Positions 1 through 64,000 of a DNA stretch of 64,000 nucleotides are shown one piece after another. The DNA is taken from the NCBI GenBank assembly GCA_037200965.1, contig JBBCGK010000001.1, forward strand, positions 64,001 to 128,000, in the 5' to 3' direction. The stretch's first letter is position 1. Each line of letters opens with the position of its first letter. Source of the DNA: a bacterium. GTDB taxonomy: Bacteria > Patescibacteriota > Minisyncoccia > Phycocordibacterales > Phycocordibacteraceae. Both the position numbers and the translations under genes were made by a program. The notes below the pieces were generated by a model. That model was not told where the DNA came from, did no database searches, and worked only from the letters and a program-made list of their open reading frames with translations.

Positions 1-28
1 CGGTCTTGCTGAACTCACGACAAACGCT

Positions 29-1075
29 ATGTACGAACAATCCGTTTCGAATGGCTTCCAGCCGATGCTCGATGAGATCAATTCGAGCCTTGAGCTCATG
101 AAGCTCGGTGAAGCCGCGAACCGCGACCGCATCTATGCCGCCTACGCCCATGACATCGAGCTGCTCAATGAGTATCGCAGCGGCTTCGAGAAAATGGTCA
201 AAGCGGCGGTGAAGTACTCGATCCTTCCGGGCAATACCTACGGCAGGTCGGATCAGGAATGGGGATTCATCTCCGGCTCCATGCCTGTGCTTGCGCGGGA
301 AGCGTTCTTCGACTTCAGGGCCGAAGTCGCGGCTCTTCCAGCGCGGGAGCTGCTCCAGCATCTGAAAGGTCAGGCTGAAGCGGCGGTGCCGAAGCTATTC
401 GCTCTCGTGAGTTTCTGGCTCGACGCGCTGGTCGCCCGCGAATTCGTCGGCCTCTTGATGGTCGCGAGCGACGACGCGGCCCGATATCACTACTTCCGTC
501 CTTTCAGGACCGAAACGGTGCTTGAGGACAACTACAAGCCGCCCAAGGCAATCGAAGTCGACGAGACCTTGCCGTTCGGTCAGCGCACCCTCTATCAGCG
601 GTCGTTGGGGAAACTGACTCGGATCGACCATGACATCGAGCGGCATGATCACGACATTGTTGGCATGAGGGTGCATACGGTCGAGCAATATCCCGATCGG
701 ATGCCTCCCCGGGTTGTGGGCTTTCTCGAACAGGTGCCGCCGATCATTTTGCGGCATCTCCGCATCGTGTCCGGTGTCATCGTTCGGGAACAGATCCTCA
801 AGCGTACCGTCGCGACGGAAGTCACCGACACGCGCCATACGAGCACCTGGCGTGATTCCCCGGCGATCGTCATCGGCGACATCTATGTACCCGTCGGCTG
901 GAGCGATAAAGATATGGGAAACGCAGCATTCTTCTCCGGGCAGCTCGCATGCCCGCCTCCGCCGACCAGGCTCGTGAAGTTCATAACCTGGCCGCGACGG
1001 CATCCAGTGTTGGCTACGATCGCCTGCACGACGCTTGCGGTGCTTTCAGGGGCCACCTGGAGGTTCTTCGGGTAA
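29..1075 (+). CDS. hypothetical protein (may extend upstream of window)
   Basis: 348-aa ORF with high third-position GC typical of coding here; no recognisable motif; followed by hairpin+T-tract at 1101-1130. Confidence 0.5.
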   Translation: MYEQSVSNGFQPMLDEINSSLELMKLGEAANRDRIYAAYAHDIELLNEYRSGFEKMVKAAVKYSILPGNTYGRSDQEWGFISGSMPVLAREAFFDFRAEVAALPARELLQHLKGQAEAAVPKLFALVSFWLDALVAREFVGLLMVASDDAARYHYFRPFRTETVLEDNYKPPKAIEVDETLPFGQRTLYQRSLGKLTRIDHDIERHDHDIVGMRVHTVEQYPDRMPPRVVGFLEQVPPIILRHLRIVSGVIVREQILKRTVATEVTDTRHTSTWRDSPAIVIGDIYVPVGWSDKDMGNAAFFSGQLACPPPPTRLVKFITWPRRHPVLATIACTTLAVLSGATWRFFG

Positions 1076-1100
1076 TTCGAAGCTGCCTTCATCAAACTTC

Positions 1101-1130
1101 AGCGGGGGTCTCGGCCCCCGCTTTGTTTTT
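1101..1130 (+). terminator. rho-independent terminator
   Basis: agcggggg-tctc-ggcccccgct stem-loop followed by ttgttttt. Confidence 0.7.
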
Positions 1131-1267
1131 ATTACCACAATCCTGGGCTTAGCTCAGCTGCGCCGAATAAACGTACTCCTCGTGTCCACAATAGGCAAAA
1201 GACCACACGAATTTTTGTTTTTTGAAGCTAATCTGATACTGTTGCGGCAGGTAAGTAGGAGGATTCA

Positions 1268-1579
1268 ATGAACCGCATCAAGCCTACAGATTCTTTCGCA
1301 CAAGCTGACATTGATGCTCTGTGTGGGCAATACAGAAGTTTCATAGAAAAATTGCGGGCAAGGTGGTTACGGTATAACAATCACCGGTTCACAAGATGGG
1401 TACTCTATGAACTGGATGCCGGAGAGCGTCAGAGGGTCGATGGGGTCATCCGTCGTTGGGAGGAATATATCACTCCCATCGCCGAGAAGTGGTGGAAGCG
1501 GTATGGGATCGGCATTCGCTGGCCTGCAAAATCATCCGATCCCTGTCAGTTCTATTGGCTCGAAGGCGCACGCGCCTAG
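1268..1579 (+). CDS. hypothetical small protein
   Basis: 103-aa ORF preceded by strong RBS gtaagtAGGAGGattcaATG; lies in a lower-GC stretch between two terminators. Confidence 0.55.
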   Translation: MNRIKPTDSFAQADIDALCGQYRSFIEKLRARWLRYNNHRFTRWVLYELDAGERQRVDGVIRRWEEYITPIAEKWWKRYGIGIRWPAKSSDPCQFYWLEGARA

Positions 1580-1603
1580 CTAAGGTTGTCTTCAGCTCAA
1601 GAA

Positions 1604-1636
1604 GGCGCCCACGATTTCCCGTGGGCGCTCTTTTCT
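1604..1636 (+). terminator. rho-independent terminator
   Basis: ggcgcccacg...cgtgggcgc hairpin followed by tcttttct. Confidence 0.6.
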
Positions 1637-1673
1637 ATATCTCTACCCAAAAGCTTTGATCACAAAAGGTCCG

Positions 1674-1705
1674 CCAAACGGCGGACCTTTTGTGATTCTA
1701 GCGGC
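1674..1705. terminator. bidirectional hairpin terminator
   Basis: aaaaggtccgcc-aaac-ggcggacctttt palindrome between convergent genes; U-tract on both strands. Confidence 0.6.
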
Positions 1706-1711
1706 TTAAAA

Positions 1712-1969
1712 CTAGGAAAGGTGCGCCGAGACGAGCTTGGTCATCTCGAACATGGTCACTTCCTTCTTTCCCCCGAAGATCGGGAGGAGAAGGTCGTCCG
1801 CGAAGATGTTCCGCTTATTGGCCGGGTTCTGGAGGTTCTTGTCCTTGATATAGACCCAGATCTGCTTGACGACTTCGCCGCGCGACATCGGGCCCTTGCC
1901 GACGACCGCCTCAAGCTCGGGCGTGAGGTTCATGGGCTTCAAAAGGGCCGGGTTTGCTTTTCTAACCAT
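1712..1969 (-). CDS. SWIB/MDM2 domain protein
   Basis: 85 aa; ...LTPELEAVVGKGPMSRGEVVKQIWVYIKDKNLQNPANKRNIFADDLLLPIFGGKKEVTMFEMTKLVSAHL matches the SWIB/MDM2 consensus (PELA.VVG...R.EV.K.LW.YIK.NNLQDP.NKR.I..D..L..IFG...V.MFEM.KL.S.HL). Confidence 0.75.
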   Translation of the reverse strand: MVRKANPALLKPMNLTPELEAVVGKGPMSRGEVVKQIWVYIKDKNLQNPANKRNIFADDLLLPIFGGKKEVTMFEMTKLVSAHLS

Positions 1970-2156
1970 AGATGGTGAATGTAAATTCGATTATCGATAA
2001 TAAGGACCTTGACTGGCCAATAGTACCCCAGGCGCCCGTATTTGTCCCCAGGCTGTCCCCAGGGCCTTGCGCCCGGGTTTTGAAGCCCTATACTCCCCAA
2101 AGTCTCGTCGGCGCCTGCGGGCGCATTTCATTCGTTCCGAACCAAGGGAGGCATGC

Positions 2157-2480
2157 GTGAAGAAACATCAGTTCGTCGCCGCCTTCCATGGTTGCAGGGG
2201 GCGCATCCGGCTTGACCCGCCGACACTGCTTGCGGCGGTACAGCGTATCGGAGGCGACATCGGGCTCTCGGTCGGGCCCGGCTCTCCGGGTTCGCATCCG
2301 AATCTTTTCCTCGATTTCGAGGAAAGAACCCGTACGGTCCGTATCGACTTTCGTTTCCGCTATGAGAATGAGGAGGAATTCCGCATTCCGCGGCTTCTTA
2401 TAGAGGGAATCAAAGCCCTCTTGGTGCCAGCGAGCATGGAATCGGAAGAGAAGCCCTTCAAAAAAAGGCGCCAGCGATGA
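2157..2480 (+). CDS. hypothetical protein (start uncertain; GTG 2157 after AGGGAGG, or ATG 2067)
   Basis: ORF in frame 2067..2480; RBS-like agggagg at 2144-2150 before GTG 2157; ends in KKRRQR; followed by terminator. Confidence 0.4.
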   Translation: MKKHQFVAAFHGCRGRIRLDPPTLLAAVQRIGGDIGLSVGPGSPGSHPNLFLDFEERTRTVRIDFRFRYENEEEFRIPRLLIEGIKALLVPASMESEEKPFKKRRQR

Positions 2481-2497
2481 GCGGCGCCTTTTGCTTT
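2464..2497 (+). terminator. rho-independent terminator
   Basis: aaaggcgcc-agcgatgagc-ggcgccttt hairpin followed by tgctttgg. Confidence 0.6.
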
Positions 2498-2529
2498 GGC
2501 CGGGCGGGGAGTCGTGATAAAATCAGTCC

Positions 2530-3375
2530 ATGCATGAGGGGATCGCAATCCACCTGGCGCCTTTGGCGCTTTTTCATATCGGGTCGTTCGCAGTGACGAA
2601 CACGCTCTTCACGACGCTCCTGGTATCCCTCCTCCTCATAGTCTTCGCGTATTTCGCCGGGCGCTCCTTGAAGCTCAAGCCCGGCAAGTTCCAGGCGGTC
2701 CTCGAGCTCATCATCGTGTTCCCGTATACTTTCGTGCGGGATACCCTCGAGGACGAGAAGGCAGCGGAGAAGCTCTTCCCGATCGTGATGACCATCTTCC
2801 TCCTCGTTCTCACGGTCAACTGGTTCGGGCTTTTGCCGATAGGCGAGGGGATAGGGTTCGGAGGAGAGCACGGTTTCGTGCCGCTCTTCCATGCGAGCTC
2901 CACCGACCTCAACTTCACCCTCGCGCTCGCGCTCGTCGCCTTCTTCACGATCGAGATATTCGGCATCGCGGCCCTGGGCGCGTTTAAGTATGGAAAGAAA
3001 TTCATCACCTTTGCGTCGCCTATCGCTTTCGTAGTAGGCTTGATAGAACTCGTCTCCGAAGTGGCGCGGCTGATCTCGTTCTCCTTCCGCCTCTTCGGAA
3101 ACGTGTTCGCGGGCAAGGTACTCATACTCGTGCTCGCGTCGTTCGTGCCGCTTCTCCTGCCCGTACCGTTCCTGGCGTTCGAGCTCTTCGTGGGCTTCAT
3201 CCAGGCGGCGATCTTCGCCCTCCTCACGCTCTTCTTCACGAAGATCGCGATCTCGGGACACGCGGAGCACGAGCATGCGGACGGCCACGACGGCGCGGAG
3301 CACGGCCTTGCGCATGCGGTGGTCGACGAGCGCGACCTGCCGCACGGCATTACAAAAACAACCATCACCACCTAA
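2530..3375 (+). CDS. atpB: F0F1 ATP synthase subunit a
   Basis: Polytopic membrane protein with the conserved ...SFSFRLFGNVFAG... (essential Arg) motif; first gene of the atp cluster; TGaTAAAAT -10 lies 6 nt before the ATG; unusual His/Asp-rich C-terminal tail. Confidence 0.9.
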   Translation: MHEGIAIHLAPLALFHIGSFAVTNTLFTTLLVSLLLIVFAYFAGRSLKLKPGKFQAVLELIIVFPYTFVRDTLEDEKAAEKLFPIVMTIFLLVLTVNWFGLLPIGEGIGFGGEHGFVPLFHASSTDLNFTLALALVAFFTIEIFGIAALGAFKYGKKFITFASPIAFVVGLIELVSEVARLISFSFRLFGNVFAGKVLILVLASFVPLLLPVPFLAFELFVGFIQAAIFALLTLFFTKIAISGHAEHEHADGHDGAEHGLAHAVVDERDLPHGITKTTITT

Positions 3376-3609
<234 letters not shown>

Positions 3610-3621
3610 TTCCTGCTATCC

Positions 3622-4065
3622 ATGGAAGCCCTCATCACCACCTTCGGCGTCGACTGGCGAAGCCTCGCGCTTGAGGTGGTGAACTTCGGCATCCTGGTCG
3701 CGCTTTTGACCTGGCTTTTGTATAAGCCGGTCCTCAAGATGGTGAAGGAGCGGGAACAGGTCGTCGCCAAGGGCGTCGAGGACGCCGAGGAAGCGGCAAA
3801 GAAGCTCTCGGAGGCGGACGCGAAGGCCCTCGAACGCTCGAAAGCGGCCGAGAAGGAAGCAGAAGAGACCGTGCAGACGGCGCGCGGGGAGGCTTCCGGG
3901 GAGAAGGCGCGGCTCCTTGCAGAAGCGCAGGCGAGGGCTGCCGCGGTCGAGCGCGATGCGGAAGCGCGGGCAAAGGAATCGGCGGAACGCGCGAAGCGGG
4001 AAAGCGAGAAGGACATCGCACGCGTCGCGCTTCTTGCCGCCGAGAAGCTCATGAAGACCAAATGA
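3622..4065 (+). CDS. atpF: F0F1 ATP synthase subunit b
   Basis: N-terminal TM helix then long charged Ala/Glu/Lys-rich helix; position in the atp operon. Confidence 0.85.
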   Translation: MEALITTFGVDWRSLALEVVNFGILVALLTWLLYKPVLKMVKEREQVVAKGVEDAEEAAKKLSEADAKALERSKAAEKEAEETVQTARGEASGEKARLLAEAQARAAAVERDAEARAKESAERAKRESEKDIARVALLAAEKLMKTK

Positions 4066-4301
4066 CCTACGAAACCCTCGTCGAGCACTTGAAGCGCACC
4101 GGCCGGATGAAGCTCCTGCCGAGAATTTTGAGGGAACTCAAGATGAAGGAAGCGCGAGCGCGGAAGCTCGCGCCCCGGAAGGAGACGGCGGAAGAAAGTC
4201 CCGCGCTCATCAGCGGCTCTCGCTCGATAGAGAACGGCATCCTCACGGACACCACGGGAAAGCGGGCGCTCCTTGAGATTTATAAGAAAGTCACGGCCTA
4301 A
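4062..4301 (+). CDS. atpH: F0F1 ATP synthase subunit delta (OSCP), unusually short (79 aa)
   Basis: Position between atpF and atpA with ATGA overlap; C-terminal ...ALISGSRSIENGILTDTTGKRALLEIYKK resembles the OSCP C-terminus; the N-terminal helical domain seems absent. Confidence 0.55.
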   Translation: MTYETLVEHLKRTGRMKLLPRILRELKMKEARARKLAPRKETAEESPALISGSRSIENGILTDTTGKRALLEIYKKVTA

Positions 4302-4303
4302 GC

Positions 4304-5851
4304 ATGCAAAATATCATCGAGAAAATAGAGCGCGAGATCGCGGCCTGGAAGCCGGAGGGAGGCTCCGAGGAGGTCGGCATCGTCCGCACGACGGGCGATG
4401 GCATCGCCGAGATCGACGGACTCTCAGGAGCCGTGATGACGGAAATGGTGCTGTTCGACCCGACCTTCGACCGCTCGCTTGAGGACGCGCTCAAAGATCC
4501 TTCGCCCGTATACGGCCTTGTCCTCAACCTCGAAGAGGACAGCGTGCGCGCCGTCATTCTCGGAGATTCTTCGAAGGTGTATGAAGGCATGCTCGTCCGG
4601 AAGCTCGGGCGTAGGCTCTCGATTCCCGTGGGCGATGCGCTCGTGGGCCGCGTGGTTAATGCGCTTGGAGAGCCGGTCGACGGCAAGGGTCCGGTCAAAG
4701 AGACGAAAGACCTTCCGATCGAGCGCGAGGCATACGGCGTCATCGACCGCGCTCCCGTGAACGTGCCTTTGCATACCGGCATAAAGGCTATCGACGCCAT
4801 GATCCCGATCGGCCGCGGCCAGCGCGAGCTCATCATCGGGGATCGCGGCGTCGGGAAGACCGTGATCGCGATCGACACCATTTTGAACCAGCTCTCCGAG
4901 CCCGAAGCGTCCCGTCCCGTCTGCATCTATGTCGCCATCGGCCAGAAGGAGTCGAAGACCGCGAAGCTCGTCGCGGAGCTCGAGGAGAAAGGCGCGATGG
5001 CGTACTCGATCGTCGTTACCGCTCCCGCTTCGAGTCCCGCCGCGCTTCAGTATCTCGCCCCGTTTGCAGGCGCGACGATCGGCGAGCATTTCATGGAACA
5101 AGGCAAGGACGCGCTCGTCGTATATGACGACCTCTCGAAACAGGCAGTCGCGTATCGCCAAATGTCGCTCCTTCTTCGCCGCCCGCCGGGCCGCGAAGCA
5201 TATCCGGGCGACATCTTCTATCTCCACTCGCGCCTTCTCGAGCGCGCGGCGAAGCTTTCCAAAGAGAAGGGCGGCGGCTCCCTCACGGCGCTTCCTATCA
5301 TCGAAACCCAGGAAGGCGACGTGTCGGCATACATCCCGACGAACGTGATCTCGATCACGGACGGCCAGATATTCCTCGAAGCGAACCTCTTCAACCAGGG
5401 GCTTCGCCCGGCCATTAACGTCGGCATCTCGGTCTCGCGCGTGGGCAGCAATGCGCAGACCAAGGCGATGAAGAAGGTCTCGGGGAAGATCAAGCTTGAA
5501 CTTGCCCAGTTCCGCGAGCTTGAAGCCTTCATGCAGTTCTCTTCGGATCTCGACGCCGAGACCAAGAAGCGCATCGACTCCGGCCGCCGCCTTACGGAAG
5601 TCCTCAAGCAGAATAAGGGAGAGCCTCTGCCGTTTGAGATGGAGGCAGCTGTCATCTATGCCGCGACGAATGGGTACTTCGATCGCTTCGCTCCGGAAGA
5701 GGCGAGCCAGGCAGAAGCGAAGCTTAGGGACTTCCTGCTTCGCGAAGGAAAAGATGCTCTCTCGGCTATCCGCGAAGGCAAGCAGATCGATGAGGAGACG
5801 GAAGGGAAGCTCAAGAAGGTTCTCGATACGTTTGCGGCACACGTGAGCTAA
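4304..5851 (+). CDS. atpA: F0F1 ATP synthase subunit alpha
   Basis: Walker A GDRGVGKT; 515 aa; strong alpha-subunit-like sequence throughout. Confidence 0.95.
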   Translation: MQNIIEKIEREIAAWKPEGGSEEVGIVRTTGDGIAEIDGLSGAVMTEMVLFDPTFDRSLEDALKDPSPVYGLVLNLEEDSVRAVILGDSSKVYEGMLVRKLGRRLSIPVGDALVGRVVNALGEPVDGKGPVKETKDLPIEREAYGVIDRAPVNVPLHTGIKAIDAMIPIGRGQRELIIGDRGVGKTVIAIDTILNQLSEPEASRPVCIYVAIGQKESKTAKLVAELEEKGAMAYSIVVTAPASSPAALQYLAPFAGATIGEHFMEQGKDALVVYDDLSKQAVAYRQMSLLLRRPPGREAYPGDIFYLHSRLLERAAKLSKEKGGGSLTALPIIETQEGDVSAYIPTNVISITDGQIFLEANLFNQGLRPAINVGISVSRVGSNAQTKAMKKVSGKIKLELAQFRELEAFMQFSSDLDAETKKRIDSGRRLTEVLKQNKGEPLPFEMEAAVIYAATNGYFDRFAPEEASQAEAKLRDFLLREGKDALSAIREGKQIDEETEGKLKKVLDTFAAHVS

Positions 5852-5854
5852 AGC

Positions 5855-6763
5855 ATGGCCCTCAAGGACATCAAATCGAAGATAAAGGCGACGCAGCGGA
5901 CCAACAAGGTCACGCACGCGATGGAGGCTGTCTCTGCCGTGAAGATGAGAAAGACCCAAGGATCGGCGCTCGCAGGACGCCCGTATGCGAGAGCCGCACT
6001 CGCAATTCTTGCACGGCTTTCGGGGAGTAGCGATCTCGCGCGCCATCCGCTCGCGACACTTCGGCCCGTGAAGAAGACTGCCTTCGTCGTGATTACGAGC
6101 GACAAGGGGCTTGCAGGTGCCTTGAATGCAAACGTACTCAAAGCCGCGGCGCAGGCGCTTGAGGGGAAAGCGCAAGAGAGCATCACCATCTTCGCGTACG
6201 GCCGCAAGGGTTCGGAGTATTTCTCACGCCGCAGCTACCGTATCAAGAAGACTTTCGAGAACAAGAGCGATACTATCGAGCTTTCCGGCATGGAAGAGCT
6301 CTCGCTGGAACTCTCGGCAGGATTCCTTGCCGGGGAATTCGACGAAGTCCTTGCGGTCTATAGCAACTTCAAGAGCACGTTCGAGCAGGCGCCGACGGTA
6401 CGGAAACTCCTCCCGCTTTCCCTTTCCGCCGTGTCGGAGCTGGTTTCCGACATCGCTCCGGAGAAAGGGAAGTTCGCGGAGACCGCTCCGATCAAGGCAC
6501 CTCCGGCCTACACTATCGAGCCCTCGGCCGGGGAAGTGCTCGGCGTGCTTATCCCGAAGCTCGTCGCCGTCTCCCTCTATCACATGCTCCTTGAGGCGAA
6601 GGCGTCCGAGCATTCGGCGCGGATGATCGCCATGAAGAACGCGTCGGAGAAGTCGGAGGAGGTGGCGCACGACCTCACGCGCCTCTTCAACAAGATCCGT
6701 CAGGCGGCGATCACGCGGGAGGTGTCGGAGATCGTTGGCGGGCGGGAGGCGCTTGCTTCATGA
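5855..6763 (+). CDS. atpG: F0F1 ATP synthase subunit gamma
   Basis: N-terminal MALKDIKSKIKATQRTNKVTHAMEAVSAVKMRK and C-terminal ...ITREVSEIVGG typical of gamma; operon position. Confidence 0.9.
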   Translation: MALKDIKSKIKATQRTNKVTHAMEAVSAVKMRKTQGSALAGRPYARAALAILARLSGSSDLARHPLATLRPVKKTAFVVITSDKGLAGALNANVLKAAAQALEGKAQESITIFAYGRKGSEYFSRRSYRIKKTFENKSDTIELSGMEELSLELSAGFLAGEFDEVLAVYSNFKSTFEQAPTVRKLLPLSLSAVSELVSDIAPEKGKFAETAPIKAPPAYTIEPSAGEVLGVLIPKLVAVSLYHMLLEAKASEHSARMIAMKNASEKSEEVAHDLTRLFNKIRQAAITREVSEIVGGREALAS

Positions 6764-6766
6764 CGC

Positions 6767-7156
6767 ATGCCGAAAGACTATACGAAATGGCACGAGGTCA
6801 AGTCCGCGATCGAAGAACACAGGAATCCCCCGTTCTTCAACGAGCGCGAGGTATGGTGGAGCTCGCTCGGCGCGAATATCGGAACGGAACAGGACGGGAA
6901 GAACGCCCGGTTTGAGCGTCCGGTAATCATCGTGCGCAAATTCAATAAGGACTTGTTCTGGGGCGTACCAGCCACGCTCCAGAGCAAGGATGACGCATTC
7001 CATTTCGGCTTCATGCTTTCGGGAATCGAGCAGCGCGCGATCGTCTCGCAAATCCGCACATTGAGCGCGAAACGGCTCATCCGCCGCATCGGCAAGCTGC
7101 CCGAGCCGAAGTTCGCAGGACTTAAGGAGGCGATCGAATCCTTGATGAGGCGATAA
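6767..7156 (+). CDS. MazF/PemK-family toxin-fold protein (endoribonuclease-like), no adjacent antitoxin
   Basis: 129 aa; alignable by eye to E. coli MazF: GxEQxGxxRP, (C/G)VPxTxQSK...F...LSG and DQVKSI/SQIRTL...G segments; ATG sits 3 nt after the atpG stop. Confidence 0.65.
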   Translation: MPKDYTKWHEVKSAIEEHRNPPFFNEREVWWSSLGANIGTEQDGKNARFERPVIIVRKFNKDLFWGVPATLQSKDDAFHFGFMLSGIEQRAIVSQIRTLSAKRLIRRIGKLPEPKFAGLKEAIESLMRR

Positions 7157-7258
7157 ACGAAGCGAACCCCTTGCGGGGTTCTCGGGTGCCTAACGGCAAT
7201 TTACCCGGTCACTATATCCCCTCGGGGATGAAAAGTCAATTAACGACCGAAGCGAGGC

Positions 7259-7288
7259 TTGTGGACGGCACTCCGCATCGGGTATAAT
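7259..7288 (+). promoter_or_regulatory. sigma70-like promoter (TTGTGG-N18-TATAAT) driving a noncoding transcript
   Basis: -35 ttgtgg at 7259-7264 and -10 tataat at 7283-7288; no start codon within 9 nt downstream, unlike most promoters in this window. Confidence 0.5.
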
Positions 7289-7294
7289 CGTGTC

Positions 7295-8907
<1,613 letters not shown>

Positions 8908-8908
<1 letters not shown>

Positions 8909-9156
8909 TGGCAAAGACATTTCATCTGACGATCGCGAAAGTGGGCGAAAATCTCTTCGACGGAGAGGCGGTTTCCACGACGCTCCCGGGACTTTCCGGG
9001 GAGTTCACCGTTCTTGCCGGACACGAGCCGTATGTTTCGGAGCTTAAGGCAGGGACCGCGAGAGTGAAAACCGCGGACGGGCAGACCCGCTCGATTTCCG
9101 TTCCCGCAGGCGGTGTCGCCGAAGTTTCGGGGAATCAGGCGACCATCATTCTATAG
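8908..9156 (+). CDS. atpC: F0F1 ATP synthase subunit epsilon (beta-sandwich domain only, 82 aa)
   Basis: Overlaps the atpD stop (ATAATG); N-terminal epsilon-like beta-sandwich sequence; C-terminal helical hairpin absent. Confidence 0.8.
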
Positions 9157-9219
9157 ACTCCGCGATTTCTCTGGTATGATTGCGTCCGGTTGGAACAAAC
9201 GGATGCAAGGAGAAAGATA

Positions 9220-9657
9220 ATGGGACCCGAGCTCGACCGCAGACTCTGGCCTGCGGTAATCCGCGCCCAAAATCATGAGTGCGAAGTGATTGCCGTTGCT
9301 ACGCAAACCCGCCAGCATGTGAGTTGCAGCCTGGTGTGCGTGAACGGGAATTTTTGCGTAGTCCGGAACGTGGCCACGAGCAAGCACCATGGTCGTATCT
9401 ATATCAGCGTCCATTTCAGTGCGCAGTTCTGGGAATGTGCCGCTGGCATATTCTCCGTTCGGGAAGGCGCCCGTCCGGACTTCTACGTGATTCCGGTGAA
9501 CGTCTTCGCGTATTGGAGAAATCAGTTGCACGCGACGATGCCATTCCCTGGCAAAGAAAGTAATGAGCCGGAGAACGGCGGGTCAGCCGTCCACTGGCCT
9601 TCCTATAGGGATCGATGGGACTTGCTGAGCAGACAGGAGGTGCGCGGGGGCGCCTAG
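9220..9657 (+). CDS. hypothetical Cys-rich protein
   Basis: ATG preceded by AAGGAG RBS 7 nt upstream; GC3>GC1>GC2 pattern; stop overlaps terminator hairpin 9642-9675; the listed ORF 9190 is the same frame from an earlier ATG. Confidence 0.4.
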   Translation: MGPELDRRLWPAVIRAQNHECEVIAVATQTRQHVSCSLVCVNGNFCVVRNVATSKHHGRIYISVHFSAQFWECAAGIFSVREGARPDFYVIPVNVFAYWRNQLHATMPFPGKESNEPENGGSAVHWPSYRDRWDLLSRQEVRGGA

Positions 9658-9675
9658 GCGCCCCCGTTTCCGTGC
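9642..9675 (+). terminator. rho-independent terminator
   Basis: gggggcgcc-tag-gcgccccc followed by gtttcc. Confidence 0.6.
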
Positions 9676-9714
9676 TACATTTGTTCCGGATGCCTAGCAA
9701 GAAGGAAGACCGCC

Positions 9715-10191
9715 ATGCCGATCATCGATACTGGCGCGGATTTCAAAACAAATGTTCGCGAATACGGGATCATGATCGCGGCGCTTCGAAACAATTGCCC
9801 GCAGGTAAGCCCGGCGCGCGGCGATACCCGGCACCACCGCCTCCTCCAGCGTTCGGTCTATGTGGAAGGGCTCCTGTGCAGCCTGCACTTCTGCAGATGC
9901 GCAGCGGCGGTGAGAAAAATCTCAAGTGACAGGATGTACGTTCAGCTGATGTGCCCGCGCGGCGCGGTCCGGAAGCAGGCGGCGTTCATGGCTGGCGGCA
10001 TTTTTGACGGTGACGATTACCGCGGGATGTACATTATTCCGGTCAGGGATCTTGGAGCCCGCACGCACGTTTGGGTCTCAGCCGATCCTGAGGTGGGGAT
10101 CAGCCTCACAAAGCGGAGCTTGGATTTGCGTCGGTATTTCAACAACTTCGCGCTTCTCGCTCCGCCCCGGATTCCGCTTGCCGCGGAATAA
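9715..10191 (+). CDS. hypothetical protein
   Basis: 158-aa ORF; RBS aaggaag upstream; terminator follows. Confidence 0.45.
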   Translation: MPIIDTGADFKTNVREYGIMIAALRNNCPQVSPARGDTRHHRLLQRSVYVEGLLCSLHFCRCAAAVRKISSDRMYVQLMCPRGAVRKQAAFMAGGIFDGDDYRGMYIIPVRDLGARTHVWVSADPEVGISLTKRSLDLRRYFNNFALLAPPRIPLAAE

Positions 10192-10198
10192 CTCCCGA

Positions 10199-10235
10199 GA
10201 AAGGCAGGGGTGCCGCACCCCTGCCTTTTCTTATT
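10199..10235 (+). terminator. rho-independent terminator
   Basis: aggcaggggtg-ccg-cacccctgcct followed by tttcttatt. Confidence 0.7.
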
Positions 10236-10290
10236 CCCCATGCAGGCGTGCTATAGTCTGCATCGGTTTGTAAACCAAACGGAGGAACTT

Positions 10291-10548
10291 ATGGGCGGCG
10301 AGACGCACGACGTTTCGGATTTTCTCGACGGCAACCTGTTCACGCCTTGTTTCGGACGATATGTCGACAACATCGGCGCGAAAGCGCTGGCAGCGTATTT
10401 CCAGGAGCGGAAAACCTCGACCCCTAGAATACGGGATCTGATTGTGCTTGGAAGAAGGAATCTGTCGAAGATACGCTGGTTCGGCAAAGCAAGGGCGAGG
10501 ACCGTGGCGTTCTGGCTGAGCGAGCGAGGCTTCGTGCTCCCCGAGTAG
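10291..10548 (+). CDS. small protein with two helix-hairpin-helix motifs resembling the RNA polymerase alpha C-terminal domain
   Basis: GGAGGA RBS before ATG 10291; ...CFGRYVDNIGAKALAAY...RNLSKIRWFGKARARTVAFWLSERGFVL parallels alpha-CTD ...NCLKAEAIHYIGDLV...[26 protein letters not shown]. Confidence 0.4.
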   Translation: MGGETHDVSDFLDGNLFTPCFGRYVDNIGAKALAAYFQERKTSTPRIRDLIVLGRRNLSKIRWFGKARARTVAFWLSERGFVLPE

Positions 10549-10615
10549 TCATAATTGAAATCTCAGCTAAGCGGGCCCTTCATTCAAGGGCCCGCTTCGT
10601 GCTATCATCCCGTAC

Positions 10616-10846
10616 ATGTCGGTCCAAGGATTCCTCCTGAGGCAATATGCGAAATGGAAGATGAAGGGCGTACCCGCCGACAAGCGGGACCAGATGCTCG
10701 CTTTCGTCGAGAAAGATCCCGAGCTGTTCAAGAAGATCGGGGAAGAGGTCGAGCGCCGGAAGAAAGGCGGCGAAAGCGAGATGAAGGCGACGATGGAGGT
10801 GATGAAGAAGTACCGCGCGGAGCTCCAGGGGCTCATGAGCCGCTAG
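10616..10846 (+). CDS. hypothetical small basic/acidic protein
   Basis: 76-aa ORF; TGcTATCAT -10 at 10600-10608 lies 7 nt before the ATG (leaderless pattern); stop overlaps the start of the next gene. Confidence 0.5.
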
Positions 10847-10847
10847 T

Positions 10848-11423
10848 ATGAAAAAGATTTTCATACTGACGGGCAATCCCGATAGCGTGGAGACGCTCTC
10901 GAACGAGCTTGCCGTTGCCTATGAACAAGCCGCACGGGAAGCAGGACACGAGGTGCGAAAAGCGAATATCGGAGATCTGGCCTTCGACCCGATACTCCAC
11001 AAAGGGTATAAGGTTATCCAGGAACTCGAGCCTGATCTCAAGGTGGTGCAGGAGCACCTGCGCTGGTGCGATCACTTCGTGCTCGTCTATCCGAACTGGT
11101 GGTGCACCATGCCCGCGCTCCTCAAGGGATTCTTCGACCGCGCATGGCTTCCGGGCTTCGCATTCCATTTCCGCAAGAGCGGATGGGGATGGGATCGCCT
11201 GCTCAAAGGCAAGAGTGCGCGCGTCGTCATACTTTCGAAATCGAAGCCGTGGCAGATACGCTTTCTCTTTGGCGACTACACCAATGAGATCTCCCGCGGC
11301 ATCCTCGGCTTCTCGGGGTTCAAAGTCCGGCTTACGAAAATAGGCGGAAGCGAGAATCTTTCGGAACTTCAGAAAAGCCGGTGGCTGGGGCGCATTTCGG
11401 CGCTCGGGGTCCGGGGCACATAG
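10848..11423 (+). CDS. NAD(P)H-dependent oxidoreductase, flavodoxin-like fold (NAD(P)H dehydrogenase (quinone) family)
   Basis: [11 protein letters not shown]...[31 protein letters not shown]... matches the Flavodoxin_2 / NAD(P)H:quinone reductase N-terminal pattern. Confidence 0.7.
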
Positions 11424-11425
11424 GG

Positions 11426-12430
11426 TTGAATTCTAGCTTGAAACGCAACAACCCGTATTGAAAAGCGCATACCCGCAGGTACGCTAGGAGTGTTGAATCA
11501 CCTAAGCACCAACGGGTATGCATACACACAATACGCGCGACATGCGCGTTTCGCTAGGCGCGCTCCTGCGCGCTGGTGTGAAGAAAGCTGGGATCGCGCG
11601 GCAACTGGGCGTCCACCGCTCGACCATCTCAAGGGAGTTGAAACGGAACGCGAAGAAGAACGGGCGGTATCACGCCACGCACGCGGACGTGCGTGCGAAG
11701 GCACGCCGCATGAAGAGCAAGGAGGCGGGACGCCTCCTTGCAAACAATCAGCAGTTGGCTGACCTTGTCGAGGCACTCCTTGACCCACTCGTCTCTCCAG
11801 AGGTGATCGCACACCTTCTCGACATATCGCACGAGACGATATACGCGTGGCTATATCGCACCCGTCCTGATCTGTTGGCTCGTCTGCCGCAGCGAGGAAG
11901 GAAGCGCCGCCGATATGGCTCAAAGCGTACGCAGAAACAAGGATGGACCAAGAACGTGCGTTCCATTGAGGAGCGCACAGAACCTGGCTGGGAGGGCGAT
12001 ACCGTCAAAGGCGCAGGTCGTGAACGCATCCTCACCCACGTGCACCAGAGCTTGTATCTCGTTGCCGACCTAATCCCGAACGGCACGGCAGATGTCGTGC
12101 ATGCGGTACTGAAGTCGCATCAGAAAGTCACCGGGACCATCACGTACGACCGCGGGAGCGAGTTCGCACTCTGGCAGTTCATTGAACGTGATACCGATGC
12201 CACCGTGTACTTCGCACACGCACACCATCCGTGGGAGCGCGGGAAGAACGAGAATACCAATGGCCGCCTGCGGCGACCATTCCCCAAACGGCTGAACCTG
12301 GGTACCATATCCAAAGACGACCTTGCGGACGTGGTGGACCTCATGAACCACACGCCGCGGAAGTCTCTCTCCTGGCAGACCTCGTGCGTGCGCTTTGGGA
12401 AGGCGTGTTGCGTTTCAGATTAGAATTCAA
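11426..12430 (+). mobile_element. IS30-family insertion sequence, copy 1 (about 1005 bp)
   Basis: Left IR TTGAATTCTAGCTTGAAACGCAACAAC (11426-11452) and right IR GTGTTGCGTTTCAGATTAGAATTCAA (12405-12430) are near-perfect inverted repeats; they flank the transposase; inserted 2 bp after the TAG stop of the upstream gene. Confidence 0.85.
11518..12423 (+). CDS. IS30 family transposase
   Basis: HTH (GVHRSTISRELKRN), DDE region and the characteristic HHPWERGKNENTNGRLRR motif; stop codon lies inside the right IR. Confidence 0.9.
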   Translation: MHTHNTRDMRVSLGALLRAGVKKAGIARQLGVHRSTISRELKRNAKKNGRYHATHADVRAKARRMKSKEAGRLLANNQQLADLVEALLDPLVSPEVIAHLLDISHETIYAWLYRTRPDLLARLPQRGRKRRRYGSKRTQKQGWTKNVRSIEERTEPGWEGDTVKGAGRERILTHVHQSLYLVADLIPNGTADVVHAVLKSHQKVTGTITYDRGSEFALWQFIERDTDATVYFAHAHHPWERGKNENTNGRLRRPFPKRLNLGTISKDDLADVVDLMNHTPRKSLSWQTSCVRFGKACCVSD

Positions 12431-12473
12431 GAGGTTTTCTTGCCAAGAAGGTACTTTGATTCTACTATGGCCT

Positions 12474-12647
12474 CCGGAAGGCGGCTCCTCGTTTAGGCCC
12501 GCTCGCCCGGTGCCAGATCCTCATCACCTTTGGCCCGGCGACCTGGTCAGCGCAGTCATAGATGCTATGCGACTCCTCGGAATCTTATGTAGTCGTGAGC
12601 CGCCTTCCGTAGCTCCATATAAGGCCTCCCCGGGCCTTATATTTTTT
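12474..12647 (+). promoter_or_regulatory. structured element (13-bp long-range helix enclosing about 110 nt) plus terminator hairpin, probably the displaced 3' UTR of the upstream gene
   Basis: ccggaaggcggctc (12474-12487) pairs with gagccgccttccg (12597-12609); terminator ataaggcc-tccccg-ggccttat + atttttt at 12619-12647. Confidence 0.4.
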
Positions 12648-12700
12648 AAAGACAAGGACAGCTGGAAGCCGGGGCGGATTTACGGAGTCCGCCAAAGCAC

Positions 12701-12729
12701 TTGACAAATATTACAAGATAGAACATACT
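12701..12729 (+). promoter_or_regulatory. sigma70-like promoter (TTGACA-N17-CATACT)
   Basis: -35 ttgaca at 12701-12706 and -10 catact at 12724-12729, in an AT-rich stretch. Confidence 0.5.
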
Positions 12730-12735
12730 TTACTT

Positions 12736-12995
12736 CAGAGTGTGTGGGTTCGGCACAATGCGTGTACGCTTGGTGTAGTTTTTATGCGGGCATCAGTGTC
12801 CTCATGAAAGCCGCTCGGTCCAGTGGAAATGGAAATAATGAAGCTGGATACGGCCGAACCCACTATTCTTTAGTTTGCATGGGCGGGACGACACATTCCT
12901 TCGGATCGCGTATGGCCCCCAGTCGCCGCGATGATCGAGGTCGAGTCTGTCGTCCCGCCCCAACAAGTCGCTTCTTCGGAGGCGGCTTTCTTTTT
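12736..12995 (+). ncRNA. candidate about 260-nt structured RNA or regulatory leader upstream of ychF (identity unknown)
   Basis: Promoter upstream and UUCG-capped terminator cgcttc-ttcg-gaggcg+gctttcttttt at 12969-12995; 13-bp helix gggcgggacgaca/tgtcgtcccgccc with nested gatcgcg/cgcgatc; the overlapping 92-aa ORF has GC3 near 50% versus over 65% in genes here. Confidence 0.3.
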
Positions 12996-13021
12996 GTCCT
13001 GGAACCAGGTACTTTTGAATA

Positions 13022-14119
13022 ATGCTCAAGATCGGCATCGTGGGCCTTCCGAACGTCGGCAAGTCGACGCTTTTTAATGCGCTCACCAAGCAGGCGGTAC
13101 CCGCCGAGAATTATCCGTTCTGCACCATCGACCCTTCGGTCGGAATCGTCGGCGTTCCGGACGAGCGCGTTGCCGCCCTCGCCAAATTCTCGGGTTCCGA
13201 GAAAGTGATTCCCGCGGCGATCGAATTCGTCGACATCGCGGGACTCGTGAAAGGGGCGTCGAAAGGAGAGGGACTCGGGAACCAGTTCCTCACGCACATC
13301 CGTGAAGTGGACGCGATACTCGAGGTCGTGCGCTTTTTCGACGATGCCGACGTGCTTCATGTGCACGGGGATGTCGAGCCCGTCCGGGACATGGAAATCA
13401 TCAACCTCGAACTCGTCCTCGCCGACAGCCAGGTCGTCGTCGCCCGTCTTGACCGCCTTACGCGGGACGTAAAGGCGGGGATGAAGGAAGCAGTTGCGGA
13501 AGCTGTAGTGCTCAAGAAGCTCGAGCAGGCCCTTTCCTGCGGCACGTTCGCCAACCATGCCGGACTCACCTTGGAAGAGCTGAAGCTCGTAAAAACGCTC
13601 AACCTCCTTACCTTGAAGCCTGTCCTCTATGCCTTCAACGGCAAGTCGGGCGGGCACAACCTCGACGAGCTCAATGACGGCCGGGCCGAGCGCGCGTTCG
13701 CGTACGTGAAGGAGCAGAAAGCCGGCTATGTGCTCGTCGACGCAGCCACCGAGCGGGAACTCAACGATGTCGCCGATGATGACCGGGAAGGCTTCCGCCG
13801 GGAGCTCGGCGTTCCGGTAGACGGGCTCGGGGAGCTTATCCGCAAAAGCTACGACACCGTCGGCCTCATTTCATACTTTACGACCGGACCCAAGGAAACC
13901 CGCGCGTGGACCGTTTCGAAGGGAAGCACGGCTCCGGTTGCCGGAGCCGCAATTCATACCGATTTCCTCGATAAATTCATCCGCGCGGAAGTTATCGCTG
14001 CCAAGGATCTTCTCCTGGCGGGCTCGTACGCCGCCGCGCGGGAGAAAGGTCTGGTGCGCACGGAAGGGAAGGAATACGTGGTACAGGACGGGGACGTGAT
14101 GGTGTTCCTGCACGGTTGA
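13022..14119 (+). CDS. ychF: ribosome-binding ATPase YchF (Obg-family GTPase)
   Basis: P-loop GIVGLPNVGKSTLFNALT; C-terminal TGS-like region; 365 aa. Confidence 0.9.
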   Translation: MLKIGIVGLPNVGKSTLFNALTKQAVPAENYPFCTIDPSVGIVGVPDERVAALAKFSGSEKVIPAAIEFVDIAGLVKGASKGEGLGNQFLTHIREVDAILEVVRFFDDADVLHVHGDVEPVRDMEIINLELVLADSQVVVARLDRLTRDVKAGMKEAVAEAVVLKKLEQALSCGTFANHAGLTLEELKLVKTLNLLTLKPVLYAFNGKSGGHNLDELNDGRAERAFAYVKEQKAGYVLVDAATERELNDVADDDREGFRRELGVPVDGLGELIRKSYDTVGLISYFTTGPKETRAWTVSKGSTAPVAGAAIHTDFLDKFIRAEVIAAKDLLLAGSYAAAREKGLVRTEGKEYVVQDGDVMVFLHG

Positions 14120-14194
14120 CAAAGCGGAGTCCTATGTGTTAGGGTTCCTCCGGCCGTTCACAAGAGCGGTTCTTCCCAACTACAGGAGTTAGTC

Positions 14195-14410
14195 ATGAAA
14201 CTGAGGGGATTGGCCGCGGCGCTTGCCGTCGCGGTAGCGGGTGGCAGTCTCGGAGGCTGCGCGAGTAGCGGGCTCACGCTCATCACGGGCGATCACAATA
14301 CTGTGACGCAGAGCAATGGCATCACTATCACGGCATCCAAGCTGCAGTACCCAGACGCTGACCGGGCACGGCTTTCTCGGCTCATCACGCAGACGAGCGG
14401 GAGCCGGTGA
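14195..14410 (+). CDS. small lipoprotein
   Basis: Signal peptide with lipobox LGGC|ASS; AGGAG RBS. Confidence 0.55.
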   Translation: MKLRGLAAALAVAVAGGSLGGCASSGLTLITGDHNTVTQSNGITITASKLQYPDADRARLSRLITQTSGSR

Positions 14411-14613
14411 TGGAACACATCAATTTCTACGCCATGAGCGGATTCACGATCCTTCTCGTGACCCTCACAACGCTCGCATTCGGATTCGCGCCGGGCCTTC
14501 GCCGGTGGGGATTCCTCGGAGGACTGATCTTCTGGACGGTCTTCGGCATGGTGATTCTTGCAAAGTATTTCCACGCCATTGACCTCATCCGGTATGTCAT
14601 TCCGCACCGATAA
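14407..14613 (+). CDS. small membrane protein (2 TM)
   Basis: ATGA overlap with the preceding gene; two hydrophobic helices. Confidence 0.45.
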   Translation: MMEHINFYAMSGFTILLVTLTTLAFGFAPGLRRWGFLGGLIFWTVFGMVILAKYFHAIDLIRYVIPHR

Positions 14614-14711
14614 CAGCAGAGCGGAATCAGGGCTTCTTTGTCGCTTGGAGCATCATCTCTAAGTTTCAGAAAAGGCCCGGGCTGCAGAACGCGCCCTTGA
14701 TTCCCGCCAAG

Positions 14712-14744
14712 CCACGAGAAAACCTCTCGTGGTTTTCTTGTTTT
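14712..14744 (+). terminator. rho-independent terminator
   Basis: ccacgaga-aaacc-tctcgtgg followed by ttttcttgtttt. Confidence 0.7.
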
Positions 14745-14750
14745 CACGTA

Positions 14751-14759
14751 TGGTATAAT
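14751..14759 (+). promoter_or_regulatory. extended -10 promoter element TGGTATAAT, 9 nt upstream of a start codon (leaderless architecture)
   Basis: tggtataat then cagcgtcct then ATG 14769. Confidence 0.55.
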
Positions 14760-14768
14760 CAGCGTCCT

Positions 14769-15338
14769 ATGGACCACACAACCTTTCCGCCCGTTCCGAA
14801 AGAACATCATCCGAGATTCGTCAAATGGGCCGTCGTTATCGGCATCGTCGTCGTCCTGAATGTTTTCTTCGTCGTCCTTATCTCGCTGGTCCTTCCTTCG
14901 CCCCAGTATGCCGACTTCTGCCCGCAGGCGCAGGTGGTTCCCACATATGATACCGAAGCGTCCTGCACAAAGGCGGGCGGCCAGTGGACCGCGACCCCGA
15001 ACAACCTGACCGAGCCGACGGAAGCGAAGCAGCCGAAAGTAATCGGGTACTGCAACCCCGACTACTCGTGCAATCAGAAGTTCACCGCCGATTCAAGCGA
15101 ACACGAAAGGAACGCCTTCATCGCGCTCGTTGCCCTTGGCGTCGTCGCGCTCATCGCGGGCGTCTTCGTTCCGGGCTCCTCGATCGTATCCTCGGGCCTC
15201 GCCTACGGCGGCGTGCTTTCCTTCGTGATCGCATCTGTGAGCTACTGGGGCGATGCGGGCAGCTGGATACGGCTCGGCATTTCCCTCATCGCGCTTATAG
15301 CCCTTCTCTATATCGGCCTTAAGCGATTCAAGGATTAG
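14769..15338 (+). CDS. hypothetical membrane protein with Cys-rich extracytoplasmic domain
   Basis: N-terminal TM, central region with 6 Cys, C-terminal 3 TM; start set at the ATG adjacent to the -10 (the listed ORF begins further upstream). Confidence 0.5.
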   Translation: MDHTTFPPVPKEHHPRFVKWAVVIGIVVVLNVFFVVLISLVLPSPQYADFCPQAQVVPTYDTEASCTKAGGQWTATPNNLTEPTEAKQPKVIGYCNPDYSCNQKFTADSSEHERNAFIALVALGVVALIAGVFVPGSSIVSSGLAYGGVLSFVIASVSYWGDAGSWIRLGISLIALIALLYIGLKRFKD

Positions 15339-15357
15339 GGATTGAGGCGGCCCCGTT

Positions 15358-18210
<2,853 letters not shown>

Positions 18211-18246
18211 CGCAAAACGGCCCTAGGTGTATAAATAAGACCATAT

Positions 18247-19320
18247 ATGGCAACTAAAACGAAGACGGGCGCGAAAAGCACAAAAGTAGGCGGCGCTGCC
18301 GTCACTTTCGACAATGCGGGACTCGTGAAAAAGCTCCTTGCGGAGGTGCCTGAGCGCGCCCGCGAGGTGCTTATTTTCCGCTTCGGGCTTGGCACGAGCG
18401 CTACCCGCGAGACCCTTGAAGCTATCGGCGACCGCTGGGGCGTCACCCGCGAGCGCGTTCGCCAGATCGAGAACGCGGGCCTTGAAGCGGTACGCGCTTC
18501 GAAGGCGTTCGAAGACGCCGAAGAGTCGTTTTCGCAGCTTGAGGCGTATATCGAGTCGCTTGGCGGCATCGTTCCCGAGGACGAGCTTCTCGGCGGCCTC
18601 GCAAAGGACGAAAAGAGTCGGAACCGGTTCCGCTTCCTTCTCGTCGTCGGCAGCGCCTTCTTCCGCGAGCGCGAGACCGATGATTTCTATGCCCGCTGGC
18701 ACGTCGACCATAAGACGGCCGAGAAAGTGCACGATGCCCTCACGAGCCTCTATTCCTCGCTTGAGGACGAAGACGTGCTTCCGGAAGGAGAACTCCTCTC
18801 GCGCTTTCTCGAGGAACTCAAGGGAGTCAACACCGCATACCAGACCGAATCCATCCTCAAGCGCTGGCTCTCGCTCTCGAAGACCATCGCCTGCAATCCG
18901 CTTTCCGAGTGGGGCCGCGCTTCGTGCTCGTCGGTCCGCACCAAGGGTATCCGCGACTACGCATACCTTGCCGTAAAGCAGGCGGGGAAGCCGCTTCACT
19001 TCAGCGAGGTGGCGAAGGCGATCAGCGATCTCTTCTCGAAGAAGGCGCATGTCGCGACGACCCATAACGAGCTCATCAAGGACGAGCGCTTCGTGCTCGT
19101 CGGCCGCGGCCTCTACGCGCTTAAGGAGTGGGGCTATGCGCCGGGAATCGTGCGCGAAGTCGTCGCAGATGTTCTCAAGAAGAACGGTCCGATGACCAAG
19201 GAGCAAGTGATCGCGGAGGTGAAGAAGAGCCGGTACGTGAAGGACAATACCGTGCTCGTGAACCTCAACGACACCCGCTACTTCAAGCGCCAGAAGAACG
19301 GCACGTACGCGCTCGCGTAA
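18247..19320 (+). CDS. DNA-binding protein with sigma-70 region-4-like HTH and HARE-HTH domains
   Basis: ERAREVLIFRFGLGTSATRETLEAIGDRWGVTRERVRQIENAGLEAVR resembles sigma70 region 4; C-terminal KPLHFSEVAKAISDLFSKKAHVATTHNELIKDERFVLVGRGLYALKEWGY resembles a HARE-HTH. Confidence 0.5.
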   Translation: MATKTKTGAKSTKVGGAAVTFDNAGLVKKLLAEVPERAREVLIFRFGLGTSATRETLEAIGDRWGVTRERVRQIENAGLEAVRASKAFEDAEESFSQLEAYIESLGGIVPEDELLGGLAKDEKSRNRFRFLLVVGSAFFRERETDDFYARWHVDHKTAEKVHDALTSLYSSLEDEDVLPEGELLSRFLEELKGVNTAYQTESILKRWLSLSKTIACNPLSEWGRASCSSVRTKGIRDYAYLAVKQAGKPLHFSEVAKAISDLFSKKAHVATTHNELIKDERFVLVGRGLYALKEWGYAPGIVREVVADVLKKNGPMTKEQVIAEVKKSRYVKDNTVLVNLNDTRYFKRQKNGTYALA

Positions 19321-19342
19321 CCTTTTCCCGATACAGCGCTTC

Positions 19343-19366
19343 GACGCGCCCCTTGCGGGGCGCGTC
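19343..19366 (+). terminator. GC-rich hairpin, weak U-tract (possible terminator)
   Basis: gacgcgcccc-ttgc-ggggcgcgtc; followed directly by a TATACT -10 for the next gene. Confidence 0.4.
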
Positions 19367-19384
19367 GTGCGTTATACTTAAGAC

Positions 19385-20740
19385 GTGAGCATGCTCCCTT
19401 TCTACGACGCGCTTGAAAAGAAAATTAAGAAATCGAAGGAGCAATCGGGCTTCGGGCTCGCTCCGTGGCCTTTGTTCTTCGCGGGGCTTGCAATGCTCTT
19501 CGCGATACTTGTCGTCGCGCCGTCCATCATCCTGCCCGCGCTTTCCTTGGCCTTTTTCCTCCTGCCTTTGTGGCTTCCGCTCGCGCTTGTGGGTACGGCT
19601 TGGGAGATATGGGTCGACCTTAAGCGTTCGGAGTTCATCGCGTCCCAGGAATACATCCTTCTTGAGATCAAACCCCCGCGCATGATCGAGAAGACGCCGC
19701 TTGCCATGGAGGCCGTGCTCTCAGGCCTCCACCTCTCGCCCGGCGAAGGGACCTGGTATAAGAAGTATATTAAGGGCGCGGTGCGGCCATGGTGGTCGTT
19801 CGAAATCGCGTCGCTTGAGGGCCAGGTGCACTTTTTCGTCTGGACGCGCGCGGGATACCGCCGCATCATCGAGACCCAAATATACGCCCAGTATTCGGGT
19901 GCGCAGGTCGTCGAGGTACAGGACTATACGAGGATGATTAATGCCGACCCCGGCGAATGGGAAATATGGGGCTGCGACTTTACCGAAAGCAAGGCCGGTC
20001 CGTACCCGATCCGCACCTACGTCGACTACGGTCTCGACAAGGTGGCAAAGGAACCCGAGCAAGTGGATCCTCTCTCGAACCTCATCGAGTTCATGGGCTC
20101 AATGGGCAAAGGCGAGTATCTTTGGCTCCAGCTGCCGATACGCGTGCATAAGGGAGAAAAGTACAAGAAGCTCAATAAAGAGGGGAAGTCCTATACTTGG
20201 AAAGACGAGGCGAAAGAAGTTGTCGAAGAGCTCCGGAAGAAGACCGTAACGAAGTTCAAGGATCCGGCGACGGGCGTCTCGATGGAGGGATTCCCGAACC
20301 CGACCAAGGGTCAGATGGAGACGATCGCCGCCATCGAACGGAACGTTTCGAAGCTGCCGTTTGACGTCGGTGCCCGCGGGGTTTACATTTCGCGCCCCGA
20401 GAGCTTTTCACCCACGACGATCGCGGGACTCACCGGCATTTTCAAGCAGTTCAGCTCGGAGGAGTGGAACGGCTTCAAGCCCGCACGCTGGATGACGGCT
20501 TTCAACGATTACCCGTGGGAATTTAATGTCGACCACCGCAAGAATAAGACCCGCAAGGCACTTATCGAAGCCTATCGCCGCCGGAGCTTCTTCTATCAGC
20601 CTTTCAAAGGCGAATACATGACCATGAGCACCGAGGAGCTTGCGACCATTTACCATATCCCGTCGGGCGCTACCGAGACGCCGGGCTTCCAGCGCATCCA
20701 GTCCTCGACGTCGGACGCGCCGGTTAACCTTCCGACCTAA
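19385..20740 (+). CDS. hypothetical membrane protein (2 N-terminal TM plus large soluble domain)
   Basis: 451-aa ORF; TATACT -10 at 19373-19378, 6 nt before GTG 19385 (ATG 19391 in frame). Confidence 0.55.
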   Translation: MSMLPFYDALEKKIKKSKEQSGFGLAPWPLFFAGLAMLFAILVVAPSIILPALSLAFFLLPLWLPLALVGTAWEIWVDLKRSEFIASQEYILLEIKPPRMIEKTPLAMEAVLSGLHLSPGEGTWYKKYIKGAVRPWWSFEIASLEGQVHFFVWTRAGYRRIIETQIYAQYSGAQVVEVQDYTRMINADPGEWEIWGCDFTESKAGPYPIRTYVDYGLDKVAKEPEQVDPLSNLIEFMGSMGKGEYLWLQLPIRVHKGEKYKKLNKEGKSYTWKDEAKEVVEELRKKTVTKFKDPATGVSMEGFPNPTKGQMETIAAIERNVSKLPFDVGARGVYISRPESFSPTTIAGLTGIFKQFSSEEWNGFKPARWMTAFNDYPWEFNVDHRKNKTRKALIEAYRRRSFFYQPFKGEYMTMSTEELATIYHIPSGATETPGFQRIQSSTSDAPVNLPT

Positions 20741-20743
20741 GGC

Positions 20744-21763
20744 ATGCAGGAAGAATCATCGGGTATGCGGGATGCCGTGTCGTTTGCGGGGACGGCGCTC
20801 GAGCTCCACTTCGCGGGCTATACCCGGGCGCAGGCGCTCGCGCTGCTTGTCGCGCTTGCACTCGTTTTCTCCGGCTATTGGCTCCTTATCCGTCCTCCCT
20901 CCGCATTTCCCACGGGAAGCATCGTCACCGTTCCTTCGGGGCTCGCGGTTTCGGGCGTCGCGAAAGTGCTTGCCGAAGATAACGTTGTCGCATATCCGCG
21001 GCTTCTCTCGGTTATCCTTCGCCTAAGCGGAAACGCCGCGCACGTCCAGGCGGGAGACTACAGCTTAGAGGAACCGCTCGGACTTGCGCATGTCGCATAC
21101 CGGCTCGCAGCGGGCGATTTCGATCTTGATCCCGTGCGTGTCACCTTGCCCGAAGGCCTCACGGCCCGCGAAATGGGTCTCATATACGCAAGGAGTTTCC
21201 CGGAGATAACGGCCGAGAACTTCAGGACAGCGGGGGAGCGGTACGAAGGCTATCTGTTCCCCGATACATATCTGTTTCTTCCGAATGCGAAGGCCGCGGA
21301 CGTCATTGCCACGATGCGGACTAATTTCGATACGAAAGTGGCTAGCGTGACTCCGGAGATCAATGCTTCCGGCCATTCCTTTTCTGACGTGATTATCATG
21401 GCTTCAATCCTCGAGCGGGAAGCGAAGACATCGGAGGATAAGCGCATGGTCGCGAGAATTCTCTGGAACCGCATCAGGATCGGCATGCCGCTCCAGGTCG
21501 ATGCGGTCTTCGGCTATATCCACGGACGCGACACCTACTCTCCGACGTTCGCCGATCTTGAAGTGGATTCCCCGTACAATACCTATCGCAACAAGGGGCT
21601 TCCGCCGGGTCCCATCGGCAATCCGGGCCTTGATTCGATCGAGGCGGCGGCAACCCCCGCAAAAACCGCCGACCTCTACTACCTCACGGGCTTCGACGGG
21701 CAGATGCACTATGCGAAGACGTTTGAGGAGCATAAAGCGAACAGGTCAAAGTACTTACGATAA
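20744..21763 (+). CDS. mltG: endolytic murein transglycosylase MltG (YceG-like)
   Basis: N-terminal TM; ...ASILEREAKTSEDKRMVARILWNRIRIGMPLQVDAVFGY...SPYNTYRNKGLPPGPIGNPG... typical of MltG. Confidence 0.85.
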   Translation: MQEESSGMRDAVSFAGTALELHFAGYTRAQALALLVALALVFSGYWLLIRPPSAFPTGSIVTVPSGLAVSGVAKVLAEDNVVAYPRLLSVILRLSGNAAHVQAGDYSLEEPLGLAHVAYRLAAGDFDLDPVRVTLPEGLTAREMGLIYARSFPEITAENFRTAGERYEGYLFPDTYLFLPNAKAADVIATMRTNFDTKVASVTPEINASGHSFSDVIIMASILEREAKTSEDKRMVARILWNRIRIGMPLQVDAVFGYIHGRDTYSPTFADLEVDSPYNTYRNKGLPPGPIGNPGLDSIEAAATPAKTADLYYLTGFDGQMHYAKTFEEHKANRSKYLR

Positions 21764-21770
21764 AAAGCGA

Positions 21771-21809
21771 AGCGCGCGACTCGCACCGGATGGTGTCGTG
21801 TCGCGCGCT
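21771..21809. terminator. bidirectional terminator hairpin (10-bp stem)
   Basis: agcgcgcgac...gtcgcgcgct; U-tract tcgcttttta on the minus strand for the convergent gene. Confidence 0.6.
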
Positions 21810-21822
21810 TGTCTGTCCTTGC

Positions 21823-22131
21823 CTATGCACGGATGGTGTCCTTCTTGGCGTCGAAGTAGTCTTGGGGCCGCCCGCTGCACACGCAGCGGATGTCGACCAG
21901 TTCGTTGTGCCAGAGTACAAGCCATTCCTCCTTTCGAAGGCCGTAGATATCGTTGTCGAACACAAGAAGCCACGAAACGTCTCCGATCATGCGGACCCGC
22001 ATGGAAAGATTGGTTCCGCTCTCGATGTGTCCCGCCCGCTGTCCGTTCCGCGAATCCTTGAGCCAGATCGTGCCGTAGGTTGTAAGCGTGATTTCAGCCG
22101 CTTCTTCACGCGGCAACTCATGGATACTCAT
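21823..22131 (-). CDS. hypothetical protein
   Basis: 102 aa; minus-strand RBS GGAGGG 3 nt before ATG; own promoter; terminator downstream; the overlapping plus-strand ORF 21790 is rejected. Confidence 0.55.
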   Translation of the reverse strand: MSIHELPREEAAEITLTTYGTIWLKDSRNGQRAGHIESGTNLSMRVRMIGDVSWLLVFDNDIYGLRKEEWLVLWHNELVDIRCVCSGRPQDYFDAKKDTIRA

Positions 22132-22163
22132 CTGCCCTCCGTTGCAACAGTCCCTACACGTGG

Positions 22164-22192
22164 AGACTACGCACGATGGCGGAGATTGTCAA
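22164..22192 (-). promoter_or_regulatory. sigma70-like promoter on the minus strand (TTGACA-N17-TAGTCT)
   Basis: Reverse complement reads ttgaca-atctccgccatcgtgcg-tagtct, upstream of the 21823..22131 gene. Confidence 0.55.
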
Positions 22193-22211
22193 ACCATGAT
22201 TTGCTGTCGAC

Positions 22212-23120
22212 ATGCATGTTCAGGGAAAGAAAGTATTCCTCGGTCTCTCCGGAGGCGTCGACTCCGCCGTGTCCGCCGCTCTTTTGAAGGGGCAGGGAGC
22301 GCAGGTGATCGGCGTGTTCATACAAGGCTGGTACCCTCCCGGAATGCCCTGCACCTGGGCGGAGGACAGGCGCGATGCCATGCGGGTGGCAGCGCATCTT
22401 CAAATACCTTTTTTAACGCTCGACGCGAGCTCGGAATACAAGAAAGGAGTTATCGACTATCTGCTTGCCGAATACGCCGCGGGCCGGACTCCGAATCCCG
22501 ATGTGATGTGCAATAAGGAGGTGAAGTTCGGGGTCTTTTATGATTTCGCGATGGCGCACGGTGCCGACTGTATCGCGACCGGACACTATGTCTCCGGAGA
22601 GAAAGATCAGCGATACTTTCTCTGGGCGGTGCCGAAAGAAGTTCTCGGGAAGACGGTCTTTCCGGTCGGAAATATGGAAAAGAGCGACGTGCGGCGGCTT
22701 GCAAAGCAGTTCGGGCTTCCCGTATCCGGGAAGCCCGACAGCCAGGGCGTGTGCTTCCTGGGTTCCGTATCCGTGAAGGAGTTTCTGAGGCAAGAGCTTG
22801 GCGAGGATGCGGCGCTCCTCCATACCGTCGGAGAGCGTGTTGACGGGAAGTTCGTCGTCGGGAAAGAAGGCGGGCATCTCGTGCTTTCAGACACGCCTTG
22901 TGCTATTCCCCATGATATCAGGTTCCGCGACGCAAACTGGTTTCTCGATTCTTCGAAGATAACGAGCGCCCAGGTACGCTATCGCTCCCCTCATATTCCC
23001 GGCAGGGTTTCGGGCAGCACTTTCGTTCCCGCAGAACCTCTTACGGAACCCATAGCGCCGGGCCAGTCCGTCGTTTTCTACGATGGCGGGGAAATGGCGG
23101 GCGGTGGTATCATGGAGTGA
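22212..23120 (+). CDS. mnmA: tRNA 2-thiouridine(34) synthase MnmA (short form, 302 aa)
   Basis: PP-loop SGGVDSAV; catalytic-Cys region ...NPDVMCNKEVKF...; central GHY and C-terminal MnmA-like sequence. Confidence 0.8.
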   Translation: MHVQGKKVFLGLSGGVDSAVSAALLKGQGAQVIGVFIQGWYPPGMPCTWAEDRRDAMRVAAHLQIPFLTLDASSEYKKGVIDYLLAEYAAGRTPNPDVMCNKEVKFGVFYDFAMAHGADCIATGHYVSGEKDQRYFLWAVPKEVLGKTVFPVGNMEKSDVRRLAKQFGLPVSGKPDSQGVCFLGSVSVKEFLRQELGEDAALLHTVGERVDGKFVVGKEGGHLVLSDTPCAIPHDIRFRDANWFLDSSKITSAQVRYRSPHIPGRVSGSTFVPAEPLTEPIAPGQSVVFYDGGEMAGGGIME

Positions 23121-23530
23121 CTATGGGGAAGCTGCATGCCCGGATCGCGATCGGTGCCTTTATCATCGTCAGTATCGCCGTGTTCGCATTTTTCATAGCG
23201 CATACCGAAGACGGCGCGGTGCCGGAGAAAGCGACGGAATCCGGCGCGCCTGCCGCAAGCCTCGTTTCAGTCAAGAAAACCGCCTCGAAAGGAGTGCTTA
23301 CGATAACCGGGAGCGTCCGCACGCCCACTCCCTGCTATACGCTCGATGCGAAGGCGCAGACCGCATCGACCACGCCTCCGAGCATCCGCGTCGATCTCAC
23401 GGTTCCGCCGGATGACGGCATCTGCCTTCAAAAGAGCGCGGACCAGCCGTTCTCCCTTAAGATTTCCGGAGCCGCGACGGCACCGCTGTTCGTCTATCTC
23501 AACGGCGAGACCGCAACGACGACTCCTTAG
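23117..23530 (+). CDS. hypothetical membrane-anchored Thr/Ala/Pro-rich protein
   Basis: GTG/ATG start overlapping the mnmA stop; one TM helix then low-complexity extracellular region with 2 Cys. Confidence 0.45.
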   Translation: MTMGKLHARIAIGAFIIVSIAVFAFFIAHTEDGAVPEKATESGAPAASLVSVKKTASKGVLTITGSVRTPTPCYTLDAKAQTASTTPPSIRVDLTVPPDDGICLQKSADQPFSLKISGAATAPLFVYLNGETATTTP

Positions 23531-23533
23531 CAC

Positions 23534-24454
23534 ATGCCGAACATCCTCAAATCAAACGGTGAGATAGAGGCGTTCGATCCCGCAAAGCTCGTGGCCTCGC
23601 TCATGCGCTCCGGGGCGGGAGAACATACCGCCGAGCGCATCGCCGATACCATCTCGCGCACGGTAACGGAAGGGGCGCGAAGCGACGAGATATACCGGAG
23701 GGCGTTCGCGCTTCTCCGGAAGGAAGCGCGCCCGGCCGCCGCCCGCTATTCGCTCCGGAGGGCGATGCTCGAAATCGGACCGACCGGGTTTCCGTTCGAG
23801 GATTTCGTCTCGCATCTCTTCAAGCACGAGGGCTGGCAGGTGGAAACGAGGAAAATCATGCAGGGTAAGTGCGTGCCGCACGAAGTCGACGTGTATGCGA
23901 CCCGGCCTCTGGCAGGATCTAAGACAGGGGAAGTGGAAACCGTCGCGGCGGAACTCAAATACCATAACGATCCGGGGTATAAGACGGACGTGAAGATCGC
24001 ACTCTACGTGAAAGCGCGGTTCGAGGATATCTGGCACTGCGATCCCAGGGAGCGGACCTGCCCGGTCGACCGCGGCGTCCTCATCACCAATACCAAATTC
24101 ACGAGCCAAGCCATCCAGTACGCCGAATGCGCGGGCCTCGAGCTTGTCGGCTGGAGCTATCCGCTCCACGACAGCCTCTATGAGCGAATGTACCGCGCCC
24201 GCGTCTATCCCGTCACCTCCCTTACGACCCTCAAGGTATCCGAAAAGAAGTTGTTCATGCAGGCGGGCGTCATCGCCTGCGACATGCTCCGGCCCCGCCG
24301 CGAACTCTTCGCCGAGTTCCATATTTCTCCCGCGCGCGTCGGGGAGATACTCGCGGAAGCCGAGGCCCTGTGCTCGCTTCCGTATGCTCCCGACACCATG
24401 GTCCCCGATCCGGATTCGGAAGCGGTGCGGCGAACTACGGAACCCATCGTCTGA
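23534..24454 (+). CDS. ATP-cone domain fused to a Mrr-cat/PD-(D/E)xK restriction-endonuclease-like domain
   Basis: N-terminal ILKSNGEIEAFDPAKLVASLMRSG...AERIADTI resembles the ATP-cone (NrdR/RNR) domain; central ...CVPHEVDVYATRP...VAAELKYH...DVKIALYVK carries a D...ExK nuclease signature. Confidence 0.55.
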   Translation: MPNILKSNGEIEAFDPAKLVASLMRSGAGEHTAERIADTISRTVTEGARSDEIYRRAFALLRKEARPAAARYSLRRAMLEIGPTGFPFEDFVSHLFKHEGWQVETRKIMQGKCVPHEVDVYATRPLAGSKTGEVETVAAELKYHNDPGYKTDVKIALYVKARFEDIWHCDPRERTCPVDRGVLITNTKFTSQAIQYAECAGLELVGWSYPLHDSLYERMYRARVYPVTSLTTLKVSEKKLFMQAGVIACDMLRPRRELFAEFHISPARVGEILAEAEALCSLPYAPDTMVPDPDSEAVRRTTEPIV

Positions 24455-24456
24455 CC

Positions 24457-25245
24457 ATGGCCGATTTCAAGAAGCAATACAACCCGAACCGGAGCGCCGA
24501 CTGGAACTATGGCGGGGGCAAATGGCGGCTCTCCCGCTCGAAGATAGAGCTGTTCAACGAATGCCCGCGCTGTTTCTATCTCGACAACAAGCTCGGTACC
24601 GGGCGTCCCCGCGGCCCCGCGTTCACGCTCAACATCGCCGTCGACGCGCTCCTCAAGAAGGAGTTCGACGCGCACCGTGCGAACGCGAGCGCGCACCCGC
24701 TCATGGAGCGCTACGGGATAGATGCCGTTCCGTACGCGCATGCCAAGCTCGATACCTGGCGCGAGAATTTCGAAGGCATCGAATATCTCCATGAGCCGAC
24801 GGGCTTCCGGATATCGGGAGCCGTCGACGATATATGGGTCAACTCCAAAGGCGAGCTGATCGTCGTCGACTATAAGGCGACATCGAAGAATGGAACGATC
24901 ACCTCGCTTTCGGATTCCTCCTGGGAAGGGTCATACAAGCGCCAGATGGGCGTGTATCAATGGCTCTTAAAGAACAACGGGTTCTCCGTGTCGAACACCG
25001 GTTATTTCGTGTACGCGAACGCGAGTTCGGACGAGGATGCGTTTGACGGAAAGCTCGAGTTCGAGGTTACCGTCGTGCCCTGCGAAGGCGATACGGCCTG
25101 GATAGACGAAGTGCTGCCGAGGATCAAGGAAACGCTCGACTCGGATGCCATTCCACCCGTCGGAGAGACCTGCGAATACTGCCCGTACCGCGAGCATGCC
25201 GGAAAGAAGCTGTTGGCGCTTCAGAAAAAGGCGAGAGGGAAGTAA
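24457..25245 (+). CDS. Cas4/RecB-like PD-(D/E)xK nuclease with 4 Cys (putative Fe-S)
   Basis: GAVDDIWVNSKGELIVVDYKATSK matches the RecB-family G.ID...DG...IVDYKTG motif; CPRC near the N-terminus and CEYC near the C-terminus. Confidence 0.6.
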   Translation: MADFKKQYNPNRSADWNYGGGKWRLSRSKIELFNECPRCFYLDNKLGTGRPRGPAFTLNIAVDALLKKEFDAHRANASAHPLMERYGIDAVPYAHAKLDTWRENFEGIEYLHEPTGFRISGAVDDIWVNSKGELIVVDYKATSKNGTITSLSDSSWEGSYKRQMGVYQWLLKNNGFSVSNTGYFVYANASSDEDAFDGKLEFEVTVVPCEGDTAWIDEVLPRIKETLDSDAIPPVGETCEYCPYREHAGKKLLALQKKARGK

Positions 25246-25247
25246 TA

Positions 25248-25517
25248 TTGGGGGATATGAAGAAAGCTGATTTTGCGGAGCGGGTAAGGGCCATCGTGCG
25301 GAAGATTCCGAAAGGGCAGACCCGCACCTATGGGCAAATCGCCGCGGCAGCGGGACGCCCGGGAGCTGCGAGGGCGGTGGGCACCGTGATGTCGAATAAC
25401 TATGATAAGACCGTGCCGTGCCACCGCGTTATCCGCGCGGACGGCAAGATCGGGGAATATAACCGTGGAGGCCCAGCGAAGAAACGCGCGCTTTTGAGGA
25501 CGGAGGGCGCGCTTTAG
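25248..25517 (+). CDS. MGMT-family protein (O6-alkylguanine-DNA alkyltransferase C-terminal DNA-binding domain only)
   Basis: 89 aa; PCHRVI active-site motif; YGQIA helix. Confidence 0.8.
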   Translation: MGDMKKADFAERVRAIVRKIPKGQTRTYGQIAAAAGRPGAARAVGTVMSNNYDKTVPCHRVIRADGKIGEYNRGGPAKKRALLRTEGAL

Positions 25518-25540
25518 GAAGCCACAGGTGCATAAGCGAT

Positions 25541-25569
25541 TGACCGCCCGCAAGGCGGTGTTAATCTTC
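25541..25569 (+). promoter_or_regulatory. sigma70-like promoter (TTGACC-N16-TAATCT)
   Basis: Upstream of the 25634 gene; about 60-nt leader with AAGGGAG RBS. Confidence 0.45.
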
Positions 25570-25633
25570 CCTTCGGAGAAAGCACACTCCGTGGCGCAAT
25601 TGGTCCGGTCGGACCGATAGAAGGGAGATTGAC

Positions 25634-26185
25634 ATGCTTATCATCCGTACGGTGCTGTTTTTTGTTGCGTTTATTGCCGTCTCCGCGGATGCAAAAGTCC
25701 GCAGCCCGGCACCTCAGCAACCCGCCCCTGCGGGAGCCCGGGTTGCCGTCCTGTACGCCGCTACGCAAAAACTTCGAGTGTCCGTCATGCAGGCATGTAT
25801 GCGGCGCAACAACTTGAAGAAAGACTGCCATACTCCTGTCACAATCGGCTGCACGTTATTCCAGCCGTACCTTGGAGGAGATATTCCCGTCGCTACGTTC
25901 GCCGGGAGCTTCGGGGAAGACGCCTTCGTACTTGCAGCCGTTTCCGGAACCATCGCCACCGTGTACACGGATGCCAGGCACGATGGAAAACTCGACCATA
26001 TCCAGATCCTCGCTGCCGATACCGGTTCGCCCCGGGAAATGGAAGCTTTGCGGATCCAAACTGTCGAAGTGCTTAAGAGAGACAAGGCCCGCGGCGCGCC
26101 GCTTTCCCAACAAAGTTTCGCGCAGCAGGTCGAGAGTTTCGGATCCTGCATGCGCGAAGCTGTGGAAACCGAAACCCGTCATTAG
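25634..26185 (+). CDS. secreted hypothetical protein
   Basis: Signal peptide MLIIRTVLFFVAFIAVSADA; RBS gaaggGAG. Confidence 0.5.
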   Translation: MLIIRTVLFFVAFIAVSADAKVRSPAPQQPAPAGARVAVLYAATQKLRVSVMQACMRRNNLKKDCHTPVTIGCTLFQPYLGGDIPVATFAGSFGEDAFVLAAVSGTIATVYTDARHDGKLDHIQILAADTGSPREMEALRIQTVEVLKRDKARGAPLSQQSFAQQVESFGSCMREAVETETRH

Positions 26186-26246
26186 CATATTCAAGTTCCT
26201 GGCGCGTCCCGTTTCCCGGGGCGCGCTTGCTTGTATACTGCAAGCT

Positions 26247-26915
26247 ATGGAAGTGAAAATCGACCCGTCCTGGAAGGATAAGCTCGCGGGGGAATTCGAC
26301 GAGCCGTACTTCAAGGAGCTTGCCGAATTCGTGCGGGGCGAATACAAAAGCGGGAAGGTCTATCCGCTCCCGAAGAACATCTTCCGCGCGTTCGAGCTGT
26401 GTCCGTTCGGGAAGGTGAAGGTTGTAATTCTCGGCCAGGACCCGTACCACGGGGCGGGACAAGCGAATGGGCTTTCGTTTGCCGTCGAATCGAATATCGC
26501 CGTACCGCCGTCGCTTCAGAATATCTTCAAAGAAATAGAGAACGAATTCGGGAAGCCCCTGGTACACACCGACGGCGACCTTTCGCGCTGGGCAGTGCAG
26601 GGTGTGCTTCTCCTTAACGCCACCCTTACGGTACGCGCGCGGCTCGCGGGCTCGCACCAGGGTAAAGGCTGGGAGAAATTCACCGATGCCGTCGTGCGGG
26701 TCCTTTCCGAGGAACGGGAGCATCTGGTTTTCATGCTCTGGGGCAATTATGCGAAGCAGAAGGGCGCGCATATCGATCGTACGAAGCATCTGGTGCTCGA
26801 GTCGGCGCACCCCTCGCCTTTCTCCGCCGCGAACGGATTTTTTGGGAATGGGCATTTCAAAAAGGCGAATGAATACCTTATCGAACAAGGAGAGGCTCCC
26901 ATAGACTGGCTCTAG
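26247..26915 (+). CDS. ung: uracil-DNA glycosylase (family 1)
   Basis: GQDPYH water-activating loop, LLLNATLTV, HPSPFSA motifs; TATACT -10 at 26234-26239, 7 nt before the ATG. Confidence 0.9.
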   Translation: MEVKIDPSWKDKLAGEFDEPYFKELAEFVRGEYKSGKVYPLPKNIFRAFELCPFGKVKVVILGQDPYHGAGQANGLSFAVESNIAVPPSLQNIFKEIENEFGKPLVHTDGDLSRWAVQGVLLLNATLTVRARLAGSHQGKGWEKFTDAVVRVLSEEREHLVFMLWGNYAKQKGAHIDRTKHLVLESAHPSPFSAANGFFGNGHFKKANEYLIEQGEAPIDWL

Positions 26916-26935
26916 TATTTCGATATACTCGGCGC

Positions 26936-27514
26936 ATGAACCACACTCCGGAAATAAAGAAGGCGATACAGTTCGCCGCGCGCAAGCACCACGGGCAGTT
27001 CCGCGCCGAGGCGGAGCCGCTTCCGTACGTGACGCACTTGTTTTCGGTCGCGCTGCTCCTTGCGGAAGGCGGAGCGGGCGATGAGGTCGTGATCGCCGGG
27101 CTTCTCCACGATACGCTTGAGGATACGGATACTACGCCCGAAGAATTGGAGAAGGCGTTCGGGTCACGGGTATTGAGGCTTGTAGAAGCGGTAACGGAAC
27201 CTAAGCTGGGGCTGAATGGCGAGCAACTTTCTTGGCGGGCTATGAAAGAGTTATGTGTCAAACAACTTCAAGACGGGCCGGACGGAGCGCTTATGGTTTC
27301 TGCCGCCGACAAAATCGACAACATAGAATCCAAGGTCGCTGCGTTCGGTCGCGAAGGAGCCGCCCTCCTTGCCCGTTTTTCTCAAAAACCAGAAAGCTAC
27401 CTCTGGTACCACGGCGCGGTGCTTGAAGAGGCGCGGAAGCGCCTTTCGGGGCCGCTCCTTGAGCGTTTCAAGCGTGCGTATGAGCGTGAACGGATAACGT
27501 TCGGAGCCCTTTAA
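26936..27514 (+). CDS. HD-domain (p)ppGpp-hydrolase-like protein (RelA/SpoT N-terminal HD)
   Basis: H...HLFSVALLL...LLHDTLEDT matches the RelA/SpoT HD hydrolase signature; TATACT -10 lies 6 nt before the ATG. Confidence 0.7.
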   Translation: MNHTPEIKKAIQFAARKHHGQFRAEAEPLPYVTHLFSVALLLAEGGAGDEVVIAGLLHDTLEDTDTTPEELEKAFGSRVLRLVEAVTEPKLGLNGEQLSWRAMKELCVKQLQDGPDGALMVSAADKIDNIESKVAAFGREGAALLARFSQKPESYLWYHGAVLEEARKRLSGPLLERFKRAYERERITFGAL

Positions 27515-27518
27515 GTGA

Positions 27519-29492
27519 CTACCAGATCCTTGCCCGCTCTTTCGGCTCCCGATAGAGCTTGTCTCCTTTACGCACGCCGAAGGCCTCATAGAACTCCGGA
27601 AGGTTCGAGACGGGACCGTTGATTCGGAATTCTCCCGGAGAGTGGGGATCGGTAAGAACTTGCATCTTTACAAACTCCGGGCGCACAACCTCCCGCTCGA
27701 ACAGTGCGAATCCGAGGAAGAACCGCTGCTCGGGCGTAAAGCCCTGGATAGCCTCGCGCTTCCCGGTACGCGAAAGGGCGGCCTGGTACGCATCGAAGGC
27801 GATGGATGCGCCGCCGAGATCGGCGATATTCTCTCCGAGCGTGAGCTTGCCGTTTACGGGCACGCCGTCCGCGACCCGGTACTGATCAAACTGCTTCTCG
27901 ACAAGCTTCGCCTTTTTCATGAACCGCTTCCGGTCTTCCTTGCTCCACCACGCCCGCATGTTTCCTTTCCCGTCGAACTTCGATCCTTGATCGTCAAAGC
28001 CGTGCGTTATTTCGTGCCCGATGACCGCGCCGATGCAGCCGTAGTTTATGGCATCATCCGCCGAGAGATCGAAGAACGGCGGCTGGAGAATCCCGGCAGG
28101 GAATACGATCTCGTTCATGTTGAAGTTGCAGTACGCGTTCACGGTCTGCGGGTACATACCCCATTCGCTGCGGTCGATCGGACGGCCGAGCTTCTTCATT
28201 TCGCGGCGGTGTTCGAACTTTGCAGAACGCACGAGGTTCCCGAAATAGTCGTCCGTCCGGACGACCAATCCGCGATACGAACGCCACTTATCCGGGTATC
28301 CGATCTTCCGGTTCATCTGGCTGAGCTTCCGTACCGCTTTCTTTTTGGTGTCCGGAGTCATCCAGTCGAGATACTTGATCCGCTTCTCGTATGCTGCAAA
28401 AAGATCGTCCACAAGACCGTTCATGCGAAGTTTCGCTTCGGACGTGAAGTGCTCCTTCACGTATGCTTGCCCGAGAAGCTCTCCAAGGCTTCCGCTGGTT
28501 GCCGCAAGCGAGCGCCGCCACAGCGGTTTAAGCTGCTTGCTGCCCATGAGGGTTTTCCCGTAGAACGCGAATTGCTGCCGTACGAATGCGCGTGAAAGCG
28601 CACCGGCGAAGTCGTTTATAAGGTGCCACCGGAAATAGACCTTCCAATCCGCGAGCGGCACCGTCTTAAGCATGCCGTTTACGGCCTTCAGGAATCCGGG
28701 CTGCGTAACGATGAGGTCGCCGGAACACGCCGCGCCGATGGAATTCAGATATCGCTTCCAGTCGATGCCCGGAGCGATCTTCCGGAGCGCTGACGGAGAA
28801 ACCTTGTGATAGGTTTTCTCAAGGTCGCGGGCAAGTTCCTTTTTCATGGAAGCCCTGGCGAGCATCGTTTCGATACGCATGACGGTTTCGGACGCGGTCG
28901 TACAATCCTTGGGAGAAAGTCCGAGCAGCCTGTGCATGGCTTCGATGTGCCGGACGTATGCGCCGCGCACGCGCTTCGATTCGGCGTCGTCCTTGAGGTA
29001 ATAATCGCGGTCGGGCATGCCGAGTCCGTCCTGTTGGAGATAGAGGGCGTATCGTTCGCTGTTCTTCAGGTCCTGGTCGATCATGCCGCCCCAGAGGACT
29101 CCGATTCCGAGTGTGTGGAATTCCGCGGTGAGAGAAAGGAGGTCTTCCGTGGTTTGAACGCGCCCGATACGGGAGAGCCACGGCGCAAGGGGAGCGGCTC
29201 CCAGCTTCTCCCGTCTCTTTTCATCAAGACCCGAGCGATAGAAGTCGCGGATCATCTGTTCCGGAGAACCGGCAGCATAGCGGCCGCGGGCTATGCGCTC
29301 GACAAGCTTTTTGAGTTGCTTGTCAGTTTCCGCCCGAAGCGTCGAGAAGGTTCCCCAGCGGGACTCGTTCGCCGGGATTTTCGCTTTCCTGAGCCACGTA
29401 CCATGCGCATGGCGGAAGAAGTCGTCTTGCGGGCGAACGTTCGTATCCATGCCCCGCACGTCGAATCCCCAATGCTTTCGTGTTTGTTTCAT
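27519..29492 (-). CDS. pepO: M13 family zinc metalloendopeptidase (PepO/neprilysin-like)
   Basis: HEITHGFDDQG (HExxH), ENIADLGG, N-terminal NAYY region; 657 aa. Confidence 0.9.
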   Translation of the reverse strand: MKQTRKHWGFDVRGMDTNVRPQDDFFRHAHGTWLRKAKIPANESRWGTFSTLRAETDKQLKKLVERIARGRYAAGSPEQMIRDFYRSGLDEKRREKLGAAPLAPWLSRIGRVQTTEDLLSLTAEFHTLGIGVLWGGMIDQDLKNSERYALYLQQDGLGMPDRDYYLKDDAESKRVRGAYVRHIEAMHRLLGLSPKDCTTASETVMRIETMLARASMKKELARDLEKTYHKVSPSALRKIAPGIDWKRYLNSIGAACSGDLIVTQPGFLKAVNGMLKTVPLADWKVYFRWHLINDFAGALSRAFVRQQFAFYGKTLMGSKQLKPLWRRSLAATSGSLGELLGQAYVKEHFTSEAKLRMNGLVDDLFAAYEKRIKYLDWMTPDTKKKAVRKLSQMNRKIGYPDKWRSYRGLVVRTDDYFGNLVRSAKFEHRREMKKLGRPIDRSEWGMYPQTVNAYCNFNMNEIVFPAGILQPPFFDLSADDAINYGCIGAVIGHEITHGFDDQGSKFDGKGNMRAWWSKEDRKRFMKKAKLVEKQFDQYRVADGVPVNGKLTLGENIADLGGASIAFDAYQAALSRTGKREAIQGFTPEQRFFLGFALFEREVVRPEFVKMQVLTDPHSPGEFRINGPVSNLPEFYEAFGVRKGDKLYREPKERARIW

Positions 29493-29604
29493 GCGGATAT
29501 CTTAGCCGAATGTGTAGGGAATCGCTAAGAGCTTGACAAGATATCAACTTCCAACTACTATATTTACGGTAACCCTGAGGAGGCGCCAGAGTGGCGCAAG
29601 ATCG

Positions 29605-29766
29605 ATGAGGATATTGTTTGCACTGCTCGGTGCACCGGCTACGACAGCGGCATTGCTTTATGCCGTCGAAGGAGGAGGAGCCTTGGGCACTCATTGGTTT
29701 GAGTTGATTGCGGTGTTCGCAGGCACCCTTTCAGCTACGATCGTCTGCGAAGGTTTGCGCAAGTAA
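29605..29766 (+). CDS. possible small membrane protein
   Basis: ATG in frame with listed ORF 29533; two hydrophobic segments; weak translation signals. Confidence 0.25.
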   Translation: MRILFALLGAPATTAALLYAVEGGGALGTHWFELIAVFAGTLSATIVCEGLRK

Positions 29767-29780
29767 ACGAGACAATGAAG

Positions 29781-29820
29781 CCCGCCCCATCTCAATTCAA
29801 CGAGATGTGGGCGGGTTCTT
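29781..29820. terminator. hairpin terminator (13-14 bp stem)
   Basis: cccgccccatctc-aattcaac-gagatgtgggcggg followed by ttctt. Confidence 0.55.
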
Positions 29821-29845
29821 GCATTCATGATATCTTTTCGAGACC

Positions 29846-31750
29846 ATGATCGTTTCCGAAGTGCGAAGCCGATATTTGAAATTCTTCGAGAAGCGCGGAC
29901 ACGCGATCATCCCGAGCGCGCCCATCGTTCCCGGGAACGACCCCACCACCTTGTTTACCAGTAGCGGCATGCAGCCCCTCGTTCCGTACCTTCTCGGCAA
30001 AGACCATCCGGCCGGGAAACGCGTCGCGAATTCCCAGATGAGTTTCCGCGCGGGAGACATCGAGGAAGTGGGTGATAACCGCCACACGACATTCTTCGAA
30101 ATGCTCGGCAACTGGTCGCTCGGCGACTATTTCAAGAAGGAGCAGCTTCCGTGGTTCTTCGAATTCCTCACAAGCGCGGAAGAAGGACTCGGGCTCGATC
30201 CCGCGAAGCTCTATGTCACCGTTTTCGCAGGCGACAAAGAGGCTGGAATGGAGGCCGATATGGAAGCGGTCGGAATATGGAAGGAGCTTTTCAAAACCAA
30301 GGGGATCGATGCGGCGTTCTCGGATATAGGAAGCGAAGAGGCGGGGTATGAAAAAGGAATGGGTCCGAACGACCGTATCTTTGCCTATGACGCGAAGAAA
30401 AATTGGTGGAGCAGGGCGGGGGTTCCGGCGAACATGCCTCCCGGAGAACCCGGCGGCCCGGATTCCGAAGTCTTCTACGACTTCGGGCTTCCTCATGACC
30501 CGAAATGGGGTCCGAACTGCCATCCAAACTGCGACTGCGGTCGTTTCGTCGAGATCGGGAACTCGGTCTTCATGCAGTTTATCAAGAACCCCGACGGATC
30601 GTTCTCGAACCTTCCGAAGCAGAACGTCGACTTCGGCGGGGGCCTCGAGCGGCTCACGTTCGCCACGCTTGGCACCCCGGACGCTTTCCTCATCGATGTC
30701 TTCGACGCGGCGCGGACAGTGCTTGAGTCCAGGACCGGGAAGAAATACGCGGAAGAAGAGAGCGTGACGCGCTCGATGCGCATTATCCTCGATCATATGC
30801 GCGCCGCGTCCTTCATGCTCGCGGAAGGCGTTACCCCTTCGAACACCGAGGCGGGGTACGTACTTCGCCGTCTTATCCGCCGCGCGATACGTGAAGCCGA
30901 CCGGCTCGGAATCAAGGACGCAGTGCTCGCGGATGTAGCTAAAGGATACGGCGAGGCGTATGCGGGACAGTATCCTCATGTGCTCGCCGCAAGCGAGGCG
31001 ATCCGGGATGATCTCGCGAAAGAAGAGGAGCGGTTCCGCAAGACGCTCGCAGGAGGCATGCGGGAGCTTGAGAAGATGGGGAGCGACATCGATGCTTTTA
31101 CCCTCTTCACTTCCTATGGCTTTCCGCTCGAACTCACCGAGGAGATCGCGAAGGAACGCGGCATCGCGCTTGATATGAAGAAAGTGAACGAACAGATGAC
31201 CAAGCATCAGGAAGAATCCCGCGCGGGAGGCGCGCAGCGTTTCGCCGGAGGACTTGCCGACCATTCGGAACAGACGGTCAAATACCACACCGCGCACCAC
31301 CTTCTCCTTGCGGCGCTTCAGAAAGTTCTCGGGCCTGACGTGAAGCAGCGGGGAAGCAATATCACGAGCGAGCGCCTGCGCATCGATTTTTCATACGGAC
31401 AGAAGGTGACGCCGGAGCAGCTTACGGAAGCCGAGGACATTGTGAACGAGATCACCGCGCAGGAACTGCCGGTGACAAGAACGGTGATGCCGAAGGAAGA
31501 GGCCGAGAAGCTCGGCGCACAAATGGAATTCGGGGTGAAATATCCGGATATGGTCTCGGTATATTCCGTGGGGCCAAAAGATGCGACCGAGGCTGACCCG
31601 AAGATCGGCGAAGCATTTTCGCTTGAGTTCTGCGGCGGGCCGCACGTGGCAAACACGAGAGAGCTTGGCGAAGGCGGAAAGCGCTTCAAGATCCAGAAGG
31701 AGGAGGCTTCCTCCGCAGGAGTCCGCCGCATCAAAGCAGTGCTTGCATAA
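29846..31750 (+). CDS. alaS: alanine--tRNA ligase, short form lacking the C-terminal C-Ala domain (634 aa)
   Basis: Class II catalytic core; editing-domain zinc motifs TAHHLL (HxxxH) and CGGPHV (CxxxH) near the C-terminus. Confidence 0.9.
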   Translation: MIVSEVRSRYLKFFEKRGHAIIPSAPIVPGNDPTTLFTSSGMQPLVPYLLGKDHPAGKRVANSQMSFRAGDIEEVGDNRHTTFFEMLGNWSLGDYFKKEQLPWFFEFLTSAEEGLGLDPAKLYVTVFAGDKEAGMEADMEAVGIWKELFKTKGIDAAFSDIGSEEAGYEKGMGPNDRIFAYDAKKNWWSRAGVPANMPPGEPGGPDSEVFYDFGLPHDPKWGPNCHPNCDCGRFVEIGNSVFMQFIKNPDGSFSNLPKQNVDFGGGLERLTFATLGTPDAFLIDVFDAARTVLESRTGKKYAEEESVTRSMRIILDHMRAASFMLAEGVTPSNTEAGYVLRRLIRRAIREADRLGIKDAVLADVAKGYGEAYAGQYPHVLAASEAIRDDLAKEEERFRKTLAGGMRELEKMGSDIDAFTLFTSYGFPLELTEEIAKERGIALDMKKVNEQMTKHQEESRAGGAQRFAGGLADHSEQTVKYHTAHHLLLAALQKVLGPDVKQRGSNITSERLRIDFSYGQKVTPEQLTEAEDIVNEITAQELPVTRTVMPKEEAEKLGAQMEFGVKYPDMVSVYSVGPKDATEADPKIGEAFSLEFCGGPHVANTRELGEGGKRFKIQKEEASSAGVRRIKAVLA

Positions 31751-31799
31751 CGGGCGTGATATACTTTCAAGCGTTATCTAACGCATAATCATCGTACCT

Positions 31800-33056
31800 A
31801 TGCCGCGAACCCTTAACGACATCATCCCGCCCTCGCGCAGGCGCAAGATGGAAGAGGAAGGCGCGCTTCCCCCGGAAGCTTCATACCGGCAGGCTCCGCC
31901 TCCGCAGCAGCCGATGTACGGCGGCCCGTCCCCGCGCCGCTTCCCGTACGCGACCGCGCTCATCGCGCTCGTCATCATCGCCCTTTCGGTGGGTGCACTC
32001 TATCTTTTCTCCGGGGCGAAAGTGACGATCGACCCGTCAAGCGACACGGTCGCCGTCGCCGGAACCTATAGCGCGACCGCTTCGGGAGGGGCGCTGCCGT
32101 TTGAAGTGATATCAGTCCAGAAAATCGGCACGCAGTCGGTGCCGGGAGAAGGAACCGAGACGGTGAATCAGGCGGCGCAAGGTACCGCGACCGTGTTCAA
32201 CACCCAAAAGACCCCGCAACGGCTTATTACCAATACCCGCTTCGAGACTCCGGCCGGGCTTATCTTCCGTATCCATGCGCCGATCGTCGTTCCTGCCGCC
32301 AAGGACGCGAATACGCCGGGAAGCGTAACCGCGACGCTCTATGCCGACGCCGCGGGAGAAAGCTATAACATCGGCGCGACGACTTTCACGCTTCCGGGCC
32401 TTGCGGGCTCTCCGGCGTTCACCGCCGTCACGGCAAAATCATCGGGCCCGATGGCCGGAGGGTTCACGGGTACCCGCCCGAAGGTCGCGGAGGCGACCGC
32501 GAACACCGCGCGGGGAACTCTCAAGACCGCGCTCCAGGGCGATCTTGTAACCGCGCTTAAGGCGGAAATCCCTGCCGGATACGTGCTTCTTCCCGGCGCG
32601 ACGTTCACTTCGTATCAGGACCTTCCGAACGCCGCGGGCGCGAACGGCACGTCGGTTGATGTGAAGGAGCAGGGCACCGCGACCGCCGTCGTATTCCCGT
32701 CCGCGCCGCTTGCCTCCGCGATCGCCGCGCAGGTGCTCCCGGGCTATAACGGCGAGCCGGTGAACATCCCGGACGCGGGGAAGCTCGTGCTCACCCCTTC
32801 GACCGGAGCCCCGGCGGAAGGCGCGACGACCTTCGACTTCACGCTCTCGGGAAATACCACGATCGTCTGGACCGTGGATCCGGCGCGCATCGCCTCGGCG
32901 GTCGCGGGAAAGACCCGTGAAGCCGCGCAAGTGGTGCTTTCGGGCTTCCCCGAAGTGAAGCGGGCGCTTCTGGTGCTCCGGCCGTTCTGGACGGGCGCCT
33001 TCCCGGGAGACCCCAAAGACATCGACGTGGTAGTTAACCCGCCGTCCGGCAGTTGA
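31800..33056 (+). CDS. hypothetical membrane-anchored extracellular protein
   Basis: Pro-rich cytoplasmic N-terminus, single TM (ALIALVIIALSVGALYLF), Thr/Ala-rich ectodomain. Confidence 0.5.
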   Translation: MPRTLNDIIPPSRRRKMEEEGALPPEASYRQAPPPQQPMYGGPSPRRFPYATALIALVIIALSVGALYLFSGAKVTIDPSSDTVAVAGTYSATASGGALPFEVISVQKIGTQSVPGEGTETVNQAAQGTATVFNTQKTPQRLITNTRFETPAGLIFRIHAPIVVPAAKDANTPGSVTATLYADAAGESYNIGATTFTLPGLAGSPAFTAVTAKSSGPMAGGFTGTRPKVAEATANTARGTLKTALQGDLVTALKAEIPAGYVLLPGATFTSYQDLPNAAGANGTSVDVKEQGTATAVVFPSAPLASAIAAQVLPGYNGEPVNIPDAGKLVLTPSTGAPAEGATTFDFTLSGNTTIVWTVDPARIASAVAGKTREAAQVVLSGFPEVKRALLVLRPFWTGAFPGDPKDIDVVVNPPSGS

Positions 33057-33095
33057 CGGTATCCCGGGCTCTTGCTAGGATAGAAAACGCATCGC

Positions 33096-33314
33096 ATGAA
33101 AGATACGGGAGGTATAGAACCGGTAACAGGCACCGTTGAAGAGGTGCTCCCTAACTCGTTATTTCGGGTCAGGATGCCGGACGGAGAGCTCCAGCTCTCG
33201 TATCTTGCGGGGAAGATGCGGCTGCACCGCATCCGCGTCCTCGTCGGGGATTCGGTCGAGCTCGTGACCGATCCGTACGGCGGAAGGGCGCGCATCGTGA
33301 GAAGGCTCAGCTAA
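33096..33314 (+). CDS. infA: translation initiation factor IF-1
   Basis: 72 aa S1-like fold ...[31 protein letters not shown]...[11 protein letters not shown]. Confidence 0.9.
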
Positions 33315-33322
33315 TTACACAC

Positions 33323-33439
33323 ATGAAAGTACGCGCATCTATTAAAAAGCAGCAGCCTGGAGATTTGCTCGTCCGCCGCGGCGGGCGTCTTTATCGCATC
33401 AACAAGCTGAAGCCGAGACGAAAGGCGCGTCAGGGTTAA
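33323..33439 (+). CDS. rpmJ: 50S ribosomal protein L36 (Zn-ribbon-less variant)
   Basis: 38-aa MKVRASIKK...[21 protein letters not shown]; canonical Cys/His zinc ligands absent; below the ORF-track length cutoff. Confidence 0.75.
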
Positions 33440-33462
33440 TTTTGAATATCTAAGTACTACCT

Positions 33463-33843
33463 ATGCGTATCGCCGGCGTATCCATCCCAGACGACAAGCA
33501 GCTCGCCTACTCGCTGCCGCTTATCTACGGCATCGGCCCTACCCGCGCGCTCGATATCCTCGCGAAAGCGGGCATCCCGGCAACGAAGAAAGGAAGCGAG
33601 CTCTCGTCGGACGAGGAGCAGAAAGTCCGCTCCCTGGCCGAAGGGTATACGATCGAAGGGGAACTGCGCCGCGAAATCGGACAGAACATAAAGCGCCTTA
33701 AGGATATCCGTTCATGGAGGGGCAACCGCCACGAGCGGCACATGCCGGTGCGAAGCCAGCGCACGAAGACCAATTCCCGCACCGTGCGCGGGAACGTGCG
33801 AAAGACCATGGGATCGGGACGCCGCACGCTCGAGAAGACTTAA
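33463..33843 (+). CDS. rpsM: 30S ribosomal protein S13
   Basis: MRIAGVSIPDDKQLAYSLPLIYGIGPTRALDILAKAGI... Confidence 0.9.
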   Translation: MRIAGVSIPDDKQLAYSLPLIYGIGPTRALDILAKAGIPATKKGSELSSDEEQKVRSLAEGYTIEGELRREIGQNIKRLKDIRSWRGNRHERHMPVRSQRTKTNSRTVRGNVRKTMGSGRRTLEKT

Positions 33844-33865
33844 TCGTACGCACCACTAAATCATC

Positions 33866-34300
33866 ATGGGTAAGAAACGAATCATCAAGAAGAGCGGGCG
33901 CGGCATGGACCAGGGACGCAAGGAGCGCGCCCTCTCCAAGGTTTCGAAGCGCCGCCTCGAGCGCGGCGTCCTCCACGTCGAGGCTACCTTCAACAATACC
34001 AAGGCCGTCCTCACCGACGAGAAAGGAAACGCGGTCATCTCTTCTTCCGCGGGAGCTCTCGGCTTTGCGGGCGCGCGCAAGTCGACTCCGTTCGCCGCGA
34101 CGAAAGTGGGCGAGCTCCTCGGCGAGAAGGCTGCGGCGATCGGCGTCAAGGAGGCGAGCGTTATCATCCGCGGCATCGGCGCCGGGCGCGAGTCGGTGCT
34201 CCGCGGCTTCTCGGCGAAAGGCATCCAGATCCGCGCCATCAAGGACGCGACCCCGATTCCTCATAACGGCCCGCGCCCGCCTAAGGCCCGCCGCGTCTAA
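33866..34300 (+). CDS. rpsK: 30S ribosomal protein S11
   Basis: ...GVLHVEATFNNTKAVLTDEKGNAVISSSAGALGFAGARKSTPFAA... Confidence 0.9.
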   Translation: MGKKRIIKKSGRGMDQGRKERALSKVSKRRLERGVLHVEATFNNTKAVLTDEKGNAVISSSAGALGFAGARKSTPFAATKVGELLGEKAAAIGVKEASVIIRGIGAGRESVLRGFSAKGIQIRAIKDATPIPHNGPRPPKARRV

Positions 34301-34309
34301 TCCATCACC

Positions 34310-34918
34310 ATGATCACCGGACCACGATACAAGATAGCGAAGCGCCTCGGGGCGAGCGTGTTCGAGAAAGCGCAGACGCAGAAGTTCGCGATTTCCGCCG
34401 AGCGCAAGGGAAAGGTACGCAAGGGCCGTCCGCGCGGCGCTTCCGAGTTCGGCAAGCAGCTTCTCGAGAAGCAGAAGGTGCGCGTGACGTACGGCGTCGG
34501 GGAACGGCAGTTCAGCCGCTACGTGAGCGAAGCGGTAGAGTCCGGCCACAACCCGGCCGAGCGGCTCCACCAGACGCTTGAGCTCCGGCTCGACAATGTG
34601 CTCTATCGTCTGGGACTCGCGAAGACGCGCCGCGGTGCCCGCCAGATGGCATCCCACGGGCATGTGACGGTGAACGGAAAACGCATCACCGTCCCTTCCG
34701 CGATGATCCGCCCGGGCGACGTCCTCAAGGTCCGCGAGGGAAGCCGGAAGTCCGTCCTTTTCGAAGGATTCAAGGAGCGCTTCGCCGAGAGCCCGCTCGC
34801 TTCGTGGCTTACCTTCAATCCGGAAACCATGGAGGGAGGCGTGAAGGAGATGCCGACCGCCGCTTCGGCGGATCCAGCAGGCGACCTTCTCGCCGTGCTT
34901 TCGTTCTACAGCCGTTAA
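34310..34918 (+). CDS. rpsD: 30S ribosomal protein S4
   Basis: MITGPRYKIAKRLG...; S4 domain ...RLDNVLYRLGLAKTRRGARQMASHGHVTVNGKRI. Confidence 0.9.
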   Translation: MITGPRYKIAKRLGASVFEKAQTQKFAISAERKGKVRKGRPRGASEFGKQLLEKQKVRVTYGVGERQFSRYVSEAVESGHNPAERLHQTLELRLDNVLYRLGLAKTRRGARQMASHGHVTVNGKRITVPSAMIRPGDVLKVREGSRKSVLFEGFKERFAESPLASWLTFNPETMEGGVKEMPTAASADPAGDLLAVLSFYSR

Positions 34919-34947
34919 TTTAATAATCTAGGTAATACGATTGAGTT

Positions 34948-35898
34948 ATGGAACACCACATCACACTGCCAAGCAAGCCGCGCATCGTCTCCGAAGAGGG
35001 GATGGCGGGCATGTACGAGATCGATTCGCTGTATCCGGGCTACGGCCACACGCTCGGCAACAGCCTCCGCCGCATCATCCTTTCCTCGCTTCCGGGCGCG
35101 GCCGTCACCTCGGTCAAGATCGAGGGCGTGCCGCACGAGTTCGCCACGATGGAAGGCGTGCGCGAGTCGGTCATGGAAGTGCTCCTCAACCTCAAGCGCG
35201 TGCATTTCACGCTCCACACCGACGAGCCGCAGACCATCTCGCTTTCCGTAAAGGGGCCAAAGCACGTCACGGCGGCCGATTTCAAGCTCCCGAGCCAGGT
35301 GGAGATCGCGAATCCGGAGCAGCACATCGCCGACGTTTCGGGCAAGATCGCGTTCGAACTCGAAGCGTCGATCGAGCGCGGCCTCGGCTATGTCCCGCGC
35401 GAAGTCCTTACCAAAGAGAAAGTCGACATCGGCGCGATCGCGCTTGATGCGACCTTTACGCCTATCCGCCGCGTGAACTACGAAGTCGAGAACATGCGCG
35501 TCGGCGACCGCACCGATTTCAATCGCCTTCGCATCCTCATCGAGACCAACGGCACTATCGCTCCCCGCGAGGCGCTTGAGCGCTCGATCGAGATCATGAT
35601 CCACCAGCTCAAGTCGGTTATCGGCTTCCAGGAGGAAGCGGCACCGAGCCCCGAGGTGAAGCTCGAGGCGGAGTCTTCTTCGGAAGGAACGGCGGACTCG
35701 ACAAAAATGAAAGTCGAGGATCTCGGCCTTTCGGCCCGCGTCACCTCCGCCCTTACGGATGCGGGCATCCGTTCCGCCGCGGGCCTCGCGCGCAAAAGCG
35801 CGTCCGCCCTTGAGGAGCTCGACGGCATCGGCGAGAAGGCTATCGCGGAAATAGAAAGTGCGCTAAACTCCCTCGGTCTCGCGCTTAAGAAGGACTGA
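34948..35898 (+). CDS. rpoA: DNA-directed RNA polymerase subunit alpha
   Basis: N-terminal dimerisation domain ...GHTLGNSLRRIILSSLPGAAVTSVKIEGVPHEF...; C-terminal HhH alpha-CTD. Confidence 0.9.
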   Translation: MEHHITLPSKPRIVSEEGMAGMYEIDSLYPGYGHTLGNSLRRIILSSLPGAAVTSVKIEGVPHEFATMEGVRESVMEVLLNLKRVHFTLHTDEPQTISLSVKGPKHVTAADFKLPSQVEIANPEQHIADVSGKIAFELEASIERGLGYVPREVLTKEKVDIGAIALDATFTPIRRVNYEVENMRVGDRTDFNRLRILIETNGTIAPREALERSIEIMIHQLKSVIGFQEEAAPSPEVKLEAESSSEGTADSTKMKVEDLGLSARVTSALTDAGIRSAAGLARKSASALEELDGIGEKAIAEIESALNSLGLALKKD

Positions 35899-35920
35899 TA
35901 CGGCGGGTACACGGAAAGCC

Positions 35921-36268
35921 ATGCGACACAACAACAAAGGACGTGCGTTCAACCGACCAGACAACCAGCGCGCCGCGCTCGTCCGGTCTCTTGCGCGCGC
36001 CCTTATCCTCGAGGAACGCATCTCGACGACCGAGGCCAAGGCGAAGGAACTCCGTCCCTTCATCGAGAAGCTCGTGACGCGCTCGAAAGCTGATACGGTC
36101 GCGAACCGCCGCCTTATCTCTTCGAGGCTCGGGAGCCCCGAGGCCGTCAAGAAGCTCTTCACGACGCTCGCGCCGCGCTATGCGGAAACGAACGGCGGCT
36201 ATACCCGCATCGTGAAGCGCCCGGCGACCGCAAACGGCCGCATGACCGCCTATATAGCTTTCGTCTAA
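35921..36268 (+). CDS. rplQ: 50S ribosomal protein L17
   Basis: MRHNNKGRAFNRPDNQRAALVRSLARALILEERISTTEAKAKELRPFIEKLVT. Confidence 0.9.
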   Translation: MRHNNKGRAFNRPDNQRAALVRSLARALILEERISTTEAKAKELRPFIEKLVTRSKADTVANRRLISSRLGSPEAVKKLFTTLAPRYAETNGGYTRIVKRPATANGRMTAYIAFV

Positions 36269-36269
36269 C

Positions 36270-36623
36270 ATGGAACCGAAACAGTACACCATCGATGCCA
36301 GGAATCAGTCGCTCGGACGCGTCGCAAGCGAAGCCGCTTCGATGCTCATGGGCAAGAAGTCCGCGCACTTCGTCAAAAACCAGATCCTTCCGGTCACCGT
36401 GACCATCACGAACGCTTCGAAACTCTCGCTTCCCGAGCGCCGCGTCGCCGGAAAGGAGTACACCCATTACACCGGCTATCCGGGCGGCCTCAAGGTCCAG
36501 GGCCTTGCCGAGATGATCGAGAAGAAGGGAGTGGGCGAGGTGCTCCGGAAGGCGATCGACGGCATGATCCCGCGCAACAAACTGCGCAAGGGCCGCATGA
36601 AGCTGCTTACCATCATCGACTAA
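36270..36623 (+). CDS. rplM: 50S ribosomal protein L13
   Basis: ...YTIDARNQSLGRVASEAASMLMGK... typical L13 N-terminus. Confidence 0.85.
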   Translation: MEPKQYTIDARNQSLGRVASEAASMLMGKKSAHFVKNQILPVTVTITNASKLSLPERRVAGKEYTHYTGYPGGLKVQGLAEMIEKKGVGEVLRKAIDGMIPRNKLRKGRMKLLTIID

Positions 36624-36631
36624 CTTTATTT

Positions 36632-37033
36632 ATGTCTGACTCTACCAAATACAGCGCGGCAGTCGGACGCAGGAAGACTGCGACCGCTTCGGTTCGGATC
36701 ACGAAAGCCGATACGGCGAGCGTGACCGTGAACGGCAAGAGCGCGAAAGACTATTTCAAGACCATGGAACGCACCAAAGTCGCCGAGGAAGCGCTTTCGG
36801 CAAAGGATCTCGCCGGTACCTATGCGGTTTCCGCGCGCGTCTCCGGAGGCGGCGTCGCCGCCCAGGCGGAAGCCGTCCGCCACGCGATTTCCCGCGCGAT
36901 CCTCAAGGAAGAGGCGGGCATGCGCGGTACGCTTAAGACCGCCGGATACCTGCGCCGCGACCCCCGCGCTGTCGAGCGCAAGAAGCCGGGACTTCGGAAG
37001 GCCCGCAAGTCTCCGCAGTGGAGCAAGCGTTAG
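36632..37033 (+). CDS. rpsI: 30S ribosomal protein S9
   Basis: GGGVAAQAEAVRHAISRAIL...RRDPRAVERKKPGLRKARKSPQWSKR. Confidence 0.9.
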   Translation: MSDSTKYSAAVGRRKTATASVRITKADTASVTVNGKSAKDYFKTMERTKVAEEALSAKDLAGTYAVSARVSGGGVAAQAEAVRHAISRAILKEEAGMRGTLKTAGYLRRDPRAVERKKPGLRKARKSPQWSKR

Positions 37034-37087
37034 TTCGGGAGTGTTTCCCCGGAAGCCTTTATCCCCGTCTTATCTTGTTTCGCTACG

Positions 37088-37303
37088 ATGAACTGCAGGT
37101 TCAGAATTCTCGAACGCGCGCTGAGCACCGAACATATCAAGCAGACAATCCGGGAGCCGGATATAAAGCGCGGTGCCGGAGAGGGAACGGTTAAGGTTTG
37201 GAAAAGACTTGATGCGGGCGTAAGGATCGTAGTAGTATACTCGCAAGGCAGAATCCGGAACCGCAAGAACGATTATTTCGTAATTACGGCATACTACTTA
37301 TGA
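37088..37303 (+). CDS. DUF4258-family protein (putative toxin of a type II TA-like pair)
   Basis: ...FRILERALSTEHIKQTIREPD...VKVWKRLDAGVRIVVVYSQG...YFVITAYY fits the DUF4258 pattern (F..HA.ER...I....V...PD....K.....GR.LRVVY......VITAY). Confidence 0.65.
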   Translation: MNCRFRILERALSTEHIKQTIREPDIKRGAGEGTVKVWKRLDAGVRIVVVYSQGRIRNRKNDYFVITAYYL

Positions 37304-37536
37304 AAATCACCTACGACAAACTGGCGGACGCGGCATATATGACGTTGCGGAAAGGGAAAGTGGCGAAGACCGTCGAAATGAGCGGAGACGTTATCATCGA
37401 TCTCGACAAGCGCGGGCATATTCTCGGCATAGAGATGCTCGCCGCTTCAAATCAATTCGCAAAGGGAGATCTTGCGAGGAATACGATCCCCGGCATTCCG
37501 GTTGAAATAATTTCCCGCTCGCCCGTTACCGTATAA
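37300..37536 (+). CDS. DUF2283-family protein (putative antitoxin partner)
   Basis: MKITYDKLADAAYMTL...DVIIDLDKRGHILGIEMLAAS matches the DUF2283 signature (MKITYDKEADALYI...G.IVGIEIL.AS); 4-nt ATGA overlap with the upstream gene. Confidence 0.65.
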   Translation: MKITYDKLADAAYMTLRKGKVAKTVEMSGDVIIDLDKRGHILGIEMLAASNQFAKGDLARNTIPGIPVEIISRSPVTV

Positions 37537-37541
37537 ATACC

Positions 37542-37691
37542 ATGAACTGCCCGAAATGCGGAAAGCCGATGGAAGCGGATGCCGGACGCTCCAGGGAAAC
37601 GACCAATTCGGAAACCGGAACGAGATACGACCATATCCAATACGTGTGCCGGGAAGACGACGTGTGGGTCACTACTGAAATCCCTAAATAA
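37542..37691 (+). CDS. possible 49-aa zinc-ribbon protein
   Basis: MNCPKCGKPMEA...YVCREDDVW: CxxC plus a distal Cys; below the ORF-track size cutoff; weak signals. Confidence 0.3.
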   Translation: MNCPKCGKPMEADAGRSRETTNSETGTRYDHIQYVCREDDVWVTTEIPK

Positions 37692-37699
37692 CTAAGGAC

Positions 37700-38257
37700 A
37701 TGCGGGACGAACGAGATGAATTCGAAATAGACGCGGAAGCCGCGGAGAACCGCCGTGCGCAGGGGGAAGACACGGACGCCGCAGATGAAACGGGCGCTGC
37801 CGGGAAAGTCGCAAAGTTGAAGAGGGAGATTGAGGCTCTTAAAAAGGAGAAGCAGGAATACCTCGACGGCTGGCAGCGCTCCAAGGCCGACTACGCGAAC
37901 GCGCAGAAGCGCTTCGACGAGGAGCGGACGGAAGCCGCCGCACGGGGAGCCGCGAGAGCCGCAGAGGCGCTTCTCCCCGCGCTCGACAGCCTCGAGCGGG
38001 CCAAAGCCTCGGGAGAGCTTCCGGAAAGTTTCGCGGGCATCGTAAAACAGCTTGAAACGGGGTTCGCGAAGCTCGGTCTCGTCCCGTTTGGCGCCGCAGG
38101 CGATACGTTCGACCCGGCGCTCCACGAAGCGCTCGGAAGCGATACGGCCGCATCGGCGGACGAAGACGGAACAATCACGGCGGTGCTTGAGCCGGGATAC
38201 CGGATGGGCGAACGTGTGCTTCGTCCGGCGAAGGTGCGCGTTGCGCATCTTGCATAG
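37700..38257 (+). CDS. grpE: nucleotide exchange factor GrpE
   Basis: Acidic N-terminus, coiled coil ...LKKEKQEYLDGWQRSKADYANAQKRFDEE..., C-terminal ...ITAVLEPGYRMGERVLRPAKVRV. Confidence 0.85.
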   Translation: MRDERDEFEIDAEAAENRRAQGEDTDAADETGAAGKVAKLKREIEALKKEKQEYLDGWQRSKADYANAQKRFDEERTEAAARGAARAAEALLPALDSLERAKASGELPESFAGIVKQLETGFAKLGLVPFGAAGDTFDPALHEALGSDTAASADEDGTITAVLEPGYRMGERVLRPAKVRVAHLA

Positions 38258-38334
38258 CCGGTTGCGGGGAGTAAAATAAAAGCATCTGCGCGAGCGGGCG
38301 TATTTATAAGGGCAAATCCTTAACCTATTTCACA

Positions 38335-40221
38335 ATGGCAAAAATCCTCGGCATAGACCTCGGTACCACGAACTCCGCGATGGCGATCATGGAGGGCGGC
38401 AAGCCGCGCATCATCGAGAACGCGGACGGCGCCCGCACGACCCCTTCGGTGGTCGCAATCTCCAAAAGCGGCGAGCGGCTCGTCGGGACGCTCGCCAAGC
38501 GCCAGGCGGTCACGAACCCGAAGAATACCGTCTATGGCATCAAGCGCTTCATGGGCCACCGCTTCCAGGACGAAGCGGTCCGGCGGGATACGGGCATCGT
38601 ACCGTACGAGGTGAAGGCGAGCGCCGATGGCGGCGTCGTGGTGCATCTTGGCGACAAGGACTACCGCCCGGAGGAGATAAGCGCGATGATCCTCGGCAAG
38701 CTCAAGGCGGACGCGGAAGCGAAGCTCGGCGAGAAGATCACGGAGGCCGTGATCACCGTTCCCGCGTACTTCGACGACGCGCAGCGAAACGCGACCAAGG
38801 CGGCGGGCCAGGTCGCGGGGCTCGACGTGAAGCGCATCATCAACGAGCCGACCGCGGCGGCGCTCGCGTACGGTTTCAATAAGAAGAAGGACGAGAAGAT
38901 CGTGGTGTATGACTTCGGCGGCGGCACCTTCGACGTGTCGGTGCTCGAAGTCGGGGACGACGTGATCGAAGTGAAGGCGACCGACGGGGACAGCCACATG
39001 GGCGGCCGTGACATCGACCAGAAGCTCGTGAAGCATATCGCGGCAGAGTTCCAGAAGGAGAGCGGCATCGACGTCACGAAGGATCCCCTTGCCCTCCAGC
39101 GCCTCGATGAGGCTGCGGAAAAGGCGAAGCAGGAGCTTTCCTCTTCCGCGGAGGCGGAAATCAACATTCCGTTCATCACCTCGGGCGCGGACGGGCCGAA
39201 GCATCTCCTTCTCAAGATCACGCGCGCTACCCTGGAGAGTCTCGCGGACGAATACGTTACCCGCTCGATCGATATCACCAAGCGCGCGCTTGAAGCCGCT
39301 GGCCTCAAGCCTTCGGACGTGCAGGAGATCGTGATGGTCGGCGGCCAGACGCGCATGCCGAAAATCCTCGAGGAAGTGAAGAAGCTCTTCGGGAAGGAGC
39401 CGAACCTTTCGGTGAATCCGGATGAAGTAGTCGCTATCGGCGCGGCCATCCAGGCCGGAATCCTCCAGGGCGACGTGAAGGATATTCTTCTGGTGGACGT
39501 CATCCCGCTCTCGCTTTCGATCGAAACCATGGGCGGCGTCGCGACCAAGCTCATCGAGCGCAACACCGCCGTCCCGACGAGCCGTTCGCAGACCTTCTCG
39601 ACCGCCGCAGACAATCAGACTTCGGTCGAGATACACGTGACCCAGGGCGAGCGCGCGATGGCCGCGGACAACAAGTCGCTCGGCAAATTCATGCTCGACG
39701 GCATTCCTCCGGCACCCCGCGGCATGCCGCAGGTCGAAGTATCCTTCGACCTCGACACCAACGGTATTCTCACGGTGAAGGCCAGAGAAAAGACCACGGG
39801 CAAGGAGCAGTCCATCCGCATCGAGGGCTCGACCGGGCTCTCGAAGGAGGACATCGAAAAAATGAAAGCCGACGCGGAAGCGCACGCGGGCGAAGACCAG
39901 AAGAAGAAAGAACTTATCGATGCCCGGAACCTCGGCGAGCAGATGGCCTATACCGCCGAGAAGGCGATCAAGGATGCCGGAGACAAAGCGCCAGCCGAGG
40001 TCGTCACGGAAGTGAACGAGAAAATCGTACTCGTGAAGCAGGCGAATGCCGGAGAGGATCTCCCGGCCATCAAGTCCGCAAGCGAGGCGCTCTCGGCGTC
40101 GCTTTCGAAGATCGGAGAAGCCATGATGAAGGCGCAGGAAGCGCAGACGCCGCCCGCAGGAAATCAAACCCCTCCGCCGGAAGCAGGCGCGACCGACGCG
40201 GAATTCAAGGAGAAGGAATAG
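38335..40221 (+). CDS. dnaK: molecular chaperone DnaK (Hsp70)
   Basis: [35 protein letters not shown] and other Hsp70 signatures; 628 aa. Confidence 0.95.
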
Positions 40222-40247
40222 AAACGATCGTACGAGTGAAGGAAATC

Positions 40248-40270
40248 AAGACCCGCTCTTCGCGGGTCTT
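40248..40270 (+). terminator. hairpin terminator after dnaK
   Basis: aagacccgc-tcttc-gcgggtctt, overlapping the -35 of the next promoter. Confidence 0.5.
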
Positions 40271-40299
40271 GACACGTTACCACTGTATACTGTATAAAT
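40269..40299 (+). promoter_or_regulatory. sigma70-like promoter (TTGACA-N18-TATAAAT, with TG extended -10)
   Basis: ttgaca...ctgtataaat upstream of the 40331 ORF (RBS GGAG). Confidence 0.5.
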
Positions 40300-40330
40300 A
40301 GTCCCGGATCAACACAACGCGGAGTTTGCC

Positions 40331-40567
40331 ATGTCACATGCTTCAGTAAATGAAGGGAACAAGGCTTCTGTTCCTTCCGGAAAGCTCTCAGACATCATCT
40401 TTGCCATCGTTTTCGGGATTGTGCTGGTGATCATCGCGGACAATCTGGTGGTGGAGCCGCTCTTCAACTTCTTCACCAGCGAAAGGCCGGTGACGTCTCC
40501 GGTCTGCGACGATCCGGATGACTCCTCCGTCTACTGTTATCCGCACAAATGGTGGCAGGTCTGGTAA
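40331..40567 (+). CDS. small membrane protein
   Basis: 78 aa; one TM ([20 protein letters not shown]); Cys-containing tail. Confidence 0.4.
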
Positions 40568-40674
40568 CGATATCCCGGACACGACAGTTTTTCCGCGAAA
40601 GGCGGCCGCTTGGCCGCCTTTCTGTATTGCCGCACGATTTTGCGCGCGCCCGTGAAGAGGCGTATACTTTTCAT

Positions 40675-41754
40675 ATGGCAAAAAACTACTACGAAACTCT
40701 GGGCGTCGAGAAGAACGCGAGCCAGGACGATATCAAGAAGGCCTTCAGGAAGCTCGCGCAAAAGCACCACCCGGACAAAGGAGGCGACGAGGCGAAGTTC
40801 AAGGAGATCACGGAAGCATACTCGACCCTTTCCGACGAGAAGCGGCGGAAAGAATACGATTCATACGGGCGAAGCTTTGCGGGAGGAGGCCCCGGCGCCG
40901 GGCAGGCGGGAGGATTCGGCGGATTCGATTTCAGCGGATTCGAGCAAGGGGGATTCGAGAATGTCGACTTCGGCGACATGTTCGAGGGCTTCGGCGACCT
41001 CTTCGGCGGCAGAAGGGCCGCGCGGGCGCCGCGCGGGCGCGATATCTCGATCGACATCGAAGTATCCTTCAAGGACTCGGTGCTCGGCACCAGGCGTTCG
41101 GTGCTCATCGCCAAGGTCGGGCAGTGCGATGTTTGTAAGGGGAACGGAGCGAAGCCCGGTACCGAGCTTGAGACCTGCAAGACCTGCGGCGGTTCGGGAC
41201 GCGTCCATGAAACCCGCAACTCGATACTCGGTACCTTCTCAAGCGTGCGTACGTGCGCGCACTGCGACGGTACGGGAAAGATCCCGAAGGAAAAATGCCA
41301 CGCGTGCGGCGGCAAGGGCGTGAAGCGGCAGGAAGAGGAGATACAGATCCAGGTACCTGCGGGAATCGATAATGGCGAGATGGTACGTCTCCCGCAGCAA
41401 GGGGAAGCCATAAAAGGAGGGGCTGCCGGAGACCTTTACGTGAAGATCCACGTAAAGCCGCATCCGGTGTTCCGCAAGGATGGCGCGAACCTCGTCATGG
41501 AGCTCCCCCTGAAACTCACCGACGCGCTCACGGGCACTACGGTCTCCGTCGAAACCATAGAAGGGAAGACGCTCGAGGTGAAAGTGCCAGCCATGAGCCG
41601 CACCGAGGAAGTGCTCCGCATCCGCGACAAGGGAGTGCCCGTGGAAGGGGGACAGCGCGGAGACCTTCTGATCCGCACCTCGGTCACGCTTCCGAAGAAG
41701 TTATCCTCGAAAGCGAGGAAGGCGGTGGAGGAACTGAAATCGGAAGGGTTATAA
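40675..41754 (+). CDS. dnaJ: molecular chaperone DnaJ
   Basis: J-domain with HPD ([13 protein letters not shown]), G/F-rich linker, four CxxCxGxG repeats ([32 protein letters not shown]); TATACT -10 lies 6 nt before the ATG. Confidence 0.9.
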
Positions 41755-41761
41755 TGTTCGC

Positions 41762-42139
41762 ATGAACGCGTTCATATCGTCGCTGTATACCGGCTACGCG
41801 CTCTATGCCGTCTTTCCCTATCTCCCGACGGTACTTTCCTGGGGCGGTACGCCGGAAATAAAGCTCGCGCTCACGCTTGGCGTCTATGCTCTTGCCGTAG
41901 CGGTGGCTTTTCCCGTGCTCAAGAGATTCATGGGAGCGAGCTTCTCCCGCAGCTTCGCGCCGCTTGCGATCCTCGGGCTTCTCGCGCTCGGGTTCATCAT
42001 CGCCATGCTCTATCACGTCTTCGGCGCGACGGCAGTCGTGAACCTGCCGCCGCTCCTCGATACGCTCTTCGCGCCCAAAGGCCTCTTCTTTTATTGGTTT
42101 ATCGCTCCCCTGGTCGGACTTTTCTTCCTTTCCCGATAG
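41762..42139 (+). CDS. hypothetical membrane protein (4 TM)
   Basis: 125-aa hydrophobic ORF, 7 nt after the dnaJ stop. Confidence 0.45.
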   Translation: MNAFISSLYTGYALYAVFPYLPTVLSWGGTPEIKLALTLGVYALAVAVAFPVLKRFMGASFSRSFAPLAILGLLALGFIIAMLYHVFGATAVVNLPPLLDTLFAPKGLFFYWFIAPLVGLFFLSR

Positions 42140-42160
42140 ATGGGCATCGCGTCCGGTATT

Positions 42161-42188
42161 TTGCTAGAGCGCAATTTTATGCTATAAT
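42161..42188 (+). promoter_or_regulatory. sigma70 promoter TTGCTA-N16-TGcTATAAT, 6 nt upstream of the start codon (leaderless)
   Basis: ttgcta gagcgcaattttatgc tataat tacgat ATG. Confidence 0.6.
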
Positions 42189-42194
42189 TACGAT

Positions 42195-43982
42195 ATGAAA
42201 GAAGAGGAAAAGCCTACATTCACGTGGCAGGAGAAGAAAACGGCGCTGTGGCGCCAGCTTCGTCCGTACAAAACACCCCTGATGTGGCTTTCGGCCATTG
42301 AGATCTTCTTCGCGGTCGGGAACGGCGTCATCCCCTATATCACCGGCCGCTTCTTCGACGCCCTCATTCCGCCCTACCATTCGGTCGTCGTTGCGACGGA
42401 GAGCCTGCCGTTGTGGCTCGTACTGCTTCTCGTGTGGCTGCTCACTCAGATAATCACGAACGTCATAAGCTGGGTATCCGACCTTAAGAGCCAGTTGCTT
42501 ACTACCGAGCTGCATGCGGGAGTGCAGGCGCGGGCTTTCGCCCACCTGCTCACGCTCCCGGTCAACTACCACAAAAAGCACCGGTCCGGAGAGATAAGCA
42601 ACCTTATCGACCGCGGCGGGTGGATGCTGAGTTCGCTCGTCAACCTCGGCCTGTCCCTTGCGCCGCAGTTCCTGACCATCCTTATCGGCGTCGTCATCTC
42701 GTTCATGATCCAGCCGATGCTCGCGCCCGTACTCCTGGCCGGAGTCGCGGTGTACTGCTTCCTGCTTCTCTATATCCTTCCGGCGACGAACGACTATCAG
42801 GAAAAGGGCATCGAGATCTGGAATAAAGCGTACGGCGACGCGGCCGATGCGTATACGAACGTGCATACCGTGAAGCAGGCCGGGGCGGAGCAGTATGAAG
42901 GAAAACAAATCATAGACGGCCTGCTCGGCAAGGCCGTGCCGATGTACTATCGTTTGGAGAAACTTTGGAGCAATCTTAACTTCTCCCAGCGCATCGTCGT
43001 TACTCTTACCCAGACGGTGATTTTCCTGTTCTCCGCCTTCCTTATCACGCGCGGCGAGCTCACGATCGGCGGGCTCATAGCCTTCAACGCGTATGCGGGG
43101 ATGATTATCGGCCCGTTCGTGTCCCTTGGGCGGCAGTGGCAGACCGTACAGGGCGCGCTCGTGACGATGGCAAAGCTCGAAATCGTATTTGGCACGGAAC
43201 CGGAAAACTACGAACCGCTCAATGCCATCCGCCTGCCGGATGTCCGCGGCGATGTCGAGTTCGACGACGTCCATTTCAGATATGAGGCGGATCAGCCGGA
43301 GATACTGAAAGGCGTTTCTTTTACAGCCACAGCAGGCGAGGTCGTTGCGTTCGTCGGCGAGACGGGGGTCGGCAAATCGACGACCGCCGAACTTATCTCC
43401 GGCTACTATTTCGCAAACGAAGGCAGGATCCTGATCGACGGGCACGATATCCGACAGGTGAATCTCCGGGAACTCCGGAGCCGCATCGCCATCGTCCCGC
43501 AGGAAGTCGTGCTGTTCAACTCGAGCATCAAGGACAATATCCGGTACGGACGGCCGGACGCGACGGATTCCGAAGTGGAGCTCGCAGCCAGGCGCGCGCA
43601 TGCTGACGTATTTATCGACAAGTTCCCGATGAAATACGAGCAGGAGGTCGGGGAGCGGGGCATCAAGCTTTCGGTCGGACAGAAGCAGCGCGTCGCCATC
43701 GCGCGCGCTATGCTCCGGAATCCGCGCATCCTTATACTTGATGAGCCGACCTCGGCGCTTGATGCAGAGACCGAGCGATACATCACCAAATCGCTCGAAG
43801 AGCTTATGAAGGGGCGCACGACCTTCATCATCGCGCACCGCCTCTCGACCGTACGCAAAGCCGACCGCATTATCGTTCTTGAAGAAGGAAAGATCGCGGA
43901 AATGGGCACCCACGACGAGCTTATGGCCAATAACGGGAAGTATTCCCAGCTGTATAACCTCCACATCGGGCTTCGCGAATAG
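42195..43982 (+). CDS. ABC transporter, fused permease/ATP-binding exporter (MsbA/MdlB-like)
   Basis: 6-TM domain plus NBD with Walker A GETGVGKST, signature LSVGQKQRVAIARA, Walker B ILILDEPTSALD. Confidence 0.9.
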   Translation: MKEEEKPTFTWQEKKTALWRQLRPYKTPLMWLSAIEIFFAVGNGVIPYITGRFFDALIPPYHSVVVATESLPLWLVLLLVWLLTQIITNVISWVSDLKSQLLTTELHAGVQARAFAHLLTLPVNYHKKHRSGEISNLIDRGGWMLSSLVNLGLSLAPQFLTILIGVVISFMIQPMLAPVLLAGVAVYCFLLLYILPATNDYQEKGIEIWNKAYGDAADAYTNVHTVKQAGAEQYEGKQIIDGLLGKAVPMYYRLEKLWSNLNFSQRIVVTLTQTVIFLFSAFLITRGELTIGGLIAFNAYAGMIIGPFVSLGRQWQTVQGALVTMAKLEIVFGTEPENYEPLNAIRLPDVRGDVEFDDVHFRYEADQPEILKGVSFTATAGEVVAFVGETGVGKSTTAELISGYYFANEGRILIDGHDIRQVNLRELRSRIAIVPQEVVLFNSSIKDNIRYGRPDATDSEVELAARRAHADVFIDKFPMKYEQEVGERGIKLSVGQKQRVAIARAMLRNPRILILDEPTSALDAETERYITKSLEELMKGRTTFIIAHRLSTVRKADRIIVLEEGKIAEMGTHDELMANNGKYSQLYNLHIGLRE

Positions 43983-44047
43983 TCTTCTTTCCGCGGGCCT
44001 GGTTTCATGCTTTACTGCCAGTGGTTGTCGTTTAATGGGGGGTCCAC

Positions 44048-44401
44048 ATGGAAATGAAGCTTCCGCTTCTCCACATCCGACAGGTTGTCGAGTCGGGTCT
44101 CGGAGCGCTCGACGTGCGGGGTAGAGTCAGGCAGGGGAACGCTTTGTTCAAGCAATTGCATACGACATTCCCCTATCCTTTGCTCCTGGTATACATCGAC
44201 CGCATCACCAAGAAAGACCGGCAAGTTCGCGTTTTCGTATCGCACAGGGACGCGTGTCCGCACTATCCGTATACTCGGCTGATCATGGCGGTACGAATGG
44301 TATGCAGGAACGGCCAGTGGATTGCCGGACTTCCGCAAGAAAGCCATATCCGCCAAGGACGCTCCCTGACGAAAGTGCGTTCCGGGCAAAAGACCGCCTG
44401 A
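44048..44401 (+). CDS. hypothetical protein (low confidence)
   Basis: 117-aa ORF with coding-like GC3/GC2 skew; GGGGGG upstream; overlaps the alternative minus-strand ORF 44012..44389. Confidence 0.3.
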   Translation: MEMKLPLLHIRQVVESGLGALDVRGRVRQGNALFKQLHTTFPYPLLLVYIDRITKKDRQVRVFVSHRDACPHYPYTRLIMAVRMVCRNGQWIAGLPQESHIRQGRSLTKVRSGQKTA

Positions 44402-44466
44402 TTCAGGAGCCCCGGCCGCACGCGGCGGCGGGGCTCCGACTCTTTAATACGTGGTATATTCTTGGC

Positions 44467-45717
44467 ATGAATCTCGTAGAAGATCTGAAGGCGCGCGAGC
44501 TCGTCGAGCATCATTCGGCCGAGCCGGAAAAGATATTTTCCGGGAAGCGCACCGTATACCTTGGCGTCGACCCGTCGGCGGACTCGATGCAGGCGGGAAA
44601 TCTCGTCGTGCTTCTTCTCATGAAGCGGCTTGCGGACGCGGGGCATAACCTGGTCCTTCTCGTCGGCGGCGGCACCGGTATGATCGGGGATCCGCGCGAA
44701 AGCGGGGAACGGCAGCTTGCGGATGCGAAGATTGTCGCCCGCAACGCGAAGGCGCTTCAAAAGCAGATGGAGCGGATCATTGGCAGGCGCGTGCGGCTCG
44801 TTAACAACGCCGACTGGCTTCTTAAGGTGAAGCTCGTTGATTTTTTGCGCGATATCGGCAAACATTTCACCGTAAACGAGCTCGTGAAGCGCGATATCAT
44901 CCGCAGGCGCCTTGAAACCCCGGACGAAAGCATCTCCTACACCGAATTCGCGTACTCGCTCCTCCAGGGCCTCGACTATCTGACGCTCTATCAGAAGTAC
45001 GGCGTCGACGTGCAGCTTGGCGGCTCCGATCAGTGGGTCAATATCCTCTCCGGCGTCGAGCTCATCCGCCGGAAGCTCGGCAGGGAAGCCTTCGCCTTTA
45101 CCTGCCCGCTCGTCACCGACTCTTCGGGCAAGAAATTCGGGAAGTCGGAAGGAAATGCGGTCTGGCTCGATCCGGACAAGACTTCGCCGTTCGCCTTCTA
45201 CCAGTTCTGGCTCAACCAGCCGGACGATTCCGTAGAAAAGTACCTTAAATTCTATACGTTCCTTCCGCTATCCGAGATCGATTCGCTCGTGGAGCGCAAC
45301 AGGGCGAATCCGCAGGCCCGCGAAGCGCAGAGGAAGCTTGCGGGCGACGTGACGACGCTCGTCCACGGACGGAAGGCGGCGGAAGAAGCGGAAAAGGTTT
45401 CCGGGGTTCTCTACGGCTCCGGCTCCCTCGCCTCGCTTGCCAAAAGCGAAAGGCTGGCACTCATCGCAGGCGCCCCGGGTATGACGATCGCATTCCGGGC
45501 GCTTGCCGGGACTTCGGTGGCGGACGCGCTCGTTGCAAGCGGCCTCGCGACTTCCAAGAGCGACGCGCGGAGGCTCATCGAAGGGAAGGGAGTTTCGATA
45601 AATGGGATCGCAATTGAAGAGCCTGATGCCGTCCTTGACCCGAATCAGTTCGAAAACGGCCTGGCGCTCCTTCGCCGCGGCAGGCAGCAGGTCGCGGTGC
45701 TTTCGATTGAAAAATAG
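44467..45717 (+). CDS. tyrS: tyrosine--tRNA ligase
   Basis: Class I; KFGKSEGN (KMSKS), C-terminal S4-like domain; TGGTATATT -10 lies 6 nt before the ATG; the listed ORF 44254 is the same frame from an earlier start. Confidence 0.9.
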   Translation: MNLVEDLKARELVEHHSAEPEKIFSGKRTVYLGVDPSADSMQAGNLVVLLLMKRLADAGHNLVLLVGGGTGMIGDPRESGERQLADAKIVARNAKALQKQMERIIGRRVRLVNNADWLLKVKLVDFLRDIGKHFTVNELVKRDIIRRRLETPDESISYTEFAYSLLQGLDYLTLYQKYGVDVQLGGSDQWVNILSGVELIRRKLGREAFAFTCPLVTDSSGKKFGKSEGNAVWLDPDKTSPFAFYQFWLNQPDDSVEKYLKFYTFLPLSEIDSLVERNRANPQAREAQRKLAGDVTTLVHGRKAAEEAEKVSGVLYGSGSLASLAKSERLALIAGAPGMTIAFRALAGTSVADALVASGLATSKSDARRLIEGKGVSINGIAIEEPDAVLDPNQFENGLALLRRGRQQVAVLSIEK

Positions 45718-45745
45718 GCCGTTAGCGGCTATAGTCTAGGGCATT

Positions 45746-45828
45746 GCGTCGGTGGCAGAGTGGTCAATTGCAACAGGCTGTAAACCTGTCGACTTCGGTC
45801 TACGGAGGTTCGAATCCTCCCCGGCGCA
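45746..45828 (+). tRNA. tRNA-Tyr (anticodon GUA), type II with long variable arm; CCA not encoded
   Basis: Acceptor GCGUCGG/CCGGCGC (one G-U), U8, D-arm GCAG...UUGC, anticodon stem ACAGG/CCUGU with loop CUGUAAA, 14-nt variable arm, T-arm GGAGG-UUCGAAU-CCUCC, discriminator A. Confidence 0.9.
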
Positions 45829-45936
45829 CTATATATCGCTCCACGGAATTAGGAAGCGCCATTTTCAGTATCTTATCGGAACATGTCAGCAAGATTCCCG
45901 CTTGTCTCACCCGCAGCAAAAAAGAAGCAAACGATA

Positions 45937-45965
45937 TTGACTTATATACAACTAAATGTTAATAT
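45937..45965 (+). promoter_or_regulatory. near-consensus sigma70 promoter TTGACT-N17-TAATAT (TG extended)
   Basis: ttgact tatatacaactaaatgt taatat; about 50-nt leader with AAGGGAG RBS before ATG 46019. Confidence 0.65.
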
Positions 45966-46018
45966 CGCTTTGAGCAACCGCTCAAGGACTGTACCTCACT
46001 CAAACAAGGGAGTTTCCC

Positions 46019-46495
46019 ATGGCCGATCCGGCCAATACCAACACACCGAATGCCTTGTCCGCCACGACAGGCACCACGGAGCTTCTGGAGCTCACAGCCC
46101 GCATCGTTGCGGCCTATGTGAGCAACAACCCGCTTCCCGTCACGGAGGTGCCTGGAATGATCAAGAGCGTGCATGCGACGCTCGGCGGCCTCGACACGGC
46201 CGACAACGCCGTGAAGACGGACCAGAAGCCAGCCGTTGCGGTGAAGAGCTCCGTGACGCCCGGCTACATCGTCTGCCTCGAGGACGGCAAAAAGCTGAAG
46301 ATGCTCAAACGGTATCTGAAGGCGAACTACAATCTCACGCCCGAAGAATACCGGGCCAAGTGGGGATTGCCCGCGAATTATCCGATGGTGTCGCCCGACT
46401 ACGCGGCGCAACGCTCGGCATTCGCCAAGAAGATCGGTCTCGGGCGAAATCCGCCGAAGACGGTGGTCCCCATGAGAAGAAAGGTCGCGCGCTGA
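46019..46495 (+). CDS. MucR/Ros-family transcriptional regulator-like protein lacking the canonical Cys2His2 zinc ligands
   Basis: ...LTARIVAAYVSNNPLPVTEVPGMIKSVHATL...KPAVAVKSSVTPGYIVCLEDGKKLKMLKRYLKANYNLTPEEYRAKWGLPANYPMVSPDYAAQRSAFAKKIGLG is collinear with Agrobacterium Ros; second Cys and both His ligands are replaced (D, Y, N). Confidence 0.7.
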   Translation: MADPANTNTPNALSATTGTTELLELTARIVAAYVSNNPLPVTEVPGMIKSVHATLGGLDTADNAVKTDQKPAVAVKSSVTPGYIVCLEDGKKLKMLKRYLKANYNLTPEEYRAKWGLPANYPMVSPDYAAQRSAFAKKIGLGRNPPKTVVPMRRKVAR

Positions 46496-46520
46496 TTTTT
46501 CGGCGGCGCGGCTGTGTCCG

Positions 46521-46550
46521 GCGGCGGTCCTTCGGGGCCGCCGCTTTTTC
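46521..46550 (+). terminator. rho-independent terminator
   Basis: gcggcgg-tccttcgggg-ccgccgc followed by tttttct. Confidence 0.65.
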
Positions 46551-46847
46551 TATACCTGGATACTTCATCCGCTTCGTGCTATAATGCTTCCCGGTTGGGT
46601 TCCGGCTGCAGGGATGCTGCGGCGCTGTGCGGGAGGCGTTGATGTGCGTACTTGACCCTGGCTCTGCTGCGCTCGCAGAAGAGTGGAGGAAGAGACTCGA
46701 CGACTGGTGGAAGAACCGCCGGAAAATGCCGAGCGAACTGCTCCTGAAACTGCTTTCGATCGGACGCCGCGAAGCGGCGGGTGGGCAATGACAAGGGGCC
46801 GCGCAGAATGCGCAGGCCTCGTTCGTTTTTCTGGTATACTCGAGGCC

Positions 46848-47792
46848 ATGGCAGGCAAACAAACGCTTCTTACCGGACTCCAGCCTTCGGGAGACCTCCA
46901 TATCGGCAACTATTTCGGGGCGCTCAAGCCCTTCATCGACCTCTACGGAAACTACGAGAGTTATCTCATGGTCGTCGATTATCACGCGCTCACCTCGCTT
47001 CGCGATCCGGAAGCGCTCCGGAAAAATATCAAGGGGGTCGTGCGCGATTATATCGCGGCGGGCGTCGATCCCGAGAAAGCGACTGTCTTCAAACAGTCGG
47101 ATGTGCCTGCGCATACCGAGCTTGCGTGGGTATTCGACTGCCTGGTATCCGTACCGTTTCTGATGCAGGGACATGCGTATAAGGATAAGGTCGCGAAGGG
47201 GCTCGAGCCGAATGCGGGATTGTTCACCTATCCCATGCTCATGGCCGCGGACATTCTTCTCTATGACACGGACGTGGTGCCGGTGGGCGAAGACCAGCGC
47301 CAGCATATCGAATACGCCCGTGAGGCGGCGAACAAGTTCAATAACACGTTTGCGCCACTCTTTAAGGAACCGAAAGAAAGAATCCTCAAGGCCCAAGGCA
47401 TCGTCCCGGGAACCGACGGGGCAAAAATGAGCAAGAGCTATAAGAATACTATCCCGCTCTTTGGCACGCGCGACGAGATCGTGAAGGCCGTGATGGGGAT
47501 CGTGACGGACTCCTCCGGCGGACGCCCGGAGAACGTGTACGTCATACACAAGCTTTTCCGCAGCGAAAGCGACCTTGATGCGCTCTATGCAGAGAAGGCA
47601 GGTAAATATAAGGACCTCAAGGAAGCCCTTATCGAAGACATCGACGCATTCATCGCCCCCATGCGCGAAAAGCGCGCTTCCATCTCGGACGAAGACGTCG
47701 CCCGCGTACTTGCGCGGGGCGGGGAGACAGCCCGGGCGGTTTCCGAAGCCAAGATGAAAGAAGTGCGCAGAGCGGTCGGCGTTAGTGTATAA
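46848..47792 (+). CDS. trpS: tryptophan--tRNA ligase
   Basis: TGLQPSGDLHIGNYFGA (HIGH-type), KMSKSYKN (KMSKS); TGGTATACT -10 lies 7 nt before the ATG; the listed ORF 46683 is the same frame from an earlier start. Confidence 0.9.
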   Translation: MAGKQTLLTGLQPSGDLHIGNYFGALKPFIDLYGNYESYLMVVDYHALTSLRDPEALRKNIKGVVRDYIAAGVDPEKATVFKQSDVPAHTELAWVFDCLVSVPFLMQGHAYKDKVAKGLEPNAGLFTYPMLMAADILLYDTDVVPVGEDQRQHIEYAREAANKFNNTFAPLFKEPKERILKAQGIVPGTDGAKMSKSYKNTIPLFGTRDEIVKAVMGIVTDSSGGRPENVYVIHKLFRSESDLDALYAEKAGKYKDLKEALIEDIDAFIAPMREKRASISDEDVARVLARGGETARAVSEAKMKEVRRAVGVSV

Positions 47793-47800
47793 CTAATCCT

Positions 47801-49153
47801 ATGGAACGTACGCTCATCGGGGAGCTTGGACAGCATGTCGGCGGGACAGTCTCCATTTCCGGCTGGGTGGACGTGCGAAGGGACCAGGGGAAGCTCGTGT
47901 TCTTCGACTTCAGGGACCGCTCCGGCATCGTGCAGGGCGTCGTCCTGCCGGGAAGCGCCGCGATCGAGACCGCGAAGGGAATCCGGAACGAATTCGTCGT
48001 GACGGTAGAAGGGAAGGTCAATAAGCGGCCTGAGAAGAATGTACAGGCTGAGAAAGCGAACGGAGATATCGAGCTTGAGATAACTGCTATCACGGTGCTT
48101 GCCGAGGCGCGGCCGCTTCCGTTTGACATGTCAGAGAGCGGCTTTAACCTCGACCTCACAGCTCAGCTCGACCACCGCGCGCTCGTTCTCAGGCACCCGC
48201 GGCTCCGGGCGATTTTCAAAGTACAGAACACGATCATCGATGCGTTTCGGGAATTCATGAGGAGCCAGGATTTCTTCGAGTTCCAGGCCCCCGCGATCAC
48301 TCCCGCCACCGCCGAGGGGGGTGCGGAAGTATTTCAGGTCGATTATTTCGATAAGAAGGCGTACCTGTCGCAGTCGCCGCAGCTCTATAAGCAGATCGTG
48401 ATGACGGCTTTCGAGCGAGTGTTTTCCGTCAACAAAATCTTCCGGGCCGAACCGAGCGCCACGACCCGTCACTTGACCGAAGTGGTCTCGCTTGACGCCG
48501 AGTTCGGATTCATCAGTTCCTGGAAGGATGTGCGCGATATGTCCGAACAAACCGTGCGATTCATTCTTAATGAAGTTGGCGCACGCTGCGCCGCAGAGCT
48601 TAAGCTTCTTGAAACGGAATTACCCGTGATGATCGAATCGACGCCGACCCTTTCGCTTACCGAAGCGCAGGAGAAGATATTTGAGAAAAGAGGCCGCGAC
48701 TCGCGCGGCGAGAAAGACCTCAACCCCGAGGACGAACGTACGCTCTGCGAGATCATCAAGGAGGAGACGGGTTCGGATTTCGTCTACGTATACGGCTATC
48801 CGACGCGCCAGAAACCCTTCTATGTCTATCCGAACCCGGAGCATCCGGAATTCAACGAGGGCATGGACCTGTTGTGCCGCGGCGTCGAATGGCTCTCCGG
48901 CGGGCGGCGCATCAACGACTATGCCCAGCTCATGGAGCACGTGAAGGAGTGGGGGATGGATCCGGAAAAGATAGCCATGTTCCTCGAGGCCTTCAAATAC
49001 GGCGTCCCGCCCGAAGGCGGCTTCGCGTTCGGCGCCGAGCGCATGACCATGCAGATCCTCGGGCTCAAGAATATCCGCGAGGCGAGCATGTTCCCGCGCG
49101 ACATGAACCGTATCGACAGCCTCCTTCATGGACCAGCTTCTTCCGGCGACTAA
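47801..49153 (+). CDS. aspS: class IIb aminoacyl-tRNA synthetase, Asp/Asn type (archaeal-type non-discriminating AspRS or AsnRS)
   Basis: N-terminal OB anticodon-binding domain; motif 2 ...IFRAEPSATTRHLTEVVSLDAEF; motif 3 GGFAFGAERMTM; 450 aa (short Asp/Asn type). Confidence 0.65.
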   Translation: MERTLIGELGQHVGGTVSISGWVDVRRDQGKLVFFDFRDRSGIVQGVVLPGSAAIETAKGIRNEFVVTVEGKVNKRPEKNVQAEKANGDIELEITAITVLAEARPLPFDMSESGFNLDLTAQLDHRALVLRHPRLRAIFKVQNTIIDAFREFMRSQDFFEFQAPAITPATAEGGAEVFQVDYFDKKAYLSQSPQLYKQIVMTAFERVFSVNKIFRAEPSATTRHLTEVVSLDAEFGFISSWKDVRDMSEQTVRFILNEVGARCAAELKLLETELPVMIESTPTLSLTEAQEKIFEKRGRDSRGEKDLNPEDERTLCEIIKEETGSDFVYVYGYPTRQKPFYVYPNPEHPEFNEGMDLLCRGVEWLSGGRRINDYAQLMEHVKEWGMDPEKIAMFLEAFKYGVPPEGGFAFGAERMTMQILGLKNIREASMFPRDMNRIDSLLHGPASSGD

Positions 49154-49871
49154 TTTCACGATCCGCACCGCGGTCTACGAGGGCCCCTTGGAGCTCGTGC
49201 TCGACCTTATCGAGAAGCGCAAGCTCCTGGTGAACGACCTGTCGCTCTCCGCGGTCACGGACGAGTTCATCGAGCATGTGAGGAGCCAGGCGGAATTTCC
49301 GATGGAGCAGGCGACCAATTTCATCGCGGTAGCCGCGACGCTGCTGCTTATAAAATCGAAGTCGCTTCTTCCGGATCTCGAACTTACGGAAGAAGAACAA
49401 GGCGACATCCACGATCTCGAGAAGCGCCTGGCCGAATACGAAAAGTTCCGCAATCTCTCGCGGGAACTCGCGAAGTTCTTCGGGCGCCGCGTCCTTATCG
49501 CCCGGGGCGAGCAGGCGCCGGATGTGATCTTCGCGCCCGCGAAAGACATGACGCTTGCGCTTATCGAGGAAGCGCTTGAACGGGCGCTACTTGAGCGGGA
49601 AAAGCCGGAGGAGCTGCCCGAAGCGAGAGTGAAGCCCCTGGTCACGATCGAGGAGATGATGGATACGCTTTCCGCCCGCGTCCAGACCGCGTTTACGCTT
49701 TCGTTCAGGGAATTCTCGGGGATGGGGAAAAAGGAGAAGGTGGAGGTAATCGTGTCGTTCCTCGCGCTTTTGGAACTCGTGAAGCAGGGAGCGGTCGAGG
49801 CGGCCCAGCAGTCTGACTTTGCGGACATAAGTATTACGAATGCCGCGGCGGCAGTGCCGAGGTACGGATAA
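49128..49871 (+). CDS. scpA: segregation and condensation protein A
   Basis: N-terminal ...FTIRTAVYEGPLELVLDLIEKRKLLVNDLSLSAVTDEFIEHV typical of ScpA. Confidence 0.8.
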   Translation: MDQLLPATNFTIRTAVYEGPLELVLDLIEKRKLLVNDLSLSAVTDEFIEHVRSQAEFPMEQATNFIAVAATLLLIKSKSLLPDLELTEEEQGDIHDLEKRLAEYEKFRNLSRELAKFFGRRVLIARGEQAPDVIFAPAKDMTLALIEEALERALLEREKPEELPEARVKPLVTIEEMMDTLSARVQTAFTLSFREFSGMGKKEKVEVIVSFLALLELVKQGAVEAAQQSDFADISITNAAAAVPRYG

Positions 49872-49876
49872 AGCAA

Positions 49877-49904
49877 AACGGGGTCGTCTTCAGACGACCC
49901 CGTT
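49877..49904. terminator. bidirectional hairpin terminator
   Basis: aacggggtcgtc-ttca-gacgaccccgtt; minus-strand tail ttttgctttat. Confidence 0.6.
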
Positions 49905-49929
49905 GTGGCTGTGGTGGGAACTGAGCCGG

Positions 49930-50367
49930 TCAGCCGAACCGGACGGCGCGCCGTGAGAACAGCAAGCTGACGCCGACGATGACGGTGCCTGCGCCATAGA
50001 ACCCCGTGACCCAGAAGATCGGATCCGGCGTTGCGTACGCAAAGACGCCTGCCTGATCGAGATTCAGAGCTTTCAGGACGCCGTTCGCGCCGAGGCTCAT
50101 CCAGACGAGGAATCCGCCGACCGGGACGAAGAGCCCTGCAAACAGGAGCCGTTTGACGAGCTCGCTGCTGGGACGGATGTTCGGTACGAAGAGCAGAACA
50201 CCGCCAGCGACGAGGAGCACTCCGAGCAGAAGCAACCCGAAACCCGGCCAGAACGCGCCTGGGCGAGAGCCGGTGAGCGCGGAAATGATTTCCGCAACTC
50301 CGCCGACACCGCTGACCGTGCCGATGATTGCAAACAAAAGACCAACAAGTGCGAGGAAGATACGCAT
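49930..50367 (-). CDS. hypothetical membrane protein (4 TM)
   Basis: 145-aa hydrophobic ORF; minus-strand RBS GGAGGG before ATG; terminator downstream. Confidence 0.55.
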   Translation of the reverse strand: MRIFLALVGLLFAIIGTVSGVGGVAEIISALTGSRPGAFWPGFGLLLLGVLLVAGGVLLFVPNIRPSSELVKRLLFAGLFVPVGGFLVWMSLGANGVLKALNLDQAGVFAYATPDPIFWVTGFYGAGTVIVGVSLLFSRRAVRFG

Positions 50368-50521
50368 GTGTTTAACCCTCCAAAGGATTGCTGCCTCTCC
50401 ACAGACTTATCAGAGTGTGACATACTATTATACTATCTGTCAAGTACTCCCGCGGCGCATCCCCTGTCGAAACGAGTAAGCGCATTGCTCCGAGGCTTAA
50501 ACCCCGCTAAAATAGGCTCTA

Positions 50522-51070
50522 ATGCTCACGCCTCCGGCCGCTATAGAAGCTTTGCTGTTCGCCTCGGGCGAAGCGATGGAGAAGAAGGAAATCGGGAAAC
50601 TCCTTAAGCTTTCGCCGGAGGAGGTTGCCATGGCCCTTGAGGGGCTTCGGGAGCAGCTTGCCGGGCGCGGCGTGGCGCTCATCGAGACGGCGGAAACCGC
50701 GGAATTGCGCACCTCTCCGGAAGCTTCGGAGATCGTTAAGGCGCTTCGCGCCGGAGAACTCGCCCGGGATCTCGGGAAAGCGGGCCTTGAGACGCTCGCC
50801 ATCGTGCTCTATAAAGGCGGCTCGACGAGAAGCGAGATCGACTGGGTGCGCGGCGTCAATTCCTCGGCGACCGTACGTTCGCTTCTTCTTCGCGGCCTTA
50901 TCGAGAGAGTCGAGGATCCGGAAGACAAGCGCCGGGCGAAGTACCGGCCGACGACCGAAGCGCTCGCGCACCTGGGACTTACGAGCGCCGGGGAACTCCC
51001 GCGCTACCAAGAACTCGCCGCGCTCACCGAAGCCGCAAGCACTCCCGAAGCCCCGGCCGAAACCGCATGA
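50522..51070 (+). CDS. scpB: segregation and condensation protein B
   Basis: ...IEALLFASGEAMEKKEIGKLL... winged-helix tandem typical of ScpB; TAAAAT -10 lies 7 nt before the ATG. Confidence 0.8.
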   Translation: MLTPPAAIEALLFASGEAMEKKEIGKLLKLSPEEVAMALEGLREQLAGRGVALIETAETAELRTSPEASEIVKALRAGELARDLGKAGLETLAIVLYKGGSTRSEIDWVRGVNSSATVRSLLLRGLIERVEDPEDKRRAKYRPTTEALAHLGLTSAGELPRYQELAALTEAASTPEAPAETA

Positions 51071-52023
51071 ATACGAACGACCTTAGGGAGCTGGCGGCAA
51101 ATACCCGCGTATCGCGCGAGTCGGCGCTCGCGCTCCTTGCCTGCGTCGCGATACTCGCGCTTTTCATAGTGATTCCTTCAAAGCCTAAATCGGAAGCCGC
51201 GCCGGTCGTAACCGCGGCCACGAGCGCTCCTCCCGACGCCTACCAAAACCTGCCGCTTCAGGGGAAGGCGGCGATCGTGTACGACCTCACGACGAATGAG
51301 ACGCTCTTCGCGAAAAATGCGGACGCGCAGCTCCCGCTCGCATCCCTCACGAAACTCCTCACCGTCTACGCCGCGGTCCATGAGCTCGGGCTCAATACGA
51401 CCATAACCATGACGCCGGAAGCGCTTTCGGTCGACGGCGTAAACGGGATAAGCGGGCTCTCGGCAGGAGAGCGCTTCACCCTCAAGGATCTCGCTTCGCT
51501 CACGCTCACGGCGTCCGTGAACGCAGGCGCGACGCAGCTTGCGCTCTCGACCGCGGAGCGCGGCGGGAAGAGTCCCGAGGATAGCCTTGCCGCCGCCGCA
51601 TCCGCCGCGGGTCTTTCCGAAACCTATGCGCTTAACGGGAGCGGGCTCGACGTGTCGGAAGCGGTCTCCGGCGGCTATGGCTCGGCACGCGACGTGGCGC
51701 TCCTTGCGGGGGCGCTCCTTCGGGAAGCGCCTTCGATCGCCGAAGCGACGACGCGTTCCTCCGTCTCTATTTCCTCGGAAGCAGGGAAAGCGCATACGCT
51801 CAAAAACACCAACCAGGGCGTGATCCATACCTCAAGCGTATTGCTTTCGAAGACCGGCTATACCGACCTTGCGGGAGGGAACCTGGTCGTCGTCTTCGAT
51901 GCGGGAATCGCGCACCCGGTGGCGGTCGCCATTCTCGGTTCGACGCAGGACGCGCGCTTCAGCGACGTGGATACGCTCGTTGCCGCAACGCTCGCGCACT
52001 TTTCCGGTACCGCCTCGCTATGA
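51067..52023 (+). CDS. D-alanyl-D-alanine carboxypeptidase (S11 penicillin-binding protein)
   Basis: N-terminal TM; SLTKLLT (SxxK) and SKTGYT (KTG) motifs. Confidence 0.8.
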   Translation: MNTNDLRELAANTRVSRESALALLACVAILALFIVIPSKPKSEAAPVVTAATSAPPDAYQNLPLQGKAAIVYDLTTNETLFAKNADAQLPLASLTKLLTVYAAVHELGLNTTITMTPEALSVDGVNGISGLSAGERFTLKDLASLTLTASVNAGATQLALSTAERGGKSPEDSLAAAASAAGLSETYALNGSGLDVSEAVSGGYGSARDVALLAGALLREAPSIAEATTRSSVSISSEAGKAHTLKNTNQGVIHTSSVLLSKTGYTDLAGGNLVVVFDAGIAHPVAVAILGSTQDARFSDVDTLVAATLAHFSGTASL

Positions 52024-53096
52024 ACGGAACCGACATCATTAAAATCTTCGTTCCGGCGACGCTCGCGTTTATCGCGGGCATCGCGCTCGCGCCTTTGCTC
52101 ACCCACTATCTCTATAAATACAGGGTCTGGAAGAAGACCGAGGGCAAGATAGCGCTCGACGGCACGCGCGCGGTCGAATTCGAGAAGCTGCGCACCACGG
52201 TCCACGCCGGGACCGAGACCAAGACCCCGCGCATGGGGGGCGTACTTATCTGGGCGAGCGTCGTCGTCGTGACGCTTGGGATCTGGGTGCTTGCGCGCAT
52301 AACGCCGTTCGCTTCGCTTGATAAGCTCGATTTCCTGAGCAGAAGCCAGACCTGGATTCCGCTCTTTACACTGCTTGCGGGAGCGCTCATGGGGCTTATG
52401 AACGACGCGCTCGATATCCTTCCGGGAGGAGAGCGGGGGATCCGGCTTCGGACCCGCCTCCTCTTCGTCGCGCTGGTCGCGCTTTTCATCGGCTCCTGGT
52501 TCTATGCGAAGCTCGGCGTCGTCGCGGTCGCGCTCCCGCTTCACGGCGTGATAACGCTCGGGTGGCTTATCATTCCGTTCTTCGTAATCCTCACGCTCGT
52601 CCTCTATGCGGGCGGCGTGATCGACGGCATCGACGGGCTCTCGGGCGGCGTGTTCGCGAGTATTTTCATGGCATACAGCGGCATCGCGCTCTTCCAGGAT
52701 CGGATAAACCTCGCGGCTTTCTGCGCAACCCTGGCGGGCGCCATCCTCGCGTTCCTCTGGTTCAATATCCCTCCCGCGCGGTTCTGGATGACCGAGACCG
52801 GGACCATGGGACTCACTATGACCGTCGCGGCGGTCGCCTTCATGACCGATACGCTCGGGGGCGGATACGGCCTCGCCGCGCTTCCCGTGATCGCGCTTCC
52901 TCTCTTCGCCACCGTCTTTTCAAACGTGCTCCAGGTGCTCTCGAAGAAATTCCGCGGGAAGAAGCTCTTCAGGATCGCGCCCCTCCACCATCACTTCGAA
53001 GCGGTCGGCTGGCCGTCCTATAAGGTGACGATGCGGTATTGGATACTCTCGATCATCTGCGCGATTATCGGCATGAGCATCGCCCTCATCAAATAG
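52020..53096 (+). CDS. mraY: phospho-N-acetylmuramoyl-pentapeptide transferase
   Basis: Polytopic; conserved ...LMNDALD... and GGVIDGIDGLSGG motifs; ATGA overlap with the upstream gene. Confidence 0.85.
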   Translation: MNGTDIIKIFVPATLAFIAGIALAPLLTHYLYKYRVWKKTEGKIALDGTRAVEFEKLRTTVHAGTETKTPRMGGVLIWASVVVVTLGIWVLARITPFASLDKLDFLSRSQTWIPLFTLLAGALMGLMNDALDILPGGERGIRLRTRLLFVALVALFIGSWFYAKLGVVAVALPLHGVITLGWLIIPFFVILTLVLYAGGVIDGIDGLSGGVFASIFMAYSGIALFQDRINLAAFCATLAGAILAFLWFNIPPARFWMTETGTMGLTMTVAAVAFMTDTLGGGYGLAALPVIALPLFATVFSNVLQVLSKKFRGKKLFRIAPLHHHFEAVGWPSYKVTMRYWILSIICAIIGMSIALIK

Positions 53097-53097
53097 C

Positions 53098-54201
53098 ATG
53101 CGCTCCTTCTCCGGAGACCGGACATTCCTCGGGATCGTCACCATCCTCGCCCTTGGCGGCATCGCGATCTTCTCCTCGGCGGCGCTCGGTCTTCTCGCGC
53201 GGACCGGCAGCGCCGTCTCCCATGAGATTCTTTCGCAGGCCGTCCTCGGGCTCGGGGGAGGTATCGTCGCGTTCATCATCGCGCGGCGCGTTCCGCTCTC
53301 GTTCGTTCGCAAAGCTGCTCCGTATGCCTTCCTCGCGTCGCTTGCGCTCACGCTTCTGGTCTTCGTGCCGGGGCTCGGGACGCACGCGAACGGCGCGACG
53401 CGCTGGATCGATGTCGGCTTCACGACCATCCAGCCTGCGGAATTCCTCAAGATCGGCGTGGTGCTCATGATGGCGTGGTACCTCGCGAAGTACGCCCGGC
53501 AGCTCCATGATTTCACCAAGGGCCTTCTCCCGTTCATCGTGATCGTCGGCATCCCGGCGCTCGTGCTTCTCATGCAGCCCAACACCTCGACCACCCTCCT
53601 CATCGGCTCGACCGCGGCGGTGATGTATTTTGCGGCCGGGGCTCCGTGGAGGGATTTCGGCGTGCTGCTGGTTCTCGCGCTTGTGGCCGGAGGCGCGATC
53701 CTCTTCCTTCGCCCCTACGCGCTCGAGCGGGTCATGACGTTCATCAATCCGTCCGAGAACTCGCTCGATTCGAGCTATCAGATACAGCAGTCCCTTATCG
53801 CCGTCGGCTCCGGGGGCCTTGCGGGGCGGGGATTCGGCGAGAGCGTGCAGAAATTCAATTATCTTCCCGAGCCTGACGGCGACTCGGTCTTCGCGGTCTT
53901 CGCCGAAGAGTGCGGGTTCATAGGCGCGGTGCTGTTGGTGCTTTTGTTCGCGGCTTTGGCCGCGCGCGGGATTGTGATAGCGGGGGAGTCGCGCGACATG
54001 TTCGGCGGCCTCATCGCGCTCGGGCTTTCCTGGCTCATTGCATTCCAGGCGTTCGTCAATATGAGTGCCATGCTCGGCATTATTCCGCTTACGGGCCTCC
54101 CGCTTCCGTTCGTCTCCCACGGCGGTACGGCGCTCCTGGTGGTATTGGCCTGCGCCGGGCTTATTTTAAATATCGCGGCGCATAGGAAGCAGACGACGTA
54201 G
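53098..54201 (+). CDS. ftsW: SEDS-family peptidoglycan glycosyltransferase FtsW/RodA
   Basis: 10-TM SEDS protein; ...IQPAEFLKIGVVLMMAWYL..., ...VSHGGTALL... motifs; located between mraY and murG. Confidence 0.8.
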   Translation: MRSFSGDRTFLGIVTILALGGIAIFSSAALGLLARTGSAVSHEILSQAVLGLGGGIVAFIIARRVPLSFVRKAAPYAFLASLALTLLVFVPGLGTHANGATRWIDVGFTTIQPAEFLKIGVVLMMAWYLAKYARQLHDFTKGLLPFIVIVGIPALVLLMQPNTSTTLLIGSTAAVMYFAAGAPWRDFGVLLVLALVAGGAILFLRPYALERVMTFINPSENSLDSSYQIQQSLIAVGSGGLAGRGFGESVQKFNYLPEPDGDSVFAVFAEECGFIGAVLLVLLFAALAARGIVIAGESRDMFGGLIALGLSWLIAFQAFVNMSAMLGIIPLTGLPLPFVSHGGTALLVVLACAGLILNIAAHRKQTT

Positions 54202-54212
54202 CATTAAAAGCG

Positions 54213-54240
54213 AAACGGCGCGTGTTTCCACGCGCCGTTT
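54213..54240. terminator. bidirectional hairpin terminator
   Basis: aaacggcgcgtg-tttcc-acgcgccgttt. Confidence 0.65.
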
Positions 54241-54260
54241 AGTATTCATTTGTAACCGAA

Positions 54261-54467
54261 TCAATCTTTCAGCTCCCCGATTGCTTGGGCAATCAGGAAG
54301 CTGGCGCTGAGGATGATGAAACCGATTCCGAAAGCACAGAACGCCATCGAGAATTCAAGGCTCGGAATCGGGAGGGACCTGCCATACATCGGAAGAATCA
54401 TCGGCAAAGCGATTCCATGGGCGATGCAGAGTTGGCCGACGACAAAGGGAAAGAAAGCTTTTTCCAT
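54261..54467 (-). CDS. small membrane protein
   Basis: 68 aa, two TM; minus-strand GGAGG RBS 8 nt before ATG. Confidence 0.5.
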   Translation of the reverse strand: MEKAFFPFVVGQLCIAHGIALPMILPMYGRSLPIPSLEFSMAFCAFGIGFIILSASFLIAQAIGELKD

Positions 54468-54564
54468 ACTGCTAACCTCCTGGGCTGGTTTGAGCGGATC
54501 AGCTCCGCAAGATCAATTACTTAAATATCTTAGCATTATGCGTATATATTGTCAATACATGCAC

Positions 54565-55580
54565 TCGAATTCCAGCCTGAAACGCAACAACTGACTTCTT
54601 GAAAAGCGCATACCCGCAGGTACGCTAGGAGCGTTGAACCACCTAAGCGCCATACGGGTATGCACACGCATCTTAACCGCGACCGCAGGGTCGCGCTAGC
54701 CGCTTTGAAAAAAGCGGGAATGAACCAGTCAAGAATCGCGAAGGAGCTCGGCGTACACCGCTCGACGATCAGCCGGGAGCTCCTGCGAAATGCACAGAAG
54801 AACGGTCGATACCATTCGATATGCGCGGATCGCCTCGCGCGCGGCCGAAGGAAAGGGTCGAAGAGAGAATCGCGCCTCCTTGAGAATGATGCGGGTCTGG
54901 AGACGCTCGTCGAGGCGCTCCTCGATCCTCTGGTATCTCCCGAACTGATCGCGCACGAACTCGGTATCAGCCACGAGACCATATACGCATGGATCTCGCG
55001 CTCAAGGCGCGATTTGCTGCCGCGGCTTCCGCAGCGCGGGAAGAAACGGAGACGATACGGCTTAAAACGCTCGAAGAAACAAGGCTGGACACGGCAGGTG
55101 CGCTGCATCGGGGAGCGGCCCGAAGCAGGAGAGAATTGGGAGGGCGATACCGTCAAAGGACGGACGAGAGCGAGACTGCTCGCGCACGTCGAGCGGCGAA
55201 GCCTCTATACGGTCGCCGATCTCATGCCGAACGGTACTGCAGATTCGGTGCATGCAGTATTGAAAAAACATCAGAAGATATCCGGTACGGTCACGTATGA
55301 CCGCGGCAGCGAGTTCGCGCTCTGGCAGATGATCGAGCGCGATACCGGCGCAGCGATCTATTTTGCCGATCCGCACCACCCCTGGCAGCGCGGGAAGAAC
55401 GAGAACACTAACGGAAGACTGAGAAGAATGTACCCGAAGCGTTTCGACTTCGGTACGATACGGCAACGGGACCTCGACGCCGTGGTGTCGCTCATGAACC
55501 ACACCAAGCGAAAGTCCCTCTCTTGGCGGACGCCGTGTTCGCTCTTCAGGGGTGAGTGTTGCGATTCAGATTAGAATTTA
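54565..55580 (+). mobile_element. IS30-family insertion sequence, copy 2 (about 1016 bp), inserted in the ftsW-murG intergenic region
   Basis: Left IR ...GAATTCCAGCCTGAAACGCAACAAC and right IR GTGTTGCGATTCAGATTAGAATTTAA; same orientation as copy 1; about 85-90% IR identity. Confidence 0.85.
54660..55574 (+). CDS. IS30 family transposase (about 70% identical to copy 1)
   Basis: GVHRSTISRELLRN HTH; HHPWQRGKNENTNGRLRR; 304 aa. Confidence 0.9.
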   Translation: MHTHLNRDRRVALAALKKAGMNQSRIAKELGVHRSTISRELLRNAQKNGRYHSICADRLARGRRKGSKRESRLLENDAGLETLVEALLDPLVSPELIAHELGISHETIYAWISRSRRDLLPRLPQRGKKRRRYGLKRSKKQGWTRQVRCIGERPEAGENWEGDTVKGRTRARLLAHVERRSLYTVADLMPNGTADSVHAVLKKHQKISGTVTYDRGSEFALWQMIERDTGAAIYFADPHHPWQRGKNENTNGRLRRMYPKRFDFGTIRQRDLDAVVSLMNHTKRKSLSWRTPCSLFRGECCDSD

Positions 55581-55631
55581 AGGCGTATGCGTAGTAAAGG
55601 CCAATAAGTACGGGATGCTATACTTCTCCCC

Positions 55632-56771
55632 ATGAAAATCGTGTTCACCGGAGGCGGCTCGGGCGGCCATTTCTATCCGATCATCGCCATTGCAGAAGCG
55701 ATACACAACCAGGTGCGCGAACAGCGCCTCGTCGCTCCCAAGCTGTACTACGTCGGCCCCTCTGCCTTCGATGAGCAGGCACTGTTCGGCGAGAGCATTA
55801 CTTTTATAAAAAGCGCGGCGGGAAAGCTCCGCCGCTATCCTTCGCTCTGGAATATCACCGATCTCTTCGTAACGGCGTTCGGCATCCTCTGGTGCCTCGT
55901 GACGCTCTTCCGGATTTATCCGGACGTCGTCGTCTCGACCGGCGGCTATATGAGCGTGCCGACAATACTCGCGGCGCATTTCCTTGGTATCCCGATCGTT
56001 GTCCACGAGTCCGATGCGAAACCCGGAAGGGCGAACTTGCTTGCTTCCAGATATGCGGCCCGCATCGCGATCGCGTTTGACAGCGCCGCCGCCTACTTCC
56101 CGAAGAAAGCACAGCCGCACGTCGCCCGCACGGGCATCGCGGTGCGCTCGGCGCTCTGGCGGCTCGAGCCTGAAGGCGCGAATCAGGAACTCGGGCTTGA
56201 TACGAGCGTGCCGACCGTCTTTATCGTGGGCGGCTCCCTGGGTTCCAAGCGCATCAATGAGACCGTCCTCTCCGCGCTTCCAGGGCTTGTCGAATCAGTG
56301 AACGTAATCCATCAGACCGGCGCGGCGCACATCAAGGAGGTCGAGGCCACGGCGAAGGTGATTCTCGAAGGCGACCGGAACGCGACCCGGTACCATCCTG
56401 TCGCTTACTTGTCCGTCCGCGCACTCCAGCAGGCGGCAGGTGCGGCAACGGTGGTCGTATCTCGCGCGGGGGCCGGGACTATTACGGAGATATCGCTCTG
56501 GAAGAAGCCCGCGATACTCATTCCTATTCCGGAATCCATAAGCCACGACCAGCGCACGAACGCCTATGCCTATGCCCATACGGGAGCCGCGGTCGTGATC
56601 GAAGAGGCGAATCTCGCCCCCCACCTCCTTACGTCCGAAGTGAAGCGGATCGCGCTTGATAAGGAGCTTTCCGCCTCGATGGCGGAGAAAGGCGCTGGAT
56701 TTGCGGATCCCGACGCCGCAAAGCTGATCGCGGGCGAGGTTCTTAAGATCGCGCTTTCGCACGAGGAATAA
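55632..56771 (+). CDS. murG: undecaprenyldiphospho-muramoylpentapeptide beta-N-acetylglucosaminyltransferase
   Basis: MKIVFTGGGSGGHFYPIIAIAEA... N-terminal G-loop; GT28 fold; TGcTATACT -10 lies 7 nt before the ATG. Confidence 0.85.
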   Translation: MKIVFTGGGSGGHFYPIIAIAEAIHNQVREQRLVAPKLYYVGPSAFDEQALFGESITFIKSAAGKLRRYPSLWNITDLFVTAFGILWCLVTLFRIYPDVVVSTGGYMSVPTILAAHFLGIPIVVHESDAKPGRANLLASRYAARIAIAFDSAAAYFPKKAQPHVARTGIAVRSALWRLEPEGANQELGLDTSVPTVFIVGGSLGSKRINETVLSALPGLVESVNVIHQTGAAHIKEVEATAKVILEGDRNATRYHPVAYLSVRALQQAAGAATVVVSRAGAGTITEISLWKKPAILIPIPESISHDQRTNAYAYAHTGAAVVIEEANLAPHLLTSEVKRIALDKELSASMAEKGAGFADPDAAKLIAGEVLKIALSHEE

Positions 56772-56774
56772 CGT

Positions 56775-58100
56775 ATGGTCGTCACCCGCATTCCGCCCTC
56801 GCCGACCGGCAAGCTTCACATCGGGACCGCGCGCACCGCGCTTTTCAATTATCTCTACGCCCGCAACCAAGGCGGCACGATCGTGTTCCGGAGCGAAGAC
56901 ACGGATCGCGAGCGGAGCAAGCGCGAATACGAAGACGAAATCGTCGAAGGCCTTTCGTGGCTCGGACTGTCCTGGGATTCCTTTTCCCGCCAGAGCGAAC
57001 AGGCCCCGCGGCACCAGGAACTTCTCGAAAAGATAATCGCGGAAGAGAAAGCGTACGTGTCCGAGGAGGAAAGCAAGAACGAGGCGGGGAAGAGGGTCGA
57101 AGTGGTCCGGCTCAAAAACCCAGGCCGTTCGATATCCTTCCACGACGAGATCCGCGGGGAGATCACGTTCGATACCGCGGAACTCGGCGACTTCGTCATC
57201 GCGCGCGCGATCGACGACCCGCTCTATCACTTCGCCGTCGTCGCCGATGATTTGGATGCGGGCGTGACGCACGTCATCCGCGGCGAGGACCATATTTCAA
57301 ACACGACGCGCCAGATACTCATCCAGGAGGCGCTCGGCGCACCCCGGCCCGCGTATGCGCACCTGCCCCTTATCCTCGACGCGAAGCGCGCGAAGCTTTC
57401 GAAACGAAACGGGGATACGGTGGGACTCGCAGAATACCGCGCGGAAGGTTTTCTCCCCGAAGCGCTCATAAACTATCTCGCGCTCCTCGGGTGGAACCCA
57501 GGAACGACGGAAGAGTATTTCTCCCTTGCCGAGCTTGTCGAACGCTTCTCATTCGACGGCGTACAGAAGGGAGGCGCGATTTTCGACCGGACGAAGCTGC
57601 TCTCCATAAACCAGCACTGGATGCGCGGATTGTCGGATAACGAGTATATCGCGCGCGGCGAACTCAAGGCACCGGATGAAGCGAAGCTCCGCAAGGCCCT
57701 GCCGCTGCTTCGCGACCGCGCGAAAACATTCGGGGAAGCCAGAGAAATGCTTCTCGGCGAGCTTGCCTGTCTTTTCTCCGCTCCGACACCCGAAGCAAGC
57801 CAACTCAAAGCCAAGGAACCGGAAGGGGAAGGGGAAGCTGCCAAAAGCCATTTAAGGGCAGCGCGAGCACTTGTGGAAGGGCTTAGCAGCTTCTCTTCCC
57901 CCGAGGCTATAAAAGAGGTGCTTATGCCATACGCCGACGGCATCCCGAAGGAAGCGGGCGGCAGGGGCGCGGTCCTCTGGCCCCTTCGATATGCGCTTTC
58001 AGGACAAGAACGCTCTCCGGACCCTTTCAGCCTCATCCATATACTCGGGAAAGAAGAATCGCTCGCGCGCATCGATACTGCGCTTGGTATACTGGAGTGA
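56775..58100 (+). CDS. gltX: glutamate--tRNA ligase
   Basis: PSPTGKLHIGTARTALFNY (HIGH), KLSKRNG (KMSKS); 441 aa. Confidence 0.9.
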   Translation: MVVTRIPPSPTGKLHIGTARTALFNYLYARNQGGTIVFRSEDTDRERSKREYEDEIVEGLSWLGLSWDSFSRQSEQAPRHQELLEKIIAEEKAYVSEEESKNEAGKRVEVVRLKNPGRSISFHDEIRGEITFDTAELGDFVIARAIDDPLYHFAVVADDLDAGVTHVIRGEDHISNTTRQILIQEALGAPRPAYAHLPLILDAKRAKLSKRNGDTVGLAEYRAEGFLPEALINYLALLGWNPGTTEEYFSLAELVERFSFDGVQKGGAIFDRTKLLSINQHWMRGLSDNEYIARGELKAPDEAKLRKALPLLRDRAKTFGEAREMLLGELACLFSAPTPEASQLKAKEPEGEGEAAKSHLRAARALVEGLSSFSSPEAIKEVLMPYADGIPKEAGGRGAVLWPLRYALSGQERSPDPFSLIHILGKEESLARIDTALGILE

Positions 58101-59449
58101 TGCGCTCCACGCTGCGGAAGATTCCCGCAATACTCTTTCTGATTTCGCTTGCCATCTTTTCGGCATCCTTCGCGCATCCGCTTCGGGCCGCGACCGCCGA
58201 CGAGATACAGGCCCAGATCGACGATCACAACAAGCAGATCGAAGCCCTGAACGAAGAGATCTCGAAGTATCAGGCGCAGCTCGACGTACTCGGGAAGCAG
58301 AAAACGACGCTCCAGACCACGATCAACTCGCTCACCACGTCCGCGCAGAAGATAACGGCGAATCTCAAGGTCACCCAAAACCAGATCGGCTCGGCGAACC
58401 TCAAGATCAACCAGCTCGCGCTCCAGATCGACGACAAGCAGCAGTCGATAACGGCCGATCACGCGGCGGTCGCCGAGTCGCTCCGGCGCATAAACGAAAG
58501 CGAAGCGGACACGCTCGTCGAGCAGCTCTTCTCGACCGGCACGCTCGCGGACGCATGGCGGGCGCGCGACGCTTCCGCCCAGTTCACCGCGGCGCTCAAA
58601 GGCCACGTATACGATCTTGCGAGCGCGAAGGCGGCGCTCGCGGAGAATCTCGGGCAGGTGAGAGCGACGCAGGCGAAGCTCGTCGAGCTCAAGAACGAGC
58701 TCACCACCCAGCAGCATTCGCTTGCGGTCAGCACGGCGGCCCAAAAAACACTCCTCACGCAGACGCAAAGCCAGGAGTCGACCTATCAGCAGCTCATCGC
58801 GACCAAGAAGGCTCAGCAGGCCGCGTTCGAGTCCGAACTCATCATGCTCGCCGACCAGCTGAAGCTCGCGGTCGATCCGTCGCACCTTCCGACCGTGGGA
58901 GCGGGTGTCCTGTCCTGGCCGTTCTCGGCGACCTTCATGCAGAATTGCGCGGCGCGCACGAAGGTATTCGGGAACGCGGACTGCATCACGCAGTATTTCG
59001 GCAATACCGCGTTCTCGACCGCCAATTCGCAGATATACAACGGGCACGGGCATAACGCGATCGACATCGGCGCGCCTATCGGTACGCCGGTGCTCTCGGC
59101 GCTCGGGGGAACCGTGAAGGGCACGGGAAATACGGATGCCGTTCCCGGCTGCTATTCGTTCGGAAAGTGGGTGATGATTGATCACCCGAACGGCATCTCG
59201 ACCTTGTATGCGCATCTCTCAGAGATCGACGTATCGAAAGGGCAGGCCGTCACGCGCGGACAGCAGCTCGGCTATTCCGGCATGACCGGGTACGCGACCG
59301 GCCCGCATCTCCACTTCGGCGTTTATGCGACCCAGGGCACGCAGATCATGACCTTGCAGCAATTCCGCGGCGCGGTCACTCCCTGCGCGAACGCTACCAT
59401 GCCCGTGGCGGCGATCGACGCGTATTTGAATCCGCTTTCGTACTTGTAG
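58097..59449 (+). CDS. M23 family peptidase with N-terminal coiled-coil (EnvC-like murein hydrolase activator/peptidase)
   Basis: Signal/TM, long Q/L-rich coiled coil, C-terminal LytM domain HNAIDIGAP...YAHLSEI...GYATGPHLHFGVY. Confidence 0.85.
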   Translation: MMRSTLRKIPAILFLISLAIFSASFAHPLRAATADEIQAQIDDHNKQIEALNEEISKYQAQLDVLGKQKTTLQTTINSLTTSAQKITANLKVTQNQIGSANLKINQLALQIDDKQQSITADHAAVAESLRRINESEADTLVEQLFSTGTLADAWRARDASAQFTAALKGHVYDLASAKAALAENLGQVRATQAKLVELKNELTTQQHSLAVSTAAQKTLLTQTQSQESTYQQLIATKKAQQAAFESELIMLADQLKLAVDPSHLPTVGAGVLSWPFSATFMQNCAARTKVFGNADCITQYFGNTAFSTANSQIYNGHGHNAIDIGAPIGTPVLSALGGTVKGTGNTDAVPGCYSFGKWVMIDHPNGISTLYAHLSEIDVSKGQAVTRGQQLGYSGMTGYATGPHLHFGVYATQGTQIMTLQQFRGAVTPCANATMPVAAIDAYLNPLSYL

Positions 59450-59506
59450 ACAATATAGAAAAATAAAGTAGAATGATCTTGTGCTGACTTAACGCAGGAG
59501 AGTATC

Positions 59507-59989
59507 TTGACAATCAAACTGTTACCGGTGCGCCGCCTGATGGCACCATCCTTCCCCTCAAAGCCTGTCGAGATGGCGCTCACTCTCGATACCCCGGAAG
59601 GAGAACTATTCCTTACGGGCGAATCTCGACGGAACCTCCGTAAGAAGATCGCGAGGCAACTTGCAAGGCTTGCCTACAATTCGGTCGAATTTGGAAAGGA
59701 TCGGGTTGTGTACATTGTGACTCCCGTGAACACGGAGAACGAAAGTTGCCTCGTCCTCGATTTGCGTGCCACAGAAAGCGCCTTCGATATGTGGGTGCGC
59801 GAAGGCACTCAATGCGCGGAGCAGGTTTCGCTGTTCGCCCAGGTGCTCGCAGCGGGAAACAAACCCAATCCAAGATTCCCGATAGCTTGGTGGGCTCCAA
59901 AACAACTCGTGTTCTGGTCTTTTCAGCGGAAGGTCGCCGACGCATTCTGTAACGCCGCTTCGGATCTACCGCTGATTCCGTGCATGTAA
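59507..59989 (+). CDS. hypothetical protein
   Basis: 160-aa ORF; TTG start 9 nt after AGGAGAG; AT-rich promoter-like region upstream; terminator downstream. Confidence 0.4.
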   Translation: MTIKLLPVRRLMAPSFPSKPVEMALTLDTPEGELFLTGESRRNLRKKIARQLARLAYNSVEFGKDRVVYIVTPVNTENESCLVLDLRATESAFDMWVREGTQCAEQVSLFAQVLAAGNKPNPRFPIAWWAPKQLVFWSFQRKVADAFCNAASDLPLIPCM

Positions 59990-60007
59990 CCGCTTCGTCT
60001 CCAGAAC

Positions 60008-60045
60008 CCGCTTCGCGGCTTCGGCAGCGAAGCGGTTTCTTATTT
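60008..60045. terminator. hairpin terminator between convergent genes
   Basis: ccgcttcgc-ggcttcggca-gcgaagcgg followed by tttcttattt. Confidence 0.65.
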
Positions 60046-60666
60046 ATTCCTAAGATCGTGCGACTTCCACAGCGCAAGGCACGCATAGCTGCGGTGCGGG
60101 CTCCATGACTCTGCGATTTTTAGAAGCTTCTCGCGCGGAACGCCCTTCTTGAGTTTATAAATCCGCTCCATCGAGCGTACGAGGCCGAGATCGCCGACGG
60201 AGAAGACATCGGAGCGCCCGAGCGCGAAGATGAGGAACATCTCCGCCGTCCATGCGCCGATACCCCAAACCGAGCTTAAGGAGGCGATGGCCTCGGCTTC
60301 CGGGAGACGCTTGAGCGCGAGGAGGTCGAGAGACTTGGTTTCGACCGCCTCCGCAAGCGACTTGAGCGTCTTCGCCTTCGCTCCTGAAAGTCCCGCGGCG
60401 CGAAGGGACGGGAGGGAAGCGGCGAGGATCGCCGCGGGAGTAACGCTCCCGCCGCAGGCCGCTACGACGCGTTGCCATATCGCGCGGGCCGCGCCTGTCG
60501 CAAGCTGCTGGCCCACGACCGAGCGAGAGAGCCGCTCAAAGAGTCCTTGCCTAGTCCGTACCTGCCCGAGCTCCGGCGGAAGCTCCTTTCGGACGGCCCG
60601 GGCGGCCGCATGGAGCTTCGGGTCCGCCCGCCTGAAGTGCATAAGCGCCTTGTCCCGTCCGGTCAT
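60040..60666 (-). CDS. HhH-GPD superfamily DNA glycosylase (AlkA-like DNA-3-methyladenine glycosylase II)
   Basis: ...LSSVWGIGAWTAEMFLIFALGRSDVFSVGDLGL... helix-hairpin-helix/Gly-Pro-Asp signature with catalytic Asp. Confidence 0.8.
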   Translation of the reverse strand: MTGRDKALMHFRRADPKLHAAARAVRKELPPELGQVRTRQGLFERLSRSVVGQQLATGAARAIWQRVVAACGGSVTPAAILAASLPSLRAAGLSGAKAKTLKSLAEAVETKSLDLLALKRLPEAEAIASLSSVWGIGAWTAEMFLIFALGRSDVFSVGDLGLVRSMERIYKLKKGVPREKLLKIAESWSPHRSYACLALWKSHDLRNK

Positions 60667-60686
60667 TACCCCCTATACTACTACCA

Positions 60687-60875
60687 ATGCTGAAGCTCAT
60701 ATTCTGGATCGTCGTCGGCGTCCTGGCGCTCTCTTTCTTCGGTATTTCCCTTCGCGCCATCATCACCTCGCCGATCGGCCAGGACAACCTCGGCTTCCTA
60801 TGGATGCTCGTCGTCCAGGGCTGGGATGCGATCGTGCAGTTCTTCACCTCGCTCCTTCCGCACCAGTTCGTCTAA
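60687..60875 (+). CDS. small membrane protein
   Basis: 62 aa, two TM; TATACT -10 at 60674-60679, 7 nt before the ATG. Confidence 0.45.
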   Translation: MLKLIFWIVVGVLALSFFGISLRAIITSPIGQDNLGFLWMLVVQGWDAIVQFFTSLLPHQFV

Positions 60876-60886
60876 CGTCCCCGCCG

Positions 60887-62371
60887 ATGCAGAGAGGCTT
60901 CTCGACCCTGGAGGCCGTGCTCGCGATGGCAATATTCGTTTCCGCCATCGCCGCGGTTATGCTTACCGAGTCCGGAAACCAGTCGCTTCTTGCGGACGGC
61001 GCGCTTGCCGGCAGCGCAAGAGAAGATGCCCGGGCGCTCCTTGCCGAAGAAGCGGCTCGCGCACTCAAAGATTTCAATCTCGTGAATCCCATACGGAACG
61101 CTTCTGCGAGCGCATCCGCGCGCGTGTCGCTTCTGCCCGATTATCTGACCAAGCTCGTGACGGCCGCGGCAACGTGGAAGGATGAATTGGGCCGGACGCA
61201 CACCACCGAGCTTTCGACTCTTCTCACTAATTTCGAACACGCGACCGGCGGCGATACCTGCAGTTCCGCGCTCGAAGGCGACTGGAGCTCGCCGACAGCC
61301 AAAAGCTACGCGCTTTCTCCCGGAGATCTCCTTCCTGGCAATGAAATCGGCGCGGCGGTGAGCGGCCTCGATGCATACCACGACACGCTCTATGTCACAG
61401 CTGACGAAGGAAGCGGCGCCACGCTCTTCCTCTTCGATACGTCAAGCGAAGGCAAGCCCCGCTTTATCGCAAGCGTCGATAACGCGCGGGGAACCGATGG
61501 CGGGCTCGCGGGCGTCCTTGCCGCCGGAGATTATGCGTACCTCGCGGATAGCCACAGCCGCGATGCGGACTGCATGCCGGGTACCGACTGCGCGCAGCTT
61601 CAGGTCGCGGACGTGAAAGACCCGAAACGGCCGGAGATTGTCGCAAGCTATCTCATACCGACGACGACGCCCTCGTTCGTGAAAGGGTCGGGAGGACAGG
61701 CGGCGGGGAAAGCGCTCGCGTATCAGGACGGGTTTCTGTATCTCGGGCTTTCGAAGACCGCGAACGGGCCGGAATTCAATGTGATTGACGTGCGGGATCC
61801 CGGGTCCCCAAAATGGCTTGGCGGATACGGCATCGGCCGGAGCATAAACGCGATCGTTATTGACAGAGGCCATGCATACCTCTCGACCGACGATAACAAG
61901 AGCGGCGGGAGGGCGGTCGCGGTACTCGATATTAGCGACCCGAAGCATCCGTATCAGATCGCGAGCTGGAGCGCGCCCGGAGCCGGATTCGCAAACGGCA
62001 TACGGAAAATCGGCGATACCCTCTATCTGGGCCGCTCGTACGCAAGCGGCGCGCAGGAAGAATTCCATGAACTCGATGCATCCCGTCCGGAAGAAGGTCT
62101 TCCGATACTTGCAGGTGCCGACATCGGAACTGCCGCACATCACGCAAGCGTGCGATCGCTTATCATCCGCGACACGCTCGCTTTTCTTCTCACGAACGAT
62201 GATATCGAACTTTGGGACATCGGCGACGCGGAACATATCGGCCCCGCCGCCGCGCCGATACCGCTTCCGGAAGGAAGCCAGGGAATCGCGCTTGACTGTG
62301 AAGGCAACAGGCTTTATGCCGCTTCAAACGCGGGCGATACCGGCTACGTCACGATACTTTCCGCCCGCTAG
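60887..62371 (+). CDS. type IV pilin-like protein with prepilin N-terminal methylation motif fused to a large LVIVD/beta-propeller repeat domain
   Basis: MQR|GFSTLEAVLAMAIFVSAIAAV (G at -1, E at +5); then about 450 aa with repeated ...AYLAD..., ...LYLGLS..., ...AYLSTDD..., ...LYLGRS..., ...LYAASN... blocks (LVIVD-repeat-like). Confidence 0.65.
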   Translation: MQRGFSTLEAVLAMAIFVSAIAAVMLTESGNQSLLADGALAGSAREDARALLAEEAARALKDFNLVNPIRNASASASARVSLLPDYLTKLVTAAATWKDELGRTHTTELSTLLTNFEHATGGDTCSSALEGDWSSPTAKSYALSPGDLLPGNEIGAAVSGLDAYHDTLYVTADEGSGATLFLFDTSSEGKPRFIASVDNARGTDGGLAGVLAAGDYAYLADSHSRDADCMPGTDCAQLQVADVKDPKRPEIVASYLIPTTTPSFVKGSGGQAAGKALAYQDGFLYLGLSKTANGPEFNVIDVRDPGSPKWLGGYGIGRSINAIVIDRGHAYLSTDDNKSGGRAVAVLDISDPKHPYQIASWSAPGAGFANGIRKIGDTLYLGRSYASGAQEEFHELDASRPEEGLPILAGADIGTAAHHASVRSLIIRDTLAFLLTNDDIELWDIGDAEHIGPAAAPIPLPEGSQGIALDCEGNRLYAASNAGDTGYVTILSAR

Positions 62372-62372
62372 C

Positions 62373-62795
62373 ATGAAAGGCTTCACGCTCATCGAAATGC
62401 TCGTGTATCTGGGCCTTGTCACGCTCATCATGGCGGGCGTCACGGGAGCGGCGCTTAGTATCAGGGAATCGAACGGGCGGGATGCCGTCCGCGCGCTTAT
62501 AGCCGAGGAAGGGCTGTTTCTCCTCGCAAAGATCGACCAGGCGCTTGAGGAAGGGAAAGAAGAGACCCTGGTATGGGATGCGAAGGAGGAAACGCTCTCG
62601 CGTATGAGTGACCCGGGAGAAGCCGTACGGCTCAACGGCGGAAATGTGCGGGTATCCGCGTTTTCCCTTGAAATGATACCGGCCGCCCTGAACGCGCCCG
62701 CGCACACGAACGCGGCGCTTACGCTCGCCGCGACTTCCTCAAGCGGCGCGCTTCTTCGCCAACAGTTCACGACAACCTATTATGCAAAACCTTAG
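62373..62795 (+). CDS. type IV pilin / pseudopilin
   Basis: MK|GFTLIEMLVYLGLVTLIMAGV class-III signal; 140 aa; the listed ORF 61860 is the same frame from an earlier start. Confidence 0.7.
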   Translation: MKGFTLIEMLVYLGLVTLIMAGVTGAALSIRESNGRDAVRALIAEEGLFLLAKIDQALEEGKEETLVWDAKEETLSRMSDPGEAVRLNGGNVRVSAFSLEMIPAALNAPAHTNAALTLAATSSSGALLRQQFTTTYYAKP

Positions 62796-63216
62796 GCATC
62801 CTCGCGGATTCGCCGCGCTCATCTCCGTTCTTATCATCTGCGCCATTCTCGTCTCGATCACGCTCGCCGTCGGTCTTTCGTCCTTCTTCGCCCGGGCCGA
62901 TCTGCTCGATGCGGAAGGCAAGGCGATATCCCGGAATCTCGCGCGCGGATGCGTTGACGCCGCCATCCTTCGGCTTGCGAAGGACGGATCATACAGCCCG
63001 AAGGGCGAGCGGATCGCGGTCGGTGACAGGGGGTGCCGTATCGAGTCGATAACCTATGCCAGGAACAATGTGCTTGTCACCACAAGCGCGGAGGTGAACG
63101 GCACATATACGATTCTTCAAGCCGCGGTACGGGAGAAATCAGAAGCGCAGCGGATGAAGCCTGCTATCCCCATCTTCACCGTCCTCGATGTCGCCGAAAT
63201 CACGGAAGCGCCGTGA
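62782..63216 (+). CDS. pilin-like protein (non-canonical N-terminus)
   Basis: MQNLRHPR|GFAALISVLIICAILVSITLAV hydrophobic N-terminal helix after Gly, but +5 is Ser not Glu; 2 Cys in the C-terminal domain. Confidence 0.5.
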   Translation: MQNLRHPRGFAALISVLIICAILVSITLAVGLSSFFARADLLDAEGKAISRNLARGCVDAAILRLAKDGSYSPKGERIAVGDRGCRIESITYARNNVLVTTSAEVNGTYTILQAAVREKSEAQRMKPAIPIFTVLDVAEITEAP

Positions 63217-63228
63217 TACATTTCCGAT

Positions 63229-63711
63229 ATGAAAACGAACGGCTTCACGCTCATCGAAATACTTATCGTCATCGGCATGATCGCCATACTGTCGGGCGTG
63301 GTGCTCGTCGCCGTGAATCCCGTCCGGCAGTTCGCGCAGGCCCGCAACACCCAGCGGACCGCGAACGTGAGCGCGATCTTAAACGCGATCGGCGAGCGCA
63401 TCGTCGACAACAAGGGCGTATTCCAGGGAGATGACGGATCGTGCAGCGCGGCGCTCCCGCAAAGCGCGACTGTCATGAAGTCGGGCGGAGGCTACGATAT
63501 CCGTTCCTGCCTCGTCCCGACCTACATCAGCGAACTCCCGTTTGACCCGCTTACGGGCTCGAATGCCTGCGACGGCGGCGCTTCCTGCAAAAGCTACGAC
63601 ACCGGGTATACCGTCCGGCAGGATTCCGAAACGCTCCGCATCAGCGTCTGCGCTCCGGAGGGGGCCGAGCCTGCGATCGAGGGAAGTTCGGAAATGTGCC
63701 TGACGAGGTAA
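63229..63711 (+). CDS. type IV pilin (major-pilin-like, Cys-rich C-terminus)
   Basis: MKTN|GFTLIEILIVIGMIAILSGV; 6 Cys in the C-terminal globular region. Confidence 0.8.
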   Translation: MKTNGFTLIEILIVIGMIAILSGVVLVAVNPVRQFAQARNTQRTANVSAILNAIGERIVDNKGVFQGDDGSCSAALPQSATVMKSGGGYDIRSCLVPTYISELPFDPLTGSNACDGGASCKSYDTGYTVRQDSETLRISVCAPEGAEPAIEGSSEMCLTR

Positions 63712-63724
63712 TAAAAATGGAAAA

Positions 63725-63754
63725 CCGCTCCGCCAGGGGAGGCTGGCGAAGCGG
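63725..63754 (-). terminator. rho-independent terminator for the convergent minus-strand gene
   Basis: Minus strand: ccgcttcgccagcc-tcccc-tggcggagcgg followed by ttttccatttttat. Confidence 0.6.
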
Positions 63755-63771
63755 CTCCACATGCGAAACGG

Positions 63772-63984
63772 TTATGCGTCCTCGGCGACGCCCAGCCTGA
63801 CCGGAATGATGCCGGACTTACCAAGGAACAGGCAGTTCAGGATCTTCTTCTCCGCGGCGTCGAGCAGCAGGAATACTACGATCCCGTCGACCCTCGTCCG
63901 CTTCGCCGCATAGGCGTTAAAGGCGTCGAGCGCGGCGTTCCTAGTGGCGTAGGAGCGGTCGTTCATCGGGTTCGAGGCGGTCAT
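63772..63984 (-). CDS. hypothetical protein (C-terminal part; gene probably continues beyond the window end)
   Basis: ORF reaches within 16 nt of the window edge; coding-like composition. Confidence 0.35.
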   Translation of the reverse strand: MTASNPMNDRSYATRNAALDAFNAYAAKRTRVDGIVVFLLLDAAEKKILNCLFLGKSGIIPVRLGVAEDA

Positions 63985-64000
63985 CCAGGTTTCAAGCTGG

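Follow-up and report, generated by a model that had tools for sequence, protein, structure and literature searches.

A candidate lineage-specific small RNA gene between a flavodoxin-like gene and a putatively leaderless ychF in a patescibacterial genome

The DNA directly upstream of ychF probably encodes a stand-alone, lineage-specific structured RNA of the sRNA type (here called unit B), which is non-coding and not a leader of ychF. The evidence was drawn from a stretch of 64,000 nucleotides (the window) and from its comparison with related genomes; it comprises promoter and terminator motifs around a body without coding signatures, a fold that favors the plus strand, a conserved -10 box of ychF itself, and the presence or absence of the unit among relatives. 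The features of the region are listed in Table 1.

According to this reading, RNA polymerase would start at approximately 12736 from the TTGACA-N17-CATACT promoter, and the transcript of about 260 nt would fold into three modules that form independently, namely a four-way junction, a rod of 33 bp, and a terminator with a UUCG cap, with release at the U-tract (approximately 12995-12998). The ychF gene would be served by a promoter of its own with the TACTTT box (13010-13015) and give rise to a leaderless mRNA; the terminator may insulate the gene from upstream transcription, and the T-tract would double as the -35 region of this promoter. The RNA body would be lineage-specific and fill a variable slot downstream of the flavodoxin-like gene and upstream of ychF. 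In some Paceibacteria-like relatives, this slot probably holds other, unrelated structured promoter-to-terminator RNAs; it is empty in the closest ones. We infer expression of the RNA, its exact ends, and any trans-acting function.

Patescibacteria (CPR) are episymbionts with reduced genomes, and RNA-based regulation in this group is, to our knowledge, essentially uncharted. A search of the literature retrieved neither sRNAs described in Patescibacteria nor a leader RNA of ychF, and unit B, if expressed, would join a very small number of candidate sRNAs in these bacteria. Its general importance is probably limited, because it is confined to a strain or lineage and sister genomes do without it. 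Two by-products of the analysis are firmer: the genome appears to start most of its genes as leaderless mRNAs, and ychF is located behind a conserved terminator-promoter junction.

Setting and transcription signals of the spacer

Flavodoxin-like gene and ychF are now separated not only by their native spacer but also by an IS30-family element (11426-12430), which starts 2 nt past the stop codon of the Flavodoxin_2 gene. The element ends at 12430; the native spacer therefore comprises positions 12431-13021 (591 nt), and unit B represents its 3' half. Public short-read assemblies break inside the element, exactly at its end. A second, diverged copy of the IS30-family element is present at approximately 54567-55575, likewise with 25-bp terminal inverted repeats; a 3-bp target duplication (AGG) is probable for these copies. 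That unit B is part of the insertion sequence was rejected, because the latter stops at 12430 and the unit lies outside the inverted repeats; that it is repeated together with the element was also rejected, because the second copy does not have such a flank.

Table 1. Features of the region upstream of ychF (positions refer to the window)
Feature	Position	Strand	Basis
Flavodoxin_2 / FMN-reductase-like gene, conserved upstream neighbor of ychF in the clade	10848..11423	+	Pfam match
IS30-family insertion sequence with 25-bp terminal inverted repeats	11426..12430	+	NF033563, 186.7 bits
Native spacer between flavodoxin-like gene and ychF, containing units A and B	12431..13021	+	IS boundaries; z = -6.4 (+) vs -2.5 (-)
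Unit A: promoter TTGCCA-N17-TACTAT (12440-12468), structured RNA, and terminator	12440..12648	+	z = -6.09
Sigma-70-type promoter of unit B, TTGACA-N17-CATACT	12701..12729	+	Score 10/12; predicted start at approximately 12736
Domain 1 of unit B: four-way junction closed by a 17-18 bp helix with the core GUGGGUUCGGC/GCCGAACCCAC	12737..12869	+	Predicted fold
Domain 2 of unit B: rod-like hairpin of 80 nt with 33 pairs and a CCCCA apical loop	12881..12960	+	Predicted fold
Intrinsic terminator: 10-bp stem, UUCG loop, and U-tract	12965..12998	+	Pairing probability 0.997-1.0 at 8 of 10 positions
-10 box of ychF, TACTTT, at -12 to -7 from the ATG (leaderless-type promoter)	13010..13015	+	Position and conservation in relatives
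ychF (redox-regulated ATPase YchF)	13022..14119	+	TIGR00092, 418.5 bits

An identical YchF is encoded in GCA_015655515.1 and in two Logan assemblies, and the spacer DNA is the same in three other assemblies of the strain except for one SNP; the strain is represented in the read sets SRR10968228 and SRR28211700. Over 740 nt, the sole difference between the window and the NCBI assembly (L161) is 12994 T>G, which falls in the U-tract of the terminator and thus also at the -35 position of the ychF promoter.

The promoter and the terminator proposed for unit B by the initial annotation were both recovered. The promoter is one of eight sites in the window (both strands) with a score of at least 10/12. 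All eight are intergenic, although intergenic DNA accounts for only 12.7% of the window, and such matches therefore behave like real promoters in this genome. The stem of the terminator (12965-12988) is followed by TCTTTTTGTC and ends 33 nt upstream of the ychF ATG (13022). Likewise, the AT-richer segment noticed between these signals is real, with a GC content of 0.465-0.485 across 12600-12899 compared to 0.55-0.62 in the flanks. Unit B has the makeup of a stand-alone sRNA gene: its own promoter and an intrinsic terminator around a non-coding body. Another of the 10/12 promoters (TTGACA-N17-TACTAT, 29533-29561) is located approximately 285 nt upstream of a gene for a 634-aa protein at 29846; the region in between is moderately structured on the plus strand (z = -3.1) and is a candidate for another long leader or sRNA.

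Unit A is located directly after the end of the insertion sequence and directly upstream of unit B. It is closed by a helix of 13-16 bp (12472-12487 pairing with 12597-12612) and has a terminator at 12617-12642 followed by T6; the strand symmetry of its fold makes the direction of transcription less certain. Most of the spacer is flanked by a direct repeat of 11-12 nt, AGGTACTTT(T)GA, at 12449-12459 and 13007-13018, whose second copy includes the -10 box of ychF. The repeat could be a duplication or insertion scar or a product of chance.

Predicted fold and coding potential of unit B

The RNA predicted for positions 12736-13000 has a minimum free energy (MFE) of -120.1 kcal/mol and a z-score of -6.17 on the plus strand, compared to -3.02 on the minus strand. 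The fold sets in at 12737, coinciding with the predicted start of transcription, and its modules are cleanly separated. The preference for the plus strand is evident from the G-U pairs, which number 15 on the plus strand but only one on the minus strand for the entire unit, and eight versus none for domain 1 (MFE -56.0 versus -40.1 kcal/mol). When the structure is mirrored onto the minus strand, 48 kcal/mol are lost. Contrary to what would be expected for simple DNA palindromes, this asymmetry of the modeled fold points to selection at the RNA level.

The 13-bp helix described in the initial annotation is real and extends to 18 nt (12881-12898 with 12943-12960). The helix nested within it also exists, but not as the contiguous 7-mer gatcgcg/cgcgatc; it comprises 6 bp (AUCGCG/CGCGAU), followed by a 2-nt bulge and further pairs.

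Among 16 intergenic regions folded on both strands, the entire spacer is the top outlier (z = -6.4, plus strand). A sliding scan of z-scores in 150-nt segments was not aligned to features and split the domains of unit B; its strongest fold in the window (z = -8, 1604-1700) represents two adjacent terminators of convergent genes and is ordinary. A further non-coding region of about 380 nt is present inside the ATP synthase operon (7157-7537), upstream of atpD (true start near 7538); it contains a TATAAT box (7284-7289), a structured RNA (z = -4.1), and a perfect hairpin of 12-14 bp (7452-7479), and yielded no match in Rfam.

Unit B had been annotated as an unidentified non-coding RNA or riboregulatory leader, and a comparison with Rfam did not assign it to any known family. 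Within the window, a scan with Rfam 15 at the gathering thresholds returned only tRNA-Tyr, which was also the only hit of ARAGORN (at 45746). When the region 12300-13200 was searched at E <= 10, the best match (suhB, 17.3 bits against a threshold of 41) covered only the terminator and was accompanied by two chance matches; a scan of 16 related loci yielded nothing relevant. With the spacer as the query, blastn, nhmmer, and tblastx gave no match in about 170 related loci, nor did similarity searches of the remaining window, distant blastn searches of phages and plasmids, or two pattern scans of viral contigs. Single-sequence covariance models of domain 1 (R2) and domain 2 (R1) matched only themselves over 565 kb. 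In the absence of a homolog of the RNA body, domains 1 and 2 are therefore without support from covariation. Duplex prediction for unit B as an sRNA against the 5' ends of the 66 genes in the window produced no outlier, and ychF was not a target.

The region also contains an open reading frame of 92 codons (GTG at 12744), whose TAA stop overlaps the ATG of ychF as TAATG. The arrangement would be consistent with a small protein translationally coupled to ychF or, since the mRNAs of type I toxins are structured, lineage-specific, and intergenic as well, with a type I toxin-antitoxin-like locus encoding a small hydrophobic peptide. The other properties of the frame, however, make a coding function very improbable. 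Its GC3 is 0.457, whereas that of ychF, leuS, atpD, and the flavodoxin-like gene ranges from 0.70 to 0.77, and its codon log-odds amount to -30 bits, whereas those of the accepted genes are all positive (+0.1 to +0.7 bits per codon). The 92-aa product has no homolog among 5.8 billion proteins and no Pfam match, and no gene was called in three public assemblies that carry the same sequence. Moreover, the intrinsic terminator is located within the frame, which has neither a Shine-Dalgarno motif nor a start codon at leaderless spacing from a -10 box. A scan for type I toxins among ORFs of at least 12 aa revealed none with a convincing transmembrane-like segment or leaderless spacing, and the spacer RNAs of relatives carry small ORFs at their 5' ends that are unrelated to one another. 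Together with the strand-specific fold, these results corroborate the earlier assessment that a non-coding RNA is likelier than a 92-aa protein.

The ychF junction among relatives and alternative explanations

The best matches of YchF in species-representative genomes are at most 73% identical and all stem from metagenome-assembled genomes of Patescibacteria/Paceibacteria; metagenome scans did not exceed this value, and a protein search retrieved closer relatives with 76-87% identity. The flavodoxin-like gene and ychF are adjacent across the clade, but the gap between them varies from 14 to about 1640 nt. It is only 14-18 nt long and devoid of the element in L164 and L165 (YchF 86-87% identical), in L166 and L167 (81%), and in L168 (76%), and measures 220 nt in P0004 (80%; JGI 3300045391). 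A neighbor-joining tree places L164 and L165 as sisters of the window, followed by L166. Judged by this topology, unit B would be either a gain in the lineage of the window or lost at least twice. Its absence from the sister genomes L164, L165, and L166 indicates that the element is dispensable.

In other relatives, the slot between the two genes is occupied by inserted protein genes or by structured non-coding spacers. The spacers of L001, L003, and L005 have z-scores of -4 to -6, with a plus-strand bias of the fold in L001 and L003, and the spacer of L172 (432 nt) has a predicted fold of -160.5 kcal/mol. A promoter is located just past the flavodoxin-like gene, at a nearly equal offset, in the window, L005, and L172; weaker matches at that offset were read by eye in L001 and L003. 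The initial annotation had suggested a comparison of the ychF upstream region, which recovered only the 3' terminator-promoter module: domain 2 base, terminator, T-tract, and -10 box align with L005 or L003 (z-scores of the global alignments, 3.7 and 4.3), whereas the RNA body was not found elsewhere and the element is missing from the closest relatives. The spacer of L005 shares the base of domain 2 (GGGCGGG/CCCGCC).

The junction was compared in the window, L001, L003, L005, L169, L171, and L084. Its order is conserved: a terminator, the CTTTCTTTTT tract, a GTAnnnT box, and the ATG, where the CTTTCTTTTT tail coincides with the -35 position of ychF (12989-13021 in the window). The distance from the end of the terminator stem to the ychF ATG is 33-35 nt in five genomes (window, L001, L003, L005, and L169). 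In L172 (YchF 76% identical), a terminator and a -10 box at approximately 1890-2000 precede a pseudo-start of ychF (ATGTTGAAGATAGGC, encoding MLKIG) that lies about 85 nt before the real one, which indicates a duplication or rearrangement at the junction.

The contention that ychF has no obvious promoter of its own turned out to be wrong. The TACTTT box has counterparts in the relatives (TAAGGT, TACAGT, TAGTTT, TACGTT, TAAAGT, and TAAGTT), either in the identical position or shifted upstream by a few bases, and is kept both with and without a spacer. The invariance of the T-A-N3-T positions, as opposed to a Shine-Dalgarno-like core, favors its interpretation as a -10 box. The position of the box is typical of the genome: among the 66 genes in the window, nine have a TAnnnT box at exactly -12 (0.39 expected per position) and 17 have one at -15 to -11, with a mode at -12, whereas a Shine-Dalgarno-like motif precedes only eight. 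The peak at -12 and the rarity of Shine-Dalgarno motifs therefore make most genes look leaderless. YchF of Escherichia coli has been reported to inhibit the translation of leaderless mRNAs (PMC8138138; also cited in PMC12641178), which makes the leaderless architecture around ychF mildly interesting but does not by itself tie the gene to unit B.

The initial annotation had also considered that unit B is a cis-regulatory 5' leader, i.e., that ychF is transcribed from the promoter at 12701 and that the terminator acts as a conditional attenuator (a riboswitch or a protein- or ribosome-mediated device). This would agree with the succession of promoter, structured RNA, and terminator directly upstream of ychF on the same strand, but is quite improbable in view of the conserved -10 box at leaderless position, which suggests that ychF does not depend on the distant promoter. 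The terminator forms with a probability of approximately 1; blocking it in silico costs 13.3 kcal/mol, and no alternative pairing emerges that would provide mutually exclusive terminator and antiterminator folds. A single 9-nt perfect complement (12806-12814 versus the 3' arm of the terminator, 12982-12990) could in principle compete with the terminator, but pairing with the 3' arm is kinetically unfavorable, chance alone would yield about 0.45 repeats of this kind in the spacer (an estimate), and no complementarity to the terminator arms recurs among the relatives. Sequence and covariance-model searches detected no conserved sensor domain upstream of ychF, Rfam gave no aptamer, and in the closest relatives, ychF follows its 14-18 nt junction without any leader. 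Given the -10 box of ychF itself and a terminator that is predicted to form practically always and has no conserved antiterminator, insulation of ychF is a better reading of the terminator than attenuation. The main rival to the sRNA reading is a different one, namely that the RNA body is functionless. The spacer would then be filler derived from recombination or mobile elements at a rearrangement hot spot and transcribed only incidentally, with selection acting solely on the terminator-promoter junction. Many features of the slot agree with such an origin: its absence from sister genomes and its variable length and unrelated content in other relatives (including inserted genes), the IS30 insertion at the same junction, the duplicated pseudo-start in L172, the direct repeat around most of the spacer, and the restriction of alignable sequence to the 3' module. 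A structured but functionless insertion would look similar to unit B. We nevertheless consider filler rather unlikely, because the extreme fold with its G-U asymmetry is unlike that of DNA palindromes, starts at the predicted transcription start, and separates cleanly into modules; moreover, a near-consensus promoter has been maintained, and the spacers of several relatives are also unusually structured (z = -4 to -7).

In a more speculative and less likely interpretation, the slot hosts a syntenic, fast-evolving family of structured RNAs in a Paceibacteria clade, selected on structure, with unit B as one member. Each RNA would have a conserved promoter just past the upstream gene, and its conserved terminator would be fused to the promoter of leaderless ychF. 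Selection might act via the binding of a protein or RNA polymerase, processing by RNase III, or a control tied to the role of YchF in leaderless translation (PMC8138138).

Comparison with known systems

Attenuation leaders and riboswitches (e.g., the T-box) share with unit B the order of promoter, structured RNA, terminator, and gene on one strand. Unlike these, unit B has neither a conserved aptamer nor an antiterminator, is followed by a gene with its own promoter, and is missing from the closest relatives. Like unit B (approximately 260 nt), 6S RNA (ssrS) is a structured RNA of a few hundred nucleotides that is poorly conserved and found mainly by synteny, but it forms a rod with a central bubble, whereas unit B is predicted to combine a four-way junction with an almost perfect rod. 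An assignment to 6S RNA was rejected, given the two separate domains plus terminator and the absence of a match to the 6S families of Rfam at E <= 10.

Several other elements were considered and dismissed. The msr-msd RNA of retrons would require a reverse transcriptase downstream, but the next gene encodes YchF (TIGR00092). The bases flanking domain 2 do not contain the RYYYAAC/GTTRRRY core motifs of integron attC sites; the neighboring insertion sequence belongs to the IS30 family, which speaks against the bridge RNA of IS110 and the omega RNA of TnpB; and a type I toxin-antitoxin locus would need a start signal ahead of a short ORF for a hydrophobic toxin, of which the scan described above gave no convincing example.

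The boundary between unit B and ychF resembles insulating terminator-promoter junctions, with a T-tract at the -35 position of the next promoter and a stem that ends 33-35 nt from the ATG in five genomes. It differs from them in that the downstream mRNA is apparently leaderless and the terminated unit is a variable non-coding RNA. The preferred reading has its parallel in bacterial sRNA genes bounded by a sigma-70 promoter and a Rho-independent terminator. Compared to generic sRNAs, unit B is unusually heavily paired, has few single-stranded seed candidates, and occurs in a host from the Patescibacteria (CPR). Like them, it has a non-coding body that measures a few hundred nucleotides and forms stable stem-loops, ends in a hairpin followed by a U-tract, and lies between genes; its lineage specificity is a trait of many bacterial sRNAs.

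Follow-up and report, generated by a model that had tools for sequence, protein, structure and literature searches.

Toxin–antitoxin (TA) systems of type II whose toxins are RNases of the BECR fold include BrnT/BrnA of Brucella abortus, in which the toxin gene comes first, the activity of BrnT has been demonstrated, and BrnA is a ribbon-helix-helix DNA-binding antitoxin. The characterized proteins of the colicin-like BECR fold are ribonucleases, most of which cut tRNA. Among them, colicin D, colicin E5 and CdiA-CT share a topology of a pre-alpha helix, an alpha helix and a four-stranded sheet, with conserved residues on both the pre-alpha helix and the final strand; these toxins are the C-terminal domains of large secreted proteins and are paired with unrelated immunity proteins.

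Less is recorded for the DUF4258 proteins. In the compilation of Gerdes 2025 (PMC11980606) the DUF4258 target is entered as unknown, without references, and the modules are given as antitoxin-first; a survey of E. coli (PMC10790755) places the DUF4258 partner strictly downstream. Pairs annotated DUF4258 plus DUF2283 are present on plasmids of Thermus thermophilus (pTthSNM1-1e) and Athalassotoga saccharophila (pATS2), where the toxin gene precedes its partner and the proteins are about 75–90 and 75–80 residues long. Surveys of Klebsiella and of E. coli widely report antitoxins that stand as orphans (PMC7192599, PMC10790755).

The pair described here, orf1 and orf2, was found in a 64,000-nucleotide stretch of bacterial DNA (the window) and adds a chromosomal locus to this predicted DUF4258/DUF2283 TA kind, with an instructive pattern of decay. 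It shares with the plasmid pairs both domain families, the small protein sizes and the toxin-first order, which differs from the antitoxin-first order of Gerdes 2025; the 4-nt gene overlap is common to the window pair and that of pATS2, and identity between the orf2 protein and the DUF2283 proteins of the plasmids is about 42–44% over the aligned part. Unlike those pairs, the window copy is chromosomal, lies in a core operon, and codes for a toxin homolog without the N-terminus and the conserved histidine; a plasmid search with an intact toxin query gave no match. BrnT/BrnA is likewise toxin-first, and a few orf1-family members weakly match the BrnT Pfam model; however, sequence identity to BrnT is about 9%, the partner belongs to DUF2283 rather than to the ribbon-helix-helix antitoxins, and activity is demonstrated for BrnT but only predicted for DUF4258. 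Intact orf1-family members resemble the colicin D, colicin E5 and CdiA-CT tRNases in topology, in the placement of conserved residues and in the pre-alpha histidine, but orf1 codes for a free-standing, intracellular protein with a DUF2283 partner. As in orphan antitoxins and anti-addiction modules, an antitoxin gene appears to be kept without a functional cognate toxin, and related intact modules reside on mobile elements. In contrast to reported orphan antitoxins, conservation here is clade-wide and at the level of core genes, in housekeeping operons of a reduced genome.

The rpsI–grpE junction

The features of the locus are as follows.

36632..37033, + strand: upstream flank, rpsI (ribosomal protein S9); Pfam Ribosomal_S9, 126 bits
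37034..37087, + strand: rpsI–orf1 spacer of 54 nt, containing the toxin gene's eroded 5' end
37088..37303, + strand: orf1, 71 aa, a DUF4258-family, N-terminally truncated toxin homolog
37236..37241, + strand: TATACT hexamer, a candidate internal -10 for orf2, within the toxin codons V-V-Y-S
37300..37536, + strand: orf2, 78 aa, DUF2283 (YuzE-like), a predicted antitoxin; Pfam DUF2283
37542..37691, + strand: orf3, 49 aa, an ORFan with the pattern C3-x2-C6 ... H31-x4-C36
37700..38257, + strand: grpE, the downstream flank; Pfam GrpE, 117 bits
38335-40221: dnaK, following grpE

The host, whose reduced genome measures about 1 Mb, is an ultra-small CPR bacterium of a Kaiserbacteria-like lineage. The rpsI gene is the final member of the block rpsM-rpsK-rpsD-rpoA-rplQ-rplM-rpsI. 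A first-pass annotation of the window had placed between rpsI and grpE three ORFs of 71, 78 and 49 residues, the first two overlapping by 4 nt, and both the ORF positions and the Pfam matches of the flanking genes agree with that description. The overlap is an ATGA at 37300-37303 that sets the orf2 start on the orf1 stop. Together, orf1 and orf2 have the form expected of a type II TA pair, being small, adjacent, co-oriented, tightly coupled genes whose pairing is kept among relatives. Since the spacers along rpsI-orf1-orf2-orf3-grpE are short (54, -4, 5 and 8 nt) and no + strand terminator-like site was found inside the module or after rpsI, orf1–orf2 would, on the explanation that we favor with moderate confidence, be a co-transcribed passenger of this junction.

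No dedicated promoter or operator for the orf1–orf2 operon was found, and a simple promoter scan of the module gave no full -35/-10 consensus promoter. The TATACT hexamer precedes the orf2 ATG by 58 nt. In 10 of 12 lineages the equivalent nTA-TAY-T codons read TATACT or TATATT, also across V/I/L changes, and a GTG codon comes directly before them in 7 of the 12, which together with TATACT reads TGnTATACT. These genes often use codons that end in A, so an internal -10 element for orf2 is put forward as a weak hypothesis. An Rfam search over 36500-38500 returned nothing at E<=1, and the rpsI–orf1 spacer RNA folds no better than shuffled sequence. Shine-Dalgarno sequences are unused in this genome, so the new orf1 ATG is as good a start as any.

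The third ORF, which had been counted as a zinc-ribbon component of the module, does not belong to it: orf3 is an ORFan, and the slot that it occupies has different contents in different lineages. No homolog besides orf3 itself was found among 5.8 billion proteins, blastn and tblastn gave no DNA or protein matches at the equivalent position in relatives, and its Pfam zinc-ribbon matches are all sub-threshold. In relatives the space from DUF2283 to grpE is taken up by an unrelated small gene that differs from lineage to lineage, or by none. Orf3 is a small gene particular to its lineage or else a chance ORF, and annotation should keep it apart from the orf1–orf2 module. The favored explanation, at the same moderate level of confidence, takes the junction to be a place that gathers lineage-specific small genes, with orf3 as unrelated filler.

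The DUF4258-family gene and its DUF2283 partner

The two family assignments made at first pass fare differently. The orf2 product matches Pfam DUF2283 (PF10049) directly, with 57.4 bits (E 1.7e-15) over profile positions 1-49 of 49 and a cut-off of 23 bits. The orf1 product matches DUF4258 (PF14076) over profile positions 6-70 of 71 with only 15.9 bits (E 0.016), below the curated cut-off of 25 bits, and its membership is established only through its relatives. A profile built from these relatives retrieved 224 cluster representatives, and DUF4258 is matched at E<=0.01, at best with 1.5e-15, by 114 of 115 aligned full-length family members. The sole exception is the window orf1 itself, which scores 129 bits against the profile of its relatives. 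By such transitive homology orf1 belongs to DUF4258 despite its sub-threshold direct score.

Secondary Pfam matches of the orf1 family are to PBECR3/2, BrnT and Colicin_E5. The AF2 model of orf1 (pLDDT 83.6; an earlier model from 6 sequences, at pLDDT 58, was too poor for use) contains a pre-alpha helix, an alpha helix and four strands. Colicin-like BECR RNases have this topology and carry a catalytic histidine on the pre-alpha helix (bioRxiv 10.64898/2026.08.28.747851), and the predicted fold of orf1, a pre-alpha helix and alpha helix with a four-stranded antiparallel sheet, is that of this group.

The window orf1 is not a standard copy of the family. Six N-terminal residues present in intact homologs are missing. 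In-frame codons of the spacer (...L S C F A T) align with the M-x-L-K-F-T N-terminus of those homologs, no ATG, GTG or TTG start is left in this eroded 5' end (37034..37087), and no DNA similarity of the spacer to relatives remains. Family residue His8, a candidate general acid/base at the start of the pre-alpha helix, is found in 90% of 140 aligned members, and in about 98% when only members with a residue at this position are counted; in the window it is replaced by Asn (window residue 2), so that the conserved histidine of colicin-like BECR toxins is lacking. The near-invariant residues R12, E15, R16, P30, D31, K45, Y56, T72 and Y74 (family numbering) are retained, among them Arg residues of the pre-alpha helix and Thr/Tyr of the last strand, and the frame is open and identical across three assemblies. 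The divergence of the window orf1 exceeds the mutual divergence of intact copies by about 14 identity points; the same excess for orf2 and RpoA is about 3. Because the original start, the first strand and the near-invariant histidine of the active-site helix have been lost, the window toxin copy is probably attenuated or catalytically dead. It may still be active by another mechanism, given the kept residues and the open frame. On balance, we regard orf1 as an ORF that is still translated and folded and through which orf2 stays translationally coupled; without evidence, annotation should not list it among active toxins.

The partner gene is far better conserved. A word-based search found 64 homologs of orf2 and 6 of orf1. 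Identity of the orf2 product between the window and relatives is 61-80%, compared with 72-78% for RpoA, 71-76% for DnaK, 59-70% for RpsI and 50-57% for GrpE in the same genomes, so that orf2 conservation is on par with that of RpoA and DnaK. Pairwise dN/dS of orf2 is 0.03-0.2, toxin-less lineages being among the pairs. These values indicate purifying selection on the DUF2283 gene; since dS is saturated and each pair mixes the time before and after toxin loss, they do not isolate selection after that loss. A Mantel test of orf2 against host distances showed no clear correlation (r 0.21, p about 0.2), and orf2 may be either a long-standing vertical resident of this site or a gene exchanged between lineages. 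Pfam finds no DNA-binding domain in orf2, and no PDB relative was found by sequence. DUF2283 corresponds to COG5428 'YuzE', and the source annotation of orf2 is 'DUF2283 domain-containing protein'. A published study ties 'DUF2283' to the ICE activator FseA (PMC4755241); no similarity or context at this locus favors an FseA-type role for orf2.

Distribution and decay of the pair

All retrieved relatives of the pair belong to CPR bacteria, and DUF2283 directly follows the toxin gene in every retrieved related locus that keeps the toxin. The pair occupies at least five chromosomal sites (rpsI|grpE, rplB|rpsS, rpsG|fusA, trpS|aspS and after secDF) and is also present on one IMG/VR viral contig; its distant relatives on the Thermus and Athalassotoga plasmids have the same gene order. 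The arrangement is therefore recurrent, as had been proposed, and its patchy distribution is of the kind expected of type II TA systems. The constant pairing, the viral contig and the plasmid copies make the pair a good fit, at the level of sequence, to a mobile type II TA cassette. In the module itself, flanking repeats are short two-copy matches only, none of them convincing, and no integrase or transposase lies near it within the window. The PADLOC defense library has no model matching orf1 or orf2, and PHROGs gave only a 17-bit match, for orf2.

At the rpsI–grpE junction, occupancy varies. In the closest relative found (L016, DnaK 93% identical) grpE directly follows rpsI after 21 nt and the site is empty, which answers the question raised at first pass of whether any related genome lacks the insert. 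The site is also empty in L021 and holds another gene in L017, with rpsI–grpE synteny kept in both, and an unbiased GrpE scan found the module in 0 of 4 loci with both rpsI and grpE. The description of the module as wedged between these genes is too simple, since about ten Kaiserbacteria-like lineages have DUF2283 immediately downstream of rpsI, often with a degraded or deleted toxin. Given this spread, the module is probably not a recent wedge. Universal conservation at this position had been named in advance as a sign of a housekeeping role; conservation was found in part, for the antitoxin-like gene only and within the clade only.

Base composition was considered as a sign of recent transfer. 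The module has a GC content of 49-53%, against about 62% in its flanks. This reading was rejected, since the low GC is found in every lineage: the pair lies 4-10 points under its host throughout, broadly tracking host GC, and orf2 GC3 spans 0.46-0.63 while host GC3 spans 0.42-0.81 (r 0.57). With the pair below its host in all lineages, low GC is a property of the genes and not a time stamp.

Comparison with relatives shows that the toxin has been eroded repeatedly with DUF2283 kept intact, as read from the genome sequences. Four loci (L037-40) have a toxin without its first 13 codons and without any start, one (L015) retains a remnant of 24 codons, and in L041, L043 and L055 the remnant is only ...AYYL* or SYYL* (about 5 codons); orf2 is intact where the toxin gene is deleted or reduced to few codons. 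Solo DUF2283 copies lie after rpsI (L041, L043) and after an aminoacyl-tRNA synthetase (aaRS) gene (L055). Every solo copy comes with remnant toxin codons, which argues that solo DUF2283 genes descend from the pair, and the independent losses in sister lineages argue that the toxin is dispensable. Across the window locus and its relatives, intact, His-less truncated, startless, 24-codon and 5-codon toxins line up as a natural series. Such a series could guide a first characterization of the widespread predicted DUF4258/DUF2283 TA family.

Retention of the DUF2283 gene

The explanation that we find the more convincing, with moderate confidence, is that the locus is a DUF4258/DUF2283 cassette fixed in the chromosome, in which the toxin is probably attenuated and the antitoxin-like gene is retained by selection. 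In an intact cassette, RNA would be cut by the small BECR toxin whenever the DUF2283 protein is not bound to it, and neutralization by binding would make the pair hard to lose and able to ride phages and plasmids. One such cassette would have become fixed at the rpsI–grpE junction of a Kaiserbacteria-like CPR lineage, with orf2 translationally coupled to the toxin through the ATGA overlap. The DUF2283 gene would then most likely have been retained to neutralize related toxins arriving with phages or mobile elements, that is, for anti-addiction or immunity; a second, regulatory role is possible.

Several features of orf1 would also suit a fully functional TA module, in which the His-less 71-residue protein is still toxic and is neutralized in cis by DUF2283, a classic addiction arrangement. 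Its reading frame is open and the same in three assemblies, all near-invariant residues but the histidine are kept (including R12, E15, R16, T72 and Y74), its model folds confidently, the ATGA coupling is intact, and the new ATG is an equally good start in a genome without Shine-Dalgarno use. Moreover, some BECR toxins, e.g. RelE and colicin E5, function without a catalytic histidine. Yet we consider this unlikely: the lost histidine is near-universal and sits at the position of the colicin-like catalytic histidine, the N-terminal strand is missing, only this one of 115 members fails the DUF4258 model, the excess divergence of orf1 is not shared by orf2 or RpoA, and sister lineages have dispensed with the toxin independently. 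A chance origin of the ORFs, as spurious frames or annotation artifacts in a long intergenic region, is scarcely credible. It would fit orf3 taken by itself, with its 49 codons, sub-threshold motifs and lack of homologs, but for orf1 and orf2 it is refuted by homologs that number in the dozens to hundreds, by kept adjacency and by the mark of purifying selection.

The conservation of orf2 raises the further question of whether DUF2283 is a domesticated or housekeeping protein of translation and chaperone operons, acting as a regulator or in association with RNA or ribosomes, with DUF4258 as a dispensable accessory. Core-gene-level conservation and low dN/dS speak for it, as do the solo copies after rpsI and an aaRS gene and the position close upstream of grpE-dnaK, with no CIRCE element found and no hrcA seen in the window. 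In addition, 5 of 7 chromosomal sites adjoin translation genes (r-proteins, EF-G, aaRS), a count from a small, biased sample. The gene is absent from L016, L017 and L021 despite rpsI–grpE synteny, however, and so is not essential; the toxin-codon remnants indicate descent from the pair, and a viral contig and plasmids have the same pair. We consider a housekeeping role of this sort quite improbable. A related proposal, advanced tentatively, is that DUF2283 has been domesticated to a quasi-core gene in the Kaiserbacteria-like CPR clade and repeatedly outlives the toxin through a function of its own, which could be standing immunity to BECR tRNase toxins that host cells or CPR phages deliver, or else regulation of grpE-dnaK or translation genes downstream. 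The sites concerned are the one after rpsI, those in the S10 and str operons, and those beside aaRS genes.

In the ultra-small, reduced genomes of this series, it is the antitoxin-like gene, not the toxin, that selection appears to keep, and this bears on the debate over whether chromosomal TA systems persist through addiction, anti-addiction or immunity, or domestication. A second toxin-like element, noted at first pass, does lie in another core operon of the window. BLAST with E. coli MazF and B. subtilis NdoA as queries gave no match; a Pfam scan of a candidate ORF (6767-7156) recognized the MazF-like gene as PemK_toxin, with 36.7 bits.

Gene content and expression of the rpsI-grpE interval

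The 666 nt interval between rpsI (ribosomal protein S9) and the chaperone gene grpE is filled by three small ORFs, with successive spacers of 54, -4, 5, and 8 nt.

rpsI, stop at 37033, + strand, Pfam S9
orf1, 37088-37303, + strand, 71 aa, sub-threshold DUF4258 match
orf2, 37300-37536, + strand, 78 aa, Pfam DUF2283 match
orf3, 37542-37691, + strand, 49 aa, weak zinc-ribbon-like matches only
grpE, start at 37700, + strand, Pfam GrpE

All three lie exactly where the first-pass annotation placed them, and the 4 nt overlap it described between the DUF4258-type and DUF2283-type genes is present, with the orf1 stop and orf2 ATG both within TTATGA. Its family assignments fare unequally: orf2 clearly matches Pfam DUF2283 (57.4 bits, cut-off 23), but the nearly full-length match of orf1 to DUF4258 falls below threshold (15.9 bits, E 0.016, cut-off 25). 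The COG5428 'YuzE' description is that of a predicted antitoxin. Pfam matches of orf3 are weak and all far under threshold, and an NCBIfam search of the three ORFs adds nothing beyond Pfam. All three proteins are identical in two other assemblies, and thus the peculiarities of orf1 are not sequencing errors. Relatives in species-representative genomes all belong to CPR/Patescibacteria MAGs (labeled Saccharibacteria, Paceibacterota, or Minisyncoccia), and the close orf2 homologs with a taxon name are Candidatus Kaiserbacteria or Paceibacterota.

No consensus promoter or + strand terminator is found within 36500-38500, the module region has no Rfam match, and a CIRCE element is likewise missing. 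These negatives and the very short spacers point to transcripts that run on from the ribosomal block through to grpE-dnaK, with translation of orf2 coupled to that of orf1. Shine-Dalgarno motifs are not seen in this genome, even before ribosomal-protein genes; within 33096-42195 none precedes the clear gene starts (infA, rpsM, rpsK, rpsD, rpoA, rplQ, rplM, rpsI, dnaK, and others), and grpE is the only start with AAGGA upstream. Their lack at orf1 and orf3 is therefore uninformative on translation. The toxin codons V-V-Y-S read nTA-TAY-T in 10 of 12 lineages, giving TATACT or TATATT some 58 nt 5' of the orf2 ATG. In seven of the 12 a GTG codon comes directly before, which together with TATACT makes TGnTATACT, the form of an extended -10 element. 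In lineage L015 the toxin deletion ends just upstream of this motif, and loci L041 and L043 are without it. As a weak hypothesis, the motif may be a candidate internal promoter for the antitoxin gene, A-ending codons being common in these genes. An internal antitoxin promoter is known in mqsRA.

orf1 also shares the frame of rpsI, with no stop from the rpsI TAG (37031-37033) to the orf1 ATG (stretch 36632-37303); read-through of the TAG would yield an S9-linker-orf1 fusion, and a shared frame arises one time in three by coincidence. A 13 nt near-repeat, TAC[G/C]ATGAACTGC, at 37084-37096 and 37538-37550 covers the orf1 and orf3 start codons, so both proteins open M-N-C. This is probably coincidence: chance alone would give roughly 0.2 such matches per 900 nt.

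The toxin homolog and its erosion in the window

A word-based search retrieves only five orf1 homologs (75-76 aa, 50-65% identical). A profile of the homologs, scored against 1.84 billion cluster representatives, recovers 224 proteins at E<=0.001. DUF4258 is matched (E<=0.01) by 114 of 115 aligned full-length members, the sole miss being the window protein; PBECR3 is also matched by 22 of the 115, and PBECR2, BrnT, or Colicin_E5 by a few. The family was set beside the BECR toxins colicin D and E5, RelE, ParE, YoeB, and HigB2. Foldseek alone gives no significant match for the orf1 model, and the modeled topology is that of the 'colicin-like' BECR group, defined by a pre-alpha helix, an alpha helix, and then beta1-4 (bioRxiv 10.64898/2026.08.28.747851). 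This 2026 preprint explicitly puts DUF4258, which overlaps the earlier Ntox49 family, in the colicin-like group, and assigns the group's active site to the pre-alpha helix and last strand, often including a catalytic His. DUF4258 has also been listed among RelE/ParE-superfamily TA toxins, with its target given as 'unknown' and no references (Gerdes 2025, PMC11980606). By homology and predicted fold, orf1 is a DUF4258/BECR-fold toxin homolog; the toxin activity of the family is only predicted.

The window copy is eroded. Intact homologs begin M-x-L-K-F-T-x-H-[AC]-Q-x-R and the window protein M-N-C-R-F-R; the in-frame codons 5' of the orf1 ATG, ...L-S-C-F-A-T, still align with the intact N-terminus, and there is no in-frame ATG, GTG, or TTG between the rpsI stop and that ATG. 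The start has thus shifted six codons downstream, with loss of the first strand. The conserved His, present in 90% of 140 family members and in ~98% of those with a residue there, is Asn in the window; other near-invariant residues (R12, E15, R16, P30, D31, K45, Y56, T72, and Y74 in the family alignment) are kept. Identity of orf1 to intact copies is 54-62%, compared with mostly 68-79% among the intact copies themselves; for orf2 and RpoA the corresponding gap amounts to only some 3 points, but RpsI too drops 11 points, so the excess divergence of orf1 is partly a lineage effect. The protein is likely still made and folded and, because its most likely catalytic residue is lost, would be attenuated or inactive.

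Mobility of the pair, toxin loss, and DUF2283 retention

In every retrieved toxin-carrying locus the toxin homolog is directly followed by a DUF2283 gene, with an overlap or 4-13 nt between them. The pair occupies several sites.

Sites of the pair (L numbers are retrieved related loci)
rpsI|grpE: many lineages
rplB|rpsS, inside the S10 operon: L004-7, L053/54
rpsG|fusA: L013
trpS|aspS: L010; this junction is empty in the window
3' of secDF: L008
uninformative site: L014

An intact pair is also present on an IMG/VR viral contig, adjoining a large lysozyme or tail-like ORF, and distant relatives annotated DUF4258 and DUF2283 occur in the same order on small Thermus plasmids and one Athalassotoga plasmid, the latter with an integrase, a MazE-type gene, and an IS256 next to the pair. 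The recurrence claimed for this arrangement is thus borne out, and the distribution is that of a mobile TA cassette. The L004 insertion at rplB|rpsS carries a second small gene pair (6397-6866, - strand; 81 aa and 75 aa, 4 nt overlap), which has a RelE/ParE-type look by eye and no Pfam match.

The module is not universal at rpsI|grpE. The closest relative recovered, L016 (DnaK 93%, RpsI 82%, GrpE 77% identical), has 21 nt between the rpsI stop and the grpE ATG, the two genes are likewise direct neighbors in L021, and in L017 the place is taken by an unrelated 243 aa coiled-coil gene; an unbiased GrpE-based scan found the module in none of four loci holding both genes. The first-pass annotation had raised universal conservation as a sign of a housekeeping role; it does not hold, yet orf1- and orf2-based searches place DUF2283 right behind rpsI in some ten separate lineages (L009/45, L011, L012, L015, L037-40, L041/42, L043/44, L046/48/49, and L047), whose RpoA and DnaK are 71-78% identical to those of the window. 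Between DUF2283 and grpE each lineage has its own content, either nothing or one of several unrelated gene sets (a 79 aa secreted-looking protein; 147 aa; 118/127 aa plus 100 aa; 74 aa; a PGPGW-like 82 aa protein; a glyoxalase). orf3 has no homolog among 5.8 billion proteins and is present in the window strain only; the 49 aa CxxC ORF, earlier counted with the module, is not a member of it.

The junction is a hotspot of lineage-specific small genes (L009, L012, L017, L037-41, L043, L046-49), none related to orf3. In L041 an inserted peptidase C39-like gene, opposite in strand (2565-3500), separates rpsI from DUF2283, and a duplicated rpsI 3' fragment (...LRGTLKKLGYLTRDPRAKERKK...SKR and two stops) lies just upstream of the solo DUF2283. 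The module-free 21 nt spacer of L016 (534-554) contains TAGTATACT, the same 9-mer that encodes V-V-Y-S in the window toxin (37230-37241). The motif could be left over from a module that was deleted, or these junctions may reuse it as a -10-like element. GGTATACT is found upstream of the L012 toxin.

State of the toxin gene in rpsI-linked lineages
L009/45, L011, L012, L047: intact (76 aa, with His)
window: damaged; start shifted six codons, His to Asn
L037-40 (Kaiserbacteria GWA2_50_9): damaged; first 13 codons replaced, no start left
L015: remnant; last 24 codons only, fused 5 nt after the rpsI stop
L041/42, L043/44: remnant; ...AYYL and stop only, abutting the orf2 ATG
L046 (2837-3204): 21 aa in-frame internal deletion; long-read contig, orf2 also frameshifted, error possible
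L048/49 (about 2850-2950): run of about 100 N mid-gene

A strong hairpin-plus-T-run lies 3' of rpsI in L037-40. L048 and L049 are two independent assemblies with the N run exactly mid-toxin, and L046 is of the same lineage; this pattern could reflect population heterogeneity, scaffolding gaps, or read errors. The survey also included L055/56, where at another site a class II aminoacyl-tRNA synthetase gene is followed 23 nt downstream by a solo DUF2283, again with an ...SYYL-stop remnant.

Durable selection acts on DUF2283. orf2 keeps its full length wherever the sequence is reliable, word-based searches yield 64 homologs for orf2 versus 6 for orf1, and identity of orf2 to the window is 61-80% across relatives; in the same genomes the values are 72-78% for RpoA, 71-76% for DnaK, 59-70% for RpsI, 59-69% for RplM, 58-63% for RplQ, and 50-57% for GrpE. 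Nei-Gojobori dN/dS is 0.03-0.2 in all least-saturated pairs, including those with toxin-less lineages (L015-L047 0.09, L009-L041 0.15, window-L041 0.11), although orf2 dS is close to saturated and each pairwise value combines time before and after toxin loss.

The pair has certainly moved between sites; neither flanking repeats nor a recombinase at the window locus account for this. The L010 host is divergent (TrpS 57%, AspS 38% identical to the window's), yet its pair nests within the rpsI-linked ones (orf2 identity up to 85%). Given this nesting, and with no significant correlation between orf2 and host-gene distances (Mantel r 0.21, p about 0.2), the history at the site may be a single ancient insertion followed by losses (L016, L017), repeated gain, or exchange between lineages. 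Reading the module's GC dip as a sign of recent transfer was rejected: the pair is 4-10 GC points under its surroundings in all lineages and orf2 GC3 is buffered at about 0.46-0.63 whatever the host GC3, so the dip is poor evidence for such an event.

Possible roles and related systems

By analogy with the colicin-like group, the intact cassette would encode a small BECR-fold RNase, probably tRNA-directed, kept inactive by the DUF2283 protein; it would be carried by phages and plasmids and insert between co-directional genes. This genome retains a His-less, N-terminally shortened, probably harmless toxin together with an intact DUF2283. As a viral contig carries an intact pair, DUF2283 is most plausibly kept for neutralizing related incoming toxins (anti-addiction or immunity). 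The main alternative, suggested by the neighborhoods, is a domesticated DUF2283 with a regulatory or translation-linked role. Genes for ribosomal proteins, EF-G, or aminoacyl-tRNA synthetases border five of the seven chromosomal sites, in a small and biased sample, and a function of its own for DUF2283 is considered rather unlikely.

Among the closest known entities are annotated DUF4258/DUF2283 pairs, whose TA role is by prediction, and the window locus adds a member to this kind. BrnT/BrnA has the fold class and toxin-first order in common with the window pair, but the antitoxin of BrnT is unrelated; colicin D/E5 and CdiA-CT tRNases share topology and the conserved His with the orf1 family in a different biological setting. 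Orphan antitoxins are a general phenomenon resembling the solo DUF2283 (PMC7192599, PMC10790755). Mildly new are the clade-wide, core-like conservation of an antitoxin-like gene within housekeeping operons of reduced genomes and, alongside it, the graded series of toxin decay.

The MazF-like gene also reported from a core operon is present elsewhere in the window.

6767-7156, + strand, PemK/MazF-like toxin gene, 129 aa (Pfam PF02452, 36.7 bits, E 5e-9)

Neither E. coli MazF nor B. subtilis NdoA finds this gene in BLAST, and no obvious antitoxin partner is seen beside it. Its flanking ORFs (302 aa, 5855-6763; 475 aa, 7481-8908) resemble atpG and atpD, and its site would then be within the ATP synthase operon. 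A 61 aa ORF lies nearby at 7259-7444.

Follow-up and report, generated by a model that had tools for sequence, protein, structure and literature searches.

An intact mucR gene lies between tRNA-Tyr and trpS in a Paceibacteria (CPR) genome of about 1 Mb, represented here by a 64-kb stretch of DNA (the window), and its horizontal acquisition from Rhizomicrobium/Micropepsaceae-type Alphaproteobacteria is strongly supported. The product is, with some reserve, probably a functional nucleoid-associated regulator of the MucR family, sourced from the glyA-linked mucR of those Alphaproteobacteria; it would be an oligomerising, H-NS-like protein, probably autoregulated, whose fold does without zinc. The closest relative found (L084; DnaK 92%, TrpS 88%) has a MucR of 152 aa, with the pattern C-D-Y-x-Y at the positions of the zinc ligands, in the same tRNA-Tyr-trpS place.

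In Alphaproteobacteria (and Deltaproteobacteria) MucR is seen as the equivalent of H-NS, and a phyletic review of it gives only sporadic transfers elsewhere, with CPR unmentioned (PMC7710501). Of 636 literature matches for MucR with Patescibacteria/CPR, the 15 ranked highest make no mention of MucR. What stands out is that mucR is present in Paceibacteria by horizontal transfer; a sister lineage may have captured its copy independently. General understanding of the Ros/MucR family is unchanged by the window gene; what an intact and apparently expressed mucR in a genome of about 1 Mb would indicate is that even episymbionts with ultra-reduced genomes are able to take on a silencer that structures the nucleoid, and the clear donor signal is a testable hint at the bacteria on which these Paceibacteria live.

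Table 1. The mucR locus and its flanks, in coordinates of the window
Feature	Position	Strand	Remarks
tyrS (tyrosyl-tRNA synthetase), native upstream neighbour	44317..45717	+	466 aa; Pfam tRNA-synt_1b/SYY_C-terminal in the identical contigs L081/L082
tRNA-Tyr (GTA), 5' edge of the slot	45746..45829	+	ARAGORN; Rfam tRNA 60 bits
Slot between tRNA-Tyr and trpS	45830..46847		About 1 kb in the window; holds mucR
Sigma70-like promoter TTGACT-N17-TAATAT, TG extended -10	45937..45965	+	Promoter scan 9/12; predicted function
5'-UTR stem-loop CUUUGAGC-AACC-GCUCAAGG	45968..45987	+	Directly after the -10; RNA fold
Shine-Dalgarno AAGGGAG	46006..46012	+	6 nt 5' of the ATG; sequence inspection
mucR CDS	46019..46495	+	ATG start, 158 aa; ROS_MUCR protein of full length; same sequence as NCBI MEJ0053226.1
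N-terminal oligomerisation domain	46061..46183	+	Helices aa 15-36 and 41-55 (AF2 model); hydrophobic triad V44/M47/I48
C-terminal DNA-binding domain	46220..46450	+	aa 68-144; homology to Ros87
Former zinc site	46274..46330	+	C86 46274-76, D89 46283-85, Y99 46313-15, N103 and Y104 46325-30
Intrinsic terminator	46520..46552	+	11-bp GC-rich stem, then T-run; terminator scan and RNA fold
trpS, native downstream neighbour, 3' edge of the slot	46848..47792	+	Extended -10 TGGTATACT, its end 7 nt 5' of the ATG

The gene product

The protein is a genuine member of the MucR/Ros family and is correctly annotated by NCBI, where its title is 'MucR family transcriptional regulator [bacterium]'. Pfam ROS_MUCR (PF05443) gives a full-profile match at E=4.8e-48 (162.7 bits, with a gathering cut-off of 25.4), residues 22-142 aligning to profile positions 2-123 of 123, and the C-terminal half matches Ros87 (PDB 2jsp) at E=4.9e-24 (phmmer); the latter match is collinear, which upholds the collinearity with Ros/MucR that had been claimed in a sequence-only reading of this DNA. 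A scan against NCBIfam matched zero families. Compared with the canonical Cys2His2 proteins, A. tumefaciens Ros (2jsp) and Sinorhizobium MucR1, the DNA-binding domain is about 51% identical over 77 residues, and the order of motifs and the basic regions are the same.

The N-terminal triad lines up with L36/L39/I40 of Brucella MucR (PMC6250670); in Brucella MucR and in Ml5 this triad drives the formation of decamers or dodecamers. All three residues are hydrophobic, as they are in relatives, about 200 of which have L/V/I, M/V/L and I in these columns. A clade alignment of 53 sequences shows no variation at the basic residues K91, K94, K97, R98, K114, R132, K137 and K138 of the C-terminal domain. 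The window protein conforms to this alignment at each of its 54 invariant columns, the DNA-contact basic residues included, and its only deviations at columns conserved to at least 90% are D120N, A125S and N127D. An AF2 model has a mean pLDDT of 58.8, with about 80 in core residues 90-120, and at this low confidence shows the two helices of the N-terminal domain as well as those of the DNA-binding domain; it is too uncertain for a description of the former zinc site. Foldseek with that model against the PDB returned 2jsp as the best and only credible match (E=9e-3, TM 0.34); the model's confidence being low and the superposition on 2jsp poor, the beta-beta-beta-alpha-alpha fold of the DNA-binding domain is supported at the level of sequence.

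Zinc-ligand positions

Alignment of Ros CLECGGSFKSLKRHLTTHH with the window's CLEDGKKLKMLKRYLKANY is gap-free, and Ros C79/C82/H92/H96/H97 fall on C86/D89/Y99/N103/Y104 (MAFFT, about 200 relatives). Three of the four zinc ligands of Ros are thereby replaced, C82D, H92Y and H97Y, with H96N in addition, just as had been read from the sequence when the second Cys and the two His were given as D and Y/N. C86 is the only Cys of the entire protein and H52, which belongs to the N-terminal domain, its only His, and with a single Cys and no His in the DNA-binding domain, retention of the ligands at shifted positions is excluded; neither a Cys2His2 nor a Cys-Asp-His2 structural zinc set is present.

The same reading went astray in taking a zinc-less homolog to be unusual. 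All of the approximately 200 closest homologues (the top 120 database clusters and 81 genome loci) have Cys-Asp at ligands 1-2 and, where Ros has His97, either Tyr or Phe, and 146 of the 202 aligned closest relatives have Tyr also at the position of Ros His92 and so the same C-D-Y-x-Y as the window protein. A wider survey searched 1.84 billion cluster representatives and, at E<=1e-3, yielded a family of 7,232 clusters. In the best 150 mutually diverse representatives of these, four plausible zinc ligands are kept in 28, three in 74, two (Cys and Asp only, as in the window protein) in 45, or about 30%, and one in 3; of the family clusters that lie closest to the window protein, about one in three has a Cys-Asp-Tyr-x-Tyr/Phe domain. 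As C-D-Y-x-Y is the norm of the donor clade, the absent ligands are not what sets the window protein apart: they are a clade-wide and common family feature, and only the host is unusual.

Known members show how variable this site is. The coordinating residues of Ros/MucR proteins are poorly conserved (PMC12948726), with Asp usually replacing the second Cys (PMC12948726, PMC5745721). Brucella abortus MucR and M. loti Ml1-Ml3, which are Cys-Asp-His2, share with the window protein the Asp at ligand 2 and the N-terminal helices with their hydrophobic triad; the window protein is without their two His ligands. M. loti Ml4 and Ml5 need no zinc either for folding or for DNA binding (PMC9779718, PMC5693944), and zinc-free Ml5, in which Ser replaces the first Cys, assembles into rings of 12 subunits and is able to bridge AT-rich DNA (PMC11662661). 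With Ml4 and Ml5 the window protein has in common an incomplete ligand set and, presumably, a metal-independent fold. Unlike Ml5 it keeps Cys86 and has Tyr at both His positions; this would be a different route to zinc loss and, as far as found, one that is apparently uncharacterised biochemically in the literature.

The window protein is quite likely to be zinc-free. Zinc is bound by S. meliloti MucR2 (C-D-H-K-Y), for which the Tyr that corresponds to Y104 has been proposed as fourth ligand (PMC13297338), and because of that precedent 'zinc-less' is for the window protein something that we infer. The same precedent lends some weight to a reading that is unlikely though still worth consideration, in which the domain is not zinc-free at all and a new coordination variant, a non-canonical metal sphere, is made up of Cys86, Asp89, Tyr104 and either Tyr99 or water; C86 and D89 are invariant across all of the roughly 200 close relatives, which exceeds what a pure core residue might need. 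MucR2, however, has at the third position a His that is a demonstrated ligand and that is Tyr in the window protein, a Cys-Asp-Tyr-Tyr structural zinc site is without precedent in the literature found, and the fold of Ml4 and Ml5 manages without metal. MucR2 and MucR3 (Cys-Asp-His with Lys/Tyr) share with the window protein the Tyr at the Ros His97 position and, unlike it, keep the third-position His and bind zinc (PMC13297338); they also oligomerise poorly and do not bridge DNA. At one oligomerisation position they have Thr, and there the residue of the window protein is hydrophobic. If the domain is zinc-free, as preferred here, its fold would be held by the hydrophobic core and by hydrogen bonds involving Y99, Y104, D89 and C86, most likely not by structural zinc, in parallel with Ml4 and Ml5. 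The metal content of Cys-Asp-Tyr-x-Tyr/Phe members is an apparent gap in the prokaryotic zinc finger literature, and one that is easily filled.

Transcription unit

With a promoter, a ribosome binding site and a terminator of its own, mucR is a self-contained transcription unit (Table 1). The TTGACT-N17-TAATAT element with its TG, which the sequence-only reading had singled out, is present and well placed; that it is the best promoter in the window does not hold, as eight other sites reach 10/12 by simple hexamer criteria, two of them (45707 and 46557) less than 1 kb from mucR. The promoter region is the most AT-rich stretch of the neighbourhood, with a local GC of 0.47-0.50 against 0.59 for the whole window. 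The classical ribosome binding site that had been noted is there too. A counterpart of the 5'-UTR hairpin, with UUGAGCA as an arm, is given by RNA folding for L084.

Rfam matched only tRNA-Tyr, both in the whole window at gathering scores and in 45600-46900 at E<=1, apart from two sub-threshold sRNA matches that overlie the mucR terminator. Right after that terminator, at 46557-46791 (+), there is a TGGATA-N17-TATAAT with TG (10/12), and this promoter-like site is followed by a 54-aa ORF, 46627-46791, without evident L084 counterpart or Rfam match.

Probable function

The behaviour of Brucella MucR and Ml1-Ml3 leads one to expect, by analogy, an H-NS-like mode of action for the window protein. 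In sequence it has what an H-NS-like xenogeneic silencer, a role raised in the sequence-only reading, would require, namely both domains. Its N-terminal helices would assemble it into ring-like oligomers, and these would be expected to bind AT-rich DNA with T-A steps by the minor groove and to repress by bridging or occlusion. A likely target is its own AT-rich promoter: the region upstream of mucR is AT-rich and full of T-A steps, which makes autoregulation plausible, and Brucella mucR, in which it has been shown, is a precedent (PMC5881533).

A GC scan of the 64-kb window revealed no pronounced AT-rich island on which a silencer might act; the lowest 300-nt GC is 0.47, and the region upstream of mucR is one such minimum. 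In a 1-Mb genome with little foreign DNA the protein may instead be a local regulator. Such a dedicated transcription factor, with targets such as the mucR promoter and trpS/aspS next to it or genes of the cell envelope, and not acting as a genome-wide H-NS-like silencer, would suit a small, GC-rich genome and the scarcity of AT-rich islands in the window. It is nonetheless rather improbable, since the oligomerisation domain and its triad are kept and the known full-length members of the same architecture form higher-order oligomers.

Far less probable again is that mucR is a decaying recent passenger, functionless in its CPR host. Substitutions at three strongly conserved positions (D120N, A125S and N127D), divergent tails at both termini and the absence of mucR from most relatives could be read that way, but the ORF is intact with every clade-invariant residue kept, promoter, ribosome binding site and terminator are present, samples from different runs agree fully in sequence, and a second lineage, that of L084, retains a MucR at the same site.

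Host genome and reality of the linkage

The window belongs to a Paceibacteria genome and not to that of an alphaproteobacterium, as follows from its DnaK matches, the length of the contigs and its gene content. The labelled best matches of DnaK (38335-40218), at 81-85% identity, are to Candidatus Paceibacterota, Parcubacteria and Patescibacteria group, with one exception labelled Bacillota, and the closest matches overall reach 92%. The longest contig that bears these window proteins is 960 kb, and the genes that fit a CPR genome include a short AlaRS, an AspRS (NCBI name aspartate--tRNA(Asn) ligase) and an F-type ATPase.

An identical mucR in an identical tyrS-tRNA-mucR-trpS context is present in two independent assemblies, L081 and L082, of samples from different runs, and the identical protein is also recorded on a 928-nt contig and a 960-kb contig (flanks not read). 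With the same gene amid the same CPR genes in L081 and L082, acquisition from Alphaproteobacteria is well supported. Mis-binning does occur, as the alphaproteobacterial context of one contig labelled Patescibacteria (L044, below) makes plain, but that the window's mucR owes its place to chimeric assembly, or to the mis-binning of a fragment from an alphaproteobacterium, can be dismissed almost entirely, given CPR-type genes on both flanks inside the contig, the same flanks in L081 and L082, the further two contigs with the identical protein, a GC3 that fits that of the neighbours (0.80 and 0.70-0.82) and the same arrangement independently in L084. Composition as a test of foreignness was uninformative in the window because the GC3 of donor and recipient are alike.

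Source of the gene

The best homologues, at 73-81% identity by BLASTP, are from Rhizomicrobium, Micropepsaceae or Alphaproteobacteria wherever they are labelled, and their chromosomal context is conserved as glyA-nrdR-ribD-ribE // mucR // DUF6898-aminotransferase. By this conserved context the gene is, in those bacteria, their resident orthologous MucR and not a mobile paralog. Horizontal acquisition, which had been suggested from the sequence, thus gains both a CPR host and nearest relatives that are chromosomal and alphaproteobacterial.

The glyA-linked MucRs (for example P0003 in GCA_037975565.1, P0082 and L001-L010) share with the window protein the CLEDGKKLKMLKRYL..xY motif and the two-domain architecture, and P0003 is 87% identical to it in the N-terminal domain and equally so in the DNA-binding domain. 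They differ from the window copy in that the latter is in Paceibacteria and in the tRNA-Tyr/trpS slot instead of glyA//mucR//DUF6898, has an N-terminal tail about 10 aa longer, ends in PPKTVVPMRRKVAR where they have ATKSRRRG, and carries the substitutions D120N, A125S and N127D. Within GCA_037975565.1, two contigs of 4.0 Mb and 454 kb (L089 and L090) have identical MucRs in near-identical 16-kb contexts, which suggests that this MAG contains two strains that are closely related or that its assembly is duplicated.

No mobile vector for mucR was identified among IMG/VR contigs, GenBank phages and plasmids. Over most of its length the protein is no more than 59-60% identical to those of IMG/VR viral contigs, with two partial matches of about 70 residues at 66-74%; GenBank phage MucRs are at most 55% identical, and plasmid MucRs at most 64%, the 513 records with MucR genes all being further from the window protein than are the chromosomal Micropepsaceae copies.

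The only other match labelled Patescibacteria, L044 (DATGZW010000068.1, 'Patescibacteria group bacterium'), has the ligand pattern C-D-H-T-Y and was rejected as a CPR MucR. It is flanked by glyA, nrdR, ribD, ribE and rpiB, and as this is the context of alphaproteobacterial genomes the contig is probably mis-binned.

The slot between tRNA-Tyr and trpS

The gene had been placed just after tyrS and tRNA-Tyr, and both are indeed directly upstream. In related genomes the slot holds a peptidase S8 gene (L086), an HTH-EPSP-synthase gene with murB (L087), about 1.7 kb of other sequence (L093), about 430 nt (L094), or is empty, with 119 nt (L091). A metagenome scan with TrpS found mucR near trpS in none of 80 related loci, and a homologue search with the L084 MucR found no further CPR-type alleles. 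Given these differing contents and the absence of mucR from the 80 TrpS loci, the slot is a variable one, with mucR in only a narrow lineage.

An integrative element targeted to the tRNA was considered and rejected, there being neither an integrase between tRNA-Tyr and trpS nor att-like direct repeats of the 3' end of tRNA-Tyr. A LAGLIDADG-type, homing-endonuclease-like ORF with a GC of 0.42 lies between tyrS and tRNA-Tyr in L084 (about 16973-17720) and L087 (15470-16276) and is absent in the window.

At the other edge, an extended -10 (TGGTATACT or TGGTATAAT) is present about 7 nt before the trpS start in the window (46830-46850), in L084 (18765-18782) and in L094 (3978-3998); it is degenerate in L091 (3975-3996). 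Its position in the window, L084 and L094 suggests that trpS mRNA is leaderless and that this is conserved.

One acquisition or two

The window and L084 MucRs are 62% identical to each other, and 78% in the DNA-binding domain. Each is nearer to an alphaproteobacterial protein: the window MucR is 74% identical to P0003 (87% in the DNA-binding domain) and that of L084 is 78% identical to P0082 (92%). The two CPR copies were joined in 0 of 100 bootstraps of neighbour-joining trees, and the quartet-informative sites favour separate affinities by 4:0:0, these being four conservative sites. At the nucleotide level the coding sequences match alphaproteobacterial genes with 274 and 303 bits, against 78 bits between the CPR copies. 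The mucR of L084 has a GC3 of 0.80 against 0.55-0.67 for neighbouring L084 genes. Non-coding similarity between the window and L084 is significant only in the 36 nt before trpS; weak collinear matches are TTATATAC, TTGAGCA and the analogous 5'-UTR hairpin.

From these comparisons two acquisitions, or an allele replacement, would appear to be somewhat favoured, with neighbour-joining and four sites not being decisive. A fuller version of this is that a core chromosomal mucR entered the same slot separately in two sister Paceibacteria lineages, by capture or by re-capture through allele replacement, with different Rhizomicrobium/Micropepsaceae-type Alphaproteobacteria as the sources; this is a speculative proposal with the likelihood against it. 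Were it true, it would imply recurrent DNA flow from one host group and point to Micropepsaceae as the hosts of these episymbionts. It would also suggest that selection favours an H-NS-like silencer in an ultra-small CPR genome, for instance in taming incoming host DNA.

Other features of the window

The leucyl-tRNA synthetase gene at 15358-18210 (+) encodes a protein of 950 aa with a NUDIX insert (PF00293, residues 405-511, E=1.5e-9) after the editing domain, and such a NUDIX fusion is unusual for LeuRS. Three long ORFs on the same strand, 60230-62371, 19385-20740 and 31800-33056 (713, 451 and 418 aa), are without Pfam match at E<=1e-5. The last of these adjoins alaS, where ORFs without Pfam matches are likewise present in L084, L086 and L087.

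Follow-up and report, generated by a model that had tools for sequence, protein, structure and literature searches.

The 64 kb stretch of DNA analysed here (the window) contains four consecutive genes with prepilin-like amino termini, G1 to G4, the first of which encodes, judging by its AlphaFold2 model, a modular minor pilin that joins a GspI/PilI (PilV)-like pilin module with a seven-bladed beta-propeller of LVIVD type. This propeller-pilin design is real and widespread, and has been catalogued before but never studied. Taking all parts of the reading together, we consider it moderately probable that what the window contains is the distal half of a compact cassette for type IV filaments, of a kind typical of the ultra-small Patescibacteria, with a tip trio (G1, G2 and G3), a fibre built from G4, and a propeller adhesin displayed at the tip.

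Host attachment of uncultivated Paceibacteria-type Patescibacteria is almost unexplored, with type IV pili as the leading candidate, and experimental tests of such pili have so far been confined to Saccharibacteria. G1 provides a very common, well-defined candidate tip subunit, with a confident structural model, a place in an I-J-K order and a cassette found across many candidate phyla. Its propeller domain would make a concrete reagent to fish for ligands or hosts, and could serve as a metagenome marker for this type of filament.

Four pilin genes and their surroundings

The features discussed below are as follows (positions in the window; gene boundaries and amino termini from the open reading frame listing and translation; a slash marks the predicted cleavage site).

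60650 to 60679, forward strand: sigma-70-like promoter match with TTGTCC and TATACT separated by 18 nt, a short way 5' of the 62-aa ORF
60687 to 60875, forward strand: s62, a conserved small ORF of 62 aa, hydrophobic (membrane), directly 5' of G1
60887 to 62371, forward strand: G1, 494 aa, amino terminus MQRG/FSTLEAV
60887 to 61069, forward strand: G1 leader MQRG and alpha1 (residues 4-61), with predicted cleavage between G4 and F5 and the glutamate of mature position +5 at E9
61112 to 61228, forward strand: three-stranded beta-sheet of the G1 pilin head (residues 76-114)
61229 to 61294, forward strand: G1 linker (residues 115-136) with a conserved GGDTC motif
61295 to 62368, forward strand: predicted seven-bladed beta-propeller of G1 (residues 137-494) with LVIVD-pattern blades, the first strand (137-142) closing blade 7
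62373 to 62795, forward strand: G2, 140 aa, amino terminus MKG/FTLIEML
62782 to 63216, forward strand: G3, 144 aa, amino terminus ...HPRG/FAALISV
63229 to 63711, forward strand: G4, 160 aa, amino terminus MKTNG/FTLIEIL
63721 to 63758, palindromic stem, scored on the reverse strand: GC-rich hairpin of 16 bp in the interval that separates G4 from the convergent gene downstream

The original prediction of four consecutive prepilin-type genes is borne out by translation and by a motif scan, which place all four on the forward strand, and its description as a type IV pilin gene cluster is supported. The scan, which covered all six frames of the 64 kb, detected exactly four prepilin-like amino termini, those of G1 to G4; as there are no others in the window, their clustering is not due to chance. 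G1 and G2 are 1 nt apart, G2 and G3 overlap by 14 nt, and G3 and G4 are separated by 12 nt, and with gaps and an overlap this small the four genes look like one operon. The cluster does end at 63711, as had been proposed, but the proposed start, 60687, is the ATG of s62, which is a separate ORF and not a pilin gene.

s62 is found at the same position in the closest relative, with 77% identity, has a codon adaptation index (CAI) of 0.70, matches no Pfam family, and in a comparison of cassettes is present only in the lineage with the split cassette described below. It was considered as a degenerate pilin and rejected, as it has no cleavage motif (G-F-x-x-x-E). Also rejected as a gene was a 713-aa ORF (60230-62371), the first 219 codons of which overlap an HhH-GPD glycosylase gene on the opposite strand; homologues and the prepilin motif put the start of G1 at 60887 and not at 60230. 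The sigma-70-like match upstream of s62 is possibly the operon promoter, although the consensus scan that found it, with 3 sites against 1.5 expected in shuffles, is weak evidence. The hairpin downstream of G4 is likely to be a bidirectional terminator.

All four proteins had been described as starting with class III signal-like amino termini. This applies without reservation to G1, G2 and G4, which carry the canonical class III prepilin motif (MQRG/FSTLE, MKG/FTLIE and MKTNG/FTLIE), but G3 has an isoleucine at position +5 (G/FAALIS). Glycine -1, phenylalanine +1 and glutamate +5 are conserved in the families of G1, G2 and G4, so that the doubt raised beforehand, a lack of conservation of G-1 and E+5 among orthologues, is dispelled for these three; in the G3 family the glutamate is missing (I or M in 33 of 46 sequences, E in one). 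Together, these motifs suggest that G1 to G4 would be processed as prepilins.

G2, a canonical prepilin, scores 24.0 bits with Pfam N_methyl, above the cut-off of 21.2, and its orthologues occupy the same position in all relatives, a synteny which suggests that it takes the PilJ/GspJ position. A profile of its family, searched against PDB sequences, was uninformative and returned generic pilin amino termini or noise. For G3, no match to N_methyl was obtained. Its amino-terminal part matches GspK weakly (E 0.12, and E 0.0057 for the orthologue from locus L006), and its family has two invariant cysteines. The orthologues range from 103 to 1022 aa, one of them with a VWA domain; G3 in the window, with 144 aa, has no extra module. 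The G3-family profile likewise found only generic pilin amino termini or noise among PDB sequences, and did not confirm an identity as K. Gene order, the missing Glu5 and the weak amino-terminal HMM matches make G3 a candidate for the apical cap subunit of GspK/PilK type. Because G3 conservedly lacks the glutamate at +5, as GspK/PilK caps do, we read G1-G2-G3 as a PilI-J-K tip-initiation trio, the members of which may form an I-J-K complex.

G4, named "type II secretion system protein" by NCBI, passes both N_methyl (23.3 bits, cut-off 21.2) and TIGR02532 (23.0 bits, also above its cut-off). Among the four genes it shows the strongest conservation (45-73% identical to its orthologues), and its codon usage is nearer to that of highly expressed genes than the usage of G1 to G3 (CAI 0.63 and GC3 0.81, against CAI 0.51-0.54 and GC3 0.67-0.70). 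Among PDB sequences its matches are weak, none better than E about 0.02, and are to major pilins. G4 is a canonical prepilin, and conservation and codon usage suggest that it is the major, fibre-forming pilin.

Predicted architecture of G1

G1 is annotated by NCBI as a hypothetical protein (MEJ0053243.1, WDN10_00750). In its AlphaFold2 model (pLDDT 92.3) alpha1 (4-61) is followed by the three-stranded sheet and then by seven blades, and the long alpha1 packs on the beta-sheet head to give the lollipop fold of pilins. The motif G/F-x-T-L-E is conserved across homologues. G1 itself does not match Pfam N_methyl (PF07963), and 10 of the 67 family members do so at E <= 0.01, a low number explained by the shortness and insensitivity of the N_methyl model. 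The pilin module finds its best fold matches among pseudopilins of type II secretion. With a GspI-type fold, and as the first gene of an I-J-K trio that ends in a Glu5-less subunit, the module is GspI/PilI-like; by sequence, G1 stays far below the cut-offs of the curated GspI, XpsI and ComGE models (E 0.26 for NCBIfam gspI and E 0.097 for XpsI).

A propeller had been expected for residues of about 100 to 494, and the model contains a closed one, made of seven tandem four-stranded blades, at 137-494. The blocks AYLAD, LYLGLS, AYLSTDD and LYLGRS, noticed earlier as LVIVD-like, correspond to the second strand in each of blades 2 to 5. The assignment to LVIVD (PF08309/IPR013211) falls short for G1 itself, which scores 17.5 bits against a gathering cut-off of 20.2, but is clear at the family level, since a match at E <= 0.01, with 6.7e-19 as the best value, is found in 64 of the 67 full-length homologues. 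C125 in the linker and C471 in blade 7 are invariant in all 67 G1-family sequences, and probably form a disulfide that staples the propeller. Conservation in the propeller is lowest in the BC and DA loops on one of its faces (1.8-1.9 bits, against 2.6 for the strands).

A Foldseek search of PDB with the whole model returned only generic WD40-like seven-bladed propellers and no functional lead; for the same reason, a fold match to YncE carries no functional signal. The G1-family profile found nothing better than E about 0.02 among PDB sequences, and hence no solved relative by sequence. Homology to PilY1 was considered and rejected, as there was no domain match, and no fold match near the top. 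Members of the PilY1/PilC family (IPR008707) are non-pilins that have a Sec signal peptide and the PilY1/PilC propeller domain at the C-terminus, a description that G1 does not fit.

The cassette in relatives and the assembly machinery

Searches for related loci, built on an alignment of 10 G1-family sequences, detected a cassette with the order ATPase, platform, H-like pilin (pA), propeller pilin, a further pilin (pB), cap pilin and a last pilin (pC). Among 42 Patescibacteria genomes, each representing a species, and several contigs from metagenomes, nearly all loci whose flanks are long enough share this order. Few cassettes do without the propeller pilin, which is 35-60% identical across deep lineages and whose family has hundreds to thousands of members. 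The architecture had been called unusual; neither these numbers nor the fixed position in the cassette agree with that, and a published catalogue of modular pilins already includes the combination N_methyl plus LVIVD (PMC8179133, Dataset S1).

In the source genome, the ATPase, platform and H-like pilin are not next to G1-G4, but elsewhere on the same 960 kb contig, where ParB, a GspE-type ATPase, a GspF-type platform and pA are encoded. Among the 120 matches listed for a Kaiserbacteria ATPase query, none came from this contig; the query from a closer relative (locus L053) found the ATPase, which has 387 aa and is 67% identical to its L053 counterpart. The pA pilin (MEJ0053382.1) passes N_methyl at 26.7 bits. 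The proposed search for pilB, pilC and pilD in the genome was therefore answered in part: a GspE-type ATPase, a GspF-type platform and an extra pilin are there, but no prepilin peptidase (PilD, Peptidase_A24) was found in the 64 kb window or in 21 kb around the ATPase.

A model for the tip, its alternatives and known systems

Our data are consistent with a model in which G1, G2 and G3 would assemble in the membrane into a tip-initiation trimer, beneath which the GspE/PilB-type ATPase and the GspF/PilC-type platform would polymerise G4. The propeller would then end up at or beside the tip of the filament, and could there bind a ligand presented by a host cell or a surface. In this way, G1 would do covalently what the separate propeller adhesin PilY1/PilC does non-covalently. 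That G1 is a pilus-tip candidate, as the original prediction had it, is plausible in view of the GspI/PilI-like module and the I-J-K order with a Glu5-less cap subunit. G1 may be a natural case of a propeller adhesin that has been fused with a core minor pilin rather than docked by strand addition, and it bears on current models of tip-complex assembly. A bolder version holds that the seven-gene cassette represents a separate class of minimal type IV filaments spread throughout Patescibacteria, with a PilY1-style propeller fused onto PilI, and that the universal propeller, not the variable cap, is the key to recognising and holding the host in ultra-small Paceibacteria-type cells; as a joint claim, we regard this as tentative and on the whole doubtful.

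The propeller may instead be a structural or priming hub which, in the manner of the C-terminal PilY1 propeller, stabilises or licenses the tip-initiation complex or blocks retraction, with ligand specificity residing in the cap pilin of the G3 family. The near-universal presence and good conservation of the propeller pilin speak for this, as do the lengths and the VWA domain of the G3 family, a pattern expected of a host-specific adhesin, and the PilY1 propeller has been discussed as accelerating or stabilising tip assembly (PMC13533445). A conserved propeller, shared by lineages whose hosts presumably differ, next to a cap pilin whose length spans about 100 to about 1000 aa fits such a role at least as well as host-specific adhesion. 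In the window, however, there is no large exposed domain other than the propeller, because G3 is short and has no extra module; the least conserved loops of the propeller lie on one face; and in Nanosynbacter lyticus TM7x, loss of the propeller pilin PilX2 lowers host binding but still lets filaments form (PMC11623550). On balance we find the hub reading rather unlikely.

Two other explanations were considered. The cassette could be a Com-like DNA-uptake pilus, whose tip complex and propeller would capture extracellular DNA for nucleotide-auxotrophic cells. Its gene content and order do mirror comGA to comGG (ATPase, platform and five pilins, with neither PilMNO nor PilT), and its ATPase, which has no long N-terminal domains, aligns over the whole ComGA model. 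This ATPase scores 253-256 bits with ComGA (cut-off 300), however, and 483-508 bits with GspE, with GspE and PilB both far above ComGA; the platform reaches 166 bits with ComGB (cut-off 240), and the pilins give only weak N-terminal matches to Com models, so that the type IVd set of ComGA ATPase, ComGB and ComGC to ComGG equivalogs is not what the cassette encodes. The fold matches are to generic propellers, no DNA-binding feature was identified, and the propeller-bearing T4P-2 of TM7x makes no contribution to competence (PMC11623550). We consider DNA uptake improbable. Still more improbable is a role of G1 outside a filament, as a surface propeller of lectin- or enzyme-like type, kept in the membrane by a pilin-like helix with or without cleavage, or in a short pseudopilus driving proteins across the wall in the manner of type II secretion. 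The pseudopilin fold matches would suit it, as would the composition of the cassette, which has no retraction ATPase. Against it stand the conserved prepilin motif, including the Glu5 needed for packing between subunits, and the fixed position of the gene among pilins, beside an assembly ATPase and platform. Moreover, Patescibacteria are not known to have an outer membrane or a secretin that such a pseudopilus would serve.

The preferred reading, a propeller adhesin on a minor pilin at the filament tip, has several precedents. Raynaud et al. (2021) list about 30 proteins in which 1 to 13 LVIVD repeats come after N_methyl, one of them from Candidatus Falkowbacteria, under the architecture IPR012902-IPR013211 (PMC8179133, Dataset S1); we confirmed that IPR013211 is LVIVD. 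These LVIVD pilins were counted only, as carrying a motif of unknown function, and structure, operon context or role were not given. The modular pilins that were studied are PilB (vWA module) and PilC (lectin module) of S. sanguinis, and PilB shows that a module grafted onto a pilin can act as an adhesin (PMC8179133). G1 resembles them in its small pilin module, short linker, bulky module and predicted tip site, and adds to the LVIVD entries a predicted closed seven-bladed propeller on a GspI-like pilin with a fixed place in a cassette. Our literature search found no publication that combines LVIVD with Patescibacteria. The one paper found to mention both LVIVD and pilin concerns Tenderiales.

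Known GspI proteins have about 100-130 aa and no extra domain, whereas G1 has 494 aa with a propeller and negligible sequence similarity to them; what it shares with GspI/EpsI/XcpV and PilI/PilV is the first place in an I-J-K trio that ends with a Glu5-less subunit. The pilI-J-K order is almost invariably syntenic, and PilK homologues lack Glu+5 (PMC13533445). In type IVa pili the PilY1/PilC propeller sits atop PilIJK (PMC13533445), a system that also includes variable adhesive modules, for example VWA. PilY1 is a Sec-exported non-pilin that adds a C-terminal strand to PilK, whereas the G1 propeller is covalently fused to an I-type pilin.

Another close parallel is PilX2 of the Saccharibacteria T4P-2 in TM7x, a minor pilin with a C-terminal seven-bladed beta-propeller, whose locus contains only pilin genes, the assembly machinery being encoded elsewhere (PMC11623550). 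Without PilX2, host binding falls by half, filament formation and extrusion continue, and a function as tip adhesin was proposed (PMC11623550). Both PilX2 and G1 are Patescibacteria minor pilins with a seven-bladed propeller in a pilin-only locus away from the machinery. By its published description, however, the PilX2 propeller consists of RCC1 repeats and that of G1 is of LVIVD type, and a PilD signal peptide could reportedly not be recognised in PilX2, in contrast to the canonical G-1, F+1 and E+5 of G1.

The pilin operon and its first product

Five plus-strand genes with tight spacing were found by ORF listing and translation at 60687-63711:

60687-60875, +, s62, a small ORF of 62 aa with a hydrophobic N-terminus and without a pilin motif
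60887-62371, +, G1, the propeller pilin, 494 aa, MQRG-FSTLEAV
62373-62795, +, G2, prepilin-type protein of 140 aa, MKG-FTLIEML
62782-63216, +, G3, prepilin-type protein of 144 aa, MQNLRHPRG-FAALISV
63229-63711, +, G4, prepilin-type protein of 160 aa, MKTNG-FTLIEIL

The pilin cluster of the original prediction is thereby present, except that 60687 is the start of s62, and the G1 pilin starts at 60887. Its four consecutive prepilin-type N-termini are the only sites that match the prepilin pattern in a six-frame scan of the 64 kb. A 713-aa frame from 60230 was rejected as G1: its first 219 codons overlap an opposite-strand HhH-GPD glycosylase gene (60040-60666). We take 60887 as the true start because homologues begin at the prepilin motif. 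A promoter-like hexamer pair 5' of s62 and a 16-bp hairpin 3' of G4 were seen as consensus matches only. G1-G4 match the NCBI entries MEJ0053243.1 to MEJ0053246.1 exactly (G1 locus tag WDN10_00750); NCBI annotates G1 and G3 as hypothetical proteins.

In the AlphaFold2 model of G1, based on a 67-sequence alignment (pLDDT 92.3, pTM 0.88), residues 4-61 form a helix and residues 76-114 a three-stranded sheet, followed by a linker with Cys125 and by a predicted propeller, in which 27 strands make up seven four-stranded blades, blade 7 being completed by strand 137-142. The blades share an LVIVD-type pattern, and the blocks previously read as LVIVD-like repeats (AYLAD, LYLGLS, AYLSTDD and LYLGRS) correspond to strand B in predicted blades 2 to 5. 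Pfam speaks less uniformly: G1 itself stays below the LVIVD cut-off (PF08309, 17.5 vs 20.2 bits), and its Beta_propel match is also sub-threshold, but 64 of the 67 full-length homologues match LVIVD (best E 6.7e-19).

Across the family, G-F-(S/L/A)-T-(L/I)-E is conserved behind a leader of varying length, and no fewer than 90% of the sequences have E9. Cys125 and Cys471 occur in all 67 sequences, Cys229 and Cys235 in about two thirds. Disulfides between such residues may staple the linker to blade 7, which would fit an extracytoplasmic location of G1. The least conserved parts are the BC and DA loops on one propeller face (1.88 and 1.81 bits; strands reach 2.59 and the other loops 2.16-2.38).

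The remaining window encodes housekeeping functions (ATP synthase, tRNA synthetases, DnaK/DnaJ, MraY, FtsW, MurG, GltX, M23 peptidase). Two paralogous proteins, 68% identical and each with N-terminal HTH_38/HTH_23 domains (11518-12423 and 54660-55574, both +), resemble IS30-type transposases; only the second has an integrase core (rve), sub-threshold at 27.1 vs 32.6 bits. Between the M23 peptidase and glycosylase genes lies a 160-aa ORF (59507-59989, +) without a Pfam family, with the lowest CAI (0.39) and GC3 (0.61) among the genes checked. It is a gene call in the Logan contig and is missing from the closest relative, L007, and may be a recent acquisition or no real gene. Plus-strand ORFs of 451, 418 and 348 aa (19385-20740, 31800-33056 and 29-1075) have typical coding GC3 (0.74-0.77) and no Pfam family at E <= 0.001.

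A conserved cassette, split in this genome

Among species-representative genomes, the best G1 matches are 40-41% identical and come from Kaiserbacteria and further Patescibacteria of the Paceibacteria type. Contigs with G1 homologues have one gene order: T2SSE ATPase (E, about 390-450 aa), T2SSF platform (F), H-like pilin (pA, 145-180 aa), LVIVD pilin (LV, the G1 family), and then pB, X and pC, the families of G2, G3 and G4. With one genome per species scanned, 42 loci were detected, every one in Patescibacteria. Their titles include Kaiser-, Adler-, Doudna-, Lloyd-, Nomura- and Zambryskiibacteria, Paceibacterota and Minisyncoccia, as well as records labelled "uncultured Candidatus Saccharibacteria". 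According to family HMMs, nearly all loci with sufficient flanking sequence contain the seven genes in this order and on one strand. Only from about residue 100 on can the ATPase be aligned with GspE and PilB, so that it lacks the N-terminal domains of both, and it reaches no equivalog cut-off. The platform resembles GspF/PilC, and pA has weak GspH-type matches.

X measures 103-170 aa in most loci and 657-1022 aa in about ten species (L006, 12012-14030; also L012, L015, L018, L021, L027, L035, L047 and L050). The L006 copy carries a VWA domain (26.2 bits), reminiscent of the one in PilY1, and is thereby a second modular pilin in its cassette. The cassettes of L003 and L004 are flanked by a CAP-domain protein and by an 809-aa SpaA-like protein, whose L003 copy includes a peptidoglycan-binding domain as well; a few kb downstream of the L004 cassette, five T4SS_pilin (PF18895) genes form a run (flanking genes: L003 13781-17335; L004 4224-6980, 13275-15704 and 17738-20440). 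Such neighbours could be additional genes for surface structures or attachment, grouped with the pilus cassette. In two relatives, a DsbA/thioredoxin-like gene lies less than 8 kb upstream of the cassette (L003 1114-1716, L006 1843-2556). Given the conserved cysteine pairs in all the cassette pilins this deserves notice, but it could be a coincidence.

In the window and in its closest relative (L007, 60% identity), MurG, GltX, an M23-like protein and s62 lie 5' of G1, and E-F-pA is absent there. L053 (58% identity) has ParB-E-F-pA-LV-pB-X in one piece, and another relative, 47% identical, keeps pA-LV-pB-X but has no E or F there. Within the 64 kb window there is no pilB, pilC or pilD. With the L053 ATPase as query, a 387-aa GspE/PulE protein (67% identical) was found on the window's own 960,259-bp contig, within the order ParB, E, F, pA and zeta-toxin gene:

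L054 8950-13416 (contig JBBCBH010010897.1, about 719-723 kb), GspE-like ATPase, GspF-like platform and H-like pilin, the ParB-E-F-pA half

The pilB and pilC sought elsewhere in the genome thus have counterparts, so that pilB-like and pilC-like machinery exists; no prepilin peptidase was located in the window or in the 21 kb read around the ATPase. This pA has 152 aa (N_methyl 26.7 bits), and the locus holds no G1 remnant. The zeta-toxin family gene directly after pA overlaps its stop. Accessions end in.382 (pA),.383 (F) and.384 (E), against.243 to.246 for G1-G4. Judging by this numbering, some 140 genes may separate the two halves, which would then point in opposite directions; one inversion that broke the cassette between pA and G1 could account for this. 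s62 is confined to the lineage whose cassette lost the upstream E-F-pA; it is 77% identical in L007, in unchanged position, and its CAI (0.70) is the operon's highest.

Subunit roles and the place of the propeller

In fold comparison, the G1 pilin module is I-like; the remaining minor pilins, like the major ones, are poorer matches. G-1 and F/Y+1 are kept in G3 and in all its orthologues, whereas position +5 is Ile or Met (E in 1 of 46), and the family has weak N-terminal matches to the GspK model. The genes pilI, pilJ and pilK almost always stand together in that order, PilK homologues invariably lack Glu+5 and form the apical subunit, and the PilY1 propeller sits atop the PilIJK trimer (PMC13533445). 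By these published rules, G1, G2 and G3 therefore fit the PilI/GspI-PilJ/GspJ-PilK/GspK tip-initiation trio, G2 as J solely by gene position. Searches of the G2 and G3 family profiles against PDB sequences were uninformative. The pC family is the best conserved of the cassette pilins (G4 45-73% identical to orthologues), G4 exceeds G1-G3 in CAI (0.63 vs 0.51-0.54) and GC3 (0.81 vs 0.67-0.70) in this genome, and its weak PDB matches are major pilins; on these grounds we take G4 as the probable fibre subunit.

The organisation and structure are well supported: a pilin operon whose I-type pilin bears a seven-bladed LVIVD propeller and whose cap lacks Glu5 belongs to a conserved cassette, and the genome also encodes the cognate ATPase and platform. 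By analogy with PilY1, S. sanguinis PilB and PilC, and TM7x PilX2, the propeller would be displayed at the tip as an adhesin. A serious alternative is that so ubiquitous and conserved a propeller is a structural or priming element, specificity coming from the hyper-variable cap subunit. It is less likely that the cassette captures DNA in a Com-like role, and unlikely that G1 is a surface anchor outside any filament. With small corrections, the observation behind the original tip-adhesin proposal stands, and its interpretation is partly right.

Abundance and known counterparts

Contrary to the original claim, the architecture is not unusual within the phylum, and it has already been catalogued (Raynaud et al. 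2021). A word-indexed search returned 140 clusters, mostly of 480-550 aa and full length, a few of them named (Paceibacterota or Pacebacteria, PulG, PilV or FimT). Among 1.84 billion representatives, the G1-family profile had 43,703 matches at E <= 1e-3 and 8,382 at E <= 1e-30, totals that take in giant LVIVD-repeat proteins. The best 150 matches are mostly single-stretch and full-length (470-560 aa), including the pilin N-terminus; some extend C-terminally up to about 1070 aa. Dataset S1 of the modular pilin survey lists about 30 proteins in which IPR012902 precedes 1 to 13 IPR013211 copies, and the survey's text mentions a Candidatus Falkowbacteria protein of 860 residues that has this "motif of unknown function" (Raynaud et al. 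2021, PMC8179133). IPR013211 is the LVIVD repeat; our literature search found no paper on LVIVD in Patescibacteria.

G1 joins the modular minor pilins, a known class, as a new and uncharacterised protein; the refinement offered here is that it is an I-type subunit whose place in the cassette is fixed. Its closest counterpart with experimental data is PilX2 of the Saccharibacteria strain TM7x, a minor pilin whose seven-bladed propeller is of the RCC1 type, whereas that of G1 is LVIVD. PilX2 is encoded at a pilin-only locus with the machinery elsewhere; filament extrusion proceeds without it, but normal host binding requires it (PMC11623550).
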